Source of the DNA: Vicinamibacterales bacterium
GTDB lineage: Bacteria > Acidobacteriota > Vicinamibacteria > Vicinamibacterales > UBA2999
Assembly (NCBI GenBank): GCA_035649395.1
Contig: DASRJR010000174.1
Span: forward strand, 9,353-73,352
Direction: 5' to 3'
DNA length: 64,000 bases
Shown: piece by piece, positions 1 to 64,000 of the stretch
How positions within the stretch are numbered: the stretch's first letter is position 1
How the letters are laid out: each line of letters begins with the position of its first letter
Made by a program: the position numbers and the translations under genes
The notes under the pieces: generated by a model
Told to the model about the DNA's origin: nothing
Seen by the model: only the letters and a program-made list of their open reading frames with translations
The model's database searches: none

Positions 1-471
1 GAAGGCGCACCCAGCGAGGCAACGGCAGGCGACACTGGGCGCGAGGGCAGTTCAGAAGGTGGACGACGTCGACGACGGCGCCGGCGTGGCCGTCGTCCCC
101 AGCTCGGTACGCCACTCGAGGGTGCGACTCCCGCTCAGGGCATCGATCAGGCGGGGCCGCTGGCGATGGGTGAAGTCGACACCGAACCCGAGCTCGACGA
201 CGAAGACGATGAGATGCCGGGAGGGGAGCCGGGAGGGGAGGCCTTGCTCGATGGGCCCGCGTCGGAATCTGACGAACCGCCCGCGCCGACTCCACCCGAA
301 GTCGAACCAGACTACACGTTGGATCCCTTCGCAGCGACGCCTTCGGTGGACGCCGTTCACTCGCCCTCCACCACATCGGACCCACCGGCCGGCGCATCAA
401 GCGAGCAGCCGCAGGACGCAACCGGTTCGCCGCAGTCGACCGAGACGCCCGATTCCGGCACGAGCTCGTAG
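1..471 (+). CDS. 3' end of a gene starting upstream of the window; hypothetical protein with an Arg-rich then acidic/Pro-rich disordered tail
   Basis: Frame +1 is open from nt 1 to TAG at 469-471; the track shows it only from the internal Met at 166. The translation contains GGRRRRRRRRGRRP followed by an acidic/Pro/Ser low-complexity tail. No domain recognisable. Confidence 0.4.
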   Translation, partial: EGAPSEATAGDTGREGSSEGGRRRRRRRRGRRPQLGTPLEGATPAQGIDQAGPLAMGEVDTEPELDDEDDEMPGGEPGGEALLDGPASESDEPPAPTPPEVEPDYTLDPFAATPSVDAVHSPSTTSDPPAGASSEQPQDATGSPQSTETPDSGTSS

Positions 472-525
472 TGTCCGGGCTCCTGCCGCGCAGCTTTCGC
501 GGACGCGGTCAACCGGACTCACTCC

Positions 526-1842
526 ATGAAGATCGCGATCGTCGTCCAGCGGTACGGCGCTGACATCAACGGCGGTGCCGAGCTGCACGCGCGCTACATC
601 GCCGAGCACCTCGCGGCTCATGGCGACGTGCGTGTGCTCACGACGTGCGCGCGCGACTACATCACGTGGCGCAACGAGTGGCCGGCTGGTGAGGAGATCG
701 TGAACGGCATCGCGGTCGAACGGTTCCCGGTCGCACGCGAACGCGACCTGATCGACTTCAGGGAACGGTCGGCGATCGCGTTCAACCATCGGCACTCCGT
801 CGAGGACGAGCTCCGCTGGCTGGAAAGCCAGGGGCCGTACAGCCCCGCCCTGGTCGCCCGACTGCGTGAAGCCGCGAATGAATTCGATTTTCTCGTCCTG
901 TTCAGCATTCGATACGATCACTCGTACCGCGGCGCTCGCATCGCGCCGAACAAGGCGGTGCTCGTGCCGACCGCCGAACGCGAAGCCTCACTCGGCATGG
1001 CCGTGTTCCCGCCGGTGTTCCGCGGCGTACGCGCCATCATGTACAACTCCTTCGAAGAGCAGTCGCTCATTCACGCCGTTTCTGCAAACGAGCACGTGCC
1101 CGGAGCGGTGGTCGGCATTGGATCCGAGATTCCCGACACGGTTCATGCCGAGCGCGCGCGACACGCATTCGGCCTGCACAATCCCTTCCTGGTGTACGTG
1201 GGACGCATCGACACCAACAAGGGATGTGCGGATCTGTTTCGAGATTTTGTCGATTACGTGGACCGCAGCGGACGTGTCCTCGATCTGGTGCTGATTGGCA
1301 GCGCAGTACTGCCGATTCCTTCGCACCCGCGCATCCGCCATCTCGGCTTTCTCAACGACGCGGACAAGTTCGACGTGATCGGCGCGGCGGAACTGCTCGT
1401 GATGCCGTCGCCGTACGAAAGTCTTTCGATGGTGGCGCTCGAGGCGTGGGCGCTCGAAAAGCCGGTCCTGGCGTCAGGGCGATGCGACGTGCTCGTCGGT
1501 CAGTGTTTGCGCAGCAACGGCGGGCTGTATTACATGAACGCTGGCGAGTTCGGCGCGATTCTCGACCGTCTTCTGTCCGATCCGCACATGTCCGCTGCAT
1601 TGGGCCGCTGCGGTAAGGAGTACTACCAGCAGAATTACTCGTGGCCCGTGATCGAGGGCAAGTATCTGTCGATGTTCGAACGCTTGCGAAAGGAGCCGCC
1701 CACGCACGCGATGGAGACGTTGCCGGGCTGGTGGGCGCGTCGACGACGGAACGCACCACCTGCCGAGGCCGTCGTCGCAGGTCTGCCCGCTGGCCCGGCC
1801 GCCATGCCGCAAGCGGCACGGAAGCAGGCCGCTCTCACATAA
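526..1842 (+). CDS. glycosyltransferase, GT-B fold (family 4-like)
   Basis: 438-aa ORF. N-terminus MKIAIVVQRYGADINGGAELHARYIAEHL. C-terminal half has LVMPSPYESLSMVALEAWALEKPVL, typical of GT4 enzymes. Confidence 0.85.
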   Translation: MKIAIVVQRYGADINGGAELHARYIAEHLAAHGDVRVLTTCARDYITWRNEWPAGEEIVNGIAVERFPVARERDLIDFRERSAIAFNHRHSVEDELRWLESQGPYSPALVARLREAANEFDFLVLFSIRYDHSYRGARIAPNKAVLVPTAEREASLGMAVFPPVFRGVRAIMYNSFEEQSLIHAVSANEHVPGAVVGIGSEIPDTVHAERARHAFGLHNPFLVYVGRIDTNKGCADLFRDFVDYVDRSGRVLDLVLIGSAVLPIPSHPRIRHLGFLNDADKFDVIGAAELLVMPSPYESLSMVALEAWALEKPVLASGRCDVLVGQCLRSNGGLYYMNAGEFGAILDRLLSDPHMSAALGRCGKEYYQQNYSWPVIEGKYLSMFERLRKEPPTHAMETLPGWWARRRRNAPPAEAVVAGLPAGPAAMPQAARKQAALT

Positions 1843-1855
1843 TGGATAGGCTGCA

Positions 1856-3133
1856 ATGAAGTTCGCGTTCATCGCGCCGCGTTACGGCGCCGACGTCACA
1901 TCGGGACCCGATCACGCGTGCCGGCTGCTGGCCGAGCAGGTGTCCGCGCGTCACGACGTTGACGTGCTGACCACCTGCGCCCGCGAACCGGGAGCCTGGA
2001 AAAACGACTACGCGGAAGGAGCCGACCGGGTCCGCGGCGCGCTCGTCCGGCGTTTTGCCGTCGCTCAGGCGACCGACCGGTCGTCGCTGCATGCGCTGAG
2101 CCGTCGGCTCCAGGTGGAGCCGCCGTCGAGGACGGACGAGGTCGACTGGGTTCGACTGTACGGCCCCTCGTCTCCCGGGCTCATCGACCACCTCAAGCGG
2201 CAGCACCGTTCGTACGACGTTCTGGTCTTCTTCGGTCTCCAGCATTCGTTGACGGTGCTTGGTCTCGAAACGGCCCCCGAGCGCAGCGTGATCTTCCCGT
2301 ACTTGCGGTTGCGGCCGGAGCTGCGGTTCGGGCTCTGGAGTGACGTGCTGCAATCGGCGAAGGGAGTGGGCTACTTCTCCGAGGCAGAGCGGCGCCTGGT
2401 GCGCTCGTACGTCGGACTCACACCGTCGCACGACGAAGTGGTCTGCATCGGCGTCGACCCGCCGCCGATGCAGTCGTATCCGCGTCATCAGCAGGACCCG
2501 GCCGACGTGATCGTTGATGAAAGCGACGCCTCATCCGATAGCCCGCCGGTGGAGTCAGACGACTATCTCGCGCGGCGCGGGGTTCCATTCCGCCGGCGCC
2601 ATCGACTCTACGGCAGCTTCGTGCTCTACGGCGGCCGCGTTGAACCGGACAACGGCTGCGAAGAAATGCTGGAGTACTTCGATACCTACGCCGCTTCGGA
2701 CGAGGACGCGATGCTCGTTCTGATGGGCGTCAAGATGATGAAGGTGCCGGAGGAGCGCTACCTTCGAATGGCCGGCGTGCTCCCCGAGCGCGAGCGGATG
2801 ATCGCGTATGAGGCCGCAACCGTCACGATCGCGCCGGCGGCCGACGACCTCGTCGCGCAGCCGCTGCTGGAGAGCCTTGCCGTCGGGACGCCAGTCCTGG
2901 CGAACGGCGCGAATCCGGCCGCGGTCGAACACTGCCGCCGCTCGAACGCCGGCCTCTACTACACGAATCGAGACGAGTTTGTCGCGGCGCTCACCCAGCT
3001 GACGACGAACGCGCGGCTGCGCGAGCGGCTTGGCGAAAACGGTCGCGCATACATCCGCCAACACCATCGCTGGGACGGCGTCCTCGGCCGATTCGAACGG
3101 CTGATCGCACGCGCTCGCACGCGCGCCGCGTGA
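1856..3133 (+). CDS. glycosyltransferase, GT-B fold (family 4-like), tandem paralog of the previous gene
   Basis: 425-aa ORF starting 14 nt after the previous stop. Its N-terminus MKFAFIAPRYGADVTSGPDH parallels MKIAIVVQRYGADINGGAEL. C-terminal region: LLESLAVGTPVLANG. Confidence 0.8.
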   Translation: MKFAFIAPRYGADVTSGPDHACRLLAEQVSARHDVDVLTTCAREPGAWKNDYAEGADRVRGALVRRFAVAQATDRSSLHALSRRLQVEPPSRTDEVDWVRLYGPSSPGLIDHLKRQHRSYDVLVFFGLQHSLTVLGLETAPERSVIFPYLRLRPELRFGLWSDVLQSAKGVGYFSEAERRLVRSYVGLTPSHDEVVCIGVDPPPMQSYPRHQQDPADVIVDESDASSDSPPVESDDYLARRGVPFRRRHRLYGSFVLYGGRVEPDNGCEEMLEYFDTYAASDEDAMLVLMGVKMMKVPEERYLRMAGVLPERERMIAYEAATVTIAPAADDLVAQPLLESLAVGTPVLANGANPAAVEHCRRSNAGLYYTNRDEFVAALTQLTTNARLRERLGENGRAYIRQHHRWDGVLGRFERLIARARTRAA

Positions 3134-3134
3134 A

Positions 3135-3195
3135 GTCCGGCTAAGGCCGGACACGACGATTTCCGTGACGTCCGGCTGAAGCCGGACACGACGAT
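3135..3195. repeat. two tandem copies of a 26-nt hairpin-containing element (REP-like / bidirectional terminator)
   Basis: GTCCGGC-TAAG-GCCGGAC-ACGACGAT at 3135-3160 and GTCCGGC-TGAA-GCCGGAC-ACGACGAT at 3170-3195. Each has a 7-bp stem. They fill the gap between two convergent stop codons (3131-3133 and 3196-3198). Confidence 0.65.
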
Positions 3196-4659
<1,464 letters not shown>

Positions 4660-4661
4660 GA

Positions 4662-7631
4662 TCAAACCTGACTGGTCTCGCCTGACCGGAAGTGCTGTAC
4701 CGCCAAGGCCGGACGATCGTCCGCGACGGCAGGGAACGATAGGATGAACCGAGTGCCCTTCCCAACCACGCTGTCGCAATCGACGACGCCGCCGTGCTCT
4801 CGCACGATGCCATACGTGATCGACAGTCCGAGGCCCGTGCCCTGACCGATCGCCTTTGTCGTGAAGAACGGATCGTAGATGCGGGCCAGATACTCGTTGG
4901 GGATGCCTGAACCTGTGTCTGCAACCTCCGCGATGGCGCGACTGCCTTGCGCCCGAGTGGCGACGGAGAGCCAGCCGCCTTTCGGCATCGCATCGCGGGC
5001 ATTGAGGAACAGGTTGAGGAATACCTGCTGTAATTTGTGTTCCTGAGCGAGGACCACGACCGGCGTCTCGCTCAAGTCGCGCCGTACGCGCACGCGCTGC
5101 GTCTCGAACTGGTGTTCGAGCAGCGCCAGCACATCGACAATGACGAGGTTCACGTCGACGATCGACCGCTCGGAGGAGGTCGGCCGTGAAAGCGTCAGGA
5201 GGCCGTTGACAATCTTCGCGGCCCGGAACGTCTGCCGTTCGATCTTCTCCAGCAACTGCGTCCGAGGATCCTTGGGATCGGCACCCTCGAGCAGCATCTG
5301 CGTGAAGCTGGAGATGCCGGTCAACGGCGTGTTGACCTCGTGAGCCACGCCCGCGGCAAGCAGACCGATCGACGCCATCTTCTCGGAGATCCGCAGATGT
5401 TCTTCCAGCTGCATCCGTGCGGTCACGTCTTCGATGATCACAATCGTGCCTGCAGTCGTGACGTCCTCCCCCTGCGGGCGACGCAGCGGCATGACGGCGA
5501 CGTTGGCGATCAGCGCAATGCCGGGGCGGGATCCGCGCGGAGACAGCGGAACGCGCGACAGCGTGGCTCCATCGGGTGTGTCTCGCCTGGCCGCGCGAAC
5601 CGCCTCGACGAACGGCGCATCGAAGAGGTCATCGAACAGACGCCCGGCGGCCTCCGCATGCGGGATGCCGTAGAGCTGTTCCAGTGTGTGGTTCCACCGC
5701 ACGACGCGTTCGTCACGGTCGATCACCAGCAGCCCATCGTCGAGTGATTCGAGGATGTTCTCGTTGAAGGCGCGCATCCGATCGAGCTCGACGGCCTTCA
5801 CGTGCAGCTGGCGATAGAGCCGCGCATTCTCGAGGGCGGTCGCCATCTGCCCGGCAACGGCGGCAAGCAGGGCCATGTCCTCGCTGCTCAACGGGTCCCC
5901 GGAATTCTTCCGTCCGAGCGCGAGCACGGCGATCGTGCCCTCTTTCGCCACGCAGGGCACGAAGTAGTACAGCCCGGCATCGCGCCAGAACTCGATCTCC
6001 TCGGCCGCAAACCGGCCGACCGCCGTCGGGTCGTCGAGCGTGACGTTGTGGCCTTCCACCAGTCGGGCGCCGATCGCTGAGCGCTTCGGCAGTCCGGGCG
6101 GGTGGCTGCTGCCGAATCCCAGCGCCCACATCGAGCCGAAGTGCGGCGCCGCTTCGTCCTCGAGCAGGAGCGCCATTCGATCAACCAACAGCGTCTCGAC
6201 GACTCTCGACACCAGCCGCTCGGCCAGGCGATTCAGATCGAGATCGCTGTTCAAGTCGCGCGCAAACCCCAGCAAGGCACGCCGGTAGTCGTAGCGGTCA
6301 CGATAGAACGCGCGGTCGACCAGGTTCTGAACAAACGTCTTCAGGGGCGGCGTCAGCAGGACAGCCACCAGCGTGGCGAGAAATGCCAGCACCCAATCGT
6401 TCGCCGCGCTTCCCTTCAGCACGACGCGCTGCACGGCCTCGAGCAGAATCGCGTAGATCGCGACCATCGCCGCGAGCGCCGCGGCATATACCAGCGCGCG
6501 TTTGACGATGACCTCGATGTCGAGCAGGCGGTATCGCACGATCGCCGACGCATACGTCAGCGGGATCAGACTCAGCGGAATCGCCGACAATTCCATCGGC
6601 AGCGACGGCTCGACACCCAGCACGTACGGGAGCGCGTAACCGAGGGCGAACGTGCCGGCGCCAAGCGCCGTGCCCCACGCGATCCAGCGGAGCTGGCGAC
6701 GAGCGGTGATCGTGCGCACGTGCGACAGCGCACGAATCAACGTCACGAAACCGCTGATCAGGCAGGCCGCCAGATAGAGCAGCTCGAGCCGATCCAGCAG
6801 CGACACGATCGAGACGAACAGCCGCGGATCATTGGCGCTCTGCGCGACGGCCATGATGCGCGTCAGGCCCATCGCCACAGCGGGCAGATAGAACGCAACA
6901 ATGACCGAGCGTCCGAGCACTCCCTCCATCCATCGACGCGGGCGCTCGGGGAAGACCAGCGTGAAATGCAGGAAGAGCGGCGGGAGTGCAAGGATCGAGA
7001 CGGCGTCGGACCAGTAGAACACCCAATCGAGCCGATCGAGACGGCCGCTGAACGAGAAGGTGATGACACCGAAGAACGCGACCGCCACCCAGAAGAAGTG
7101 CAGGGTTGCCGGATCGCGTGGCCGACGCAGACGAACCGCACCGCCGACGAGCAGTGTGAAGATGCCCACCGCGGCGAGCACGAAGTACAGTGCACCGGGT
7201 CCGTTCGGCAACGGCGCGACACGCACATCGACGACCTCGCGCGTGCCAAGCCTGAGCATCGTGTAACGAAGCATCTGATCTCGACGGGCCGAATGCAGGA
7301 ACGCCAGGACATCAGACGCGCTTTGAACGGGCCGATCGTCGATCGCGATCAGCACGTCACCCGGTTTGAGACCGGTCGTTGCCGCGGGGCCGCCGGGCGC
7401 GATATCGGCGACAACGACGCCGGCGTCGCTCTCGCTCCACAGCACTCCGTCTTCGAACTCGTGCCACGTCGCACGCGTAGCGACGTTGGCCGCGCCGAGG
7501 CAGAGCAGGACCGCCACAACGACCAGCGGCACCGCTGGTCTCGTCCACCGGCCCCACATGGCCGGGATTCGCGCACCAATCCAATGACTAGAACGTCTCA
7601 TCCAATGAAATGGAGTGCAAAACAGCGTCAA
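4662..7631 (-). CDS. sensor histidine kinase: TM - periplasmic PDZ - polytopic membrane region - GAF - PAS - HisKA - HATPase
   Basis: PDZ-like segment VVVADIAPGGPAATTGLKPGDVLIAIDDRPVQSASDVLAFL lies between two hydrophobic helices. Multiple TM helices follow. GAF-like region (LALGRKNSGDPLSSEDMALLAAVAGQMATALENARLY). PAS (ILESLDDGLLVIDRDERVVRWN). H-box GVAHEVNTPL. N/G boxes FLNARDAM, DTGSGIP, GTGLGLSI. The start could be a later Met (7601 or 7559). Confidence 0.9.
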   Translation of the reverse strand: MTLFCTPFHWMRRSSHWIGARIPAMWGRWTRPAVPLVVVAVLLCLGAANVATRATWHEFEDGVLWSESDAGVVVADIAPGGPAATTGLKPGDVLIAIDDRPVQSASDVLAFLHSARRDQMLRYTMLRLGTREVVDVRVAPLPNGPGALYFVLAAVGIFTLLVGGAVRLRRPRDPATLHFFWVAVAFFGVITFSFSGRLDRLDWVFYWSDAVSILALPPLFLHFTLVFPERPRRWMEGVLGRSVIVAFYLPAVAMGLTRIMAVAQSANDPRLFVSIVSLLDRLELLYLAACLISGFVTLIRALSHVRTITARRQLRWIAWGTALGAGTFALGYALPYVLGVEPSLPMELSAIPLSLIPLTYASAIVRYRLLDIEVIVKRALVYAAALAAMVAIYAILLEAVQRVVLKGSAANDWVLAFLATLVAVLLTPPLKTFVQNLVDRAFYRDRYDYRRALLGFARDLNSDLDLNRLAERLVSRVVETLLVDRMALLLEDEAAPHFGSMWALGFGSSHPPGLPKRSAIGARLVEGHNVTLDDPTAVGRFAAEEIEFWRDAGLYYFVPCVAKEGTIAVLALGRKNSGDPLSSEDMALLAAVAGQMATALENARLYRQLHVKAVELDRMRAFNENILESLDDGLLVIDRDERVVRWNHTLEQLYGIPHAEAAGRLFDDLFDAPFVEAVRAARRDTPDGATLSRVPLSPRGSRPGIALIANVAVMPLRRPQGEDVTTAGTIVIIEDVTARMQLEEHLRISEKMASIGLLAAGVAHEVNTPLTGISSFTQMLLEGADPKDPRTQLLEKIERQTFRAAKIVNGLLTLSRPTSSERSIVDVNLVIVDVLALLEHQFETQRVRVRRDLSETPVVVLAQEHKLQQVFLNLFLNARDAMPKGGWLSVATRAQGSRAIAEVADTGSGIPNEYLARIYDPFFTTKAIGQGTGLGLSITYGIVREHGGVVDCDSVVGKGTRFILSFPAVADDRPALAVQHFRSGETSQV

Positions 7632-7694
7632 AAAATGGGGAGCATCGCTCCCCGTGTTCTCCTCTTCCGCACGGCCCGCTCTCGCGAGCGGACG

Positions 7695-9572
7695 TCAGAA
7701 CTTGACCGTCACACCTCCGAGCACACGCTTCGGCGGCCGAACGACCAACGCTTCGTCGTAGATCGTCGTTTCACCCAACTCTTCTTTGAACAGGTTGCTG
7801 ACCGCTACGAGCATCTCCCACTGCGCGTTCGTGAAATCGAGGAACGGCAGCGCCTGATTGACCTGGACGTCGAAGCGCGTTCGCGCCGTCGCCAGGGCCG
7901 GGATCGCATCCGCCGCCGCAAGCGCGGCGTTCAACTTGTAAATCACGAAGACGCGCGTCGACGTCGGCGCGACGACACTCTCCACGGATGCCGTCAGATC
8001 GTGCACGCGATCTTCGGTCCGCAGAACGGACCGCTCCAGCGCGGCCAACGCGTCGAAGTCGGGTGAGCGGCGATCCCACACGGCATCGGCTTGTGCGTAA
8101 TCAACAGTCGCCCGCAGGCGATCACTGACCGAACGGCTGACGGTGACGCCCCATCCGCGCGCGCCGTACGCGCCCGCCGATCCGACCTCGTAATGTCCGA
8201 TGCCCGACGCCGACGGGATGTCCGCAAGGCCCACACCGAACACCGTGACCAGCTGATTCTCGACGCGCTGATCGAATACGCGAACACCGACGACCACGTC
8301 GCCGGGCCAGGTGCGTTCGACGCCGACTTCAACCTGATCGTGGCGTTCGGGGTGGAACATGCCGTGCGCAACCGGCGCGAATGTCCGCTCGGGAGGCAGC
8401 CACAGACCGATGCTGGACGGCAGGAACTCTTCGGCGCCCGGCGCGACCTGCCGTCTCGACATCGACGCACGCAGCGTCAGGCTGTCACGCCGCAGCGGCT
8501 GCACGGCGATGCTGGCACGCGGGCTCCAGAGCCCAGGATCGCTCAGGTAGTCGTACCGCGAGTACTTCGCCCCGTAGCTCACACGAAGCGGACGTGCGAT
8601 CTGCCAGCTGTCGAACGCATACATCGAACCGACGACCCGGCTGCCGTCGCGTATCGCCGCCAGGGCGTCGCCGTTGCCGCCGAGATACCGCTGCATGCCG
8701 TACGACACGCCGGCTTCGTAGGCGTGGACGGACGGCGTGTGCCGCGTGTAGGACCCGGCCAGAATCCACGAGGCCAGATCGCCCTGCGTCACGGTGCCAC
8801 GCATCGTCCAGTCGCCCTGCGCACCCGGCGCCTCGAGCGACACGAACGCGACGCTCTTCGGCAGATCCACGTTCATCGAGAACAGATCCTGCGGTCGATC
8901 GAACGAGGTGGTCGTCAGCAGGTGAAACTGGCCGCTCATCGACAGATCGTCGAACAACGACGACGCCAACCGCGCAGAGGAGCCGACGGCGTGACTCAAA
9001 CCGCCGATCGGACCGCCGAAGAACGATTCATGCTGTCCAAGGTCCGCGATCGCCTGGTCGGCGTCCTTGAGCACGCTTCGTCTGGCGTGGCGCAGCCGCC
9101 ACGCGACCTCGTCATGGGCGTGATCGCCGTCGGAGCGCTCGACGGGTTCAACCGGTGCCACTCCGGCGGCAACCACCGGGGGAGTCGACGACGCCTCGGC
9201 GCGGCGCGTCAGCTCGATCGTCGACGTATTGCGACCATCGGGCGTCACCTGAACGATGCGCCCGCGCGAGGGGACGTATTCCTGAAGATGGGCGCGAACG
9301 AGATAGGGTCCGGCGGGGAGATCGCGGAAGGTAAACCGTCCGTCGCGATCGGAAACCGCGAAGGCCGAGGTCGACCCGAGCGCTGAGACGATCGCGCCCG
9401 CGAGCGGCTGGCCGCCATCGTCCTGAACGAGACCGCGAAAATCGCACAGCCGCGCCGCGGCCACATGGGTGACCGCGGACACGGGCGGCACGGCCGCCCG
9501 CTGTGCGAATGCGGGCGAGACCGTCGCGCACACCACGACTCCGACACCACACGAGAGGAGGACTCGGATCAT
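7695..9572 (-). CDS. outer-membrane beta-barrel protein with N-terminal carboxypeptidase-regulatory-like domain
   Basis: Signal peptide (CATVSPAFAQ). CarboxypepD_reg-like motif GLVQDDGGQPLAGAIVSALGSTSAFAVSDRDGRFTFRDLPAGPYLVRA. Long beta-rich remainder ending in a terminal aromatic residue (GGVTVKF). Confidence 0.65.
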   Translation of the reverse strand: MIRVLLSCGVGVVVCATVSPAFAQRAAVPPVSAVTHVAAARLCDFRGLVQDDGGQPLAGAIVSALGSTSAFAVSDRDGRFTFRDLPAGPYLVRAHLQEYVPSRGRIVQVTPDGRNTSTIELTRRAEASSTPPVVAAGVAPVEPVERSDGDHAHDEVAWRLRHARRSVLKDADQAIADLGQHESFFGGPIGGLSHAVGSSARLASSLFDDLSMSGQFHLLTTTSFDRPQDLFSMNVDLPKSVAFVSLEAPGAQGDWTMRGTVTQGDLASWILAGSYTRHTPSVHAYEAGVSYGMQRYLGGNGDALAAIRDGSRVVGSMYAFDSWQIARPLRVSYGAKYSRYDYLSDPGLWSPRASIAVQPLRRDSLTLRASMSRRQVAPGAEEFLPSSIGLWLPPERTFAPVAHGMFHPERHDQVEVGVERTWPGDVVVGVRVFDQRVENQLVTVFGVGLADIPSASGIGHYEVGSAGAYGARGWGVTVSRSVSDRLRATVDYAQADAVWDRRSPDFDALAALERSVLRTEDRVHDLTASVESVVAPTSTRVFVIYKLNAALAAADAIPALATARTRFDVQVNQALPFLDFTNAQWEMLVAVSNLFKEELGETTIYDEALVVRPPKRVLGGVTVKF

Positions 9573-9615
9573 CGTCGTGCTCGTTTCATGCGCGCGCGCC
9601 CCGCCCGCGCCCGCG

Positions 9616-10812
9616 CTATGCCGACACGCTGAAGTTCGCGTTCTGCTTCACCGACTTTCCGGATGCCTTGTCGGTGATCGTGATCTCCAGACGATAGTCA
9701 CCCGGAGGAAAACTCGCCAACGGTACGACCAGGCTGCCAGGCAGCTGGTGACCGGCCGCCACGTTGAACTCCGGTGGCAATGTCTGCGCGTTCAACTGCT
9801 GCGGCGCCGTCTTGTTGAAGTACTTCTCGCCTTCAGGCAATCGCTGGTGGAAGTTGAAGTCGATCGTCACGTCCGGCTTACCCGATCCAGCCGCCTGCGC
9901 ACCGTAGATCCAGAAGATGACGCTCAACTCGTCCTTCTTCGAGAACTTCCCGTCAACAGACGGCGTGATCTTCATCGGGCCGAATGTGTACGGATTGGAT
10001 TCCTGATCGACGGCAGGTGCGGTGACCTGCTCGACCGCGCGCGCGACGATGATGCTGCTCGTGTTGAGCTCGTTCGCCGTGTAATCGGGCACCGTCAAAT
10101 CGTGACGCAGGATGCCCACGTTACCGGGCGCGGCTGCCGGCTGATTCTTGTCATTGCTCTTGCGATCGTTCTTGCCGCCGGACGCCGGCGTCTTCTCCTT
10201 CACGGCGAGGAACATCGCGTACTGGCCGGGCCTCAATTGGACGGCGCGTGAGACTCGACCGTCTTCCGGCACGTCGACGAAGTTGATGCTGTCCCACGCG
10301 AACGTCGGCCGGTTCGCCGTCTGCTTGTCGCCCTTGGCTGCTGCCGCCGCCATCTTCGCCATCGTCTGGGCGAATGCATCGGCCTGCTCGGCCGTGACGA
10401 TTCGGATGTAGACCGCTGCGCCGCCGGCCACCTTCGCGCGGTCGACGTTGACCGTGAACGGCACGTAGGTATCGGTCTGCCCCTTGACGAAGTGATTCAG
10501 TTCCCATTTGATTTGGATGTCTCCCTGGGGACGATCGGGACTCCCCAGTGAGATCGGTTTGGGCGTCGGCACAGCCGGTGGAGCCGCTGGCGCCTGAGCT
10601 CCGGCTGGCGGAGCGGTCGGCAGCGTGATCCCGGTATCCGCCATCAAGGCGGTGTCCACGGCCTGAACGAGCGCCTGTACATCCTGTTGTTCTTGGGGAC
10701 TGCGCGCAGTCTGCTGTTTTTGTTTGTCGTTATTGCGCTGAGCGAGCACCGGCCCCGTCGCGCTGACGAGCACCAGGGTGAAACAGACGGCAAGAACCCG
10801 GCGAACGTACAT
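9616..10812 (-). CDS. secreted hypothetical protein
   Basis: 398-aa ORF with signal peptide MYVRRVLAVCFTLVLVSATGPVLAQ and a Pro/Ala-rich linker. Ends 43 nt upstream of the barrel gene on the same strand. No family recognised. Confidence 0.6.
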   Translation of the reverse strand: MYVRRVLAVCFTLVLVSATGPVLAQRNNDKQKQQTARSPQEQQDVQALVQAVDTALMADTGITLPTAPPAGAQAPAAPPAVPTPKPISLGSPDRPQGDIQIKWELNHFVKGQTDTYVPFTVNVDRAKVAGGAAVYIRIVTAEQADAFAQTMAKMAAAAAKGDKQTANRPTFAWDSINFVDVPEDGRVSRAVQLRPGQYAMFLAVKEKTPASGGKNDRKSNDKNQPAAAPGNVGILRHDLTVPDYTANELNTSSIIVARAVEQVTAPAVDQESNPYTFGPMKITPSVDGKFSKKDELSVIFWIYGAQAAGSGKPDVTIDFNFHQRLPEGEKYFNKTAPQQLNAQTLPPEFNVAAGHQLPGSLVVPLASFPPGDYRLEITITDKASGKSVKQNANFSVSA

Positions 10813-10994
10813 GAATGCCTCTCTTCCTCATCCACAGGTGTCCGTGGAGGGAGTATCCAAGAATCCGAATCGCCTGATCATAGGCACCGTTGCCGGTCAA
10901 GTCAAACCAGTCAATACCCGGAAAACATGGGTATTTCCCTGCGGGTGGGTGGTCTGACCGACCGGTGAGCGCGTGTTAGAATTGCCACCCCTTC

Positions 10995-14370
<3,376 letters not shown>

Positions 14371-14393
14371 CGGTCATGGCCTGAAAACGAAAA

Positions 14394-14411
14394 GGGCCGC
14401 CACGGCGGCCC
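14394..14411. terminator. GC-rich hairpin between convergent genes
   Basis: GGGCCGCC-AC-GGCGGCCC sits 24 nt after the gpmA stop and 49 nt beyond the stop of the minus-strand ORF at 14460. Confidence 0.55.
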
Positions 14412-14459
14412 TCAGACGTTGACGCAATCTTTGACGAGTCGATCGCGACTCGCGCTGGT

Positions 14460-14774
14460 TTAGCCGTTGTTGTCGACGGCCTCGGTTGGCGCCTCGTCGC
14501 ACCCGATGCGGAGCGAACGGAGAAAGCGGCGATCGTTGGTGGTCAGGTCGAACGATTTGCGCGCGGGCAGCAGACGGGCGGGAGTGGTGATCTTGGTCAC
14601 CGCGGCTCCGTTGTTACGGCTCACAAAACCGACCACTGCTTCGAGCGTAACCCGCATGTCGAAGCCCGCTTCGCGCGCCTTGGCGCGGCAGGCTTCCACC
14701 TGGGCATTCTCGGCAACGGCGGCGGCGATCGCGTCGGCCAGCTCTTTTGCGAACCGGTTCACGACGTCATCCAT
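14460..14774 (-). CDS. hypothetical small protein
   Basis: 104-aa ORF with plausible composition. No recognisable family. Confidence 0.4.
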   Translation of the reverse strand: MDDVVNRFAKELADAIAAAVAENAQVEACRAKAREAGFDMRVTLEAVVGFVSRNNGAAVTKITTPARLLPARKSFDLTTNDRRFLRSLRIGCDEAPTEAVDNNG

Positions 14775-15062
14775 TCCAGCTCCTCCTCATCCGCCACCGG
14801 GCCGGGATCCGGGGCGTATCCCAATCCGATCCTGCACTCACCGGGGCGGCTCGCAGGGATTGGGCGCCAAAGGTGTTCATTTGTATAGGGTTAGCCTTAA
14901 GGAAGGCTGTCGGCATTGTAAGGGGAGTCTGCCGTAGTGTCAAGAAACCGGCCGATCTTCGGAGGTTTTCCCCGCGTGACTGTCGTCGCTTGCTACTCAC
15001 TGATGACTCGCCTCCGCAATTCGCTGACCCTCAAAGGCTTGGGTTAGAATCCGCCTGATCTT

Positions 15063-16631
<1,569 letters not shown>

Positions 16632-16667
16632 GCGGCTGGTGCCCTGCTTCCTCGAAGCGAACGCGCG

Positions 16668-17471
16668 ATGACCCCCCTGCTCGACGTCCAGGGCCTCACC
16701 GTCGCATTCACCAACCGCGATGCAGCGGTGACGGCGGTCGACGACATCAGCTTCACCATCGAACGCGGCGAGACGCTGGGCCTCGTCGGCGAATCGGGCA
16801 GCGGCAAGTCGGTGACCGCGTTCGCGATTCTGCGGCTGCTCCAGCCGCCAGGGCGCATCACGGGCGGCCGGGTATTGTTCGAGGGGCGCGATCTGCTGAC
16901 GTTGCCGGAATCCGAGATGCGCACCATCCGAGGAGCCGGCATCTCGCTCATTTTTCAGGAGCCGATGACCGCGTTGAATCCAGTGATGCGCGTTGGCGAT
17001 CAGATTGCCGAAGCGCTCATCGTCCACGATCGCGCCAGTCGTCGTGAGGCGCGGCAGCGGGCGATTGCGCTACTCGACTCGGTGCGCCTTCCAGATGCGG
17101 CCGCGCGTGCACGCGACTACCCTCATCAACTCTCGGGAGGCATGCGCCAGCGGGTCATGATCGCGATCGCGCTCGCCTGCCATCCGCCGCTCGTGATCGC
17201 GGATGAACCGACCACGGCGCTCGATGTCACGATCCAGGCGCAAGTACTCGAGTTGATACGCGAGCTGAAGGCGCAACACCACCTCGCGTTGCTACTGATC
17301 ACGCACGACTTCGGCGTCGTCGCCGAAATGGCCGACCGTGTCGCGGTAATGCACCGCGGGCGCCTCGTCGAACAGGGACCGGTCCGACAGATCCTGCGGG
17401 CCCCGCACCACGACTACACCAAGATCCTGCTCGCCGCCGTACCAGGGATGCGGAAGGGGGGCGGCTCCTGA
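16668..17471 (+). CDS. ABC transporter ATP-binding protein, oligopeptide/dipeptide type (DppD/OppD-like)
   Basis: Walker A GESGSGKS, signature [12 protein letters not shown], Walker [14 protein letters not shown]-loop ITHD. Confidence 0.85.
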
Positions 17472-18349
17472 CTCGCCTGCTCGACGTTCGCCGCCTGACG
17501 AAACATTTCGTCCGTCGTCACGGCCTGTTTGCGCCGTCAACGGTCGTGCGGGCGGTCGACGATGTGAGCTTCACCGTTGACGAGGGCGAGATGTTCGGCA
17601 TTGTTGGTGAATCCGGAAGCGGCAAGAGCACGATGGGACGCTGCATCCTGCGATTGACCGAGCCGAACTCCGGCGAAGTGTGGTTTCGCGGAGAGGACGT
17701 CCTGCAGTTTTCGAAAGCGCGTCTGCGGCTGGCGCGGCGCGACATGCAGATCGTGTTTCAGGATCCGTACTCGTCGCTGAACCCGCGCATGCGCGTCGGC
17801 GACATCGTCGAGGAGCCGCTGATCATTCATCGGCTGGGGAGCACTGCCGAGCGACGGGCCCGCGTCGCGGAACTGTTCGCCCTCGTCGGCCTGGATGCGG
17901 ACCATCTGCGTCGCTACCCGCACGAGTTCAGCGGCGGGCAGCGCCAGCGGATCGGCATCGCGCGGGCGCTGGCGCTCAATCCGGCGCTGGTCATTGCCGA
18001 CGAGGCGGTGTCGGCGCTCGACGTCTCGATTCAAGCCCAGGTCGTGAGGCTGCTGATCGATCTGCGGACCCGATTGAAGTTGACGTTCCTCTTCATCGCA
18101 CACGATCTCCGGCTGGTCGAGCACGTCTGCAGCCGCGTCGCCGTGATGTATCTGGGCAAGATCGTCGAGATCGGCGATACCGCGTCGCTGTTCTCCCAGC
18201 CCACGCATCCGTACACGCGGGCCCTCCTCAGCGCCGTTCCTGTCCTCGACCCCGACGCACCGCGGCGTCGGATCGAACTCGATCCGGCGTCGTTCGATCT
18301 CGCGGCGCCGCTGCGCGAAGTCGCACCGGGACACCAGGCGGCGATCTGA
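17468..18349 (+). CDS. ABC transporter ATP-binding protein, oligopeptide/dipeptide type (DppF/OppF-like)
   Basis: Walker [38 protein letters not shown]. The track starts at GTG 17546. The same frame upstream encodes [14 protein letters not shown], the conserved first strand of ABC ATPases (compare [14 protein letters not shown] in the preceding gene). I therefore extend the gene to CTG 17468, which overlaps the upstream TGA. The start codon is uncertain. Confidence 0.75.
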
Positions 18350-18392
18350 TACGACCCCGCCGGCTGCTCGAGTTCTTCCGTCGTGGATTTCG

Positions 18393-19079
18393 TTATGCGG
18401 CCTGCTTGATGTCCTTCTCGATCTGACCGTCCCGCAAATGGATCGTTCGATGCGCGAAGGCCGCGATGTCCGCTTCGTGCGTGACCAGCACGATGGTGTT
18501 GCCCGCCTCGTGCAGGCGGCTGAAGAGCGCCATGATTTCCGCACCGGTCTTCGAGTCGAGGTTTCCCGTCGGTTCGTCAGCGAGCAGAATCGACGGGTCG
18601 TTGACCAGCGCACGCGCGATGGCGACACGCTGACGCTGACCGCCTGACAATTCGTTCGGTCGATGGCTCATGCGCGACGTGAGCTCCACCTTGTCGAGGG
18701 CCAGCTTGGCACGCTCGTGCCGCTCGCGTGCAGCGACGCCGCCATAGATCAGTGGGAGCTCGACGTTCTGCAGCGCCGAGGCGCGCGGCAGCAGATTGAA
18801 CGTCTGGAATACGAAGCCGATCTCCTCGTTGCGGATCTGCGCAAGCTCGTTGTCGTTCATCTGACTGACCTGCTTGCCGTTCAGGAGATAGCTGCCCTTG
18901 CTAGGCGTATCGAGACACCCGATCAAGTTCATCAACGTGGACTTGCCAGAGCCGGACGGCCCCATGATAGCGACATACTCGCCGCGCTCGATCTCCATCG
19001 AGACGCCGCGCAGCGCGTGGATCTCCTCGGATCCCATCACATAGGTCTTCCATAGATCCCGCGTTTCAATCAGGGCCAT
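18393..19079 (-). CDS. ABC transporter ATP-binding protein, MacB/LolD/FtsE-type, with no adjacent permease
   Basis: [83 protein letters not shown]. Confidence 0.85.
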
Positions 19080-19252
19080 CGAATGTCCGATCCTCTCTCG
19101 TTCCTAACAAGATTGGGCGGGCGCAAGCGCTTCCGGCCGCCCGCTTAGTTTACGGCCCGACGTCCGCCACAGTTCCTATCGATGATCTTCGTCATCGAGT
19201 GTTCTAAGACGGGTCATTTAAGCCCTTCGGCGATTTCAATTTGGAACAGGAA

Positions 19253-19285
19253 TGACAAAAAGTGGGATTACTGACAAAAAATGGG
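19253..19285 (+). promoter_or_regulatory. A-tract direct repeat (candidate activator/IHF-type site) upstream of the pilus operon
   Basis: TGACAAAAAGTGGG (19253-19266) and TGACAAAAAATGGG (19272-19285), 19 nt start-to-start. They lie in a markedly AT-richer 442-nt intergenic region. Confidence 0.3.
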
Positions 19286-19418
19286 TTCCGGTCTCTGTCA
19301 GACCCTGGGTTAGTGCTCCGTTATGGAGCACGCTCATCGCTTACGTCCGCGGAGCTAAGCGACATAAGTGGCGTCATTTCAATAGTTTAACTCCAGTCGT
19401 GATCGCGACCGTCTGAGC

Positions 19419-19434
19419 TGGCCTACGCCATGCA
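19419..19434 (+). promoter_or_regulatory. candidate sigma54 (-24/-12) promoter upstream of the pilus operon
   Basis: TGGCCTACGCCATGCA has the invariant GG (19420-19421) and GC (19432-19433) at canonical spacing (consensus TGGCACG-N4-TTGCW). It lies about 90 nt upstream of ATG 19522. The flanking consensus positions are only partly matched. Confidence 0.3.
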
Positions 19435-19521
19435 GTTACATGGATTACCACCGAGTTCCATCACGGTGGTCAAACGTCCAACGGCGCGAAAGGCCTGTTG
19501 GCTTTCAGGGAGATTGGGACG

Positions 19522-20037
19522 ATGCGAGCGAACATGTTCCTGGGAATGGCGGGCGCGACAGCCGGGGTAGCCCTCCTCTTTGCCGCGGCGACGTCGGTGT
19601 CGGCGGCCTCGGCGACTGCCAACCTGGGTGTCAGCGCGACCGTGACGAACAACTGCACCATCAGCACGTCGGCGCTGGCGTTTGGCTCCTACGACCCGGT
19701 CGGGACCAACGCATCGACGAACCTCGATGGAACGGGCAACGTGGCGGTGGCCTGCACCAAGGGTACGACCGCGACGGTCGGCCTCGGTCTCGGGTCGAAT
19801 GCCTCGGGCAGCACTCGCCGCCTGACCGACGGATCCGGGAACTACCTCACCTACGAGCTGTATCAGGACTCCGGTCACGTGACGGTGTGGGGCAACGCGG
19901 GCGCCGGTCTGCTCTCGCCGGCGGCCGCCCCGTCCAAGGCTGCGCGCAATTTCACCGTCTACGGCCAGGTCGTCAGCAATCAGGACGTGACCGCCGGCAG
20001 CTACAGCGACACGGTCGTCGCGACGGTCAACTTCTAG
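19522..20037 (+). CDS. spore coat protein U (SCPU) domain pilin, major subunit of an archaic chaperone-usher pilus
   Basis: Signal peptide ending SVSAASA. Mature part LGVSATVTNNCTISTSALAFGSY...VACTKGT...YLTYELYQDS...AGSYSDTVVATVNF matches the SCPU/CsuA-B pattern (two Cys, Y-x-L-Y, terminal VNF). Start moved to ATG 19522, preceded by AGGGAG. Confidence 0.85.
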   Translation: MRANMFLGMAGATAGVALLFAAATSVSAASATANLGVSATVTNNCTISTSALAFGSYDPVGTNASTNLDGTGNVAVACTKGTTATVGLGLGSNASGSTRRLTDGSGNYLTYELYQDSGHVTVWGNAGAGLLSPAAAPSKAARNFTVYGQVVSNQDVTAGSYSDTVVATVNF

Positions 20038-20065
20038 CAAGGTCGATGCGTACGCGGCCGATACT

Positions 20066-20854
20066 GTGGCCGTGAGGCACCAATGCAGAACAGCCAGGAC
20101 GCCGGCCCGCGTATTCCGGCTCCTGGCGATCGTCAGCGCGGCAGTCGCGATGCTGGGAGGTGGTGGGGCATCGCTGGCATCAGCGGCGACGTTCACCGTC
20201 GATCCCACCCAGATCTTCCTGCGCAATCGAACCGGCAGCGTTCTACTGACGCTCCACAACCAGAGCGCCGACTCGCTCAGCTTCCAGCTCTCGGTGTTCG
20301 CGTGGACGCAGAGCAGCACCGGCGAGATGCAGCTGCAGCCGACGCAGGACATCGTGTTCTTTCCGCCGCTGCTGACGCTGAAGCCGTCGGAAACGAGACG
20401 CGTGCGCGTGGGAACCGCGACAACGTTCGACGCCAAGGAGAAGTCCTACCGGATTTTCGTCGAGGAATTGCCGCCGACGGACGCGCCAAAGGGTGTGCGC
20501 GTGTTGACGAAGATGGGCATCCCCATCTTCCTGCGTCCGGTGAAAGAGGTTGCCACAGCTTCGCTGACCGATCTGCGGCAGCAGAACGGCCAGCTGAAAT
20601 TCACGCTCTCGAACGAGGGGACGGTGCATTTCGTGCCTCGCAATATCAAGGTGCGAGGACTGGCCGGGTCGAAGACGGCATTCGAGCGCGAGCTCGAGGG
20701 CTGGTATCTGCTGGCGGGGGGCCGGCGCGATTTCGAGACGGCGTTGCCGAAGGATGCATGCGCGCAGGTGACATCGATCATCGTCGACGTGCAGTTCGAG
20801 TCGAACCAGGTGCAGGAACGCCTGCAGACACCGACTGGAGCGTGCGCGCGCTGA
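20066..20854 (+). CDS. periplasmic pilus chaperone (PapD/CsuC-like)
   Basis: Signal peptide, then FTVDPTQIFLRNRTGSVLLTLHNQSADSLSFQLSVFAWTQ...DIVFFPPLLTLKPSETRRVRVG...YRIFVEELP, the Ig-fold chaperone pattern. Sits between the pilin and usher genes. Confidence 0.8.
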   Translation: MAVRHQCRTARTPARVFRLLAIVSAAVAMLGGGGASLASAATFTVDPTQIFLRNRTGSVLLTLHNQSADSLSFQLSVFAWTQSSTGEMQLQPTQDIVFFPPLLTLKPSETRRVRVGTATTFDAKEKSYRIFVEELPPTDAPKGVRVLTKMGIPIFLRPVKEVATASLTDLRQQNGQLKFTLSNEGTVHFVPRNIKVRGLAGSKTAFERELEGWYLLAGGRRDFETALPKDACAQVTSIIVDVQFESNQVQERLQTPTGACAR

Positions 20855-23151
20855 TCGCGCGGCGGTCGTGGATCGCCTTCATCCTCGTATGCGCCCTCCT
20901 GATGACACCGAGGTTCGCGGCCGCAGAAGACCAGCGCGCGATGCTCGAGCTCGTCGTGAATCAGGTGTCGGTCGGCGAATCCATCGTGGTCCTTCGCGAT
21001 AAGGACGCCTTCGTTCCGATCACCGCACTCACACAGGCCGGGCTGAACGGGTTTGGCGGACGCCGCGAACAGGTCGGCAGCGAGGAATTCGTCTCGCTGG
21101 CCTCACTCGCCCCCGATTTGTCGTTCTCGGTCGACGAACTCGATCTTCGGTTGAACATCACCGCGTCGCCGTCGCTGCTCGGCCGCACGATTCGCGACCT
21201 GTGGAACGGTGCCCCAGCGAATCTCATCTATCGACGTGACACGTCCGGCTACGCGAACTACTCCCTCAATTGGCACACCGGAAATCACGCCGACCTGTTT
21301 ACCGAATCCGCCATCAGCTACCGCGGGGGGTCGATTTACAACACGTTTTCGGCCACCGAGCGCTCGGCGATTCGTGGTCTCACCAACGTGACCCTCGACC
21401 GTCGTCGAGGGTTGCAGCGTTGGACGCTCGGCGACAGCCTGGCATACAGCGGTCCCCTCGGCGGCGACGCGTGGATCGGCGGACTGAGCGTGACCAAGGA
21501 GTTCTCGATCGACCCGTATTACGTGCGCTATCCCACGCTGTCGCTCTCGACGCCGATCGCGGTTCCGTCGGTGATGGAAGTCCAGGTCAACGGGCAGGTC
21601 GTGAGTCAGGAACGGGTGGCGCCGGGACGCCTGGACGTGCGCAATCTCCCACTGACGTTGGGCCGCAACGATGCCCGAATCATCGTCCGCGACGCCTTCG
21701 GCCAGACGCGCGAGCTCTCCTCCAGCTACTACCTGACGACCACCGCGCTCGCGACCGGCGTGCACGACTATCAGTACAACGTCGGCTTCCGTCGAGTCGG
21801 CGTCGGCGAGAAGAACTGGGACTATCGAGCGCCGGTCCTGCTCGCGAGGCATCGAATTGGTGTGACGAACTCGCTGACGGCCGGTGGACGCGTGGAACTG
21901 GACCCGGGTCGACTGATCAGCGGGGGCCCTTCGCTCAACGTCCGCGTTCCCTTCGGCGAAGTGGAAGCCGCGTCGTCTGTGAGCCGCCGGAACAACGAGT
22001 GGGGCACGGCACACAGAACTGCCTTCAACTACTCGAGCCGGCCGATCAGTGCCGGTGGCTCGATCATGGTCGCGAGCCGCCGATATGCGACGCTCACTCC
22101 GAATGTGGTGAACGAGGACCCTGCCACACAGGCAAATCTGTACGCGAGCACGTCGGTCCTGAAGGCACTCGGCCTCACGTTGCAGCATTCGATGACGCGA
22201 ATGCATCAGGGATTGAGGCGCGAGCGGTCGGGACTTCTGGCCTCCATTCACGTCAGCCGAAACGTCGAACTGACCGGGAGCGTCACGCGCACGCGAGACG
22301 AACACGGCCGCGGGCGCGAGGTGTATGGCGGGCTGACGGTGCTGTTCGGACGGGCGTCTGCCACGGTGTCGAGGACGCGAGACGACCGCGGCACGCGCAC
22401 CGCGTTGGACGCGCAGCAAGCATTGCCCGTCGGTGCCGGCTATGGCTACCAGATGCACGTCGAGGAAGGTTCGACGGACGTCATGACGGGCGTAGCGCGG
22501 TATCAGACTCAGCATGGACGATATGAGCTGCGCCAGGAAACCATCGGCAACCAGACGGCGACCACGCTGAGTGCGATGGGCAGCGTCGTCGGGATCGGTG
22601 GCGGGCTCTACGCCACGCGTCCGGTCCAACAGAGCTTCGCGTTGGTTCGGGTGCCCGGCGTCGAAGGAGTGCGCGCGTTCTCGAGCCACCAGGAAATCGG
22701 CAAGACGGGGCGGCGCGGCGACGTGCTCGTGCCCGACCTGCAGGCGTACTACGGCAATCTTCTGAACATCGCCGATGGCGATGTTCCCCTTCACTACGCG
22801 GTCGGCGACGCCGGCATGACGCTCGCGCCCCCGTATCGGGGCGGCGCCGTGGCGCTCTTCGATGTGCAGAAGGTGCAGCGCGTGCTTGGCCGTATCAAGG
22901 TGAGCAACGGGCGCGAAGAGAAGTATCAGCAGTACGGTGAGCTCACGGTCACCACGGTGAGCGGACGGAGCTACGGTTCACCGGTGGGCAGTGACGGCAC
23001 GTTCTACTTCGAGAACCTGCCGAACGGCGCCTACGATGCCGTGATGCAGTATCGCGACGTGCGATGTACGTTCCGATTGACCGTTCCCGACTCGAAGGAC
23101 ACCACGGTCGATCTCGGTACAGTGCGATGCACACCGGATGGTGGTCGATGA
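20842..23151 (+). CDS. outer-membrane fimbrial usher (CsuD/McuC-like)
   Basis: About 769 aa from GTG 20842 (VRALIARRSWIAFILVCALLMTPRFAAAEDQ signal). Beta-rich body follows. N-terminal LELVVNQVSVGESIVVLRDKDAFVPITALTQAGL is usher-like. The 5' 759 nt of the track ORF (20083-20841) overlaps the chaperone in another frame and is not coding for the usher. Confidence 0.8.
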   Translation: MRALIARRSWIAFILVCALLMTPRFAAAEDQRAMLELVVNQVSVGESIVVLRDKDAFVPITALTQAGLNGFGGRREQVGSEEFVSLASLAPDLSFSVDELDLRLNITASPSLLGRTIRDLWNGAPANLIYRRDTSGYANYSLNWHTGNHADLFTESAISYRGGSIYNTFSATERSAIRGLTNVTLDRRRGLQRWTLGDSLAYSGPLGGDAWIGGLSVTKEFSIDPYYVRYPTLSLSTPIAVPSVMEVQVNGQVVSQERVAPGRLDVRNLPLTLGRNDARIIVRDAFGQTRELSSSYYLTTTALATGVHDYQYNVGFRRVGVGEKNWDYRAPVLLARHRIGVTNSLTAGGRVELDPGRLISGGPSLNVRVPFGEVEAASSVSRRNNEWGTAHRTAFNYSSRPISAGGSIMVASRRYATLTPNVVNEDPATQANLYASTSVLKALGLTLQHSMTRMHQGLRRERSGLLASIHVSRNVELTGSVTRTRDEHGRGREVYGGLTVLFGRASATVSRTRDDRGTRTALDAQQALPVGAGYGYQMHVEEGSTDVMTGVARYQTQHGRYELRQETIGNQTATTLSAMGSVVGIGGGLYATRPVQQSFALVRVPGVEGVRAFSSHQEIGKTGRRGDVLVPDLQAYYGNLLNIADGDVPLHYAVGDAGMTLAPPYRGGAVALFDVQKVQRVLGRIKVSNGREEKYQQYGELTVTTVSGRSYGSPVGSDGTFYFENLPNGAYDAVMQYRDVRCTFRLTVPDSKDTTVDLGTVRCTPDGGR

Positions 23152-23609
23152 AGTGGGCGTGCGCCCTCGTCGCAACCGCCGCCGTGATGGGTGTGCTTGG
23201 CGGCGCGAGCGCCGAGGCCGCACCGACGTGCACCATCTCCACCACATCGGTGAACTTCGGCACTTACGACGTGTTTGCGAGTTCCGCGACCGATTCGACC
23301 GGCACCGTGACGATCACCTGCAACGGCGCGGCGCACAACATCGTCGTCACGTTGAGCACCGGCGCAAGCGGCGCGTACAACCCGCGTACCATGACCGGCG
23401 GCGGCGAGACGCTGTCGTACAACCTGTATCGAGACGCTGCGCGCACGAGCATTTGGGGTGACGGAACAGGCGGGACGTCGACCTACACCGATGCCAATCC
23501 TCCGAACAACACGACCATCCCCATCACCGTGTATGGTCGCGTGCCGGCAGGTCAGGATGTGAGCGCCGGGGGGTACTCGGATACGGTTTCGGCGGTGATC
23601 AATTTCTGA
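23148..23609 (+). CDS. second SCPU-domain pilin (minor/tip subunit candidate)
   Basis: MKWACALVATAAVMGVLGGASAEA signal, then APTCTISTTSVNFGTYDV...VTITCNGA...LSYNLYRDA...AGGYSDTVSAVINF. The ATG overlaps the usher stop (ATGA). Confidence 0.85.
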   Translation: MKWACALVATAAVMGVLGGASAEAAPTCTISTTSVNFGTYDVFASSATDSTGTVTITCNGAAHNIVVTLSTGASGAYNPRTMTGGGETLSYNLYRDAARTSIWGDGTGGTSTYTDANPPNNTTIPITVYGRVPAGQDVSAGGYSDTVSAVINF

Positions 23610-23625
23610 GTGCCGATCAGAAATT
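23601..23625. terminator. perfect 9-bp inverted repeat spanning both convergent stop codons
   Basis: AATTTCTGA-GTGCCGA-TCAGAAATT. Each arm encodes Asn-Phe-stop of the pilin-type ORF on its strand. Confidence 0.45.
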
Positions 23626-23925
23626 CACTGTCACCACACTCAGATCGGCGTGCGGCGCACCGGATGAAACGGGCGCCCCATTGCTCGTCGTCACCTGGAC
23701 ATCACGAGCGGCGCCCGTCGCGCACTGGAGTCGGAGGCGGGGAGCATCGCCTACGACTGGCTGCGCGTCGACGACACACGAGCGCACAACGGTCACACTG
23801 ACCGTCAGCTGCGACTGCGTGGAATCAGCGACGAGCGGCGCGGTGGCCATCATCGTGGTGAGCGCAACCAGTGCGCATGGCACTCGGTGATGGCCGATGA
23901 CGGAGTCGCTACCCAACGTAAACAC
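23617..23925 (-). CDS. short SCPU-like secreted protein (about 70-aa mature domain)
   Basis: Signal-like N-terminus (HHRVPCALVALTTMMATAPLVA), then LTVSVTVVRSCVV...LRLQCATGAA...LSVVTVNF. It shares the V-S-x-T-V-x-x-x-C strand, the second Cys and the terminal VNF with the two pilins. By hand count its GC3 is lower than the pilin gene's, so coding status is less certain. Confidence 0.45.
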   Translation of the reverse strand: MFTLGSDSVIGHHRVPCALVALTTMMATAPLVADSTQSQLTVSVTVVRSCVVDAQPVVGDAPRLRLQCATGAARDVQVTTSNGAPVSSGAPHADLSVVTVNF

Positions 23926-24220
23926 CTTTCAAGACCTGCGGTGACGCCTCTTCACCAAACCGGATCGACGGCAACGCGGCGATCAGTGAATCAAGGCTCA
24001 TTGATCGCGGAAGCCGCAGCAGCGCCGTCCGCGTCTCATCGTCGTCGCGCTGAAGCTGCAACCAGACGAACGGGCCGTCTGTGTGAATGCCCTGAACGCG
24101 GGAATGCCATTCGCCGTGTTCAGTCGATACCGATGCCCCATCGAGCATCGCGAACAAACGATCTGTGTCCGAAACAACCTCCCTGTGATCGAGTACGCGG
24201 GCCGCTTCCGACATGCGCAT
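23909..24220 (-). CDS. hypothetical protein (weak call)
   Basis: 103-aa ORF overlapping the start of the mini-SCPU ORF by 17 nt. My hand count gives third-position GC of roughly two thirds, lower than flanking genes. No family recognised. Confidence 0.3.
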   Translation of the reverse strand: MRMSEAARVLDHREVVSDTDRLFAMLDGASVSTEHGEWHSRVQGIHTDGPFVWLQLQRDDDETRTALLRLPRSMSLDSLIAALPSIRFGEEASPQVLKGVYVG

Positions 24221-24499
24221 CCTCCAAGAGAGACACGGTCGTGAACCGTACGGGTTTCACAAACCTGGCCAGATTGATTCAGGAGGGGGAAGGTGAGCAG
24301 TAACCTATTGATCCAGCAGCGGCTTGTCAACAGATTGCTGCAGCCGGTCGGCGGCGAATCGATGAGCAAAGTGTGCGGAAGCGGCAGACATTAGGTTCGC
24401 GATTTGTGCCACAACCGCACGCCCGAAATTGCGGATCAGGGGAACCGCTCGCGTCCGCACGGTATGAGGGTCCGCCATCAGGGTTCTCCGCACCTGACG

Positions 24500-26464
24500 T
24501 CAGTGCTCGTCCTGATACTGCTCTTTCAGCTTCGCGATTACGGCGGGATCCGCAAGTGTCGTCGTGTCGCCAAGCGCTTTCCCTTCAGCGATATCACGCA
24601 ACAGGCGACGCATGATCTTCCCTGATCGAGTCTTCGGGAGATCGGCCGCGAAGATGACGTCATCAGGCCGCGCAATGGCGCCGATTTTCTTGACGACGTG
24701 ATCCTTCAGTTCGGCCATAAGCACCTCGGTGCCGTGCGTCCCCTCTTTCAGCGTGACGAACGCCGCCACCGCCTGACCCTTGATCTCGTGTGGTCGGCCG
24801 ACGACGGCCGCTTCGGCGACGCGCGGATGATCGACCAGCGCACTCTCGACTTCCATCGTGCCGATACGGTGCCCCGCGACATTCAGCACATCGTCAACGC
24901 GGCCGAGCAGCCAGAAGAACCCGTCCTCATCGCGTTTCGCGCCGTCGCCGGTGAAGTACACATCCGGCGTCCAGCGGCTCCAGTACTGAGTCACATAGCG
25001 CTGCGGATCACCGTAGATGCCGCGCAGCATCGACGGCCATGGACGCGTCAGCGCGAGGAGCCCGCCGCCAGCGCCGGTGATCGAATCGCCCTTCTCGGTT
25101 TTGATCTCCGCCTTGATGCCAGGAAACGGTCGCGTCGCCGAGCCCGGCTTCGTCGTCGTGAGTCCTGGCAGCGGCGTGATCATGATCGCGCCAGTCTCCG
25201 TCTGCCACCAGGTGTCGACGACCGGGCAGCGCTCACCGCCAACGTAGCGGTGGTACCACACCCACGCTTCAGGGTTGATCGGCTCACCCACTGACCCGAG
25301 CAGCCGCAAGCTCGTCAGCTCACGACGCATCGGCCACTCGGTGCCCCACCGCATGAACGCGCGGATCGCGGTCGGCGCCGTGTAGAAGATCGTGACGCCA
25401 TATCGTTCGACGATCTGCCACAAGCGATCGCGCCCGGGCCAATCCGGCGCGCCCTCGTACATGACCACCGTGGCGCCGTTGGCCAACGGACCGTAGACCA
25501 CGTAGCTGTGACCGGTGACCCAGCCGATGTCTGCCGTGCACCAATACACATCGTCTTCTTTCAGATCGAACACCCACTTCGTGGTGGCGTAGGTGCCGAC
25601 GAGATAGCCGCCCGTCGTGTGGACGATGCCCTTGGGTTTCCCTGTGGTACCCGAGGTGTAGAGGATGTACAGCATGTCCTCGGCGTTCATCTTCTCGGGC
25701 TCGCAGTTGTGACTGGCGTCCTGCATCAGCCGGTGGTACCAGTGATCGCGTCCTTCCTTCACGTGCACTTCGACGGGCGCGCCGTGCAGCCGCTGCACGA
25801 TGACGACGTGCTGGATGGAAGGCGTGTCGGTCAACGCATCGTCGACCATCTTTTTCAGCGGCACGACCTGACCGCGGCGCCAGCCGCCGTCAGCGGTAAC
25901 GAGCACGGTGGCCTGGGCGTCGTTGATGCGATCGCGCAGCGATTCGGAGCTGAAGCCGCCGAAGACGACGGAATGGACCGCACCGATACGGGCGCACGCG
26001 AGCATGGCGATCGCCAGCTCCGGCACGAGCGGCAGATAGAGCGCCACACGATCACCACGCTTGACCCCGAGCGACTTGAGCACGTTGGCGAACTGGCTGA
26101 CCTGACGGAACAGATCGAAATACGTCAGCGTGCGTCGATCGCCGGGTTCACCCTCCCAGATGATCGCGGCCTTGTTCCGTCGTGGACCGCGCGCATGGCG
26201 GTCGACGCAGTTCACACACGCGTTGAGCGTACCGTCGGCGAACCACGTCGCGTGCGGCGGATCCCACGTGAGCACGCGCGTCCATTTCGAGAACCACTCG
26301 AGCTCGTCGGCGAAGCCGGCCCAGAACCCTTCGGGATCGCGGTCGGCCCGCTCGTAGATGCGCTCGTCTCGCACGTTGGCTTGTGCCGTGAATGCCTCGG
26401 CTGGTGGAAACGTGCGGTCTTCCTTGAGCAGATCGGCAATCTCGATCGGCGGCTGCTGACTCAT
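24500..26464 (-). CDS. acs: acetyl-CoA synthetase (acetate--CoA ligase)
   Basis: 654 aa with [14 protein letters not shown]-binding motif, WWQTETG, and the typical Acs C-terminus [14 protein letters not shown]. Confidence 0.95.
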
Positions 26465-26495
26465 AGGCGGAACAGAATACTAGAAGAGCACCCGT

Positions 26496-26984
26496 CTATT
26501 GAGGCGGCAGCGGCGGCAGGCCACCAAGCGCCGGCGGCACATCGTTGCGGAAGAAGGCGGCGCCGAGCAGACCGCCGATCGTCGAGACGAGGCTCCCGAC
26601 GAACAACCGCAACACGAACGACAGGACGTATTCGACCCAGGAGCTCGCGCCGCCCAGACCTTCGAACACGGTGCGGACCTCCGGTGGCATGTCCGGCGCG
26701 CTGCGGAGGACCATCTCCGCCATGCCTTCCTGGAGAGGCCTGAACAACGCGCTCAGCGCCAGAGCCGCGATCAGCCACACGAACGCGCCGCAGACTCCGG
26801 CCAAGAGTCCGGCGAGCGCGCCGCGACCAGCGGTGATCGTGCGAGGGTCATTCTGCTGATCGAGGTAGGCCGCGACGATGCCGCCGGCGACGATCCAGAC
26901 ACAGCAGCAGTTGGCGTATTTGACGATCGGGAGCGCCGACAGCACGCCGATGAACAGGCCGCCGAGCAGCGCAGCTTGCAGCAC
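26496..26984 (-). CDS. small integral membrane protein
   Basis: 162-aa ORF with about 4 hydrophobic helices and a Pro-rich C-terminus. No family recognised. Confidence 0.55.
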   Translation of the reverse strand: MLQAALLGGLFIGVLSALPIVKYANCCCVWIVAGGIVAAYLDQQNDPRTITAGRGALAGLLAGVCGAFVWLIAALALSALFRPLQEGMAEMVLRSAPDMPPEVRTVFEGLGGASSWVEYVLSFVLRLFVGSLVSTIGGLLGAAFFRNDVPPALGGLPPLPPQ

Positions 26985-27027
26985 GGTGAGCGGCGGTTCA
27001 GCGGGATGTCACGTGGGCCGTCCGTGG

Positions 27028-28341
27028 CTAATCGTAGTACTCGCGACCAAGGTGCGTGATCAGCTCCTCGCCTTGCATGTATCGCAGCGTGTTCTTCAGC
27101 TTCATCAGCTGAATGAACAGATCGTGCTCGGGATACACCTCGGGAGCGTGCATCGGGCTCTTGAAGTAGAACGACAGCCACTCCTGGATCCCCGACATGC
27201 CGGCACGCTTCGCCAGATCCAGGAACAGCACCGAGTCGAGCACGATCGGCGCCGCCAGAATGCTGTCGCGGCACAGGAAGTTGATTTTGAGCTGCATCGG
27301 ATAACCGAGCCATCCGATCAGATCGATGTTGTCCCAGCCTTCCTTGTTGTCGCCGCGCGGCGGGTAGTAGTTGATGCGAACGACGTGACAGAGATCGGCG
27401 TACAGATCCGGGTAGAGATGCGGCTGGAAGATGTACTCGAGCGCCGATTTCTTGCTCTCTTCTTTCGTCTTGAACGACTCGGGATCGTCGAGCACTTCAC
27501 CGTCGCGATTGCCGAGGATGTTCGTCGAGTACCAGCCCTTGACGCCGAGCAGTCGCGCCTTGAGTCCGGGCGCGATGATCGTCTTGATCAGCGTCTGCCC
27601 CGTCTTCATGTCGTTGCCCGCGAGCGGCGACTTCATTCGCGCTGCCAACTCCAACATCGCGGGCACGTCGGCAGTCAGGTTCGGCGCCGCGTTCGCAAAC
27701 GGCAGTCCTTCGCGGAGCGCCGCGTACGCATAGACCATGCTCGACGGAATCGCATCGTCGCTCTGCTCGAGCGCTTTTTCGAAGGAGGCGACGGTCGCGT
27801 GCGCGGCGGTCTCCTTCATATAGACTTCCGTGCTCCCGCACCAGATCATCACCATGCGGTCACAGCCGTGCTTCGTCTTGAATCCGCGGATGTCGGCGAT
27901 CAGCTGCTCCGCCAGGTCGCGTTTGTTCTTGCCCTTCTTGACGTTCGGGCCGTCCAGGCGTTTGACGTAGCGCCGATCGAACACCGCCGGCATCGGCTTG
28001 ACGGCTTCGAGCTCGCCGCGAACCTGATCGAGTTGTGATCCCTCCAGCACACCGGCCGTCCGTGCGGCCGCATAGCAGTCCTCTTCGAAGATGTCCCAGC
28101 CGCCGAAGACGATGTCGTCGAGACCCGCCAGCGAAACGAAATCCTTGATCTTCGGCGCGCGCCCTTCCGTCCGCTTGCCGAGCCGGATCGTGCCCATCTG
28201 CGTCAACGAGCCGATGGGAGGCGCAAGGCCTTTCCGAATGGCCATCACGCCCGCGATGGTGGTAGTGCTGACGGCGCCAAGGCCGACCAGCAGCACGCCG
28301 AGTTTGCCGCGCGCTGGAGCGATCTCAACTGGTGGAGTCAC
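27028..28341 (-). CDS. inositol-3-phosphate synthase (myo-inositol-1-phosphate synthase)
   Basis: GVLLVGLGAVSTTTIAG Rossmann N-terminus, WCGSTE, NDMKTGQTLIKT, and overall length 437 aa typical of bacterial/archaeal MIPS. Confidence 0.9.
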   Translation of the reverse strand: MTPPVEIAPARGKLGVLLVGLGAVSTTTIAGVMAIRKGLAPPIGSLTQMGTIRLGKRTEGRAPKIKDFVSLAGLDDIVFGGWDIFEEDCYAAARTAGVLEGSQLDQVRGELEAVKPMPAVFDRRYVKRLDGPNVKKGKNKRDLAEQLIADIRGFKTKHGCDRMVMIWCGSTEVYMKETAAHATVASFEKALEQSDDAIPSSMVYAYAALREGLPFANAAPNLTADVPAMLELAARMKSPLAGNDMKTGQTLIKTIIAPGLKARLLGVKGWYSTNILGNRDGEVLDDPESFKTKEESKKSALEYIFQPHLYPDLYADLCHVVRINYYPPRGDNKEGWDNIDLIGWLGYPMQLKINFLCRDSILAAPIVLDSVLFLDLAKRAGMSGIQEWLSFYFKSPMHAPEVYPEHDLFIQLMKLKNTLRYMQGEELITHLGREYYD

Positions 28342-28357
28342 AATCGGGCACTATATC

Positions 28358-28930
28358 ATGGCGAAAATGCGCATGTTTCTGCGTGAATCGAGCGTCGGAC
28401 GCGAGCCCCTGGCGGTGGCGATGAGCAGCGTTCGGCTCGGCGAGCGCGTCGTGCAGATCGGTGTGAACGACGCTCGCGTGGTGCGCGCAATCGGTGAGAA
28501 GGTCGGGCTCACGGGTCTCTCGACGATCGTCGTACCGAACGAGAGTGCCGCCGCGCGCGTGCGCAGCGCGCTCGGCGAGGGACTCACCGTCGCTGACATT
28601 CGTATCGTACCGCTCGATCACCTTCCGTTCGACCAGGCGGTCTACGACGCGGTGATCGTCCACAATGCGGAAGGCCTGATGACCGCGCTCGAACCAGCAG
28701 TACGAGACCGGACAGTCCAAGAGTGGCTGCGTGTGCTTCGCCCTGGCGGCCGCGTGATCGTGCTCGACCCGGGGTCACCCACCGGCCTTCGCGCGTTACT
28801 TGGAGCCCGCGGTTCGCACGGGAGCCACGATACCCTCCATAGGCTCCAGGCAAGCGGATTCACCGCCGTGCGCGTGCTCGGCGACCGGCAGGGATACCGG
28901 TTCATCGAAGGTCTCAAGAGCAGTCGTTGA
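28358..28930 (+). CDS. class I methyltransferase-like protein (degenerate SAM motif)
   Basis: LGERVVQIGVNDA (motif I-like but lacking GxGxG) and WLRVLRPGGRVIVLD (post-II motif). Start set at ATG 28358; the upstream part of the track ORF is the antisense shadow of the MIPS gene. Confidence 0.5.
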   Translation: MAKMRMFLRESSVGREPLAVAMSSVRLGERVVQIGVNDARVVRAIGEKVGLTGLSTIVVPNESAAARVRSALGEGLTVADIRIVPLDHLPFDQAVYDAVIVHNAEGLMTALEPAVRDRTVQEWLRVLRPGGRVIVLDPGSPTGLRALLGARGSHGSHDTLHRLQASGFTAVRVLGDRQGYRFIEGLKSSR

Positions 28931-29040
28931 CCACTGGGGGGGACGGCGAGTGTCGTCTCTTCTCGATTCACCGCACGGAATTCGAGTGAATCGCCCGATC
29001 GGGTCGAGGCAAGGCTTTTGCCTTTCACCCTCCGCGGCCG

Positions 29041-30129
29041 ATGGCCACATTCTCCGAGGCATTCACGGCGGACGAGATCGCACATGCTTCAGGTGTGCCG
29101 CGCGAAGCGGTAGAGGCCCTGATCGCGTCTGGAGAGCTTCGGCCCAAGCCGGGTACGCCGTTCTTCCAGGGTGATGACGCTCTGCGCGCGGCGAGGCGGT
29201 CGCGCGAGATTGCCCGTCAGTTTGCGGACGCGCGGTCCGGTACTGAGGCGGAATTATTCGAGCTGAGCACTACCACGCACCTCCCCGCGAGCCCGGGCCG
29301 CACGCTTCCGACGCTTGCCGCTTCGGGCCTGATTGCGTTGGTCGTTGCCATCGCGTGGCTCGCGACGCGAGTGACTGAAGCGGCGCCCGCCTCATCCATC
29401 CCGCCGTCGCGGCTGGTGTTCCTGGCCTTGCCGGGTGAGGGCGGCGGTGGTGGTGGCGGTGGGCTGAAGAACCCGTTGCCGCCGCCACGCCTCGAGAGCG
29501 TGGCGCCGCGTGCCGGACAATCAGTGCCTCGCGTCACGCCCGAGCCGGTGCTCCTCGCATCGCGACGGGCCGAAGTGGATCGGCCGGTTCGCGCCAGTCT
29601 GCCGAAACCCGAGCCTCAGCCGCGAGCCGAAGAGCCATTGCCCTCGCGCATGCTCATCGCACCCGTGGCCGCCTCAGGCCGCGAGCGCCCGCGCGAAGGC
29701 GAAATCGGCGCCGCGCCACGTGCGACGGACAGCCTCGGACCCGGTCAAGGCTCCGGCGCCGGCGCCGGGCAGGGTCTCGGCAACGGTCCGGGAACCGGGG
29801 CCGGTATCGGACCCGGCGCCGGAGGGGGCACAGGAGGAGGCCCGTTTCGTCCGGGGAGCGGGATCGACCCGCCTCGACTGCTCAAGGAAGTCAAAGCGAC
29901 GTACACCGAGGAGGCCCGGCGTCAGGGGATCACCGGGAACGTCGTCCTCGAGATCGTCGTAACGCGCGAGGGAACCGTCGATTCCGTTTCGGTGCTCCGC
30001 GGTCTGGGAGGCGGCCTCGATCAGCGCGCCGTCGCCGCGGTTCGAGAGTGGCGTTTCGCACCCGCGCGCCGGCGCGGCGAACCGGTCGATGTCGTGGTTG
30101 AAGTCGCCGTCGAATTCGCGCTCAGGTAA
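29041..30129 (+). CDS. TonB-family energy transducer with extended cytoplasmic N-terminus
   Basis: One TM (LAASGLIALVVAIAWLA), a Pro/Gly-rich spacer, and the TonB C-terminal domain (PRLLKEVKATYTEEARRQGITGNVVLEIVVTREGTVDSVSVLRGLGGGLDQRAVAAVREWRFAPA). Confidence 0.8.
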   Translation: MATFSEAFTADEIAHASGVPREAVEALIASGELRPKPGTPFFQGDDALRAARRSREIARQFADARSGTEAELFELSTTTHLPASPGRTLPTLAASGLIALVVAIAWLATRVTEAAPASSIPPSRLVFLALPGEGGGGGGGGLKNPLPPPRLESVAPRAGQSVPRVTPEPVLLASRRAEVDRPVRASLPKPEPQPRAEEPLPSRMLIAPVAASGRERPREGEIGAAPRATDSLGPGQGSGAGAGQGLGNGPGTGAGIGPGAGGGTGGGPFRPGSGIDPPRLLKEVKATYTEEARRQGITGNVVLEIVVTREGTVDSVSVLRGLGGGLDQRAVAAVREWRFAPARRRGEPVDVVVEVAVEFALR

Positions 30130-30806
30130 TGCCCATGGTGTTCACTCTCATCGTGTCGCTGACCGTCGCCGTTATCAGCACTGGAATCGCGTGGCGACTT
30201 CTTCGTCTCGAGCGGCTGCGGTCGGCAGCACGAGTCGCGGCGTTGTCGGCCGCCATCGACGGCGACCTGCCGAGCGCCGCCGACGAATTCGCCTGGGAGG
30301 AACCACCACTCGAGAAGGGCCCGGCGCTCTTCAGCCATCTGCGACCGGAAACCCGATCGTACGGCCCGCTTCTGACTGCGGCCGTGACCGTCGCGGCCGG
30401 CGTTCTCGTGGTCGTGCTCATGGCGATGCTCGCCGACGACGATCGCCCGACGCCGGCTACCGATGCGCAGGCCCAGGCAACGGAGGCACTCGAGCTCTTG
30501 TCGATGACGCACACGAGAGACGGAGCGGCGCTCGTGATCTCCGGCTCGGTGCGAAACGCGACGCAGAAGACCACTGCGCCGCTCACGACTGTGGTGACCG
30601 CACTCGACGCGGAGGGCCATCTCGTCGGCACGAGCAGCGCCGCGCTCCCGGCGGTCGGACCTGGCGACACGCGTCCGTTCACGGTGCGACTCGAGGGGAT
30701 GAGCGCGGTCGGCCGGTATCGCGTCAGCTTCCGGACCAACAACGGCGTCATGCCACACGTGGATCGACGCGCGACCCGTGGCAGCACGCGTGCCGCAGCT
30801 GAATGA
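30129..30806 (+). CDS. membrane-anchored hypothetical protein
   Basis: N-terminal TM (MVFTLIVSLTVAVISTGIAW), a second TM, and a beta-rich C-terminal domain. The start overlaps the TonB stop (TAATG) and its stop overlaps the next start (ATGA). Confidence 0.55.
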   Translation: MPMVFTLIVSLTVAVISTGIAWRLLRLERLRSAARVAALSAAIDGDLPSAADEFAWEEPPLEKGPALFSHLRPETRSYGPLLTAAVTVAAGVLVVVLMAMLADDDRPTPATDAQAQATEALELLSMTHTRDGAALVISGSVRNATQKTTAPLTTVVTALDAEGHLVGTSSAALPAVGPGDTRPFTVRLEGMSAVGRYRVSFRTNNGVMPHVDRRATRGSTRAAAE

Positions 30807-31855
30807 CTCGAGGAGGAGAACGACCGATGCGGGTGTTCACAACGACGCTCATCCTCGCCACGGTCGCGGCGGCCGCGGTCTCCCTCGGGGCAGAAGGCCA
30901 GGAGGGATTTCGATTCAAGAGCGGCGTCGACCTCGTGAACGTCACCGCCACGGTCACGAACGAGAACGGTCGGTTCGTCTCGGGACTGCAGCGCGAAGAT
31001 TTCAGCGTCTACGAAGACGGCCGCCGTCAAGAGGTCTCCCACTTCAGCAGCGACCGCGTGCCCGTCAGTCTTGGCATCATCCTCGATGCGAGCGGCAGCA
31101 TGACGTCCGACAAGATGTCGGCGGCGCGCGCCGCGATCGACCGCTTGATTTACGACCTGCTCGACAAAGACGACGAGTTGTTCTTTGTCGAGTTTGCGAC
31201 GCGCGCGTCGATCACGCAGGGATGGACGAAGGATCGCGCGTTGATTAGCAAGGCGGTGAAGAACGTCGACGCCATCGGCGCAACGGCCATCTACGATGCA
31301 GTGGCGACCGCAATTCCAGTGGCGCAGTCCGGCACGAATCGCAAGAAGGCACTGCTCGTCATCTCGGACGGCAACGACACCAACAGCAGCACGGGGCCCG
31401 GCGAGCTTCGCCAACGTATTCGCGAGAGCGACGTGCTGGTCTACGCCCTCGGCATCGATGGCACTCCCAGCAGACGGTTCTCACCGGTGAGCCCGCCGGT
31501 GCAGATCCCCTCGCCGATTCCGTTTCCATTCCCGGGCGGGCGCCGGCCCCAGCCACGGTTCCCTCCGATTGGGGGCGGCAGCGGCGGTGGCACGTGGACG
31601 AGCGCGCCAGGCGATCGCGTCAACGCCGACGCCCTGCGGCTGATCACGGACGACACCGGCGGCCGTACCGAGATCGTTCGCGGCTCGGATGGCCTCGGCC
31701 CGGCGACCGCACGCATCGCCGACGAATTGAGCAAGCAGTACTACCTGGGATACATCAGCACCACAGAACGCGACGGCAAGTGGCACGCCATCCGGGTGGA
31801 AGTGCGCGATCGCCGGCTCACCGTGCGCGCCCGCCGCGGCTATACGGCGTCGTAG
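30803..31855 (+). CDS. VWA domain protein of the VWFA-related acidobacterial domain type
   Basis: FRFKSGVDLVNVTATVTNENGRFVSGLQREDFSVYEDGRRQEVSHF, then a MIDAS-like DASGSM, and C-terminal YYLGYISTTERDGKWHAIRVEV. Confidence 0.85.
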   Translation: MTRGGERPMRVFTTTLILATVAAAAVSLGAEGQEGFRFKSGVDLVNVTATVTNENGRFVSGLQREDFSVYEDGRRQEVSHFSSDRVPVSLGIILDASGSMTSDKMSAARAAIDRLIYDLLDKDDELFFVEFATRASITQGWTKDRALISKAVKNVDAIGATAIYDAVATAIPVAQSGTNRKKALLVISDGNDTNSSTGPGELRQRIRESDVLVYALGIDGTPSRRFSPVSPPVQIPSPIPFPFPGGRRPQPRFPPIGGGSGGGTWTSAPGDRVNADALRLITDDTGGRTEIVRGSDGLGPATARIADELSKQYYLGYISTTERDGKWHAIRVEVRDRRLTVRARRGYTAS

Positions 31856-31903
31856 CTCAATCAGGGCCGGCCCCTGATCCCCGCTCGTATATCATCGACT
31901 CTC

Positions 31904-32635
31904 GTGCCCACGTTCCTGATCGTGCTCGGGCTCAGCCTGCTCGGCGGCCTGGGCGGTCTGCTGGTCGCGTCCGGCGTCCTGCTGATCAACGACTCCACTC
32001 GTGCCCGTCTCGTTCCGTGGCTCGTGAGCTACGCGGTCGGCGCACTGCTGGGCGTGTCGATGCTGGCGATTCTTCCGACCGTCCTCGACGATCTGCCGGC
32101 GTCGCGGGTGTTCGGTACGTTGTTGATCGGCATTCTCGCGTTCTTCCTGCTCGAGAAGCTGGTGCTCTGGCGGCACTGCCATACCCACGACTGCGAAGTG
32201 CACGACGGCAGCGTGGTGCCCGTGCTCGTCGGCGACGCCTTTCACAACTTTGTCGATGGCGCGGTCATCGCCGCGGCGGTCATGACATCGGTCCCTCTTG
32301 GCATCAGCACCGCGGTGGCGGTCGCTGCCCACGAGATCCCGCAGGAGGTCGGCGACTTCGCGATCCTGCTGCACGCGGGCTACTCCCGCCGACGCGCGCT
32401 CTGGCTGAACGTGCTGTCGGCCGGTGCCAGCGCACTTGGCGCGATGGCGGCGTACTTCGCCTTCGAGATGACGCCACGAATGCTGCCCTACTGCCTTGCG
32501 CTCGCCGCCGCCAGCTTTCTCTACGTCGCCATGGCCGACTTGATCCCCGGACTGCATCGAGGGCGAACCGACGCCGGCTCGATGCGACAGATTCTCCTGA
32601 TCGCCGCCGGCATCGGCACGATGCTCGTCCTCTAA
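31904..32635 (+). CDS. ZIP family divalent metal transporter
   Basis: HNFVDGAVIA and HEIPQEVGDFAILL motifs; about 8 hydrophobic segments. Confidence 0.9.
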   Translation: MPTFLIVLGLSLLGGLGGLLVASGVLLINDSTRARLVPWLVSYAVGALLGVSMLAILPTVLDDLPASRVFGTLLIGILAFFLLEKLVLWRHCHTHDCEVHDGSVVPVLVGDAFHNFVDGAVIAAAVMTSVPLGISTAVAVAAHEIPQEVGDFAILLHAGYSRRRALWLNVLSAGASALGAMAAYFAFEMTPRMLPYCLALAAASFLYVAMADLIPGLHRGRTDAGSMRQILLIAAGIGTMLVL

Positions 32636-32691
32636 AAAGGGCGCCCGTCGAGTGCCATCAGGCCTCGGCGCGATTTCGACCCCCTTCCCAC

Positions 32692-32707
32692 TGGCAGATT
32701 CTTTGCC
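32692..32707 (+). promoter_or_regulatory. candidate sigma54 (-24/-12) promoter upstream of the BON-domain gene
   Basis: TGGCAGATTCTTTGCC matches TGGCAC-N5-TTGC, with GG (32693-32694) and GC (32705-32706) at canonical spacing. It lies about 150 nt upstream of ATG 32856, in the intergenic region after the ZIP gene stop. Confidence 0.45.
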
Positions 32708-32855
32708 CCATGCATGATCGACGGCCCGCAGCCATCCGCGGGGACGCGAGAGACGTAGAAGCAACCAGAGGCAGTGCTCCCGCGTCGTAAAGAATGGGCG
32801 CAGGCCACCGATTCCAGGCTCAACAGACACAACTGTTTGCAGCCGAGGAGGTCAC

Positions 32856-33398
32856 ATGTTGGCGAGGATGATGACGGTCGCGTTCGCGGTCCTGGTGGTG
32901 GCGGCGCCTGCAAGCGCTGCGAACAAGGAGAACCTCCAGGTGTTCCGCGATGTGCAGCGGCAGGTGCTCCAATACCCCCACTTCACCATTTTCGACAGCG
33001 TCGATGCGCAGATCGATGGCGGCATCGTGACGCTGAGCGGCAAGGTGACGATGCCGTACAAGCGCGACGACATCGAACGCCGTGTGCGCAGAGTCGCGTC
33101 GGTGAAGGAGGTGCGCAATCGGATCGACGTGCTCCCGGTGTCGCAATTCGACGATGAACTGCGGGTGCGAATCGCGCGCGCGATTTACAGCAACGGCAAC
33201 TTCAGGCCTTATGCGTTCATGGTGAATCCGCCGATCCACATCATCGTGGAACACGGGCGCGTCACGCTCGAGGGCGTGGTGAACAGCGAGGTCGACCGGA
33301 TGCTGGCACGATCGATCGCGAGCAACTTCCTGGCCTTCGGCGTGAAGAACGAGCTGAAGACCGAGGCCGAGGTGAAGAAGGAGTTGGAGCAGCTCTGA
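32856..33398 (+). CDS. BON domain-containing periplasmic protein (OsmY-like)
   Basis: Signal peptide. Two BON-like units (FDSVDAQIDGGIVTLSGKVTMPYKRDDIERRVRRVASVKEVRNRIDV and IHIIVEHGRVTLEGVVNSEVDRMLARSIA). Strong GAGGAGG RBS. Confidence 0.85.
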   Translation: MLARMMTVAFAVLVVAAPASAANKENLQVFRDVQRQVLQYPHFTIFDSVDAQIDGGIVTLSGKVTMPYKRDDIERRVRRVASVKEVRNRIDVLPVSQFDDELRVRIARAIYSNGNFRPYAFMVNPPIHIIVEHGRVTLEGVVNSEVDRMLARSIASNFLAFGVKNELKTEAEVKKELEQL

Positions 33399-33413
33399 AG
33401 GCGGAGTTGGAGA

Positions 33414-33437
33414 GGCTGACCGCGAGCGCGGTCAGCC
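33414..33437. terminator. 10-bp-stem hairpin between convergent genes
   Basis: GGCTGACCGC-GAGC-GCGGTCAGCC, 16 nt after the BON stop. It overlaps the stop codon of the minus-strand gene. Confidence 0.7.
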
Positions 33438-34184
33438 TTCTGCGTTGACCGGTTCGGGCTTGCCGCGTCGCCACACCCACCAGAGCACCGCGCCGAACGT
33501 CGCCGCCGCGGCCACAATCGTGATTCCAAACAGCAACAGGGTCGTGTAGAGAATCGTCTCCGGTTCCAGACTGACCTGCACATCAACTGGTACGCCGCGC
33601 AAGCGATCGCTGAGCGGCTGTTCCCATTCGAGAATGTTGCCGCGCTCGGTTCGTTTCGACGGCGCGTTGTGATACGGGATCTCGCTTGGCAGGTGCATCT
33701 TGAACATCACCGCCTCGCCGCCGGTCCAGCCGACGTCGCCGACCGGTTTGTCAACGGCGTTGCCGACGACCTGGCGATAGACGAACACGTCGCCCTGCCG
33801 CGCAAAGCCGTAGGTCGACCACGAAAACGGTGCGAGGCGAGCGAGCTGCCTGATGTCAGCGACGTCGAGACCGACGTGGACGAACCGCCGACGATTCCGA
33901 CGTGACAGGCTGACGCGCGTCACGGTGGCGCCGGGCCCCTCGAACAGCGCGCGTACTCGACGTCGATCGACGCGCGCGCCGGGGTCCACGGGAAGGTCGG
34001 CGCCTCGCAGCGCCACCAGTGACGCGACCGACGCATTCACATTGACGGTCGCGGTGCCATCGAGGAAGAGGTAAATCTCTTCTTCGTACTCGTACTTCTT
34101 CTTCACTACACCGCCGCACGCCGCCGCGAACACGGCCACGACACAAAGCAGGAGCAGCACGCTGCGGCGCCTCGCGGCAGGCAT
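33432..34184 (-). CDS. hypothetical lipoprotein-like protein with C-terminal TM anchor
   Basis: MPAARRRSVLLLLCVVAVFAAACGG lipobox-like signal (start moved to ATG 34182-34184 to avoid overlap with polA). C-terminal TM LLLFGITIVAAAATFGAVLWWVW. Confidence 0.55.
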   Translation of the reverse strand: MPAARRRSVLLLLCVVAVFAAACGGVVKKKYEYEEEIYLFLDGTATVNVNASVASLVALRGADLPVDPGARVDRRRVRALFEGPGATVTRVSLSRRNRRRFVHVGLDVADIRQLARLAPFSWSTYGFARQGDVFVYRQVVGNAVDKPVGDVGWTGGEAVMFKMHLPSEIPYHNAPSKRTERGNILEWEQPLSDRLRGVPVDVQVSLEPETILYTTLLLFGITIVAAAATFGAVLWWVWRRGKPEPVNAEG

Positions 34185-34212
34185 AAGAGGCAATGATATC
34201 GTGATCGCGTCC

Positions 34213-36936
34213 ATGAACCGCCCGACCCTCTTCCTCATCGATGGCAGCTCGCAGATGTACCGCGCGTATCACGCCTTTCGCGGACGCGGGCTCTCGAATC
34301 AGGAAGGTCAGACGACACACGCGGTCTACGTGTTCGTGACCATGCTGCGCAAGCTCATCGCCGATCACCATCCGACGTATCTCGCCGCCTCGTTCGACCT
34401 CGCCGGTCCGACGTTCCGCGACGACATCGTGGCCGACTACAAGGCGACGCGATCGGCCATGCCCGACGACCTCGCCGAGCAGATCGCGTGGGTGCACCAG
34501 GCGTGCGAGGCGATGGGCGTCCCGATCATCACCGCGCCGGGCTATGAAGCGGACGATGTCATCGGCACGGTAGCGCTGCGGGCGGTCGAGGCTGGTTTCG
34601 AGGTGGCGATCGTCTCGATCGACAAAGATTTCTTCCAGCTCGTGCGCGATGGCGTCCGCATCTACGATCCCCGCGAAGACGGCGCCTGGTTCGACGAGGC
34701 CGGGGTCGTCGACAAGTTCGGCGTCAAGCCGACGCAGGTGATCGACGTGCTGGCGCTGGTCGGCGACACCAGCGACAACGTGGCCGGCGTGCCCGGTATC
34801 GGCAAGAAGGGAGCGATCGATCTCGTCACGGCGTTCGGCAGCCTCGACGCATTGCTGGAGCGGAGCGCCGAGCTGAAGCCGAAGCAGCGCGACGCGCTGC
34901 AGACGCACCGCGCCGATGCGATCACCAGCCGGCAGCTGGTCACGATTCGCACCGATGTACCGCTGATCGTCGACCTCGAATCGCTGCGGTATCGCGGCGC
35001 CACCCGCGAGCGCTGCTACGAGCTGTTCTCGCGGCTGGCATTTCGGACCTTGGTGGCCGAGTACGCGCCGACAGCGGACACGATCAAGAAGGACTACGTG
35101 GTGGTGACGTCGACGGATGCGCTCGACGCGCTCATCGCGGAGCTCGCGCAGGCGGGCGAATTCGCGCTGCGCGTCATCACGACGGCGACGACCACGATGC
35201 GAGCGGAGATCGTCGGTCTCGTCTTTTCCACGGGAGCCCGCCACGCGCGATACGTACCGATTGGGCACGATGACGGCGCGGTGGCCGATGGACTCGACCT
35301 CCTTGCCGCGGCGGCACGGCCGCCGCAGGTCGATCGGCAAGTGGCGCTCGATCGTCTCCGACCGCTGCTCGAGAACGAAGCAGTCCGCAAGCGCGGCCAC
35401 GATCTGAAGGCCGACACGGTCGTCCTGGCGCGCTGTGGCATTGCGTTGCGAGGCATCGATGTCGATTCGATGCTGGCGAGCTACGTCCTCGATGCGACGC
35501 GCCTCGGTGGACACGGGCTCGAGGACCTCGCACTCGAGTACATCGGCTACAAGGCGCTTACCGAAGAAGACGTCTGCGGAAAGGGCGTGCGGGCGACGTC
35601 GATCGAGCGACTGGCACCAGAGGCGCTCCTCAACTACGTCGGCGAACGCGCCGATCTCGCCGGACAGTTGTCGGCGATCCTGTCGGCACGCCTGACGGTC
35701 GAGGAGCTGGTCCCGGTCTTTCGTGAGCTGGAGATGCCGCTGCTCCCCGTGCTCGCCGACATCGAGCAGCAAGGGATCCAGGTGGACGTCGCGGCGCTCG
35801 GTGAACAGTCCCGGCGGCTCGAACAGATGCTCGCCGAGTACACCGCTCGCATCTACGCGCTCTCGGGCGAGACGTTCAACATCAACTCGCCGCAACAGCT
35901 TGGCAAAATCCTGTTCGAGAAACTCGATCTCCCCGGGGCCAAGAAGACTGGGAAGACACGCTCGATGTCGACAGCTGCCGAAGTGCTCGAGGAACTGGCC
36001 CTCTCGCACGAGCTGCCGCGATTGATTCTGGACTGGCGCGGTCTGCAGAAGCTGAAGAGCACCTACATCGACGCGCTGCCGACGATGGTGCATCCGTCGA
36101 CCGGGCGGGTGCACACCAGCTTCAATCAGGCGGTTGCCGCCACCGGACGTTTGAGCAGCTCGGATCCCAATCTGCAGAACATCCCGATCCGCACGGAACT
36201 CGGACGTGAGATCCGGCGCGCCTTCATCGCCGCACCGGGGCACGTGCTGATCTCCGCCGACTACTCCCAGATCGAGCTGCGGGTGCTGGCGCACATGGCC
36301 GGCGAAGAGGCCCTCATCGAGGCATTCCGGTCAGGCGAAGACATCCACGAGCGGACGTCACAGAAGCTGTTCGGCCCGGCCAGCGGTCTCGATCCGCACG
36401 ACCTGCGCAGCAAGTCGAAGATGGTGAACTACGCCGTGCTCTACGGCAAGACGCCATTCACGCTGGCCAAGGACATCAATGTCACGCAGGAGGCGGCGCA
36501 GGAGTTCATCAACGCCTACTTCACTGGCTTTCCGCGCGTCCGAGCGTTCATCGATCGCACGCTCGAAGAGGCGCGCGTCAGCGGGGTCGTGCGCACGATG
36601 TTCGGCCGGCGCCGGATGACGCCGAACCTGACGAGCCGCAACTACCAGATGCGCGGTCAGGCCGAGCGCGAGGCGGTGAACATGCCGATTCAGGGGACCG
36701 CGGCCGACATCCTGAAGAAGGCGATGATCGACCTGCACGCCGACCTGCCGAAACGCGGGCTTCGCACGCGGATGATCCTCACCGTGCACGACGAGCTCCT
36801 GTTCGAGGCGCCGCGGGAGGAGGCCGGCGCCGCGGCGGCCGTCGTACGCGAGCGCATGGAACAGGCGGCGTCGCTGAACGTGCCGCTCACGGTCGATGTC
36901 GGCATCGGCGACAACTGGGACGACGCCAAGCCCTAG
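34213..36936 (+). CDS. polA: DNA polymerase I
   Basis: 5' nuclease N-terminus (LFLIDGSSQMYRAYHA), 3'-5' exo-like middle, polymerase motifs A (LISADYSQIELRVLAH), B (RSKSKMVNYAVLYG) and C (LTVHDELLFE). ATG 34213 preferred over GTG 34201. Confidence 0.95.
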   Translation: MNRPTLFLIDGSSQMYRAYHAFRGRGLSNQEGQTTHAVYVFVTMLRKLIADHHPTYLAASFDLAGPTFRDDIVADYKATRSAMPDDLAEQIAWVHQACEAMGVPIITAPGYEADDVIGTVALRAVEAGFEVAIVSIDKDFFQLVRDGVRIYDPREDGAWFDEAGVVDKFGVKPTQVIDVLALVGDTSDNVAGVPGIGKKGAIDLVTAFGSLDALLERSAELKPKQRDALQTHRADAITSRQLVTIRTDVPLIVDLESLRYRGATRERCYELFSRLAFRTLVAEYAPTADTIKKDYVVVTSTDALDALIAELAQAGEFALRVITTATTTMRAEIVGLVFSTGARHARYVPIGHDDGAVADGLDLLAAAARPPQVDRQVALDRLRPLLENEAVRKRGHDLKADTVVLARCGIALRGIDVDSMLASYVLDATRLGGHGLEDLALEYIGYKALTEEDVCGKGVRATSIERLAPEALLNYVGERADLAGQLSAILSARLTVEELVPVFRELEMPLLPVLADIEQQGIQVDVAALGEQSRRLEQMLAEYTARIYALSGETFNINSPQQLGKILFEKLDLPGAKKTGKTRSMSTAAEVLEELALSHELPRLILDWRGLQKLKSTYIDALPTMVHPSTGRVHTSFNQAVAATGRLSSSDPNLQNIPIRTELGREIRRAFIAAPGHVLISADYSQIELRVLAHMAGEEALIEAFRSGEDIHERTSQKLFGPASGLDPHDLRSKSKMVNYAVLYGKTPFTLAKDINVTQEAAQEFINAYFTGFPRVRAFIDRTLEEARVSGVVRTMFGRRRMTPNLTSRNYQMRGQAEREAVNMPIQGTAADILKKAMIDLHADLPKRGLRTRMILTVHDELLFEAPREEAGAAAAVVRERMEQAASLNVPLTVDVGIGDNWDDAKP

Positions 36937-36939
36937 AGC

Positions 36940-37695
36940 CTAGCGTTTCAGTCTATCCGTCCATATCGCAGCCGCCTCCGTCAGATCGACGAACAGGGCA
37001 ATGCTCTTGACCCAATCGCTCGAGACGCGGCCGTCATGACCGGGGGCGCCACCAAAATTCTGGAAATTGAAACCGGCGGGAAAGTTCAGCAAGCCGAATC
37101 TCGCGATGGCGGCATCAACTTTCCAGCTCCTCGGCAGCCGCAAACGAAAGTCGAAGCGTATCGGTTCCAGTAGGGTCCCGGTCTCGGGCTCAAAGCCTTC
37201 CGAGCTTAACCAATACACGCCGGCTCCGAACCCGTAGTCGAGGCGAAAGAGACCTTTGTCGACGACCGGAAACATCACCGCCGGCTCCAGCGTCGTCAGG
37301 TGGATTCTCTTGCCGTTCGCGAAGTCAGGGATCTCGCCTCGCGCAGCTTGATCTTCGTACTTCTTCGTACGCAGGAACCGCGCGCCGAGGTCGAACATGA
37401 CGCGCTCTCGCTCTTTTTGAGCATCGCCCCTGCTCCTGTTGCCCCTGGCCACCCGACACACCGACAGGATCGCGCCAACTGGGCCCGACGTCCGGATTTC
37501 GGTCCTCTCCTGTTTGGTCGGGGTGGTTTGGTCCTCGGTCCGGACAACGCAGAAAAGGCGCAGCTGGATGTCCCAGCCGTAGAAAGGACCCGGACCGCTG
37601 GCGTGCTCGACGCCATCCCACCACGCAAACGCCTCGGACGCACAGACCGCTTGAAGAATCATCGTACAGACGATGATCGTGCTGACGCGGCGCAT
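36940..37695 (-). CDS. secreted hypothetical protein (possible small beta-barrel)
   Basis: Signal peptide MRRVSTIIVCTMILQAVCASEAFA and alternating-pattern C-terminal half. Starts 75 nt downstream of the Ser/Thr kinase gene on the same strand. Confidence 0.5.
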   Translation of the reverse strand: MRRVSTIIVCTMILQAVCASEAFAWWDGVEHASGPGPFYGWDIQLRLFCVVRTEDQTTPTKQERTEIRTSGPVGAILSVCRVARGNRSRGDAQKERERVMFDLGARFLRTKKYEDQAARGEIPDFANGKRIHLTTLEPAVMFPVVDKGLFRLDYGFGAGVYWLSSEGFEPETGTLLEPIRFDFRLRLPRSWKVDAAIARFGLLNFPAGFNFQNFGGAPGHDGRVSSDWVKSIALFVDLTEAAAIWTDRLKR

Positions 37696-37770
37696 TGCTA
37701 TCCTCCATCGGCCGAAGCCGTGTTGTGGCAGACCTGCCAGTGCGACTCAGGGAGTCGGCGCGGAACCCGG

Positions 37771-39657
37771 TCACTTCGAGCGTTCGAAATGCTTGAATAT
37801 GCTTTCCCGGATACCCAGGGGAACGATCGCAGGGTCATTCTTCGCGACGATGCGATTGCGTGGGGGCTGAAGCGTTGCGCAAAACAGCAAATCCTGACTC
37901 GCGCGCTCGCCGACGATGTAGCAACGATGTCCCTTCCATGTCACTGTGTCGAACACGTCGTTGAAGTACAACAACCTGTACGGAAAGTGGAGAAGTGTCA
38001 GCGCGCAGACCGTCGCCGCAGCCCCTGCAGCGACGACCCCCCAATGAATTGTCTGGCCCCTTCTTACGAGCTTCCAAACTGGATACCAGACAACGACGGT
38101 TACAATCGCGACAACCGCGAAGACTTGCCGGTAATGATTGTGATCAAACACGAAATCGTGAGAGAGCCGCCAGAGCTGGTCATCCGTGTCCATCTGCAGC
38201 GGCACGGCAAGCAGGACCACCAGCAAGGGTGCGAGAGACCAACAGGCCCAGACGACGGCGGCGGCGGAGACGATCAGCGCACAGGACGCGAGCACCGGCG
38301 CCTCGTCGAGTCGGAACCGATGAGCCGCTGACCGAAGCCATCGTCGAACGGAGTCGTCGATCGTTCGCACATGTGATGAAACCGCCACGGCCACACGACG
38401 GGCCACTACGAGCGCTGATAGCGGTACGAGACCCATCAGCAGAATCACCAAGGTCCCGACGTTGGCCTTTTGTCCCCAAACGAACCAATCCAACGGCGTT
38501 TCGTTCATGAACCCGGAACGCGCCAACATCAGATTGAACCATCCCGACGCCAGAAAGCCGATCGCAGTAACCCCAATGAGCAGGACAGCGACTGCAATGA
38601 ATGGCCTCGCGATCGCCCACAGCCACGGATGCGGGCCGACTTTGAGTGCACTGAGCGCCGCGAGCAGCTCGCTTGGGTTCGTGTAGCGTTCCTGCGGATC
38701 GAGCGCAATCGCACGCTCGACGACCTGCATGAAAGCGACCGGTAAATCGGGCCGCCGCTCGCTCAGCCAGCGATGCTGCCGTTTCGCGTGCGCCTGGTGC
38801 AATTCGTCGATCGTGCGGGCATCGACTGGATACTGTCCCGACACGAGGAAGTAGAGCAGGACGCCCAGGCTGTAGACGTCACTCGACGCGGAGGCGGGCT
38901 CACCTTCGAGGACCTCAGGCGCCATGTACAGCGGCGTGCCGGCCCGATCGCCGAACGTCCCCGGACGATCCGCCATTCGCCCGGTGCCGAAGTCCATCAG
39001 AACGATGCGGCCCCTCGCGTCGCGCATCACGTTCTTGGCCTTCACGTCGCGATGGATGTAGCCGGCGCCATGCACCGCCGCCAGCGCGCGGCACAGATCC
39101 TCGCCGATCCCGATCGCCTCGCGTGCGCTGAGCGTGCCGCGCAGGATGACTTCGTCGAGCGTCTGTCCTTCGACGAACTCCATGCACAACGCCGCCCGAT
39201 CCTCGTGCGCCTCGACGCCAAACACCTGCACGACGTTGTTGTGACGGATGCGCGCGAGCGCGCGCCCTTCCTTGAGCAGCTTGTCCTTGAGACGGGTGTC
39301 GCCGAACCGGACGTGCAGGATCTTCATCGCGACGTCGCGTTCCAGGTCGGAGTCCCAGGCCCGGTACACGGCGCCGTAGCTGCCCGCACCGACGCGATTC
39401 GCCAGCCGGTACTTCCCCCACACGTCGGGCACGCCGGCGCTGAGCGGGGGCAGCGGCATGCTGACCGCCGTCGGCATCTCGGTCATCAGATTCAGCGCGT
39501 CGACACGATGCAGGTTCGCGACGTCGCTGATGATGCGCAGGCAGTTCAGGAAGCGGTTGTCGCCCGCCGCCACGGTGCCGCCGTGAATGGCACCCCAGTC
39601 GACGGACATCCCGTCCGCGATGTGCTCGATGACTTCGTCGAGGACCGCTTCAGACAT
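37771..39657 (-). CDS. Ser/Thr protein kinase with a ~55-aa N-terminal module and a ~300-aa polytopic membrane C-terminal domain
   Basis: Gly-loop GAGSYGAVY, VAMKIL lysine, catalytic loop HRDVKAKN, DFG, APE. About six hydrophobic helices follow residue ~335. Confidence 0.9.
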   Translation of the reverse strand: MSEAVLDEVIEHIADGMSVDWGAIHGGTVAAGDNRFLNCLRIISDVANLHRVDALNLMTEMPTAVSMPLPPLSAGVPDVWGKYRLANRVGAGSYGAVYRAWDSDLERDVAMKILHVRFGDTRLKDKLLKEGRALARIRHNNVVQVFGVEAHEDRAALCMEFVEGQTLDEVILRGTLSAREAIGIGEDLCRALAAVHGAGYIHRDVKAKNVMRDARGRIVLMDFGTGRMADRPGTFGDRAGTPLYMAPEVLEGEPASASSDVYSLGVLLYFLVSGQYPVDARTIDELHQAHAKRQHRWLSERRPDLPVAFMQVVERAIALDPQERYTNPSELLAALSALKVGPHPWLWAIARPFIAVAVLLIGVTAIGFLASGWFNLMLARSGFMNETPLDWFVWGQKANVGTLVILLMGLVPLSALVVARRVAVAVSSHVRTIDDSVRRWLRSAAHRFRLDEAPVLASCALIVSAAAVVWACWSLAPLLVVLLAVPLQMDTDDQLWRLSHDFVFDHNHYRQVFAVVAIVTVVVWYPVWKLVRRGQTIHWGVVAAGAAATVCALTLLHFPYRLLYFNDVFDTVTWKGHRCYIVGERASQDLLFCATLQPPRNRIVAKNDPAIVPLGIRESIFKHFERSK

Positions 39658-40102
39658 GACCCATCTCGATCGCCAGCCGCTTGAGCGCGCGCGCGACGGC
39701 TCGCCGCGCGGCGATCGCTGCCTCGCGCGTCGTGCGGTAGTGATACCCGAGCACGGCCGCCAGATCGGTATAGCTGCTCAACAGCTCGAGCCGGCCAATC
39801 ACCGCGTGGCGTTCGGCGCGCTCCAGCTGTCGCAACGCGGCCTGATACTTCGCGGCCTGCGCCTCACCGACGACGACTTCGACCGTGGGCTCCTCGGTCG
39901 CATTCGCGGGCGGCTCCGAGGGCACGGGGATGTAGGTGGAATACGCGCTCAGCCGATAGAAGTTGGCGACGTCGTGGATGATTCGCAGATCGGCCGCCCA
40001 GGCGCTCTTGCCTTCTGCGGTCGCATGGCGCTCGACGGTGCGCCAGTCCACCGGTAAGCCGTCGACGATGTTCTCGATGGCCTGGTCGACGGCTTCAGAC
40101 AC
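39650..40102 (-). CDS. chimeric small protein: kinase-N-terminal-like module fused to a sigma70 region-4-like HTH
   Basis: Residues 1-53 align with kinase residues 1-54 (MSEAV, I-DG, VDW, LRII-DVAN). Residues ~78-150 align with the C-terminal region 4 of the upstream ECF sigma (IGRLE, Y-DLA-VLG, ALK-LA-EM). The GTG start overlaps the sigma stop (GTGTCTGA) and its stop overlaps the kinase start (ATGTCTGA). Confidence 0.7.
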   Translation of the reverse strand: MSEAVDQAIENIVDGLPVDWRTVERHATAEGKSAWAADLRIIHDVANFYRLSAYSTYIPVPSEPPANATEEPTVEVVVGEAQAAKYQAALRQLERAERHAVIGRLELLSSYTDLAAVLGYHYRTTREAAIAARRAVARALKRLAIEMGHV

Positions 40103-40811
40103 CGCGCATCTCCCTCGCCAGATGCTTCAACGCACGTGTCACGGCCATGCGCGCGGCATCCGCCGAGGGTCTGCCGAGCACGACGGCCAAGTCCTGATAG
40201 CTGTAGCCCATTTCCAGCCGGCCGATGATCGCTTCCTGCTCGTCCTCGCTGAGTCGTTCGAGCGCCCGGTCATACAGTTCGGCGTTCTCCTCGCCGATCA
40301 GCGCGTCGAGCGGGGACGTCGCTTCGTCTTTGAGCTCCTCGGAGAGTGCCGTTTGCATCGGGCGGCGACGGGTCATGCGGATGATGTCGCGAATCCGATT
40401 CATGACCGCCCTCCGCAGATACGCCTGCAGCGCGCCCTGGTGGCGCGGTTCGAACGTGCCCAGGTTGCGCATCGCGCTGATGACGGCGTCCTGAACGATA
40501 TCGGCCGTCTCGTTCATGCCGCGTGAGGCTGGCGGCAGCCGGCCGTGCGCCCACCGCTGCAGCGGCGGAAGACAGCGCTCGAGCAGGCGATCGAGCGCCT
40601 CGCCGTCGCCCGCCTTGGCGAGCTGCAGCAGTTCGACTGTGGTTTCCGGGTCGAGTGGCGGCTCGCTGGTGGAGCTGCCGAGGGACCCGTAGTCGGGTGT
40701 CATATCGGGACCATCCACTGGATGGTCGCGCCCGCATGATACCTTCGCGGGCGGTACGTCCGGAACGGGGGTCGGCAGCGTCTTTCGGCGGACGAGTGGG
40801 ACGAGTGCCAT
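40095..40811 (-). CDS. ECF-type RNA polymerase sigma factor (Sigma70_ECF / TIGR02999-like)
   Basis: ELLQLAKAGDGEALDRLLERCLPPLQRWAHGRL, DIVQDAVISAM, LQAYLRRAVMNRIRDIIR (region 2), and region 4 LSEDEQEAIIGRLEMGYSYQDLAVVLGRPSADAARMAVTRALKHLA. The true start may be Met37 (ATG at 40701-40703). Confidence 0.85.
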   Translation of the reverse strand: MALVPLVRRKTLPTPVPDVPPAKVSCGRDHPVDGPDMTPDYGSLGSSTSEPPLDPETTVELLQLAKAGDGEALDRLLERCLPPLQRWAHGRLPPASRGMNETADIVQDAVISAMRNLGTFEPRHQGALQAYLRRAVMNRIRDIIRMTRRRPMQTALSEELKDEATSPLDALIGEENAELYDRALERLSEDEQEAIIGRLEMGYSYQDLAVVLGRPSADAARMAVTRALKHLAREMRGV

Positions 40812-40892
40812 CGTAGTGGCCCTGATACCTCGGGCTCACTGACTACAACGTCAGTCTTCGCCAGTCCGAACGTAGGGGGAATCGCGAGAAAA

Positions 40893-41744
40893 TTACCGGG
40901 GATCCGGACGGGTGGGCCACTGCTGCTTCACCAATTCCCACTCGGCGCGCAGGGACGCCACCGCTTCCTGCGGGTCCCGCGCCATCAGACGGGAACGCTC
41001 GGGAATCAGCGCCTGCTGCACCAGACGTTCGAGGTCGGCGCGAAGGCTCTCGGCCGTCTCGGGCGAGAGCGTCGAGACCACCCAGGCGGCGACCGCGGCG
41101 TCCCAGGCGGCCTCGAGGTCGCCCGCACCCCGAGCGGCGACCGCCAGCCAGTAGTTGGCCACACTGCTCCCGGGGTCCTGACGCCGCTCCTCGCTCATTC
41201 TGGCGGCAATGCGGTCGAACAGCGCCCGGCGTCGATCCGCCGGCCGCGTCTGTGCCTCCCGATCCAGGGCGGTCGCCCACCAATCGAGGAGCAGCAGGCG
41301 ATCCTTTGCCGACAACAGCGAGGCCTGCGTGAGCGCGGTGTCGAACAGATCGGCGGCCGCGCCGTACTTCTCGCCGTGGTAGAGCGAGAGGCCGAGGCCG
41401 ATGAACAATTCGACGCGATCGCGCGGCATCAGCGCGGCCAGATGGATCGCCGTGAAGGCTTCCCGCGCCGCTTCCAGATCCTTCGCATCGGCGCGCTGAC
41501 GATAGAGCTCGATGTACGAGCGGCCGATGACGAGCGCCGACGGGTCGGCCCATCCGGCTTGGCGTCGAGCCACCGCAGCCGCGTCGATCGCGCCCTCGTA
41601 GTTGCCCTCGTTGTACAACGCCCGCGCTTTGGCCAGCGCAGGAGGCTCGGCGGCACGCGCAGTGCCGGTCACCGCACAGAGCAGCAACACCACGACGCCG
41701 CTTGCCCTCAGCCGTCCGGTCGCCATGCGGGCATCGTAGCGCAT
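40893..41744 (-). CDS. secreted TPR-like repeat protein
   Basis: Signal peptide (VVVLLLCAVTGTARA), then helical repeats such as LAKARALYNEGNYEGAIDAA. Confidence 0.55.
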   Translation of the reverse strand: MRYDARMATGRLRASGVVVLLLCAVTGTARAAEPPALAKARALYNEGNYEGAIDAAAVARRQAGWADPSALVIGRSYIELYRQRADAKDLEAAREAFTAIHLAALMPRDRVELFIGLGLSLYHGEKYGAAADLFDTALTQASLLSAKDRLLLLDWWATALDREAQTRPADRRRALFDRIAARMSEERRQDPGSSVANYWLAVAARGAGDLEAAWDAAVAAWVVSTLSPETAESLRADLERLVQQALIPERSRLMARDPQEAVASLRAEWELVKQQWPTRPDPR

Positions 41745-41775
41745 TGCGGTGCTGACGACCTACAATTTGACTTTG

Positions 41776-43095
41776 ATGAGTGAGCCGGTTGTCCTGGCGC
41801 GCGAAGCGCATTCGATCTCACGCAAACAGATCGACCCGGACGCGCTCAAAGTCCTCTACCGCCTGCATCACAACCAGTTCATCGCCTACCTGGTTGGCGG
41901 CAGCGTGCGCGATCTGCTGCTCGGACGAACGCCGAAAGACTTCGATATCGGCACGTCGGCGCATCCGTACCAGGTCAAAAAGCTGTTCAAGAACTGCTGG
42001 ATCATCGGCCGTCGATTCCGTCTGGCCCACGTGCGCTTTGGCACCAAGACGATCGAGGTCGCCACATTTCGCCGACCGCTCGGGCCCGAGGACATCGAAC
42101 CGCTCGACGCTCCCGCGGAACCGGCGTCGGACGGTCACCTTCCTGACGCCGACACCGCGCTCGACGCCGGAGCGGCCGATCGTCTCGTGCACCGCGACAA
42201 CACCTTCGGCACGCCGGAAGAGGACGCGTTCAGGCGCGACTTCACCATCAACGCGCTGTTCTACGACATCGGCACGTTCTCGATCATCGACTACACGGGT
42301 GGTCTGGCCGACTTGCGCGACGGTCTGATCCGGTGCATCGGCGACCCACGAGAGCGCTTTCAAGAAGATCCGGTCCGCATGCTTCGCGCGGTGGCGATGG
42401 CGGCACGGCTCGACTTCCGGATCGATCCGCCAATCGACGACGCGATCGCGACCACTCGCGGGGAAATCGCGCGCAGCGCCCCCGCCCGTCTGATCGAAGA
42501 GCTCTACAAGCTCATGCGCTCGGGATCGTCCGCGCGTGCGTTTCAGATGCTGGCCGAGCGAAGCCTGCTCGAGCCGATCGCGCACGAGCTGCAGGCGCAC
42601 GCGAAGCCCCGGCTGTGGCAGTCGCTCGGCGCGCTCGACAATTATCGCCGCCGCTTCGACAGCATCCCCGACACCCTCACGAATTCGATCCTGCTCGGCT
42701 CGCTGATCGTTCCGCTCGGTCATTCTCTGCAGTCGTTGACGCCGCCGGGATCCGATGGCGATCCGCGAAAGGAACCGCGTCTGTCGCTCGGGATGCTGCC
42801 GATGGCGAGGCGCGACGTGGAGCGATTGCGACAGATCCTCGGACTGCAGCGACGGTTGATGGACACGACGCTGTCGCCGCGGGCGCGGCGCGCCTTGATG
42901 CATCGCGGTCCGTTCCGCGACGCGCTCACGTGGCTCGAAATCCACGGCCAGTCGCCGGAAGCGGTGGAACACTGGCGCGGGTTCATCGAGGCCGCCGGAA
43001 CTTACGAAGACGAGGCCCAGAAAGACGCGCATCGTCCGAGGCGGCGCCGCCGGCGTCGTGGCCGGCGTGGGCCGTTCCGGCAAACGCCGTCTTAG
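41776..43095 (+). CDS. pcnB: poly(A) polymerase I / tRNA nucleotidyltransferase family protein
   Basis: AYLVGGSVRDLLLGRTPKDFDIGTSAHPYQVKKLFKNCWIIGRRFRLAHVRF, RRDFTINALFYD, and an Arg-rich C-terminus as in PcnB. Confidence 0.85.
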   Translation: MSEPVVLAREAHSISRKQIDPDALKVLYRLHHNQFIAYLVGGSVRDLLLGRTPKDFDIGTSAHPYQVKKLFKNCWIIGRRFRLAHVRFGTKTIEVATFRRPLGPEDIEPLDAPAEPASDGHLPDADTALDAGAADRLVHRDNTFGTPEEDAFRRDFTINALFYDIGTFSIIDYTGGLADLRDGLIRCIGDPRERFQEDPVRMLRAVAMAARLDFRIDPPIDDAIATTRGEIARSAPARLIEELYKLMRSGSSARAFQMLAERSLLEPIAHELQAHAKPRLWQSLGALDNYRRRFDSIPDTLTNSILLGSLIVPLGHSLQSLTPPGSDGDPRKEPRLSLGMLPMARRDVERLRQILGLQRRLMDTTLSPRARRALMHRGPFRDALTWLEIHGQSPEAVEHWRGFIEAAGTYEDEAQKDAHRPRRRRRRRGRRGPFRQTPS

Positions 43096-43119
43096 TGGAG
43101 CGTATTTCCCAAATCGTTA

Positions 43120-43144
43120 CCGGCCACGACGTTATCGTGGCCGG
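43120..43144. terminator. 10-bp-stem hairpin between convergent pcnB and serC
   Basis: CCGGCCACGA-CGTTA-TCGTGGCCGG, 25 nt after the pcnB stop. Confidence 0.7.
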
Positions 43145-43203
43145 CGGATCGCGGTCGAGGCTCGTTTTGTGCGGTACTCTGCCAGTTGACACTGTCCACT
43201 GGT

Positions 43204-44298
43204 TCAACCCTTCTTCCGCTCGAACTCCCTCATGAATTCGACGAGCGTGTCGACGCCTTCCTCGGGAAACGCGTTGTAGATCGAGGCACGCATCCCGCCA
43301 ACCGAACGGTGGCCCTTGAGACCGTCGAGCCCGGCTGCCGTGGCGTCCTTCTCGAACGTCTTCTCGAGTTCCTCGCTTCGCAGGCGGAAGGTCACGTTCA
43401 TCGACGACCGGCTCGTGGGCTGTGCCGTGCCGCGGTAGAAACCGGTCCGGTCGATCTCGGCATATAGCTTGGCCGCCTTGCGCTCGTTGATTCTGGCGAT
43501 CGCCGCAAGGCCACCGAGAGACAGCAGCCATTTCATCGTGAGCCCGAGGATGTAGATGCCGAAGGTGTTGGGCGTGTTGTAGAGCGAATTGTTGTCGGCC
43601 TGCACCTTGTAGTTCAGCATCACCGGCAGGCTCGACTGCGATCGCGTCAGCAGATCTTCACGAATGAAGACGAGGGTCACTCCGGATGGCCCGAGGTTCT
43701 TCTGGGCCCCGGCGTAGAGCAGACCGAAGCGGCCGATGTCGAGGGGACCGCTGAAGATGTCAGACGAGGCATCGGCAACGAGCGGAACATCGGCAGAGAC
43801 GGCGGGAAGTGCGCGCCACTCGGTCCCCTCGATGGTGTTGTTGGTGGTGATGTGCAGGTAGGCGGCCCCAGCCGTGAGCGACAGCTCGCTGGGTGTTGGA
43901 ATACGGCTGTACCCGTCGGCCTTCGTCGAGCCAGTGACGTTGACCTTGCCGACGCGTGTCGCTTCCTTGATGGCCTTGTCGGCCCAGGTGCCCGTGTCGA
44001 CGTAGTCGGCGGTCATTCCGGGCCCGAGCAGGTTCATCGGGACCATCGAAAACTGGAGGCTCGCACCGCCCTGCAGCATGAGGATCTTGTAGTTCGGCGG
44101 AATGGCTGCCAGCTGGCGAATGTCCGCAATCGCGCCGTTCAACAGATCCTCGAATGTCTTCGAGCGGTGGCTGATCTCCATCACCGACATGCCAACACCG
44201 GGCAGCGACACGAGCTCACGCTGTGCCTGCTCGAGCACCGGCAATGGAAGCACCGCGGGACCCGCCGAGAAGTTGAAGATGCGAGTAGCTGTCGGCAT
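43204..44298 (-). CDS. serC: phosphoserine aminotransferase
   Basis: FNFSAGPAVLPLPVLEQAQRE, SHRSKTFE, YAGAQKNLGPSGVT (PLP lysine motif), GGMRASIYNA. Confidence 0.95.
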   Translation of the reverse strand: MPTATRIFNFSAGPAVLPLPVLEQAQRELVSLPGVGMSVMEISHRSKTFEDLLNGAIADIRQLAAIPPNYKILMLQGGASLQFSMVPMNLLGPGMTADYVDTGTWADKAIKEATRVGKVNVTGSTKADGYSRIPTPSELSLTAGAAYLHITTNNTIEGTEWRALPAVSADVPLVADASSDIFSGPLDIGRFGLLYAGAQKNLGPSGVTLVFIREDLLTRSQSSLPVMLNYKVQADNNSLYNTPNTFGIYILGLTMKWLLSLGGLAAIARINERKAAKLYAEIDRTGFYRGTAQPTSRSSMNVTFRLRSEELEKTFEKDATAAGLDGLKGHRSVGGMRASIYNAFPEEGVDTLVEFMREFERKKG

Positions 44299-44343
44299 AA
44301 CGAACCCTTCTTACCCGTCGCGGCGCGTCGTCAGACCCGCCGA

Positions 44344-45564
44344 TCAGATTTCATGAATGAGCAGGCCGTCGCGCAGCTTCGGCTCGAACCAGGTCGACTT
44401 TGGCGGCATGATGCCGGCGGCATCGGCGATGGCCATCAGGTCGTCGACGCCGGGCGGATACATCGAGAATGCGACCGCGGCACGCCCGGACCGCACAAGA
44501 GATTCGAGCTCCGTCGTGCCTCTCGCTCCACCCACGAAGTCGATCCGCGGATCGGTCCTGATGTCGCCGATGCCGAGCAGTGGCGTGAGGACGCCGTCCT
44601 GCAAGCGGCTGACGTCGAGTCGATCTGGAGGCGACGCCGCGGAGCCCGCGTCGCCGAGGACAATCGTTCGCCACTGGTCGCCGAGGAACATCGCCACTTC
44701 GCCCCGCCGCTCTGGCGCTGCGGGCCCGTTCTCTCTGATCGTGAACCGTTCGCCGATCGCGCGCAAGAGGGCCGCACTTGTCAGGCTGGCAAGATCCTTC
44801 ACCACGCGGTTGTACGGCAGAATCCGCACCTCCACGTCCGGAAACGCCACGGCCAGAAACGTGTCCCACTCCCCCGCCGTTCCGGCAGAGCCACGCAATT
44901 CGTGACGCGCTCGCGCGGCGCTGGCCGCACGATGGTGACCGTCAGCGATGTACAACGCCGGAATGCCGGCGAACAGATCGACGAGGGTGCGCGTCTCGTC
45001 GGGGCCGACCCGCCACACGGTGTGGCGCACACCATCTCCTGCGGTGAAGTCATACAAAGCGGGCGCTGCCTCCGCCCGTCGAGCGATCGCCGCAATGGCC
45101 GGCACACCGCGATGGACCAGAAACACGGGACCCGTTTGCGCGCGCAGTGCCAGCAGGTGCCGCGTCCGGTCGTCTTCTTTGTCCCGGCGCGTGCGCTCGT
45201 GCTTCTTGATCACACCGCGGTCGTACTCCTCCATCGAGAAGCAGGCAGCGATACCGGTCTGCTCGTGAGTGCCCGCGCGCAGGCGGTACACGTACAGACT
45301 CGGCACGTCCTCCTTCAGCAGCGGCGCGTCGCGTCTGAGCGTTTCGAAGCTGGCTGTCGCGCGTTCGTAGACCTCGTTCGAATGCAGGTCGATGCCCGGC
45401 GCGAGATCGATTTCGGCGCGTGAGACATGGAGAAAGCTGAGGGGATTGCCCGCGGCCTGGGCCCTGGCTTCGTCAGTATTGACAACGTCGTACGGCACGG
45501 CGGCAACGCGTGCCGCGGCGATCGGAGCAGGGCGAAGAGCGCGAAACGGCGCGAGAACGGCCAC
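44344..45564 (-). CDS. DUF1015 family protein
   Basis: LAPFRALRPAPIAAARVAAVPYDVVNTDEAR, YIADGHHR and the overall 406-aa length are typical of DUF1015. Confidence 0.8.
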   Translation of the reverse strand: MAVLAPFRALRPAPIAAARVAAVPYDVVNTDEARAQAAGNPLSFLHVSRAEIDLAPGIDLHSNEVYERATASFETLRRDAPLLKEDVPSLYVYRLRAGTHEQTGIAACFSMEEYDRGVIKKHERTRRDKEDDRTRHLLALRAQTGPVFLVHRGVPAIAAIARRAEAAPALYDFTAGDGVRHTVWRVGPDETRTLVDLFAGIPALYIADGHHRAASAARARHELRGSAGTAGEWDTFLAVAFPDVEVRILPYNRVVKDLASLTSAALLRAIGERFTIRENGPAAPERRGEVAMFLGDQWRTIVLGDAGSAASPPDRLDVSRLQDGVLTPLLGIGDIRTDPRIDFVGGARGTTELESLVRSGRAAVAFSMYPPGVDDLMAIADAAGIMPPKSTWFEPKLRDGLLIHEI

Positions 45565-45600
45565 GCCGTGATTGTATCGGGTGTCGGCCGACCAGCCGTC

Positions 45601-46503
45601 TCAGCTGGCGCGCAGGTGCGGCAACGAATCGGCTTTCGGGACGCCACACACCTGCCGCAACGCTGTTTGCAACGCGAGTGTCGTCACTTCGTCGCGTGCG
45701 CCCGGCGCTTGGATGTCGCGGAAGACCTCGGCGGCCTCGACGGCCGAGGCGAAAACGACACGGCCGTGGAGCTGCAACGTATCCTGCAACCAGCTTCGGA
45801 GTCGCGCATTCTTCATCGCATCGTCGGACAACGTGACCTCGCTGACGACGTCGGAGGTGCCGCGCGGATACTCGTCTCGACGCAGCGTCCGGCGCACGGC
45901 GATGGCCAAGACGGCAGCGCCCAGCTGTGTGACATCGCCGCGCTGATCGAGGCGCGGCAGGCTCGCCGACGAAGGCAGCGCGAGCCCGAACTCGCGCCAC
46001 AGCGCTTCCCGGTTCCGTTCGAGTGCCTGCAATGCCTCCGCAAAGACCGCGCCGGTGAGAATGGTCGCCCCGTCGCGCTGGATGATGATGTGCGCCGGCG
46101 TCAACGCTCCGTGCGATCGCGTGGTGAGGCGCGCGTGGATCGCCGCGACCGCGTCGATGACCGATCTCGCCATGGCGAGCAGTTCGTCGTTCGAGAGCGT
46201 CAGCGTCTTGAATTCGAGCGCCGCGAGCACGTCTGACAGCGGAATGCCGTCTGGAATCGCGCTGACGATTGCGAGTGACTCACCGGAGCGCTCAATCCGG
46301 AGGACACGGCCATATGCGTCCGCGTACGCGCTCGTCAGATGCGCCGCTCGGGCTCGGATCGCTTGCTCCGCTGGCCACGACGACAGCGACGGGGCCAACT
46401 CCAGACGCTCGACCAGACCAAGTCGCGGGTCGTCGACGATTCGGCGGACGCCGAACCCATCCTCGCGGAGTGGTGTGTTCTGGTCGTTGTCTTGGAGAAC
46501 CAT
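45601..46503 (-). CDS. kinase-like protein lacking catalytic residues (putative pseudokinase)
   Basis: C-lobe-like order: hinge LAIVSAIPDGIPLSDVL; HGALTPAH in place of HRDLKPxN; ILTGAVFA in place of KLxDFGxA; DVTQLGAAVLAI in place of DVYSLGVxLYE. No Gly-loop or VAIK lysine seen. Start placed at ATG 46501-46503 (Met68 of the track ORF). Confidence 0.45.
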   Translation of the reverse strand: MVLQDNDQNTPLREDGFGVRRIVDDPRLGLVERLELAPSLSSWPAEQAIRARAAHLTSAYADAYGRVLRIERSGESLAIVSAIPDGIPLSDVLAALEFKTLTLSNDELLAMARSVIDAVAAIHARLTTRSHGALTPAHIIIQRDGATILTGAVFAEALQALERNREALWREFGLALPSSASLPRLDQRGDVTQLGAAVLAIAVRRTLRRDEYPRGTSDVVSEVTLSDDAMKNARLRSWLQDTLQLHGRVVFASAVEAAEVFRDIQAPGARDEVTTLALQTALRQVCGVPKADSLPHLRAS

Positions 46504-46691
46504 GGAAATCTGTGAACGGTTCACCACACACTTGCAACGAGCGCGCCTGCCCAACCTTTGGAGAAAAGATGAAAATCCGCCGCGTTCCGGAACGTCGGGG
46601 AGTCGGGCCCTCGGACGGCTTACAGATCGGGGATCAATTTCGCGCGACTTGTAATCGGTCGTGACCAGGGCTGTCCCTGGCCTGGGGCACA

Positions 46692-47990
46692 ATGGGCACA
46701 TCAATGGAATTGGTGATCCTAGTCGTGGTAGCGGCTGCCGCGCTCATGGGGTATCTGCTGGCGCGTGCCCTCGCGGCGCGACAAGTGGCCGAGACACGCG
46801 AATCGAGTGCGGCCGAGCTGGCAGCGGCGCGTCAGGACGTGAAGTGGCTGCGGGAGGAAGTCGACCGTCAGAAACAGGCGCTCGGGACGGCACAGGCCCT
46901 CATCGACCGCGCCGAACAGAAACTGCGCGACAGCTTTCAGGCACTCGCCGCCGAGGCCCTCAAGGACAACCGGGCTTCGTTTTTCGATCTGGCGAAGACG
47001 TCGTTCGAGCGATATCGCCAGCCGATTACGGACACTTTGAGCCGGCTCGATGAACGCCTGGGCCAAGCCGAGCACGAACGCATCGAAGCCTACTCGCGGC
47101 TGTCGGAACAGGTGATGGCGCTGGGCGCCAGCGCGAACACGCTGTCGCGCGCACTCCGCACGCCGGCGGTCCGCGGCCGATGGGGGGAAATGCAGCTGCG
47201 CCGGGTCATCGAGATCGCGGGCATGCTGCACCATTGCGATTTCGACGAACAGCGATCGCTGTACGCCGAAACCGGCCGGCTGCGGCCCGATGTGATCGTG
47301 CATCTTCCAGGTGGCAAGCAGATCGTCGTCGATGCGAAAGCGCCACTCGAGGCGTTTCTCGATGCCCAGGAGGCTGCCGACGATGAAACGCGCGTCGCTC
47401 GGCTCCACGCGCACGCACGACAAGTGCGCGAGCATATGGACAAACTCGGCGGCAAGGCCTATTGGGAGCAGCTGGGGAACTCGCCGGAAATGGTGGTGAT
47501 GTTCCTGCCGGGCGAGACGCTGTTCAGCGCCGCGCTGCAGCACGATCTCACGCTGATCGAGTATGGGCTTCAGCAGCGCGTCCTGCTGGCGAGCCCCATC
47601 ACGTTGATCGCGCTGCTGACCACCGTGGCCCATGCATGGCGGCAGGACGCCTTGACCGACAACTATCGTGAGGTCGCGCGGCTTGGGAAAGACCTCTACG
47701 AGCGCCTGGCGATCTTCACCGAGCACTTCGACGAGATGCGCAAGAAGCTGGATGGCGCGGTGCAGGCGTACAACAAGGCCGCCGGATCATTCGAAAGCCG
47801 CGTGCTTGTCAGCGCGCGCCGGTTGAAGGAGCTGGATGTGACGACGGCCGGCGAGCTGCCGCTCGGCGAACCGATCGATACCGTGCCGCGCGTCCTCAGG
47901 CAGGCGGGCCTGATGGGCATCCCGGACGACGCAACGGCCGACGGCGACATTTCCGATCAGAGCGAAATCGCCGTGCAGAAGGTTCCGTAA
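46692..47990 (+). CDS. rmuC: DNA recombination protein RmuC
   Basis: N-terminal TM, a long coiled coil, then the RmuC nuclease-like core ([48 protein letters not shown]). Confidence 0.9.
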
Positions 47991-48051
47991 GCCACGGAAA
48001 CGCAAAGATCGAAAGGAACCTTATAGATCCACAGTAAAATCGCAGTTTCGC

Positions 48052-49755
<1,704 letters not shown>

Positions 49756-49756
49756 A

Positions 49757-49776
49757 GCGCCGGCTTCAGCCGGCGC
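49757..49776. terminator. 8-bp-stem hairpin between convergent glnS and malQ
   Basis: GCGCCGGC-TTCA-GCCGGCGC, starting 2 nt after the glnS stop. Its core CCGGCTTCAGCCGG is the reverse complement of the core of the repeat copy at 3172-3185. Confidence 0.7.
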
Positions 49777-49789
49777 GTCGCTTCGAGCC

Positions 49790-51382
49790 CTATCGGTCGT
49801 GCCGTTCAGCCCAGTCTCGCAGCCGCTTCGCCGCCGTGAGCGCGTCAGGTACCGAGATCATCCGATCGCTGGGCCAGGGAAGTTTCCAGGTCCAATTGTG
49901 CGGACCCACCGTCGCCGGCTGATTGATTCGCTCGCGCCAGCCGAAGACGTCCTGAATCGGCAGCACCAGCAGGTCGGCGCCCGATGCGAACAACGATTCG
50001 AGGAGAGCGTCGCGAACGGTCGCCGACAAGTGCTTCGCGTCGATCGCCGTCGTGCGCTCGTCGGCGTTGAGACGCTCGCGGACCGACCCGATCTCGAGGA
50101 TCGCTCGACGCTCCTCGACCGGCGCGTTCTCCCACCAGATGACGAGCGGCTCTGTGTCGTGTGTTCCCGAGGTGGCCACGGCCATGCGCGCATAGTCGAT
50201 CGGATCCTTGAAAGGTCGGCCGGGGGTGTGCCAGTGCCGCTCCCATCTGAACACCTTGTAGCCGGGGATGGCGAGCCGAGCCAACGACTCGCGGACAAAA
50301 TCGGGAACGACGCCGAGATCTTCCGCGATGATTTCCGCTCGCGTCTCGAGAAAGAGACCGAGGATTCGCTCGCCGAGCTGCTGTTGCTCCCATTGCTCGG
50401 CCGGCGTGAACGTCCCCTCACCACCGGTGATCGGCCTGGTGTACATCCGGAAAAAGCCTACGAGGTGATCGAGACGGCAGCCGTCGAACAGATCGGCCAG
50501 GCGTCTGGCGCGCTGTCGCAGGAGCGAGAAGTCGCGGGAGGCGAGCACGTCCCATCGATATGCCGGCAGCCGCCAGTCCTGTCCGGTCGCACTGAACGCG
50601 TCCGGTGGGACACCGATCGACAGGTCCAACCGGAACTCGTCCTGGTGCGCCCACACGTCGGCGCTTTCGGCGCCGACGGCAAAGGGCAGGTCGCCGAACA
50701 CCGCCAGGTCGTCCGCGGCCGCGCGCGCCGCCGCCCACTGCCTATCGGCGATCCACTGCACGTATTGCCAGTACAGGATTTCGTCGGTGAGCTCCGCCCG
50801 CGCAGATGACAACGCATCGGTGTCGCGCGAGCGAATCGGCTCGGGCCAGTCGTGCCAGACACGTTCGCCGTGGCGACTCTGAAGCGCGCGAAAGAGCGCG
50901 TAGTCGTCCAGCCACCACGCCTGTGCCGTGATGTAGGTCCGGAGCAAACTGGCTCTCCGCGTATCACGTGTCCACTCCTCCCGTTGAAACCGCGCGAACG
51001 ATCGTTGCAACGCGATCTGCTTCAGGTCGCGGACATTGGCGTAGTCGATCGTCGGAGACCCGCGTGCGGCGTCGAGCCGACCTTTCAACTCCGGCTCCAG
51101 GGCTGCTTCACCACCAATCGTCGTGAAATCCTCGACGTCGTCGAGTGCGATGAACTGAGAACTCAGCGCCATTGCACTCAGCGACGAGTACGGCGACGTC
51201 TCGTCCGGCGGCATCTCGCTCAGCGGGAGCATCAGTACGATTCGCTGGCGCGCCTGCCGAAGCCACTCCGCCAGACGTGGCAGGTCAGCGAACTCGCCGA
51301 TTCCCCAGCTTCGCGTCGAGGGCACCGAAAAGAGCGGCACGAGGAGACCGGCGCGTCGCGTGCCCGGAGCGGAGCGACTCAT
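49790..51382 (-). CDS. malQ: 4-alpha-glucanotransferase (amylomaltase)
   Basis: GLLVPLFSVPSTRSWGIGEFADL, SPYSSLSAMA, RLDHLVGFFR, IAEDLGVVP, TSGTHD. Start set at ATG 51380-51382 so it does not overlap the upstream gene. Confidence 0.9.
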   Translation of the reverse strand: MSRSAPGTRRAGLLVPLFSVPSTRSWGIGEFADLPRLAEWLRQARQRIVLMLPLSEMPPDETSPYSSLSAMALSSQFIALDDVEDFTTIGGEAALEPELKGRLDAARGSPTIDYANVRDLKQIALQRSFARFQREEWTRDTRRASLLRTYITAQAWWLDDYALFRALQSRHGERVWHDWPEPIRSRDTDALSSARAELTDEILYWQYVQWIADRQWAAARAAADDLAVFGDLPFAVGAESADVWAHQDEFRLDLSIGVPPDAFSATGQDWRLPAYRWDVLASRDFSLLRQRARRLADLFDGCRLDHLVGFFRMYTRPITGGEGTFTPAEQWEQQQLGERILGLFLETRAEIIAEDLGVVPDFVRESLARLAIPGYKVFRWERHWHTPGRPFKDPIDYARMAVATSGTHDTEPLVIWWENAPVEERRAILEIGSVRERLNADERTTAIDAKHLSATVRDALLESLFASGADLLVLPIQDVFGWRERINQPATVGPHNWTWKLPWPSDRMISVPDALTAAKRLRDWAERHDR

Positions 51383-51392
51383 GACAAGTGGG

Positions 51393-52553
51393 CTACGACG
51401 AAGCGAGGCGGAGCAGGCGTTCGAGGCCATCGGCGAACGCGGCCTCGGGCGGGAGCAGGCTCATCACGACGAACGCTTCATGCGGGAAGTCGAAGAAATA
51501 CCCAGGGTGTACCAACACATGTTCGCGACGTACCAGATCGATCACGAGAGCGTCCTCACCACGCACGGCTGGTACACGTATCACGGCAGACCATCCGCCT
51601 TCCACCGGCAAGAGGTCGCACGACGGGTAGCGGCGGGCGAGGTCGCGCGCCGTCGCCAGGTTTCGCGCGAGGCGCTCTCGGATCGCGTCTCGTACGACGC
51701 GACCGCGTGAAAGCAGCCTCGGCAGCGCCACCTGGACCGGCGTGCTCACCGATAGGAATGTATCTGCGATGATCTCCAGCCCGGCCAGTGCGCGGGCGCT
51801 CACGTGCGGTGGCCCGCCGACGAGCATCCACGCAATCTTCACCTGTGGCAACCCCAGCGACTTCGACGCGCCCCCCAACGTGAACGAGAGCACCGTCGTA
51901 TCGCGAACCACTTCGGTCACGGCCGCAGAGCGATCGAGCGGGTATTCTGCGAATACCTCGTCGGCAACGAGAGCCCACCCTCGCTCCGCACACAGAGCGG
52001 CCAGTCCATCGGCCTCTGCGCGAGATACGTACGATCCGGTCGGGTTGTTCGGAGACACCAACAACACCGCCTTCGTCTCGGGCGGAGCCGCGGCGACGGA
52101 TTCGAAGTCGATTTCCCAGCGGCCGTGATAGCGCAGCTCGTACGGGACGGCACGCACCGACTCGAGCTGAGTCAGATGCTCGAACAGCGGATAGCTTGGC
52201 CGCGGCACCAGCACGCCGGTACCTGGGTCGCACAACAGCTTGAACACCCAGCTGTACGCCTCGCTCGTACTCGCCGAGAGCACGATCGACGCCGGGTCGA
52301 CCGTGACGCCGCGCCGAGCGAAATCATCGGCGACGGCGGCCCGTGCCGACAACGAGCCGAAGGGCTGCGGATCGTATCGAAACGATTTCTCGTCGCCCAG
52401 GTCCGACAGCAGATCCGCGGGATATTCGAAGCCGGCTCGAGTCGGGTTCGATTCGGTGAGGTCGATGAGGTCCGCGCCGGCGGCACGTACAGCCGCGACG
52501 GCCTGGCTGAGCGCATTGATTTCGGCATGTGCCGGCAGGCGGTTCGAGAACAT
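51393..52553 (-). CDS. PLP-dependent aminotransferase, class I/II
   Basis: LVSPNNPTG, VADEVFAEY, FTLGGASKSLGLPQVKIAW (PLP-lysine motif). Start set at MFSNRL (ATG 52551-52553). Confidence 0.85.
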   Translation of the reverse strand: MFSNRLPAHAEINALSQAVAAVRAAGADLIDLTESNPTRAGFEYPADLLSDLGDEKSFRYDPQPFGSLSARAAVADDFARRGVTVDPASIVLSASTSEAYSWVFKLLCDPGTGVLVPRPSYPLFEHLTQLESVRAVPYELRYHGRWEIDFESVAAAPPETKAVLLVSPNNPTGSYVSRAEADGLAALCAERGWALVADEVFAEYPLDRSAAVTEVVRDTTVLSFTLGGASKSLGLPQVKIAWMLVGGPPHVSARALAGLEIIADTFLSVSTPVQVALPRLLSRGRVVRDAIRERLARNLATARDLARRYPSCDLLPVEGGWSAVIRVPAVRGEDALVIDLVRREHVLVHPGYFFDFPHEAFVVMSLLPPEAAFADGLERLLRLASS

Positions 52554-52573
52554 GTTCGCTCGAGACGGTCGTC

Positions 52574-54505
52574 CTACGTGAGACGCCCGAACGCCGAATA
52601 CTCGAGCATCTGCGTCTCGAGGTCGCATGGATACGAAATCTCGACGTCGGCAATCGTGCCGTCGGGATTTCGTGTGGCTTCGAGACGCGGCATCACGAAA
52701 GCCGTGTAGGACGGCAGACGAAGCCGGTCGACGCGCGCCACGATTTCGTCGCGAAGCGCGGTATCGACCTGAATCCCATACTCCTCGAAGAGACTACGGC
52801 CGGCGGGGTAATCGCCCTCGCTCTTGATCCGCTGCACTTCGGCGAGCAAGCGGCCGACGCCGTCCCGAAAGGATGGCGCATCGGTCATCACGAAGTAGGT
52901 CTTGCCGTCGCGCGATCTCACCTGCACGGCGTCGGTATGGGCGCGGACCCAGTGCACGATCATCTGCCGCGCCCGCATGTGATCCTCTTCGATCTGCGAT
53001 CCCTGGCGCACGCGCCGCAGCTGCACGAGCACCGTACGCACGTAATGCTCGTATTCACACCTGACGATGTCGTCGTGGTGCTCGGCGGTGACGAGGCCGA
53101 GCTCGACGAGCTTCGGGTCGGGCAGGAAATAGAGCGCCACAAGGTCTGCCCGCGCCTCTTCAATCGCGGAGTACTGCTCTCCGAGCAGGCGATGTGGCGG
53201 CAGCGTCACACCATCGGCCATGCGCCCCGAACCATGGCCGATGACCTCGTGCATGTTGGTCGTCAGTTCCTGCGCATAGGCGCCCCACGTTGTTGCGCGA
53301 GCGGCTTCGTCCTCGGTCCAGGCGAACTCGACGCGAAGCCCTTCGGGCGTCGCGCGCTCGTAGGCGTCGGCCACATTCGACAGCGACACCGACTTGCTGC
53401 CGTACTGCTCGCGAATCGCCTGATCGTTCGGCAGGTTGATGCCGATTGGTGTCAGCGGACCCGAGTCGCCCGTTTCAACGACCACGTCGATGGCCCGGGC
53501 GCTGATGCCGGTGACCTGCGGTTTGCGATACCGCGCGTCCCACGGCATGTTGTCCTCGAACCACTGCGCGGCCGCCGCGAGCGACTCGACCTTTCTCGTC
53601 TTCTCGTCATTCACGTACCAGACGATGCCTTCCCACGCGCCTTTGGTCCCGCGTGGGTCCATGTAGACCTCGATGAACCCGTTGATGGTATCGACCGGCG
53701 ACTGCTGATCGCGCACCCACGCGATGTCGTAGGCAACACGGTCGGTGTCCTCGCCCGATTGATAGAACGAGATTAGCGCGCGCAGCGCGTCAGCCATCCG
53801 GGGCGGGGCGAACAGGATCGCCTCGGTCAGGTGGATGATGATTCGTCGAATCTGCGCGTCGTATCGTCCGCCGACGCGATACACCTCTTCGACCAGTCGC
53901 CCGTCACGTGCGACGAGGCGCGAGTTGAGCGCGTAGCGTTCGAGGTATGTCTCGAGATCGCGGGCCGACACGCCCGCGTAGAGATTGTTGGCGCTGGCCT
54001 CGAGGATGTCACGGCCCGCCCCAGGACTCTTGTTGGTCAGGACGGGGTCGAACGCCGCATCGAAGAACAGCGGCGCCAGCCGGTCGACGAACGCATCCAG
54101 CGATTCGCCGGCGCGGCGTGGAAACGATGCACCATCACGCTCTGCCGTCGCGATCGCCTCGCGGAGCTCGGCGCGGGTGACGCCGAGCACGAACTTGCGC
54201 GCGGTCAGATTGTTGTAAGGGCCGGTGTTGACCCAGAACAGCTTCGTGTAGTCGCGAATCTCCTGAAGCACGCGCGGCTCGATCGAGTGCGCATGAGTGA
54301 TGAGTGACTCGAGCACCTGCCGCATGTCCAGGTTATGGGCGTAGCGCTGGTCGTAGTAGATGTCGCGGCCAGCGAGGGCCGCGAGGTACAAGTGCCAGAC
54401 GAGCGTCTTGTCGCGCAGCGGTAGCGATGCGAAGCCGTCGGCGTAGAGCTGCACGATGGCGGCCTCTCCGATCTGTTCCAGCAGATGACGGCGGTCCGAT
54501 GTCAT
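52574..54505 (-). CDS. M49 family peptidase (dipeptidyl-peptidase III-like)
   Basis: Zinc motifs HEVIGHG (HExxGH) and EEARADLVALYF (EExxAD). Start set at MTSDRRHL (ATG 54503-54505). Confidence 0.75.
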   Translation of the reverse strand: MTSDRRHLLEQIGEAAIVQLYADGFASLPLRDKTLVWHLYLAALAGRDIYYDQRYAHNLDMRQVLESLITHAHSIEPRVLQEIRDYTKLFWVNTGPYNNLTARKFVLGVTRAELREAIATAERDGASFPRRAGESLDAFVDRLAPLFFDAAFDPVLTNKSPGAGRDILEASANNLYAGVSARDLETYLERYALNSRLVARDGRLVEEVYRVGGRYDAQIRRIIIHLTEAILFAPPRMADALRALISFYQSGEDTDRVAYDIAWVRDQQSPVDTINGFIEVYMDPRGTKGAWEGIVWYVNDEKTRKVESLAAAAQWFEDNMPWDARYRKPQVTGISARAIDVVVETGDSGPLTPIGINLPNDQAIREQYGSKSVSLSNVADAYERATPEGLRVEFAWTEDEAARATTWGAYAQELTTNMHEVIGHGSGRMADGVTLPPHRLLGEQYSAIEEARADLVALYFLPDPKLVELGLVTAEHHDDIVRCEYEHYVRTVLVQLRRVRQGSQIEEDHMRARQMIVHWVRAHTDAVQVRSRDGKTYFVMTDAPSFRDGVGRLLAEVQRIKSEGDYPAGRSLFEEYGIQVDTALRDEIVARVDRLRLPSYTAFVMPRLEATRNPDGTIADVEISYPCDLETQMLEYSAFGRLT

Positions 54506-54536
54506 CCGCGCCCCTGTCCGAAGCGCACATCCATCA

Positions 54537-55916
54537 TCACAGTTCAATCGTCTCGCCGTGCTGTGGCGTATACGCATCCCAGCCCAGCGTGTCCTTGATA
54601 CGTCCTTTCAGCGCATCCATCGGTCCGGGCTCGCCATGGACGAGACACAGCCGGCCCGGTGCTGGGGCCGGCATCGATTCGAGCCAGCGCCCGATCTCAC
54701 CACGATCGGCATGAGCCGACATCGAATCGATCTTGACGATGCGCGCATGGACGGCGATGTCGTGGCCATGAATCCTGATCGACTTGGCCCCCTCGACCAG
54801 TGCGCGGCCGCGTGTGCCCTCGGACTGATAGCCGACAAAGAGCACCGTGTTCTTCTCATCGGGCAGCGCCGCGGCGAGGTGATGCAGGACCCGGCCGCCG
54901 GTCGCCATCCCACTGGACGAAATCACGATCGCGGCTCGCTTGCTGGCGGTCAGCTCTTTCGACTGCTGCGTCGAGGCGATCGTCTGAAAGCGCATCGTCG
55001 CAAACTGCGACACCTGCTTGTGCTCCGAGCGCATGTCGGGGTCGAGCTCGGCAACGCGCGCCGAGTAGAACTTGAGGCCCTCGGTGGCCATCGGGCTGTC
55101 CACGTACACCGGCAGCGCAGGGATGCGACGGTCCTGCTCGAGGCGGCGCATCCAGTACAGCAGTTCTTCGACGCGCCCGATCGCGAACGAGGGAACGATC
55201 AATTTGCCGCCGCGCCTGAGGGTGTCACGAATCACGTCGACGAGCGCCTGGTCCGTGCCGTCAGCCGGATGATCGCGATCGCCGTACGTCGACTCGACCA
55301 GCACCACATCGGCGCGCGGCGGCGACGTCGGGTCGGGCAGCACCGGGCGATCGTAGCGACCGAGATCGCCCCCGAAAAGAATCGTGCGGCCGTCACTCAG
55401 CCCCACCAACACGAACGCCGACCCGAGCAGATGACCCGCCGGAAACATCTCGATCGAGATGCCAGGGGCGATCTCGATCGGTCGATGGTAGCCAATCGGC
55501 TGTAAGCGCGTGAGCGCCGCGAACGCGTCGCTCTCCGTGTACAGCGGCAGCGCCGGCTCGTGCTTCGTGTAGCCGTGCCGGTTCGCCTGCCGCGCATCTT
55601 CCTCTTGAATGCGCCCCGCATCTGGCAGGACGAGCTGACAGAGATCTTTGGTGCCCGCGGTGCAGAACACGCGGCCCTTGTAGCCGTTCGCCGTGAGTCG
55701 AGGAAGATAGCCGACGTGATCCAGATGCGCATGGGTCAGCACGACGGCATCGATGGAGCCGACGTCGACGGGAAACTCGGCCCAGTTCCGCAGCCGAAGC
55801 TCTTTCAAGCCCTGGAACAGGCCGCAATCGAAGAGCACTCGAGTCCCGCCGTGCTCGAGCAGATACTTAGACCCCGTGACCGTCCGGGCGGCCCCGAGAA
55901 ACGTGAGTTGCGACAC
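54537..55916 (-). CDS. MBL-fold beta-CASP family hydrolase (RNA-metabolising type)
   Basis: LTFLGAARTVTGSKYLLE, VLTHAHLDHVGYLP (HxHxDH), a beta-CASP middle region, and the C-terminal histidine motif SAHAD. GTG start. Confidence 0.85.
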   Translation of the reverse strand: MSQLTFLGAARTVTGSKYLLEHGGTRVLFDCGLFQGLKELRLRNWAEFPVDVGSIDAVVLTHAHLDHVGYLPRLTANGYKGRVFCTAGTKDLCQLVLPDAGRIQEEDARQANRHGYTKHEPALPLYTESDAFAALTRLQPIGYHRPIEIAPGISIEMFPAGHLLGSAFVLVGLSDGRTILFGGDLGRYDRPVLPDPTSPPRADVVLVESTYGDRDHPADGTDQALVDVIRDTLRRGGKLIVPSFAIGRVEELLYWMRRLEQDRRIPALPVYVDSPMATEGLKFYSARVAELDPDMRSEHKQVSQFATMRFQTIASTQQSKELTASKRAAIVISSSGMATGGRVLHHLAAALPDEKNTVLFVGYQSEGTRGRALVEGAKSIRIHGHDIAVHARIVKIDSMSAHADRGEIGRWLESMPAPAPGRLCLVHGEPGPMDALKGRIKDTLGWDAYTPQHGETIEL

Positions 55917-55949
55917 GCGAAAGACGACGATATCAGTACTTCGCGTGCA

Positions 55950-56037
55950 GTTCAGCGTTCACGGTTCAGCGTTCACGGTTCAGAGAGTTCACGGTTCACT
56001 GTTCTGGGTTCATGGTTCGTGGTTCTGCAGTTCGCAG
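55950..56037. repeat. degenerate tandem array of a GTTCA-heptamer (14-nt double unit GTTCAGCGTTCACG)
   Basis: GTTCAGCGTTCACG x2 exact (55950-55977). Decayed units follow: GTTCAGAGAGTTCACG, GTTCACTGTTCTGG, GTTCATGGTTCGTG, GTTCTGCAGTTCGCAG. An inverted copy TGAACGCTGAAC lies at 56076-56087. The array sits in the 206-nt divergent region between the MBL hydrolase and MTHFR-like genes. Confidence 0.85.
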
Positions 56038-56122
56038 TAAGGGATTCACGATGGGGTCACGATGAACCCCTCACCTGAACGCTGAACGACAGCGCGCAGA
56101 TGCTACGCTTGCGCGACCCCAG

Positions 56123-56959
56123 ATGTTTGTCGATGTGCTGCGCGGCCAGGCCGCGACGATCGCCGCGGAACTGCGGCCCCCACGCGCGGAATTGGACGCC
56201 ACCAAAGGCATCGACGCCTGGATCGACACCTACCATGGCATTCGGCGGCTGGCGCGGCAGGGCGTTCCGGTGTTCCTCACCGATAGCGCGGTCGGCACCC
56301 AGGAAGAAAACAACCTCCGTCATCTGATCGCAAACCTGGGCCGCGATCTGCCGCGTGATCTGGTGGCGCCGTTCCTCACGAGCAAACATTCGCTCGAGTT
56401 CTGCGTCTCCTACGCCGAGCAGGCGTGGCAGCATGGCTTCTCCTCGTTGGTCGTCCTCGGCGGCGACAAGACAGTCGGACGGCCCCGATGTGTCGAGCAC
56501 GCGTGGACGTTGCGGCAGCACATTCGGGCGCGTGAGCCGCGGCTGACGCTCGGCGGCTGGGCCAACCCGCACGCCGATCCCGTACAACAGGTGGACTTCC
56601 TCACCGACGAGCGCTTCTGTGCGGAGTTCTTCCTGACTCAGGTGGTCAGCCACGTCGACCTTGATCCGCTCAGACGGTTTCTCGACGAGATCCACCGACG
56701 CGGCGTCGCCATACCCGGCATGTTCAATGTGTTCTACTACCGCAGCGCGAGTCCCAGGACGCTGACGACACTGAGCGCGTTCATGCCGGTGCCGGTGCAC
56801 GCGTTGTCCGCAGAGTTCGCGACCGGAGCGCCGCCCGAGGAGATTTGCGCGCGGACGGTTCGCGCCCTCCGCACACTCGGCGTGGGTCACATCTGTATCT
56901 GCAACCTGCCGATGGAAGACGCCTCGGCGACGCTCGACGCGATACGTGCCAGGCTCTAG
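56123..56959 (+). CDS. methylenetetrahydrofolate reductase-like protein
   Basis: 278-aa ORF with MTHFR-family-like landmarks (AAELRPPR, SSLVVLGGDK, LGGWANPH, FFLTQVV). The assignment is by eye only. Confidence 0.55.
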   Translation: MFVDVLRGQAATIAAELRPPRAELDATKGIDAWIDTYHGIRRLARQGVPVFLTDSAVGTQEENNLRHLIANLGRDLPRDLVAPFLTSKHSLEFCVSYAEQAWQHGFSSLVVLGGDKTVGRPRCVEHAWTLRQHIRAREPRLTLGGWANPHADPVQQVDFLTDERFCAEFFLTQVVSHVDLDPLRRFLDEIHRRGVAIPGMFNVFYYRSASPRTLTTLSAFMPVPVHALSAEFATGAPPEEICARTVRALRTLGVGHICICNLPMEDASATLDAIRARL

Positions 56960-57696
56960 CGGAGGTGCCGGCCTCCGTCGACCCGAATCGTTTCTCCCGT
57001 GATGAAGTCGGTCTCAATCAAGGCGAGTACCGTCTTGGCGATCTCCCCTTCACCGCCCCAGTGGCCAAGCGGTGTGGCGCGTTCGACGGCGGCAAACTCC
57101 TCGTCTGAGACGTCTTCAGGAGCCACGATTGGCCCGGGTGCGATCGCGTTGACGAGAATCTGATCCCGCGCCAGCTCCAGCGCGAGCCCTTCAGTAAGCG
57201 CGACGATGCCTGCTTTCGCGACGTAGTACGTGAGATAGCCCGAGTAACGGGGGCGACCGCTGTTGGCGACCCAGTCCGAGAAGTTGATGATTCTGCCGCC
57301 CCGCAAGCGGCGCATGTGGGGGGCCGCCGCCCGCGCGCACAACCACGCCGATCGCAGATCGACGTGCATCTGCGAGTCCCAATCCTCGAGCGTTAGCTCG
57401 TCGAACGGCTTCGACCGATACTGCGACGCCATGTTGACGAGCACGTCCAGCCGGCCCAGCGCGTCCACGGTCGCATCAACGATCCGGTCGCAGGCGTCGG
57501 GGTCGCGCAGGTCGGCTTGAATGGCGGTGGCACGCCGCCCCAGCGCCCGCACCGCCGCGCTGGTCTCCTCGGCTTCGGCACGCGACCGGTGATAGACGAG
57601 CGCAATGTCGGCTCCCGCGCGCGCGAGCTCGGTGGCTACCACGGCGCCGATTCGCTTGCCACCGGTGATCAGAACGACTCTGCCGCTCGGATCCAT
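56956..57696 (-). CDS. SDR family oxidoreductase
   Basis: VVLITGGKRIGAVVA (TGxxxGxG), NMAS, and the YxxxK motif (YYVAKAGIVALTE). Its stop overlaps the convergent gene's stop within CTAG. Confidence 0.9.
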   Translation of the reverse strand: MDPSGRVVLITGGKRIGAVVATELARAGADIALVYHRSRAEAEETSAAVRALGRRATAIQADLRDPDACDRIVDATVDALGRLDVLVNMASQYRSKPFDELTLEDWDSQMHVDLRSAWLCARAAAPHMRRLRGGRIINFSDWVANSGRPRYSGYLTYYVAKAGIVALTEGLALELARDQILVNAIAPGPIVAPEDVSDEEFAAVERATPLGHWGGEGEIAKTVLALIETDFITGETIRVDGGRHLR

Positions 57697-57947
57697 GGGG
57701 CCTCATAGTAGCCGCTCCTCGAAAGCGGCTTTCCACGCCCGTAAGCGTTTCGGCCCCTGATTGCCCTTAAGTCGTTGAGCGCCAACGACCGACGGGTGGT
57801 CCGGTTCCTGCTCGTCGACTAGGTTCGTGGTCCGCCGACATCCGTCGGTTGGCCTCGGATCGTGTGCGTCGCGTCCCCGCCGCGGCGCACACGTTTTCCT
57901 CCCTGCCAGCCCTTCCAGCCCGCCACTTCACCCCGTAGGATTCGTGT

Positions 57948-58595
57948 ATGCCCCGCCAGCTCGCGGCTCTGGTCTGTGTCGTGTGTGTTTGCAGCTCGGT
58001 GAATGCTGTTCAGCTGACACTCGACAACAAGGCCTTGTTCGATGCCATTGGCATCGGCCAGTCACGCTTCGAGCGCGAACGCGTGGCGTTTCACCAGCCG
58101 TATCGGCTACGGGTGGCGCGACCCCCGGTGGATTGGATCGACGTGATCACGCCATTCCATCGCGTGGTGCTCGCGGCGGAAGCCCGAGCCCGCATCGGCG
58201 ACCGTGTCTTCGGACAACGTGAAGCGCTCGCCGTGCTGAGCGAGACACCCGGTCAGATCGATCTCGTCGTCGAGCTCACCTTTCACCCGCAGAACACGTT
58301 CGTCGGAATCCCGCCGTACGACATCGCGCTGATTGGGCCGAAGGGGACCAAAGTGCAGCCGCTGCGTACCGATCGCTATCCCCGGTTCCAGGCGCGCGTC
58401 GCGTCGCCGACTCCGGAGCTGCCGAGTCCGGGAGGTGCACCGTTCGTCGGAAAAGGCGATCCCGTGCTTGGTGGAACGCTCGTCACGCCGTTCAGGGGAG
58501 CGGCGCTGGATCCGATGGCGCTGTATACGGTGGTGGTGTCCGAGGCGGGAAAGGAGTTGGCGCGGGTGCCGATGGACTTGGCGAAACTGAGGTAG
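57948..58595 (+). CDS. secreted hypothetical protein
   Basis: 215-aa ORF with signal peptide MPRQLAALVCVVCVCSSVNA. No family recognised. Confidence 0.5.
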   Translation: MPRQLAALVCVVCVCSSVNAVQLTLDNKALFDAIGIGQSRFERERVAFHQPYRLRVARPPVDWIDVITPFHRVVLAAEARARIGDRVFGQREALAVLSETPGQIDLVVELTFHPQNTFVGIPPYDIALIGPKGTKVQPLRTDRYPRFQARVASPTPELPSPGGAPFVGKGDPVLGGTLVTPFRGAALDPMALYTVVVSEAGKELARVPMDLAKLR

Positions 58596-58618
58596 GGGCG
58601 GACAGCGAGCGTCCGCCC
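58596..58618. terminator. 8-bp-stem hairpin between convergent genes
   Basis: GGGCGGAC-AGCGAGC-GTCCGCCC, immediately after the stop at 58593-58595 and 20 nt beyond the OmpA-family gene stop. Confidence 0.7.
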
Positions 58619-58637
58619 TTCCCCATGCGCGTGTAGC

Positions 58638-59315
58638 TTACGAGAGAACCTTGACGACGACGCGGCGGTTCTGGGCGCGACCGTCACGCTTGTTGTTCGG
58701 CGCAACCGGCTTCTCTTCGCCGTAGGAGATCACGTTGATCTTGTGGAGCGGAATCTGGTGCTGCTCGTACAGGTACCGCTTCACCGCTTCGGCGCGCTCC
58801 ATCCCGATACGCTCGTTGGTTTCGGGCGAGCCGACGTTGTCCGTGTGGCCCTCGATCTCGAAGAACACGTTCTTCGGGTCAGACTTGATCTGGCGGATCA
58901 CTTCGTCGAGCCGCATCTTGGCCGCGTCGGGCAGCTCGGTCTTGCCGAACGCGAAGTTGCCCTGGTCCTCGCTCAGGGTCACTTCGAACACCAGCTTGCG
59001 CGAGGCCGCTTCAACGGTGTTGATGCGGTTGCCGAGACGGCTGTCGACTTCCTTGGCGGCGCCAGCGGCTGCGTCTGCAGCGGCTCGCGCTTCGGTTGCC
59101 GAGCGACCGGCGGATTCGGCTTTCTGGTCGACCTGACCGATGCGCTCCTCGTTCTTCCGAGTGCGCTCCTGCGTTTCCTCAACCGTGCCGGTCAACGTGT
59201 CGACTTTCGAGTTGACGTTGCCGACCTCGGTCCGCACGAATTTCTTGGTGGCGCAGGCCGGTGCCACGGCCACCGTGAGGGCGAGCATTGACGCTGCAAA
59301 AAGGCTCTTCCGCAT
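58638..59315 (-). CDS. OmpA-family lipoprotein with coiled-coil spacer
   Basis: MRKSLFAASMLALTVAVAPAC lipobox (start moved to ATG 59313-59315 after a purine-rich (GA-repeat) RBS-like stretch). Ala/Glu-rich helical spacer. OmpA_C domain (FAFGKTELPDAAKMRLDEVI, IEGHTDNVGSPETNERIGMERAEAVKRYL, NRRVVVKV). Confidence 0.85.
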   Translation of the reverse strand: MRKSLFAASMLALTVAVAPACATKKFVRTEVGNVNSKVDTLTGTVEETQERTRKNEERIGQVDQKAESAGRSATEARAAADAAAGAAKEVDSRLGNRINTVEAASRKLVFEVTLSEDQGNFAFGKTELPDAAKMRLDEVIRQIKSDPKNVFFEIEGHTDNVGSPETNERIGMERAEAVKRYLYEQHQIPLHKINVISYGEEKPVAPNNKRDGRAQNRRVVVKVLS

Positions 59316-59344
59316 GATTTTCTCTCTCTCCTGTGACGACGTGA

Positions 59345-60346
59345 CTAACTTCCACTGCGCGATGGGCCGGCGATGTACCCGCCGCGCGCATGAACAACCA
59401 AGTCCTTCTTCCGAGCACGAACTTCGATGGGGTGCCATCCTGGGCGTGCCCCGGGTTCGATAGTGATGACGTACTGGTACCGCAACTCCTCAAACAGATC
59501 CTGAATCGCCATCGACGTATGCGCCGGGACGCTGGTGGTGCGCATGTCGCCACCTGTCCACCGCGCGAGATCCGCAAGCGTCGCGGCCCGCACGGTACGC
59601 CCGTCGGTTTCGATCACTTCGAGCTCACCGCCCGGATGATCGAGAGGGTTCACGACCCTGAGGAGGTAGACCGGCACGTCGATCGAGCTGGCGATGCCAG
59701 ACACCTGCGGCGCCGTCAACTTACTGCCGGTGTCGACGCCGTCCGTGATCACGAAGAGCGCGCGGTGGCGATTCGACCGCCCGGCCACTGCCCGAGCTGA
59801 TTCCGCCACGGCGTCGTACAGCGAAGTCTTGCCCCACGGTTTGCCCTTGAGGCTCACCCGGTGAATGTGAGTGACGTCGGATGTGAACGACACCACTTCG
59901 CGCAACTCCGAATCGAACGTAAACAATGCCGCCTCGTCGCGGCCATCGCGCAAACTCATCGTGGCCACCGAGACGGCCTCGCGCGCCCGATCCATATTTC
60001 CGCCGACTGCCATGCTGCCGCTGATGTCGAGCAGCAGGGCCAGACTGATCGGAGAGTCACCGACGTAAAAGTCCTTCATCTCGCGGCGGACACCTGAATC
60101 GAACACCTCGAAATCGGTCTTCTTGAGGCCCCGAACGACACGTCCCGACTCATCTCGGACCGCCACGGAGATGCTGACGGCCTCGACGCCGGACTTGAAG
60201 ATCGCCTGGCTACCCTGCGGGCTCGGGGGTTGGCTCGGAGCGGGTGGGGCACTCTGGGCGGCCACGATCGCGCCCGTTATTGCCAGTGCCAGGCCCACGA
60301 TGGTGGGGGTGACCATCTTGTGCATGTGCATGAGGTCCTTAATCAA
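59345..60346 (-). CDS. VWA domain protein of the VWFA-related acidobacterial domain type (second copy)
   Basis: IFKSGVEAVSISVAVRDESGRVVRGLKKTDFEVFDSGVRREMKDF, DISGSM, YVITIEPGARPGWHPIEVRA. The track start is TTG; the real start is probably one of the ATGs a few codons in. Confidence 0.8.
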   Translation of the reverse strand: MIKDLMHMHKMVTPTIVGLALAITGAIVAAQSAPPAPSQPPSPQGSQAIFKSGVEAVSISVAVRDESGRVVRGLKKTDFEVFDSGVRREMKDFYVGDSPISLALLLDISGSMAVGGNMDRAREAVSVATMSLRDGRDEAALFTFDSELREVVSFTSDVTHIHRVSLKGKPWGKTSLYDAVAESARAVAGRSNRHRALFVITDGVDTGSKLTAPQVSGIASSIDVPVYLLRVVNPLDHPGGELEVIETDGRTVRAATLADLARWTGGDMRTTSVPAHTSMAIQDLFEELRYQYVITIEPGARPGWHPIEVRARKKDLVVHARGGYIAGPSRSGS

Positions 60347-60607
60347 TGCGCTTGCCAGCGAGGTGATCTCGACGGCTCAACAAGTTACGGAAACTGATCC
60401 CCTCGTATGGAAGGTAATTTCTATTCCCGCGTGTAGTTATTGCATGGCCAAACGATGCGGCGAGCAGCCTCCGGCTGGGCCCTCCTGCACGGGGGTGCAC
60501 ACACAACCGAATGAACCAGCGCATGTGAGGTGAGTCCACAGTGTCTCGCTCACCGCGTTGTCCGCGCAACAATGTCGTGTTTTCAACCAAACCCCTTAAG
60601 ATGGGCC

Positions 60608-61825
60608 ATGCCCACCAAGAGCTCACGACCGGTGCGCGTCGCCGGGCGCGTCAACCGGTTTTCCTACGCCATCCGCAACATTGTTGCGGCGGCCAAGGAG
60701 GTCGAGGCGCGTGGGCAGCGGGTGCGGTACCTCAACATCGGGGATCCGGTCGCCTTCGGATTCAAGACCCCTGAGCACCTGGTCGATGCCGCTGTCCGCG
60801 CCATGCGGGACGGGCACAACGGCTATGTTCCGTCTGCCGGCATCGCGGAAGCGCGCGCGGCGGTCGCAACGGAGTACAGCTCGCGGGGGGTGCCCGTCTC
60901 GCCGGAGCGCGTCCTCATTACGACCGGGACGTCGGAGGGCATCGAGCTGGCGCTGAATGCGCTCGTCGACGAAGGCGATGCCGTGCTCGTGCCTTCGCCG
61001 ACATATCCGCTCTACACAGCGGTACTCGCCAAGATCGGGGCGCAGCCGCGCTACTACCGGACCGACCCTCATCGCGACTGGCTCCCGGACCTCGATCATC
61101 TACGCAGCCTCATCACGCCGACCACGCGCGTGATGGTGATGATCGATCCGAACAACCCGACCGGCGCCGTGTATCCCGCCTCGATTCGACGTGCGCTGCT
61201 CGAGATCGCCGACCAGTACGATCTGACGATTCTGGCGGACGAGGTCTACAGCGATCTGGGCTTCGACGGTCCGGTGCCGCTGCTCGGGTCGCTCGATCTC
61301 GATGCGCCGATCATCTCGTTCTCCAGCCTGTCGAAGGCCTACCTCGCACCGGGGTGGCGGGCCGGATGGCTCGTCGTCGGGCGGTCGCCGCGACTCGATG
61401 GCACGTTGGCCGCGATCAAGAAGCTCGCCGACGGGCGCCTGTGCAGCCCCGGCCCGATGCAGTACGGCGTCGCAGCGGCGCTCACCGGCGACCGCTCGCA
61501 TCAAGTCGCCTTCCGCGCCGCACTCGCCGAGCGAGGACGCGTCACGACCGAGAGCCTCAACGCGATTCCCGGAATGCGCTGCGTGGCACCGCGCGCCGCC
61601 TTCTACGTCCTGCCGTCGGTGACGCTGCCACCCGGACGCACCGACGAAGACTTCGTGCTGGCGCTGCTCCGCGAGACCGGCATTCTGTGCGTCAACGGAT
61701 CCGGGTTCGGCGTCGAGCCGACGGCCGGCTTCTTCCGCATCGTGTGCCTCGCGCCGCCGTCCGAGCTGGCCGCGATCTACCGCGATCTCGCGGCGTTCAC
61801 GCGCGACTACCTCGCTCGCGCGTAG
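60608..61825 (+). CDS. PLP-dependent aminotransferase (alanine/aspartate aminotransferase family)
   Basis: LNIGDPVAFGF, GYVPSAGIAEAR, IDPNNPTGAVY, ADEVYSD, FSSLSKAYLAPGWRAGW. Start set at ATG 60608. Confidence 0.9.
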   Translation: MPTKSSRPVRVAGRVNRFSYAIRNIVAAAKEVEARGQRVRYLNIGDPVAFGFKTPEHLVDAAVRAMRDGHNGYVPSAGIAEARAAVATEYSSRGVPVSPERVLITTGTSEGIELALNALVDEGDAVLVPSPTYPLYTAVLAKIGAQPRYYRTDPHRDWLPDLDHLRSLITPTTRVMVMIDPNNPTGAVYPASIRRALLEIADQYDLTILADEVYSDLGFDGPVPLLGSLDLDAPIISFSSLSKAYLAPGWRAGWLVVGRSPRLDGTLAAIKKLADGRLCSPGPMQYGVAAALTGDRSHQVAFRAALAERGRVTTESLNAIPGMRCVAPRAAFYVLPSVTLPPGRTDEDFVLALLRETGILCVNGSGFGVEPTAGFFRIVCLAPPSELAAIYRDLAAFTRDYLARA

Positions 61826-61840
61826 CGAGCACCAACACGA

Positions 61841-62875
61841 GTGACGATCCGTTCAGATGATCCGCGAGCGCTGATTCGCTACGGCCTGATTGCCACCGTC
61901 TTCACGGCGGCGATTGCGTGGACGCTCTATCAGGTCCGCGACACCCTGCTCCTCGTCTACGTGGCGACGCTCGTCGCCATCGGGTTGTCACCGCTTGTCG
62001 ACACCATCGAACGGCATCACGTCGCAGCGCGGCTTCGCCTGCCGCGGTGGGGCGCGATCCTCGCGATTTACCTGCTGCTGGCCGCAGCGCTGGTGTCGAT
62101 CGGCGCGCTCGTGTTCCCGCCGCTCGTGACGCAGGCACGAGAGCTGTGGGCGGCCGCGCCGGGGCTGCTCCACCGCGCACAACTCTGGCTGATTCAGCGC
62201 GGTTTGCTGAGCCGCGAGATCACGGTCATGGAGGCGGTGCAACAGGCGCCTGGCGGCACCGATGCCGTGACCACCGTGCTCGGCGCCGTCTGGGGCATCG
62301 TCGGCGGCGTGTTCGGAGTGGTCACGATTCTGATCGTCGCGTTCTACATGCTGGTCGACAGCGCCAACATCGTGCGGACGTTCGTGCTCGCGTTTCCAAA
62401 GAGCGAGCGATCGCGCGTCTCGGCGGCGTGCGGGGATGTGTCGAGAAAGGTCAGTGCGTGGCTGGCGGGCCAACTGTTCCTCGCCATCATCATCGGGTCG
62501 ACCGCCGCGATCGGTCTCGGTCTGATGGGCGTGCCGTACTTCTATGTCCTCGCGCTCATCGCGGGCATCGGTGAACTGATTCCCATCGTCGGGCCACTCC
62601 TCTCGGCTATTCCGGCGATCGCGGTCGCATTCTCCGTGTCGCCGGCGCTGGCGCTCGGCGTCCTCCTATTCTTCATCGCGCAGCAACAATTCGAGAATCA
62701 CCTTCTGGTACCGCGCGTGATGTCGCGCCAGGTCGGCGTCAGTCCGGTGATCGTCATCATCGCTCTGCTCACTGGAGGCTCGCTTCTCGGCGTCATCGGC
62801 GCGATCCTCGCCGTGCCCACCGCCGCGATCCTTCACGTCATCTACCAGAAGGTCACCGACTCGTTGGTCGATTGA
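61841..62875 (+). CDS. AI-2E family transporter (PerM-like permease)
   Basis: 344 aa with about 8 TM helices and a typical C-terminal part (IGELIPIVGPLLSAIPAIAVA, ENHLLVPRVMSRQVGVSPV). Confidence 0.85.
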   Translation: MTIRSDDPRALIRYGLIATVFTAAIAWTLYQVRDTLLLVYVATLVAIGLSPLVDTIERHHVAARLRLPRWGAILAIYLLLAAALVSIGALVFPPLVTQARELWAAAPGLLHRAQLWLIQRGLLSREITVMEAVQQAPGGTDAVTTVLGAVWGIVGGVFGVVTILIVAFYMLVDSANIVRTFVLAFPKSERSRVSAACGDVSRKVSAWLAGQLFLAIIIGSTAAIGLGLMGVPYFYVLALIAGIGELIPIVGPLLSAIPAIAVAFSVSPALALGVLLFFIAQQQFENHLLVPRVMSRQVGVSPVIVIIALLTGGSLLGVIGAILAVPTAAILHVIYQKVTDSLVD

Positions 62876-64000
62876 TGCAGCGGGCGTGGCATGCGGTCGT
62901 GCTGTATGCCGCGGTGGCGATCGTCGCCACCTGGCCGGTCGCGCGCGGACTCGATCGGAATGTCGCGGGCGATCTCGGCGACCCCGTGCTCACCATGTGG
63001 GTGCTCGGCTGGAACAGCGATCAGCTGCTGGCGATCCTGCGCGGCGACTTCGGACGCCTCGCCACCTACTTCGACGCGAACATCTTTCATCCCGCGCCGC
63101 TGACGCTGGCGTATTCCGAGCTTTTCATTCCGCAAGCCGTCCAGGCCCTGCCGCTCTTCGCGCTGACCGGCAATCCAATCCTTTGCTACAACCTGCTCTT
63201 CCTCTCGACGTTCGTCCTGTCGGGGCTTGGCGGCTTTCTCCTCGTGCGTGAGCTGACCGGCGACGCACGCGCCGGTTTCGTCGGCGGACTGTTGTTCGCC
63301 TTCGCGCCGTACCGCTTTCCGCAGACGCCGCATCTGCAGGTGCTGTCGTCGCAGTGGATGCCGTTCGCGTTGTACGGGCTGCGCCGCTACTTCACGTCAA
63401 TCGATGAAACCGCATCAGCGGGACGCTGGCGGCCGCTGCTCGGCGCCTGTGCGGCGCTGGTCGTACAGAACCTCTCGTGCGGCTACTACCTGATGTTCTT
63501 CGAGCCGTTCGTCGCCGCGTACGTGCTGTGGGAAATCTGGCAACGCCGCGCGTGGCGGAATCGCGCGATCTGGCTCCGGCTCTCGGCTGCGGCAGCTCTC
63601 GTCGTGATCCTGACACTGCCGCTGCTGATCCCCTATCTGCTCGCGCACGAGTCGCTCGGACTCGAGCGGGGCAGTGCCGAATTGGTCCGCTATTCGGCCG
63701 ATGTGTACTCCTACGCCACGGCCTCGCCGCAACAGGCGATCTGGGGCGAGACAGCCCGAGCGTTTCCACAAGCGGAAGGCGACCTCTTTCCGGGTCTCGT
63801 CCCGCTGCTGCTCGCTCTGACCGGGGTGGTGTTCTGGCGTTCCGATGTCGCGGCTGGCCGAACGCCATTGAGGTTTCGCGCGATCCATTGGCTGCTGCTG
63901 GCTGTGACGCTGGTTCATGCGATCGCCGCGGTCATCACCACGTTCAACCGGCGCCTGACGATCGATCTCGGCATCGCGACGCTGCGCATGAGCAACGTCG
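62875..64000 (+). CDS. large polytopic membrane protein, 5' part (runs off the window); GT-C/ArnT-like glycosyltransferase is a guess
   Basis: Not in the ORF track because no stop is reached. Hand translation from ATG 62875 (overlapping the upstream TGA as TGATG) is open to nt 64000: MQRAWHAVVLYAAVAIVATWPVARGLDRNVAGDLGDPVLTMWVLGWN...FAFAPYRFPQTPHLQVLSSQWMPFALYGL... It contains many hydrophobic helices. Confidence 0.55.
   Translation, partial: MQRAWHAVVLYAAVAIVATWPVARGLDRNVAGDLGDPVLTMWVLGWNSDQLLAILRGDFGRLATYFDANIFHPAPLTLAYSELFIPQAVQALPLFALTGNPILCYNLLFLSTFVLSGLGGFLLVRELTGDARAGFVGGLLFAFAPYRFPQTPHLQVLSSQWMPFALYGLRRYFTSIDETASAGRWRPLLGACAALVVQNLSCGYYLMFFEPFVAAYVLWEIWQRRAWRNRAIWLRLSAAAALVVILTLPLLIPYLLAHESLGLERGSAELVRYSADVYSYATASPQQAIWGETARAFPQAEGDLFPGLVPLLLALTGVVFWRSDVAAGRTPLRFRAIHWLLLAVTLVHAIAAVITTFNRRLTIDLGIATLRMSNV

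Follow-up and report, generated by a model that had tools for sequence, protein, structure and literature searches.

The closest described counterparts of the locus reported here are the ECF43 pairs EcfP-PknT of Vibrio parahaemolyticus and EcfK-PknS of Xanthomonas citri, in which a sigma factor is likewise encoded beside a transmembrane Ser/Thr kinase and no anti-sigma gene is present. ECF43 factors are defined by the loss of the DAED motif of sigma region 2.2 (sigma-2.2), in place of which S/Q-T-T-A with a phospho-Thr is found (PMC8999054, PMC13147305), and residues 1-81 of PknS, which lie ahead of the catalytic domain and are structurally unresolved, are predicted to form three to four helices and a flexible linker (PMC13147305). 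The operon of the window, a 64-kb stretch of Vicinamibacterales DNA, places an ECF sigma gene and a Hanks-type kinase gene in an adjoining, translationally coupled arrangement without an anti-sigma gene, and it shares with the ECF43 pairs a helical N-terminal region before the kinase catalytic domain, a Thr in sigma-2.2, and Ser/Thr residues in the linker between sigma regions 2 and 4 (sigma-2 and sigma-4). It differs in the sigma-2.2 motif, which is (D/E)TxD with both acidic residues of DxxD kept, whereas ECF43 members carry STTA or QTTA, and in the possession of a third gene, the like of which is not described for EcfP-PknT or EcfK-PknS. Membership of the sigma factor in ECF43 was ruled out by its own sigma-2.2 motif, ETAD.

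A degenerate sigma-domain paralogue that is unable to act as a sigma factor and is fused to a signalling module is also found in the PhyR-NepR-EcfG system of Alphaproteobacteria, where the sigma-like PhyR regulates a bona fide ECF sigma (PMC8999054). PhyR combines sigma-2-like and sigma-4-like parts with a receiver domain and targets the anti-sigma NepR, whereas the product of the third gene, termed the chimera, joins sigma-4 only to a copy of the N-terminal module of the kinase (N-module), with neither a receiver domain nor an anti-sigma in the operon, and its charge has diverged away from that of the sigma factor which a mimic would copy. In Bacillus subtilis, SigO and RsoA reportedly constitute a two-subunit sigma factor, the functions of which are split over polypeptides encoded side by side. 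Sigma functions are spread over the polypeptides of two adjacent genes in the window as well, but the sigma factor here is complete (sigma-2 and sigma-4), and the chimera duplicates sigma-4 and supplies nothing that is missing. The genes, their junctions and the parts of the chimera are as follows.

40095-40811, minus strand: ECF-type sigma factor, 238 aa if read as the longest ORF, but probably starting at the ATG at 40703 and then 202 aa long
40362-40586 and 40098-40295, minus strand: sigma-2 and sigma-4 of this sigma factor
40095-40102, minus strand: junction 1, an 8-nt overlap, GTGTCTGA, in which the GTG of the chimera falls within the final codons and the stop codon of sigma
39650-40102, minus strand: chimera ORF, 150 codons plus stop, GTG start
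39938-40102, minus strand: chimera residues 1-55, acidic domain of three helices that duplicates the kinase N-module (BLASTP, HMM and AF2)
39896-39937, minus strand: chimera residues 56-69, joint of the duplication, a disordered acidic linker of variable sequence
39653-39895, minus strand: chimera residues 70-150, conserved EEPTVE segment and then a basic sigma-4-like HTH domain
39728-39745, minus strand: chimera-specific insertion YHYRTT (18 nt, six codons) in the HTH turn
39650-39657, minus strand: junction 2, an 8-nt overlap, ATGTCTGA, in which the ATG of the kinase falls within the final codons and the stop codon of the chimera
37771-39657, minus strand: Hanks-type Ser/Thr kinase, 628 aa, with the N-module at 39490-39657 and the kinase domain at 38674-39411
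36940-37695, minus strand: co-directional gene for a 251-aa protein whose N-terminus resembles a signal peptide and which matches no Pfam family

A preliminary description of this DNA had singled out the 150-aa ORF as a fusion of the kinase N-module with sigma-4 that lacks sigma-2; the ORF exists on the minus strand, and this architecture is supported by BLASTP and profile searches. The likeness to the kinase, estimated there at roughly half of the positions, amounts to 26 identical residues among the first 53, and BLASTP aligned chimera residues 1-68 with kinase residues 1-74 at 41% identity (E 2e-12). The similarity to region 4 of the upstream sigma factor, which had likewise been claimed, extends over chimera residues 74-150 and sigma residues 168-238 at 49% identity (38/77, E 4e-16). 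Both similarities were highly significant in shuffle controls (z = 20.4 for the N part against the kinase and 22.5 for the C part against the sigma factor), while the crossed comparisons, N part against sigma and C part against kinase, yielded z < 0. Pfam, which had been expected to report region 4 but not region 2, gave no match to Sigma70_r2 and, contrary to expectation, none to Sigma70_r4 even at E <= 1. The chimera, residues 1-55 of which are homologous to the kinase N-terminus and not to sigma-2, matches neither Sigma70_r2 nor any ECF profile and has no kinase domain; without sigma-2 it cannot be a sigma factor.

The C-terminal part gave weak NCBIfam matches to sigma C-termini, of which the best (SigJ, 2e-4) was far below its cut-off, and a PDB profile search placed it against ECF sigma-4 domains at E 0.47-0.75, while a sigma-4 HMM built from relatives matches the chimera at about 1e-33. 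Its homology to the neighbouring sigma factor, which itself matches Sigma70_r4_2, identifies this part as a sigma region 4 by descent. AF2 predicted helices at residues 80-91, 95-107, 111-118 and 125-146 in this part, with low confidence for the first two, and helices at residues 3-13, 20-29 and 33-55 in the N part (pLDDT 78-87), separated by a linker, residues 56-69, that has a pLDDT below 50 and corresponds to variable alignment columns among homologues. A Foldseek search of PDB with the model of the whole chimera (pLDDT 65) returned nothing significant. The Arg of IGR and the Tyr of SY are kept in the chimera and align with sigmaE R149 and Y156, and in an ungapped register T, R, I and R stand at sigmaE T169, R171, F175 and R178 (contact positions from PMC6713349), a mapping that is uncertain since the recognition helix is non-canonical in the whole sigma family. 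The six-residue insertion in the HTH turn, which occurs in all chimera orthologues and in sigma-4 of none of the aligned related sigmas, could alter or abolish canonical DNA binding.

The N-terminal part of the chimera represents a family of its own. The kinase of the window carries a Pkinase domain (Pfam, 4.7e-49 over residues 83-328), after which a hydropathy scan located several hydrophobic segments (residues ~343-560), and the N-module HMM matches its N-terminus at E 4.1e-27 and the chimera ORF at E 1.4e-32. This family was recovered by exhaustive profile search, whereas a word-indexed search with the 80-aa kinase N-terminus, of limited sensitivity, gave one match. The profile, characterized by the motif ADGxPVDW ... 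LRxIxxVAxLHR, retrieves 126 cluster representatives at E <= 1e-3, among which all long sequences that were examined are kinases; the cluster representing the chimera (P0008) scores E 5.5e-22 against a profile in which chimera sequences are included. Wherever the gene context was examined, the gene directly preceding that of the N-module kinase encodes an ECF sigma. The N-module is a previously unannotated acidic three-helix domain at the head of many receptor kinases, with a net charge that averages -6.5 in 29 kinases and ranges from -3 to -10 across the chimera orthologues. Modelled alone, it attains a confident predicted fold (AF2, pLDDT 89), and nothing significant was found for it in Pfam, among PDB sequences (chance matches only) or by Foldseek against PDB; PknS was not returned from PDB sequences by the N-module profile, nor was it among the top matches (E <= 1e-30) of the whole kinase. 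An identity as a class I anti-sigma domain was not supported, given one chance-level RseA_N match in 29 (E 0.088), no zf-HC2 match in 29, and no anti-sigma structure in the Foldseek search of the pLDDT-89 model. Within the operon and its neighbours, no anti-sigma domain or NepR-like gene was recognised, and the N-module HMM detected no further copies of the module in the 64-kb window.

The arrangement of the three genes is accounted for by a tandem duplication of a segment of about 445 nt that ran from the 3' end of the sigma gene into the 5' end of the kinase gene; unequal recombination between two sigma-kinase units would be an equivalent route. The repeat units, which are 60.4% identical at the DNA level across 391 aligned nt, have a start-to-start distance of 445 nt. 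Being 1 mod 3, this length compensates for the +1 frame offset of the two parents, so that the first copy of the N-module is in frame with the second copy of sigma-4. Both breakpoints fall within flexible linkers. The stop/start overlap of 8 nt is common to both boundaries; the pattern GTGnnTGA is kept at junction 1 in all eight loci, and the overlap at junction 2 is invariant in the same number. The ancestral order, a sigma gene directly followed by an N-module kinase gene, is preserved in loci that have no chimera (L018, L019, L020, the P0111 contig, L025 and L026), and in L019 the same type of overlap lies directly between sigma and kinase. Paralogous modules group by type and not by genome, and their tree has the topology of that of the orthologues, for which reason the duplication is counted as old. 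Gene conversion or recent repeated duplication was rejected, paralogues of the same genome being no closer than those of different genomes (about 46%). A programmed frameshift that would fuse sigma with chimera or chimera with kinase was also dismissed: no slippery sequence is present, and at junction 1 GTG and TGA are separated by two bases that differ among the loci. Simple subfunctionalisation was set aside on a tally that is not decisive, in which ancestral sigma-4 residues are retained four times by the chimera alone and six times by the sigma factor alone and the N-module count favours the parent; the residues that were lost by sigma and retained in the chimera are mainly Arg/Lys.

Homologues of full length form 36 clusters in Vicinamibacterales (59-96% identity), and in none of them is the ORF disrupted or altered in its length or its junctions. 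The alignment of the homologues exhibits two conserved domains around a variable linker, and the synteny is fixed across the chimera loci. Eleven independent contigs, obtained from different samples, carry the gene for an identical chimera protein, which excludes an assembly artefact. The dN/dS of the whole chimera was 0.12-0.17 at dS 0.5-1.25, and not near 1, the value that the preliminary description had named as speaking against its proposal; by part, it was 0.08-0.29 for the N-module and 0.05-0.10 for sigma-4, and higher or saturated for the linker. A scan of genome contigs recovered one chimera locus among 185,579 GTDB species representatives, and a scan of metagenome contigs three chimera loci together with four loci that match through sigma region 4 only. 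The narrow distribution, a single clade and a single locus among those representatives, together with the GTG start and the lack of a Pfam match, could suggest a non-functional by-product such as a pseudogene, an over-called ORF or an assembly artefact. This explanation is effectively refuted by the intact ORF down to 59% identity, the low dN/dS, the independent contigs and the domain-wise conservation, and the divergence of the orthologues excludes contaminating copies of a single sequence. It is held to be almost certain that the chimera both arose by the duplication described above and is a real protein-coding gene under selection, kept in a clade of Vicinamibacterales (soil Acidobacteria). 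Throughout the radiation of this clade it has been kept translationally coupled, by the 8-nt overlaps, between sigma and kinase.

The sigma factor matches Sigma70_r2 (3e-08) and Sigma70_r4_2 (5.6e-07) in Pfam, and its best NCBIfam model, TIGR02984, remains below cut-off. The family consensus of the sigma-2.2 motif retains both acidic positions, with Thr in every family sequence examined; Ser/Thr residues occur in the sigma2-sigma4 linker, and an invariant (S/T)-P stands just before sigma-4 in all sigmas of the family. Two conserved elements accompany the 5' portion of the gene.

40844-40871, minus strand: GTTCGG-N15-CGTTGTA, an element resembling ECF-type promoters, 5' of the sigma gene
40733-40768, minus strand: second conserved box, CCGTTCCnG...GGTATCATnCG, within the sigma gene if this is taken as the long ORF

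The boxes of the first element are largely kept in the aligned upstream regions of most chimera loci (locus L013 diverges), and a search of the 64-kb window for the pattern gave this single occurrence, with none expected; the element is the probable promoter of the operon. Terminator-like sites were not found between the sigma, chimera and kinase genes, which together with the conserved upstream element is counted in favour of co-transcription. The core of the second box, GGTATCAT, is nucleotide-invariant in nine loci, wobble positions included, and several sigma homologues are annotated from a downstream Met (MTPDYGS), from which it follows that the true sigma start is probably the ATG at 40703.

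The most distinctive property of the two sigma-4 copies is their charge. Net charge is a crude proxy, and opposite charges suit a protein-protein heterodimer equally well; measured in this way, sigma-4 carries +4 to +7 in the chimera of all eight orthologues versus -3 to -7 in the co-resident sigma factors (-4 in the window); for the closest sigmas from outside the clade, it is about 0 (-4 to +4, n = 104 and, in addition, directly sampled loci). The charge of sigma-2 was unchanged while the sigma-4 copies diverged, and the ratio of sigma-4 to sigma-2 identity, 0.85 versus 1.00, reveals that sigma's own sigma-4 diverged disproportionately on the branch to the clade. Divergence in charge after the duplication is what these comparisons indicate for the two copies. 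Of the roles considered in the preliminary description, namely sigma-4 decoy, adaptor and kinase substrate mimic, the plain decoy or mimic reading is weakened, since the charges are opposite in every genome and a faithful mimic should keep the region-4 surface of the sigma factor; the conserved six-residue insertion in the HTH turn is a further departure from that surface.

One consequence of this divergence might be a split sigma, with recognition of the -35 element moved to the chimera, which would dock on the beta-flap beside or in place of the acidic sigma-4 of its partner. Such a division of labour would fit the unusual acidity of sigma's own sigma-4 and the basic character of the chimera, which also keeps ancestral Arg residues that the co-resident sigma has lost (RY->LY, DRE->EQE and ARK->ARM). 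It is nevertheless very improbable, as sigma's sigma-4 is highly conserved and matches Sigma70_r4_2, and the retention of ancestral states is not asymmetric (four for the chimera alone and six for the sigma factor alone). With a dN/dS of 0.02-0.11, sigma's sigma-4 is under strong purifying selection and has not simply handed over its job.

Most likely, the chimera is an extra regulator of the sigma/kinase pair. The preferred account, which is credible although it falls somewhat short of probable, is that of a kinase-linked regulator at the sigma-4/-35 step, acting through HTH-DNA binding tied to kinase signalling. According to this proposal, the chimera would act at the sigma-4 step of the promoters of its neighbour sigma, its HTH having retained and strengthened a basic character while sigma's own sigma-4 turned acidic. 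The HTH may bind -35-type DNA (GTTCGG-like boxes) or the surface used by the ancestral sigma-4, and the bound chimera would either compete with the sigma-holoenzyme or assist it. For the acidic N-module, two ways of coupling the chimera to kinase signalling are proposed: it could mask, in cis, the basic HTH of its own polypeptide, or it could pair with the N-terminal region of the kinase. Activation of the kinase would then alter the amount of sigma-dependent transcription. In sigma-70, DNA binding by the free factor is masked by region 1.1, an acidic helical domain at the N-terminus. The chimera resembles this arrangement in having a small acidic helical domain, a flexible linker and a basic DNA-binding sigma domain, an analogy only, as no sequence or fold relationship between region 1.1 and the N-module was found, yet one that makes in-cis masking a plausible model.

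A partner switch at the protein level, in which DNA plays no part, would use the same charges differently: the basic domain of the chimera would bind the acidic sigma-4 of the sigma factor, in the manner of an anti-sigma or chaperone, or the acidic N-module of the kinase, and competition between these acidic partners would determine if the sigma factor is free. Reciprocal charge divergence is expected of co-evolving or insulated paralogous interfaces, all N-modules are acidic, and the operon has no recognisable anti-sigma gene. To our knowledge, no pairing of sigma-4 domains with each other has been described. Anti-sigma factors are as a rule missing from kinase-linked ECF groups (PMC7826278), and a sigma-domain paralogue that works by mimicry has a precedent in PhyR/NepR/EcfG (PMC8999054). 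The N-module is unlike class I anti-sigma domains, and the conserved HTH with several basic residues is what DNA binding would predict, so that a switch of this kind is regarded as unlikely. A more far-reaching idea, and a highly doubtful one, holds that the N-module is itself a sigma-4-binding, DNA-mimicking, anti-sigma-like domain, in which case the chimera would have captured this interaction within a single polypeptide and would be a self-masked, kinase-released sigma-4 that reads the -35 element in trans for a sigma factor whose own sigma-4 is insulated by acidification. If the N-module did bind sigma-4, Hanks kinases of a large family would both hold and phosphorylate their ECF sigma, and the Vicinamibacterales clade would have in effect a three-component sigma.

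The segment that precedes sigma-4 in the chimera directs attention to the kinase instead. It is retained there with a conserved EEPT and an invariant Thr73, functional phosphosites are known in the sigma2-sigma4 linker of the ECF43 pair PknS/EcfK (PMC13147305), and translational coupling implies co-production with the kinase. The chimera might accordingly tune phosphorylation of the sigma factor, either by taking up the substrate-docking or phospho-acceptor capacity of the kinase, as a phospho-sink or threshold setter, or as a bridge between kinase and sigma. This role is distinctly unlikely, for sigma-2.2, the best-established phospho-site region of kinase-activated ECFs, is missing from the chimera, the charge inversion speaks against faithful substrate mimicry, a docking function of the N-module is a supposition, and the alignment of EEPT with SP could be shifted by one residue.

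The locus bears on the question of how Hanks-type kinases recognise and control their partner ECF sigmas. It may be viewed as a natural experiment, in which a kinase N-module was fused to sigma region 4 and the product long kept, and this long retention, together with the opposite charges of the region-4 copies, points to a functional link between N-module and sigma-4. Beyond the composition that had already been proposed, the analysis adds the origin by a boundary-spanning duplication, a clean example of gene birth across a gene boundary with overlapping reading frames, and the widespread occurrence, unannotated until now, of the N-module in sigma-coupled kinases, of which it is a marker. The gene for the 251-aa protein is also a steady companion of the pair, as it is present 3' of the kinase in every locus that extends that far, and a weak homologue of its product is encoded in the chimera-less locus L018.

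Three open reading frames lie consecutively on the minus strand, with an 8-nt overlap at each boundary:

40095-40811, minus strand: ECF-type sigma factor of 238 aa, with Sigma70_r2 and r4_2 (Pfam)
39650-40102, minus strand: chimera of 150 aa, GTG start
37771-39657, minus strand: Ser/Thr kinase of 628 aa, with Pkinase over residues 83-328 and then several hydrophobic segments

In BLASTP, chimera residues 1-68 match kinase residues 1-74 (41% identity, E 2e-12) and residues 74-150 match sigma residues 168-238 (49% identity, E 4e-16). Comparison of the two halves with shuffled sequences (x1000) gave z = 20.4 for the N-terminal half against the kinase and z = 22.5 for the C-terminal half against the sigma factor, and the crossed controls (N-terminal half against sigma, C-terminal half against kinase) gave z < 0. 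The architecture of the chimera, in which a copy of the acidic N-module heading the kinase is fused to a copy of sigma region 4 (sigma-4), is established, and the preliminary description, which had recognized both similarities by eye and proposed the shuffling, read it correctly. The Pfam region-4 match that it expected is absent, as the Pfam search of the chimera returned nothing, and NCBIfam gave sigma C-terminal matches only, all of them sub-threshold. The chimera can be neither a sigma factor, since it has no sigma region 2 (sigma-2), nor a kinase, since it has no catalytic domain.

It is also established that the chimera is a real gene. Homologues in a large protein collection form 36 full-length clusters (142-154 aa, 59-96% identity), the named ones coming from Vicinamibacterales MAGs; the identical protein is found on 11 contigs from different samples, and the gene is present in only one of 185,579 GTDB species representatives. 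Among related loci, the sigma-chimera-kinase core with both overlaps is unchanged in the divergent L011-L017 and L021-L023 wherever the contig covers it. The longer contigs also agree in what surrounds this core: DUF1015, aminotransferase, poly(A) polymerase (on the opposite strand) and a protein of 270-320 aa precede sigma, and a protein of ~240-250 aa and polA (on the opposite strand) follow the kinase. In L015, a DDE transposase (DUF772/DDE_Tnp_1; 7153-8453) takes the place of polA beside an intact block. The chimera alignment consists of two conserved blocks with a variable stretch between them at residues ~54-69. Nei-Gojobori estimates from the five closest pairs (dS 0.5-1.25 over the whole chimera) gave dN/dS of 0.12-0.17 for the whole chimera, not the value near 1 that had been named as speaking against it, together with 0.08-0.29 for its N-module, 0.05-0.10 for its sigma-4 part, 0.02-0.10 for sigma and about 0.1 for the kinase domain. 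The paralogous modules are ~46-47% identical, the same within and between genomes, and orthologues are 50-97% identical; neighbour-joining trees group the chimera modules in a single clade that branches in the same pattern as the sigma and kinase orthologues. Together these results indicate one old duplication without gene conversion. Distribution, synteny, conservation pattern, selection and age thereby exclude, for practical purposes, the notion that the chimera is a non-functional relic.

The origin of the chimera is explained by the two gene boundaries, each a copy of the other (...GAGATGCGCGGTGTCTGAAGC... and ...GAGATGGGTCATGTCTGAAGC...). The first repeat unit comprises the sigma C-terminus and the chimera N-terminus, the second the chimera C-terminus and the kinase N-terminus, and they share 60.4% identity across 391 aligned nt; they differ, among other things, by 18 nt inserted in the chimera and by a 3-nt indel. 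The distance from chimera start to kinase start is 445 nt, or 1 mod 3, precisely the +1 shift in reading frame from sigma to kinase, so that a tandem duplication of the boundary sets the first N-module copy in frame with the second sigma-4 copy; unequal recombination between two sigma/kinase units would be an equivalent route to the same product. Both breakpoints fall in flexible linkers, namely the sigma2-sigma4 linker and that between N-module and kinase domain. The ancestral arrangement is represented by chimera-less relatives, where the sigma gene is directly followed by an N-module-headed kinase, with an overlap of 11 nt (L018, L020 and the contig of the profile-search cluster P0111) or 8 nt (L019), overlapping in L025 and adjacent with a short gap in L026. 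A second, different chimera, P0129 (176 aa, returned by the N-module profile search described below), runs from an N-module through the first kinase-domain beta-strands and switches abruptly to the C-terminal HTH half of sigma-4 (sigma-4 HMM, E 4e-17), and its end resembles that of a sigma gene. Either recurrent recombination of kinase N-termini with sigma C-termini or a metagenome assembly chimera could account for it.

An exhaustive search of 1.84 billion representative proteins with an N-module profile yielded 126 clusters at E <= 1e-3. Every long protein examined begins with the module, and in all nine of those scanned with Pfam it is followed by a Hanks kinase domain, the identifiable C-terminal domains being TPR, PD40/beta-propeller or Laminin_G; in every context examined, the gene directly upstream of the kinase encodes an ECF sigma. 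Pfam has no model for the module, for which AlphaFold2 predicts three helices (3-14, 21-25 and 31-57; pLDDT 89, pTM 0.70), and neither a significant match in the PDB (Foldseek and sequence search) nor similarity to anti-sigma domains was detected. It is always acidic, its ~56 residues carrying a net charge that averages -6.5 among 29 kinases. PknS, a sigma-phosphorylating kinase, has an N-terminal helical region without assigned function, which, as described, is analogous to the N-module (PMC13147305). Among the profile-search proteins, two N-modules stand in tandem in P0071 (106 aa) and in P0105 (149 aa), the latter continuing into the start of a kinase domain, and evidently the module can also be duplicated on its own.

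The two sigma-4 copies have diverged in opposite directions. Over the segment that begins at the conserved IGE/VGE and runs to the C-terminus, net charge is -3 to -7 in sigmas of chimera-bearing genomes (8 loci, 9 clusters) and +4 to +7 in the chimera (n=8), compared with -2 to +3 in sigmas of chimera-less loci (n=9) and a distribution centred on 0 (range -4 to +4) in the 104 sigma clusters that come closest from outside the clade (<= 71% identity); sigma-2 charge does not differ between groups. Between clade and outgroup, sigma-4 identity (62.5%) is lower than sigma-2 identity (73.2%), whereas the two are equal in outgroup pairs (81%). The sigma has lost Arg/Lys and gained Glu/Asp, chiefly in the first helix of region 4, and the chimera has retained the basic residues that sigma lost and added further ones. 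The HTH turn of the chimera carries a conserved 6-residue insertion, YHYRxT, absent from sigma-4 of every related sigma aligned. Since both copies have changed, the chimera is no faithful copy of the adjoining sigma-4. That it serves as a trans-acting sigma-4 in a split sigma is improbable. A partner switch at the protein level, exploiting the opposite charges, is a less remote but still unlikely alternative.

We tentatively favour a regulator that is linked to the kinase and acts at the sigma-4/-35 step, a reading that falls somewhat short of even confidence. It is suggested, indirectly, by the basic charge, by two residues that the chimera has kept, the Arg of IGR and the Tyr of SY, aligned with sigmaE R149 and Y156, and by T/R/I/R at sigmaE positions 169/171/175/178 in ungapped register (contact positions from PMC6713349). 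In this reading the target of the basic HTH would be -35-type DNA or the surface used by the ancestral sigma-4, and the acidic N-module might mask the HTH domain in cis or join it to the kinase.

The operon resembles ECF/Hanks-kinase modules (PMC7826278, PMC8999054, PMC13147305). Two sites of the sigma are, from sequence, candidate phospho-acceptors: the Thr of the sigma-2.2 motif (D/E)TxD (residues 101-104, window about 40500-40511), which together with both acidic residues occurs in every family sequence examined, and an (S/T)-P just before sigma-4 (residues 165-167, window about 40311-40319), invariant in 16 aligned sigmas. These are distinct from the STTA pattern of ECF43, to which the operon was not assigned because (D/E)TxD keeps both acidic residues. 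At the position of the (S/T)-P, the chimera has a conserved EEPT, and linker phosphosites are important in EcfK (PMC13147305); both would suit a kinase decoy or adaptor, which we nevertheless regard as doubtful, more so than the partner switch. The chimera adds a new variant to known ECF sigma/kinase signalling. The literature search brought up no paralogue that consists of sigma-4 only and is fused to the N-terminal module of a kinase. The nearest conceptual precedent is PhyR, a paralogue of sigma domains that controls an ECF sigma through mimicry, although its domain make-up and partner differ. The chimera suggests that the kinase N-module and sigma region 4 are specifically linked.

The surroundings of the operon contain the following features:

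40844-40871, minus strand: ECF-type promoter-like motif GTTCGG-N15-CGTTGTA upstream of sigma, conserved in most related loci
40733-40768, minus strand: conserved nucleotide box inside the longest sigma ORF
40893-41744, minus strand: upstream gene, 283 aa
36940-37695, minus strand: downstream gene, 251 aa

The promoter-like motif occurs once in the 64-kb window, which holds no other candidate regulon promoter with it. The three genes have no terminator-like site between them, and the chimera probably shares both a transcript and translational coupling with its two neighbours. Within the box, 9 loci have GGTATCAT without a single change, even at wobble positions. Sigma translation probably begins at ATG 40703 (MTPDYGS...), the start given in the annotation of some homologues, in which case the 36-residue 'N-terminal extension' would be a 5' leader or promoter. 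Both flanking genes are co-directional and conserved in position, and their products have signal-peptide-like N-termini; the 283-aa protein gives weak TPR-like matches, and the 251-aa protein belongs to no Pfam family and has a weak homologue in the chimera-less L018. They may belong to the same envelope-sensing module as the operon. A 367-aa ORF (45601-46704, minus strand) has no Pfam match, and its middle part by eye loosely resembles a degenerate protein-kinase fold.

Follow-up and report, generated by a model that had tools for sequence, protein, structure and literature searches.

The window, by which we mean the whole stretch of 64,000 nucleotides that was analysed, carries on its minus strand an ECF sigma factor gene and a gene for a Hanks-type Ser/Thr kinase, with a small chimeric gene (mid) between them. 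In the direction of transcription, the features are:

40843 to 40871, minus strand: candidate ECF-type promoter GTTCGG-N16-CGTTGT, upstream of the sigma gene (alignment of upstream regions).
40095 to 40811, minus strand: ECF sigma factor gene, 238 aa, ATG at 40811; an N-terminal extension of about 55 aa, then sigma2 and sigma4 (Pfam, NCBIfam).
40095 to 40342, minus strand: repeat copy 1, sigma part, with the end of the linker and region 4 (sigma residues about 157-238; BLASTP 49% to mid 74-150, E=4e-16; DNA repeats D1 and D3 at spacing 445).
40095 to 40102, minus strand: junction 1, GTGTCTGA, the sigma stop TGA overlapping the GTG start of the chimera.
39650 to 40102, minus strand: chimeric middle gene mid, 150 aa, composed of N', a variable linker and sigma4' (BLASTP to both neighbours, homolog clusters, dN/dS).
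39944 to 40102, minus strand: N' (mid residues 1-53, about 1-57), a copy of the kinase N-module with three predicted helices (41% identity, AF2).
39896 to 39943, minus strand: variable linker (mid residues 54-69), which contains the duplication joint (no conserved columns, dN/dS 0.72, pLDDT <50).
39650 to 39895, minus strand: sigma4' (mid residues about 70-150), a copy of sigma region 4 with the 6-aa insertion YHYRTT in the turn of the helix-turn-helix (BLASTP, alignment, AF2).
39650 to 39657, minus strand: junction 2, ATGTCTGA, the chimera stop overlapping the kinase ATG.
39493 to 39657, minus strand: repeat copy 2, kinase part, the kinase N-module (residues 1-55; paralogy with N' in protein and DNA alignment).
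37771 to 39657, minus strand: Hanks-type Ser/Thr kinase gene, 628 aa, with the N-module, a flexible linker, the kinase domain (residues 83-328) and a polytopic membrane C-terminus (Pfam, motifs).

Both flanking genes are readily classified. The upstream gene encodes an ECF (group 4) sigma-70 factor, with sigma2 and sigma4 both above the Pfam cut-offs (Sigma70_r2, 33.8 bits, cut-off 24; Sigma70_r4_2, 29.5 bits, cut-off 25.7) and TIGR02937 of NCBIfam at 75 bits (cut-off 42.9), while the closest NCBIfam subfamily, TIGR02984 (planctomycete subfamily 1), reaches 80.6 bits and thus stays under its cut-off of 183.75. The downstream gene matches Pkinase (PF00069) with 167.6 bits (cut-off 31.7), and its translation displays the catalytic motifs of a Hanks-type kinase, namely GxGxxG (GAGSYGAVY), VAMK, HRD (HRDVKAKN) and DFG.

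The middle gene is a true chimera of the kinase N-module and sigma region 4. Its residues 1-74 align with residues 1-74 of the kinase at 41% identity (E=2e-12) and its residues 74-150 with residues 168-238 of the sigma factor at 49%; the figure of about 50% given in the preliminary description is therefore more precisely 41-49%. A derivation of N' from a sigma factor, as suggested by a BLAST alignment that stretches sigma 106-235 over the whole chimera, was rejected, because hhalign compares N-modules with sigma factors at a probability of 0.5%. The chimera has no Pfam match at E<=1 and just sub-threshold NCBIfam matches over residues 63-143. As it lacks the sigma2 domain that an ECF (group 4) factor possesses, and as N' is not homologous to sigma, the JGI label "sigma24 family protein" is misleading. 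AF2 yielded a model of moderate quality (mean pLDDT 65, pTM 0.57, 52 of 150 residues disordered), which predicts helices at residues 3-14, 20-29 and 33-55 of N' (pLDDT 80-88) and four helices in sigma4' (79-92, 95-105, 111-118 and 125-146). That a pTM of 0.57 is reached despite the 52 disordered residues may indirectly indicate that N' and sigma4' are placed relative to each other, and a fold search with this weak model gave no match in the PDB at E<=0.001. Both halves differ from their parents at conserved positions. The LHR motif, whose H and R are shared by every aligned kinase N-module, reads FYR in mid. All chimera homologs carry a YHYRTT-type 6-aa insertion and, in the recognition helix, the exchanges M to R and T to A; otherwise this helix is mostly retained (AARRAVARALKRL against AARMAVTRALKHL).

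Among the 87 ORFs with a Hanks kinase domain in the window's genome only two carry the N-module, and these two are the only Hanks kinases of that genome that lie downstream of this ECF sigma type; elsewhere in the phylum it always opens a long ORF (544-1791 aa). It appears to be an uncharacterised three-helix domain, as judged from the predictions. Fourteen N-modules gave no relevant Pfam match at E<=10, and none of the 14 matched the anti-sigma families of Pfam (Class I, zf-HC2 / RskA type) at that threshold; there was no NCBIfam match either, and a profile search of the PDB returned chance "ADGxxVDW" matches alone, with no detectable similarity to any PDB chain.

The DNA around the two gene junctions is repeated. 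Reading the letters only, the preliminary description had noticed that both overlaps begin with the same GCTTCAGACA, that about two thirds of the next 55 nt or so match and that the two stop/start overlaps are equivalent, and it had advised a self-alignment as a check. Indeed, GCTTCAGACA lies at 39647-39656 and again at 40092-40101, an offset of 445 nt, and both junctions are start/stop overlaps of 8 nt, GTGTCTGA at the first and ATGTCTGA at the second. In the 55 nt that follow, 37 positions (67%) are identical, whereas random 55-mer pairs from the same window share 15.0±3.5 and none of 20,000 reaches 37. A gapped local alignment of 39953-40160 with 39505-39716 runs continuously across both junctions with a score of 70, far above the background of 200 shuffles (21.9±2.4, maximum 31). 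A repeat search resolved three collinear direct repeats, of 70 nt (73% identity, spacing 445), 35 nt (80%, spacing 448) and 21 nt (81%, spacing 445); a further one, D5, has a spacing of 466, does not fit the register of the protein alignment and was put down to chance. The higher nucleotide identity is local to the junction: over the codon-aligned whole modules it is just 58-59%, and the dS between the paralogs, about 1-1.8, is saturated, so that no molecular date can be given.

Homologs of the full-length chimera fall into 36 clusters with 59-96% identity, and at the 50% level they form one cluster among 1.84 billion representative proteins. A survey of about 390 species genomes from the order and family found the chimera in just 2, and the middle gene is not an independent, widespread family. 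The three-gene order is the same in all ten loci examined (nine with DNA and L093; an eleventh contig is listed without DNA), which stem from independent assemblies and in which sigma, mid and kinase co-diverge; all genomes compared are MAGs or metagenome contigs. In most three-gene loci the start/stop overlap is 8 nt long, with 4 nt in L044 and none in L045. Relatives with the presumed ancestral state, which it had been proposed to look for, do exist: five species of the same genus (G310, G311, G314, G320 and G325) possess an orthologous locus with sigma and kinase only. It is syntenic with the window locus in all of these but G325, where the flanks differ. In G310 the flanks are those of the window, with the AWWD protein, the TPR-like protein and pcnB, and the three-gene contigs share them. 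When the two-gene orthologs are aligned with the window, a single clean gap remains that corresponds to the whole middle gene, that is, to one duplication unit, and the junction sequence ATGTCTGA is the same in G310, G311, G314 and G320 and different in G325. The candidate promoter is likewise kept in the syntenic two-gene loci (not in G325) and in most three-gene loci (not in L043 and L045). A sigma70-type -10 candidate, GGTATCAT at 40736-40745, was rejected, since the stretch codes for GKVS, a conserved part of the N-terminal extension of the sigma factor, where indels come in multiples of 3.

In the trees, each half of the chimera nests among the local orthologs. For sigma4, the chimera segments (MID4) form a clade with support of 100/100, and together with the orthologous sigma factors they are separated from 18 paralogs at 99/99; for the N-modules, the corresponding clade (100/99) lies inside the local ortholog group at 98/99. 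The tree of the kinase catalytic domain, which is independent of the duplicated DNA and was rooted on paralogs, has the order (G325,(G310 clade, three-gene clade)). As the three-gene loci are one clade (95/98) with two-gene outgroups, a single gain is most parsimonious. The tandem duplication that the preliminary description had put forward is thus supported by a head-to-tail collinear repeat over the gene boundary, by single-copy relatives with a gap of one unit and by trees that trace both halves to the flanking genes. It is thereby shown that the chimera was born by one tandem duplication of about 445 nt across the sigma/kinase gene boundary. The ancestor was a two-gene operon in which the ECF sigma factor and the Hanks Ser/Thr kinase were joined by the ATGTCTGA overlap; the left breakpoint lay within the linker between sigma2 and sigma4, no later than sigma codon 157, and the right one just past the N-terminal helical module of the kinase (about 55 aa). 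Because a unit of this kind includes the gene junction, its duplication yields the order sigma2-sigma4, N'-sigma4', N-kinase, with two equivalent overlaps and an in-frame fusion ORF of 150 aa.

The event took place once, most likely on the branch that leads to a subclade within one Vicinamibacterales genus, and a duplication after the split from the two-gene clade is favoured, based on parsimony and on the grouping of MID4 with the sigma factors of the three-gene loci (74/66). The proposed phylogeny thus settled the local origin of both halves, away from the paralogs, and the AU tests are compatible with a duplication before or after the two-gene split. As an alternative, the three-gene state could be older than the whole ortholog group, with the G310 clade and G325 having become two-gene by a precise deletion of one unit between the direct repeats. 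Recombination between direct repeats does delete exactly one unit, and the matching topology, in which the chimera sigma4 lies outside all orthologous sigma factors, is not rejected (p-AU 0.138). However, at least two independent precise losses would be required, about 25 of about 25 paralogous sigma/kinase pairs examined are two-gene, and a deletion would leave a hybrid sigma4 or N-module, whereas the two-gene sequences are free of chimera-type characters such as the YHYRTT insertion and FYR; we therefore think that this scenario is quite improbable. A recombination between two paralogous sigma/kinase loci, or an assembly artefact, can be regarded as essentially refuted. Such pairs are numerous in genomes of the window's genus, and an artefact-like chimera, P0066, does occur in the databases, but both halves of mid belong to the local ortholog group (99/99 and 98/99), the same arrangement recurs in ten co-diverging loci from independent assemblies, and the sole other pair in the window's genome (C376) is more distant. 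P0066 itself, in which an N-module and a piece of the kinase N-lobe are followed by a sigma4 helix-turn-helix, was considered as a second independent chimera family and rejected, as its 97%-identical relative L079 and all other retrieved loci are ordinary two-gene loci; the apparent "full coverage" arises because two adjacent genes were matched. We treat P0066 as a singleton that was probably created during assembly, at an "ARV" microhomology.

Both domains of the chimera have been kept by purifying selection since the duplication. The reading frame of the middle gene is intact in all 36 homolog clusters, which share 45 invariant columns, none of them in the linker, and its dN/dS is 0.13-0.44 in 36 of 36 pairwise comparisons among nine loci, so that the retention under selection assumed beforehand is borne out. 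Median dN/dS values are 0.26 (mid), 0.11 (sigma) and 0.17 (kinase); for the parts of mid they are 0.25 (N'), 0.18 (sigma4') and 0.72 (linker). The chimera does evolve faster than its neighbours (dN 0.28 against 0.09 and 0.19), as a decaying by-product without a role would, but this reading is refuted by the selection data together with the intact frames, the invariant columns and a start/stop coupling that is conserved in most loci.

As to the function, our leading and still tentative reading is that the chimera modulates the docking between sigma factor and kinase, probably as a decoy or in the manner of a partner switch. Here the N-module would couple this class of kinases to its sigma factor, probably via docking on sigma4, and the chimera, with one copy of each partner surface, would be a soluble modulator that is co-translated stoichiometrically. 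In this role sigma4' could occupy the kinase N-module or act as a pseudo-substrate, and/or N' could hold region 4 of the sigma factor; either mode would let the chimera set the threshold of the sigma-kinase pathway. In favour of this are the restriction of the N-module, in the window's genome, to the two kinases that follow such a sigma gene, the natural fusions of sigma4 with N-module and kinase, the N-terminal helical bundle of PknS and, indirectly, the pTM of the AF2 model. With FYR for LHR and the 6-aa turn insertion, both at conserved positions, the chimera may no longer bind the ancestral partners. Alternatively, it could be a sigma4-only DNA-binding protein that represses or competes, either at the -35 elements of the sigma regulon or at the beta-flap of RNA polymerase, with N' serving merely for oligomerisation or as a tether to the kinase. 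The four predicted helices and most of the recognition helix are retained in sigma4', which is also the more constrained half (dN/dS 0.18), and a conserved candidate ECF-type promoter motif lies upstream of the operon. Against this stand the altered helix-turn-helix, in which every homolog has the 6-aa insertion and both recognition-helix exchanges (M to R, T to A), and the purifying selection on N' (0.25), which argues that N' is not a passive tag; we consider DNA binding of this kind unlikely. Taken as a whole, a duplication origin, with a modulator function as its much more tentative part, is in our view the best explanation, and one that we hold with good confidence. We are more doubtful about the specific proposal that the chimera represents a partner-switch component of recent birth, in which a mimic of sigma4 is attached to a duplicated sigma-docking domain of the kinase. 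If it were true, the N-module of sigma-linked Hanks kinases would be the long-missing substrate-docking (anti-sigma-like) element for sigma region 4, and a two-component sigma/kinase pathway would have gained a third regulatory layer by a single mutational step.

How Hanks kinases recognize their cognate ECF sigma factors is of interest here, as the published work on PknT/EcfP and PknS/EcfK provides phospho-sites and not docking. That evolution fused exactly the kinase N-module and sigma region 4, and that both were kept by selection, points to a functional link and provides a testable hypothesis. The locus is also a clean case of prokaryotic gene birth via tandem duplication over a gene boundary, in which sister lineages display both states, ancestral and derived, along with the breakpoints, the translational coupling that was preserved and the later divergence. 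It is an example of how a new regulator is born, with the chimera retained in one clade of soil Acidobacteria.

ECF sigma factors that are activated by a co-encoded Hanks kinase are known from ECF43 (EcfP/PknT of Vibrio parahaemolyticus, EcfK/PknS of Xanthomonas citri), ECF59-62, ECF217 and ECF283 (PMC13147305, PMC7826278). Like ECF43-type systems, our locus has its sigma gene directly upstream of a gene for a membrane Hanks kinase and encodes no anti-sigma factor, mid and the kinase being without an anti-sigma match in Pfam and NCBIfam. PknS possesses an unexplained N-terminal bundle of 81 residues with three to four helices and a flexible linker (PMC13147305), and thus resembles the window kinase in having a helical N-terminal module, of about 80 residues in PknS, and a flexible linker before the kinase domain (PMC13147305). 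In region 2.2 of ECF43 the DAED motif is replaced by uncharged QTTA/STTA with the phospho-Thr at position 3 (PMC13147305, PMC8999054), whereas the window sigma factor reads E-T-A-D (E-T-A-D-IVQD) and 30 of 30 paralogs read D/E/Q/S-T-x-D, so that positions 1 and 4 mostly keep their charge and position 2 holds an invariant Thr. ECF43-type systems are moreover two-component, and the window locus adds the chimeric third gene in between.

In the PhyR-NepR-EcfG (ECF15) system a protein with a sigma-like domain that is unable to direct transcription serves as a decoy (PMC8999054), and the chimera could hypothetically act by similar mimicry. PhyR, however, is ancient and widespread and combines a full sigma-like domain with a receiver domain, whereas the chimera, in which Pfam and NCBIfam scans found no receiver domain, has just sigma4, joined to a module that stems from the kinase, and is of recent origin, from its own sigma factor. 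SigO-RsoA of Bacillus subtilis also has a sigma4-type domain on a separate small polypeptide beside the sigma gene (PMC7826278), but there the two halves complement each other; the upstream sigma factor of the window is complete, with sigma2 and sigma4 above the cut-offs, and the extra sigma4' is thus redundant for promoter recognition. The same two modules are covalently joined in natural in-frame fusions of sigma4, N-module and kinase (P0049, P0052, P0043, P0053 and P0093). These single-chain proteins have the opposite order, sigma4 and then N, and result from a read-through of whole genes, whereas the chimera is a separate small protein made from duplicated pieces of both.

The 150-aa chimera encoded between the ECF sigma factor gene and the Hanks-type kinase gene is a new form of sigma/Ser-Thr-kinase signalling module. 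It consists of a copy of the kinase N-module (N'), a variable linker and a copy of sigma region 4 (sigma4'). The three ORFs are consecutive on the minus strand and are joined by 8-nt stop/start overlaps:

40095-40811, minus strand: ECF sigma factor gene, 238 aa; Pfam Sigma70_r2 and Sigma70_r4_2, both above the cut-off
40095-40102, minus strand: sigma/chimera overlap, GTGTCTGA
39650-40102, minus strand: chimera ORF, 150 aa
39650-39657, minus strand: chimera/kinase overlap, ATGTCTGA
37771-39657, minus strand: Hanks-type Ser/Thr kinase gene, 628 aa; Pkinase 167.6 bits, residues 83-328

The chimera ORF had no match in the Pfam scan, and the kinase possesses a polytopic membrane region C-terminal of the Pkinase domain. 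Ahead of sigma2, the sigma factor carries an N-terminal extension of ~55 residues (40650-40811) that includes GKVS.xRD and MTPDYGSLGSS. Orthologs conserve this extension in frame; certain gene callers place the sigma start later, which results in 201 aa.

The preliminary description of an identical GCTTCAGACA at both overlaps is exact to the base (39647-39656 and 40092-40101), and its estimate that two thirds of the following ~55 nt match agrees with the 37 identities found in 55 positions (67%). Pairs of 55-mers drawn at random from the window had 15.0±3.5 identities, and none of 20,000 attained 37. In the self-alignment, the gapped local alignment of 39953-40160 with 39505-39716, which is unbroken across both gene junctions, reached 70, compared to 21.9±2.4 for shuffles. 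A direct-repeat search revealed three collinear repeats, spaced by 445, 448 and 445 nt, which cover the range between 39506/39954 on the N-module side and 39877/40322 on the side of the sigma2-sigma4 linker. Chimera residues 74-150 are 49% identical to sigma region 4 (E=4e-16) and residues 1-74 are 41% identical to the kinase N-terminus (E=2e-12), so that the proposed amino acid identity of about 50% is in fact 41-49%. The whole codon-aligned modules have a nucleotide identity of 58-59% and a dS of ~1, which marks the copies as old; that identity rises near the junctions is probably an effect of the doubly constrained overlap region.

All sequences compared originate from MAGs or metagenomes. 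Homologs of the chimera form 36 full-length clusters at 59-96% identity, and every one of them comes from soil metagenomes or MAGs that bear the label Vicinamibacterales. The order sigma/chimera/kinase is found in eight contigs by exact-protein look-up, in the genus member G295 and in locus L093, and contigs that extend far enough also have the same flanks: serC, pcnB and a gene for a TPR-like protein border the three genes at one end, and polA and a gene for a ~240-aa protein do so at the other. The alternative that the chimera represents an independent, widespread family was not borne out. When a chimera profile was run against 1.84 billion representative proteins, the sole cluster recovered at E<=1e-30 was the chimera family itself, and all other matches cover just one half of the chimera; of the species genomes sampled (200 of the order, 194 of the family), only the window's genome and G295 have the full-length chimera.

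Relatives with the presumed ancestral state, in which the kinase gene directly follows the sigma gene, could indeed be found when the genus was searched with the kinase, namely as orthologous loci in the genomes G310, G311, G314, G320 and G325. The flanks in G310 are the same as in the window, whereas those in G325 are different. In DNA alignments of the junction regions, two-gene and three-gene loci differ by one uninterrupted gap that comprises the whole unit, and the junction ATGTCTGA is identical in G310, G311, G314 and G320, while that of G325 differs. The two-gene orthologous kinase of G320 (C6:62521-64389, locus L054) contains two TGA and one TAA inside the match and is either a pseudogene or affected by assembly errors. 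The only other pair of sigma factor and N-module kinase in the window's genome (G000, contig C376:5544-9060, a 948-aa ORF) is farther from the chimera than the adjacent sigma and kinase genes.

Phylogenies of both modules, which had been suggested as a check, place them with their neighbors. Sigma4' is a single clade (100/100) in the sigma-4 tree of 41 rows and groups with the orthologous sigma factors against 18 paralogs (99/99); in the N-module tree (35 rows), N' forms one clade (100/99) within the ortholog group (98/99). The maximum likelihood sigma-4 tree joins sigma4' to the sigma factors of three-gene loci (74/66), but the alternative is not rejected (p-AU 0.138), and the shortness of the modules (~66-83 columns) limits the statistical support for any timing of the duplication. 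The kinase catalytic domain has no DNA in common with the repeat, and its tree, rooted on paralogs, is (G325,(G310 clade, three-gene clade 95/98)), so that one gain suffices for the three-gene state. The branching orders of the chimera and sigma clades agree, as expected of co-inherited neighbors. The tandemly duplicated segment would have started in the sigma2-sigma4 linker, no later than sigma codon 157, and ended shortly after the kinase N-module (codon ~57-68). Such a duplication would account for the in-frame fusion as well as for the order of the genes and the equivalence of the two junctions; the duplication joint lies within the variable linker of the chimera (aa 54-69). As the collinear repeats, the clean gap in the two-gene relatives and the trees support this origin, we consider a single local tandem duplication likely, and we are even more confident that the chimera arose locally, whatever the mode. 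The locus is a clean case of gene birth.

The selection data rule out that the chimera is a relic without function and bear out the earlier suggestion of retention under selection. Across nine three-gene loci (pairwise Nei-Gojobori), the median dN/dS of the chimera is 0.26 (range 0.13-0.44), and the corresponding values of the sigma factor and the kinase are 0.11 and 0.17; within the chimera it is 0.25 in N', 0.18 in sigma4' and 0.72 in the linker. The 36 chimera sequences have 45 invariant columns. Among the differences from the parents that are fixed in the chimera, FYR replaces the LHR of the kinases, whose H and R do not vary across the N-modules aligned; six residues (YHYRTT/YHYRGT) are inserted into the turn of the helix-turn-helix; and EEPTVE, where sigma4' starts, has an invariant Thr. 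Both parents changed too: the sigma C-terminus, originally ..KRLAEEMQHV, became ..KHLAREMRGV/E on the stem of the three-gene clade, while the chimera retains ..KRLAIEMGHV.

The N-module comprises ~55 residues with invariant D15, G16, D20, H50 and R51 (consensus ..IADGxxVDW..(L)..LRxI..VA.LHR), and AF2 predicts three helices (pLDDT 80-88). No relatives were found in Pfam, NCBIfam or PDB, nor any relationship to the sigma factor. Only two of the 87 ORFs with a Hanks kinase domain in the window's genome (85% complete) carry it, and these are the only kinases immediately downstream of this ECF sigma type; in a phylum sample it occurs in 15 of 201 genomes and, the chimera aside, always in long ORFs (544-1791 aa). 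The 950-aa proteins encoded downstream of an ECF sigma gene in loci L099 and L101 (ORFs 2747-5596 and 3065-5914) differ in architecture: they have the N-module at their N-terminus, but a large insertion precedes the kinase domain, which begins only at ~residue 660. Read-through fusions, with sigma4 in frame into N-module and kinase, are present in the database proteins P0049, P0052, P0043, P0053, P0093, P0108 and P0057; P0049 and P0052 are related but distinct sequences with an identical fusion arrangement, which is therefore probably real. The 176-aa P0066, in which the N-module and the start of the kinase N-lobe (its first ~55 residues) meet a sigma4 helix-turn-helix at an 'ARV' microhomology joint, was rejected as a second chimera: a 97%-identical relative (L079, 3125-5749) is an ordinary two-gene locus, and P0066 was probably created either by the assembly or by a rearrangement in the very recent past.

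As the N-module is confined to kinases linked to sigma factors and is fused to sigma4 in natural proteins, we take it as a putative docking element for sigma4, and the locus is a pointer to how sigma-linked kinases dock on their sigma factors. The chimera would bear one copy of each surface and, via translational coupling, would be produced in step with both partners; it could then be a rival of the sigma factor in binding the kinase, of the kinase in binding the sigma factor, or of the two at once, resulting in a decoy or partner-switch layer on the pathway. A pTM of 0.57 despite disorder in one third of the chain suggests that, within the AF2 model, N' and sigma4' are positioned against one another. 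We propose this decoy or partner-switch function only tentatively; that the chimera is a sigma4-only DNA-binding protein or beta-flap competitor seems unlikely, and the remaining probability falls on roles yet to be imagined. GTTCGG-N16-CGTTGT (40843-40871, minus strand), which is located in the interval from the upstream TPR-like gene to the start of the sigma gene, looks like an ECF-type -35/-10 promoter, and because of this candidate the operon may be auto-regulated; the motif is kept in most three-gene loci and the syntenic two-gene loci and is not evident in L043, L045 and G325.

Kinase-linked ECF sigma factors are activated by direct phosphorylation in sigma2.2 and the sigma2-sigma4 linker (PMC13147305; PMC8999054). 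The window sigma factor could be such a substrate. In its motifs (aa 107-114 and 163-168) it retains the charged E-T-A-D-IVQD, with a Thr that is invariant in all paralogs, and the conserved linker (T)SPL(D/E). About 30 kinase-linked sigma paralogs (L039-L078) likewise have x-T-x-D-x-V-Q-D/E in region 2.2, with the Thr invariant at DAED-equivalent position 2, and (T/P)SPL(D/E) in the linker. The region 2.2 Thr and the linker motif are candidate phospho-sites, a pattern that differs from the QTTA of ECF43, and given its charged motif the window sigma factor is not a classic ECF43 member. PknS of the PknS/EcfK pair, whose N-terminal module is without assigned function, has the same N-terminal architecture as the N-module kinases (PMC13147305), and the proposed decoy or partner-switch layer would be analogous in its logic to PhyR/NepR/EcfG.
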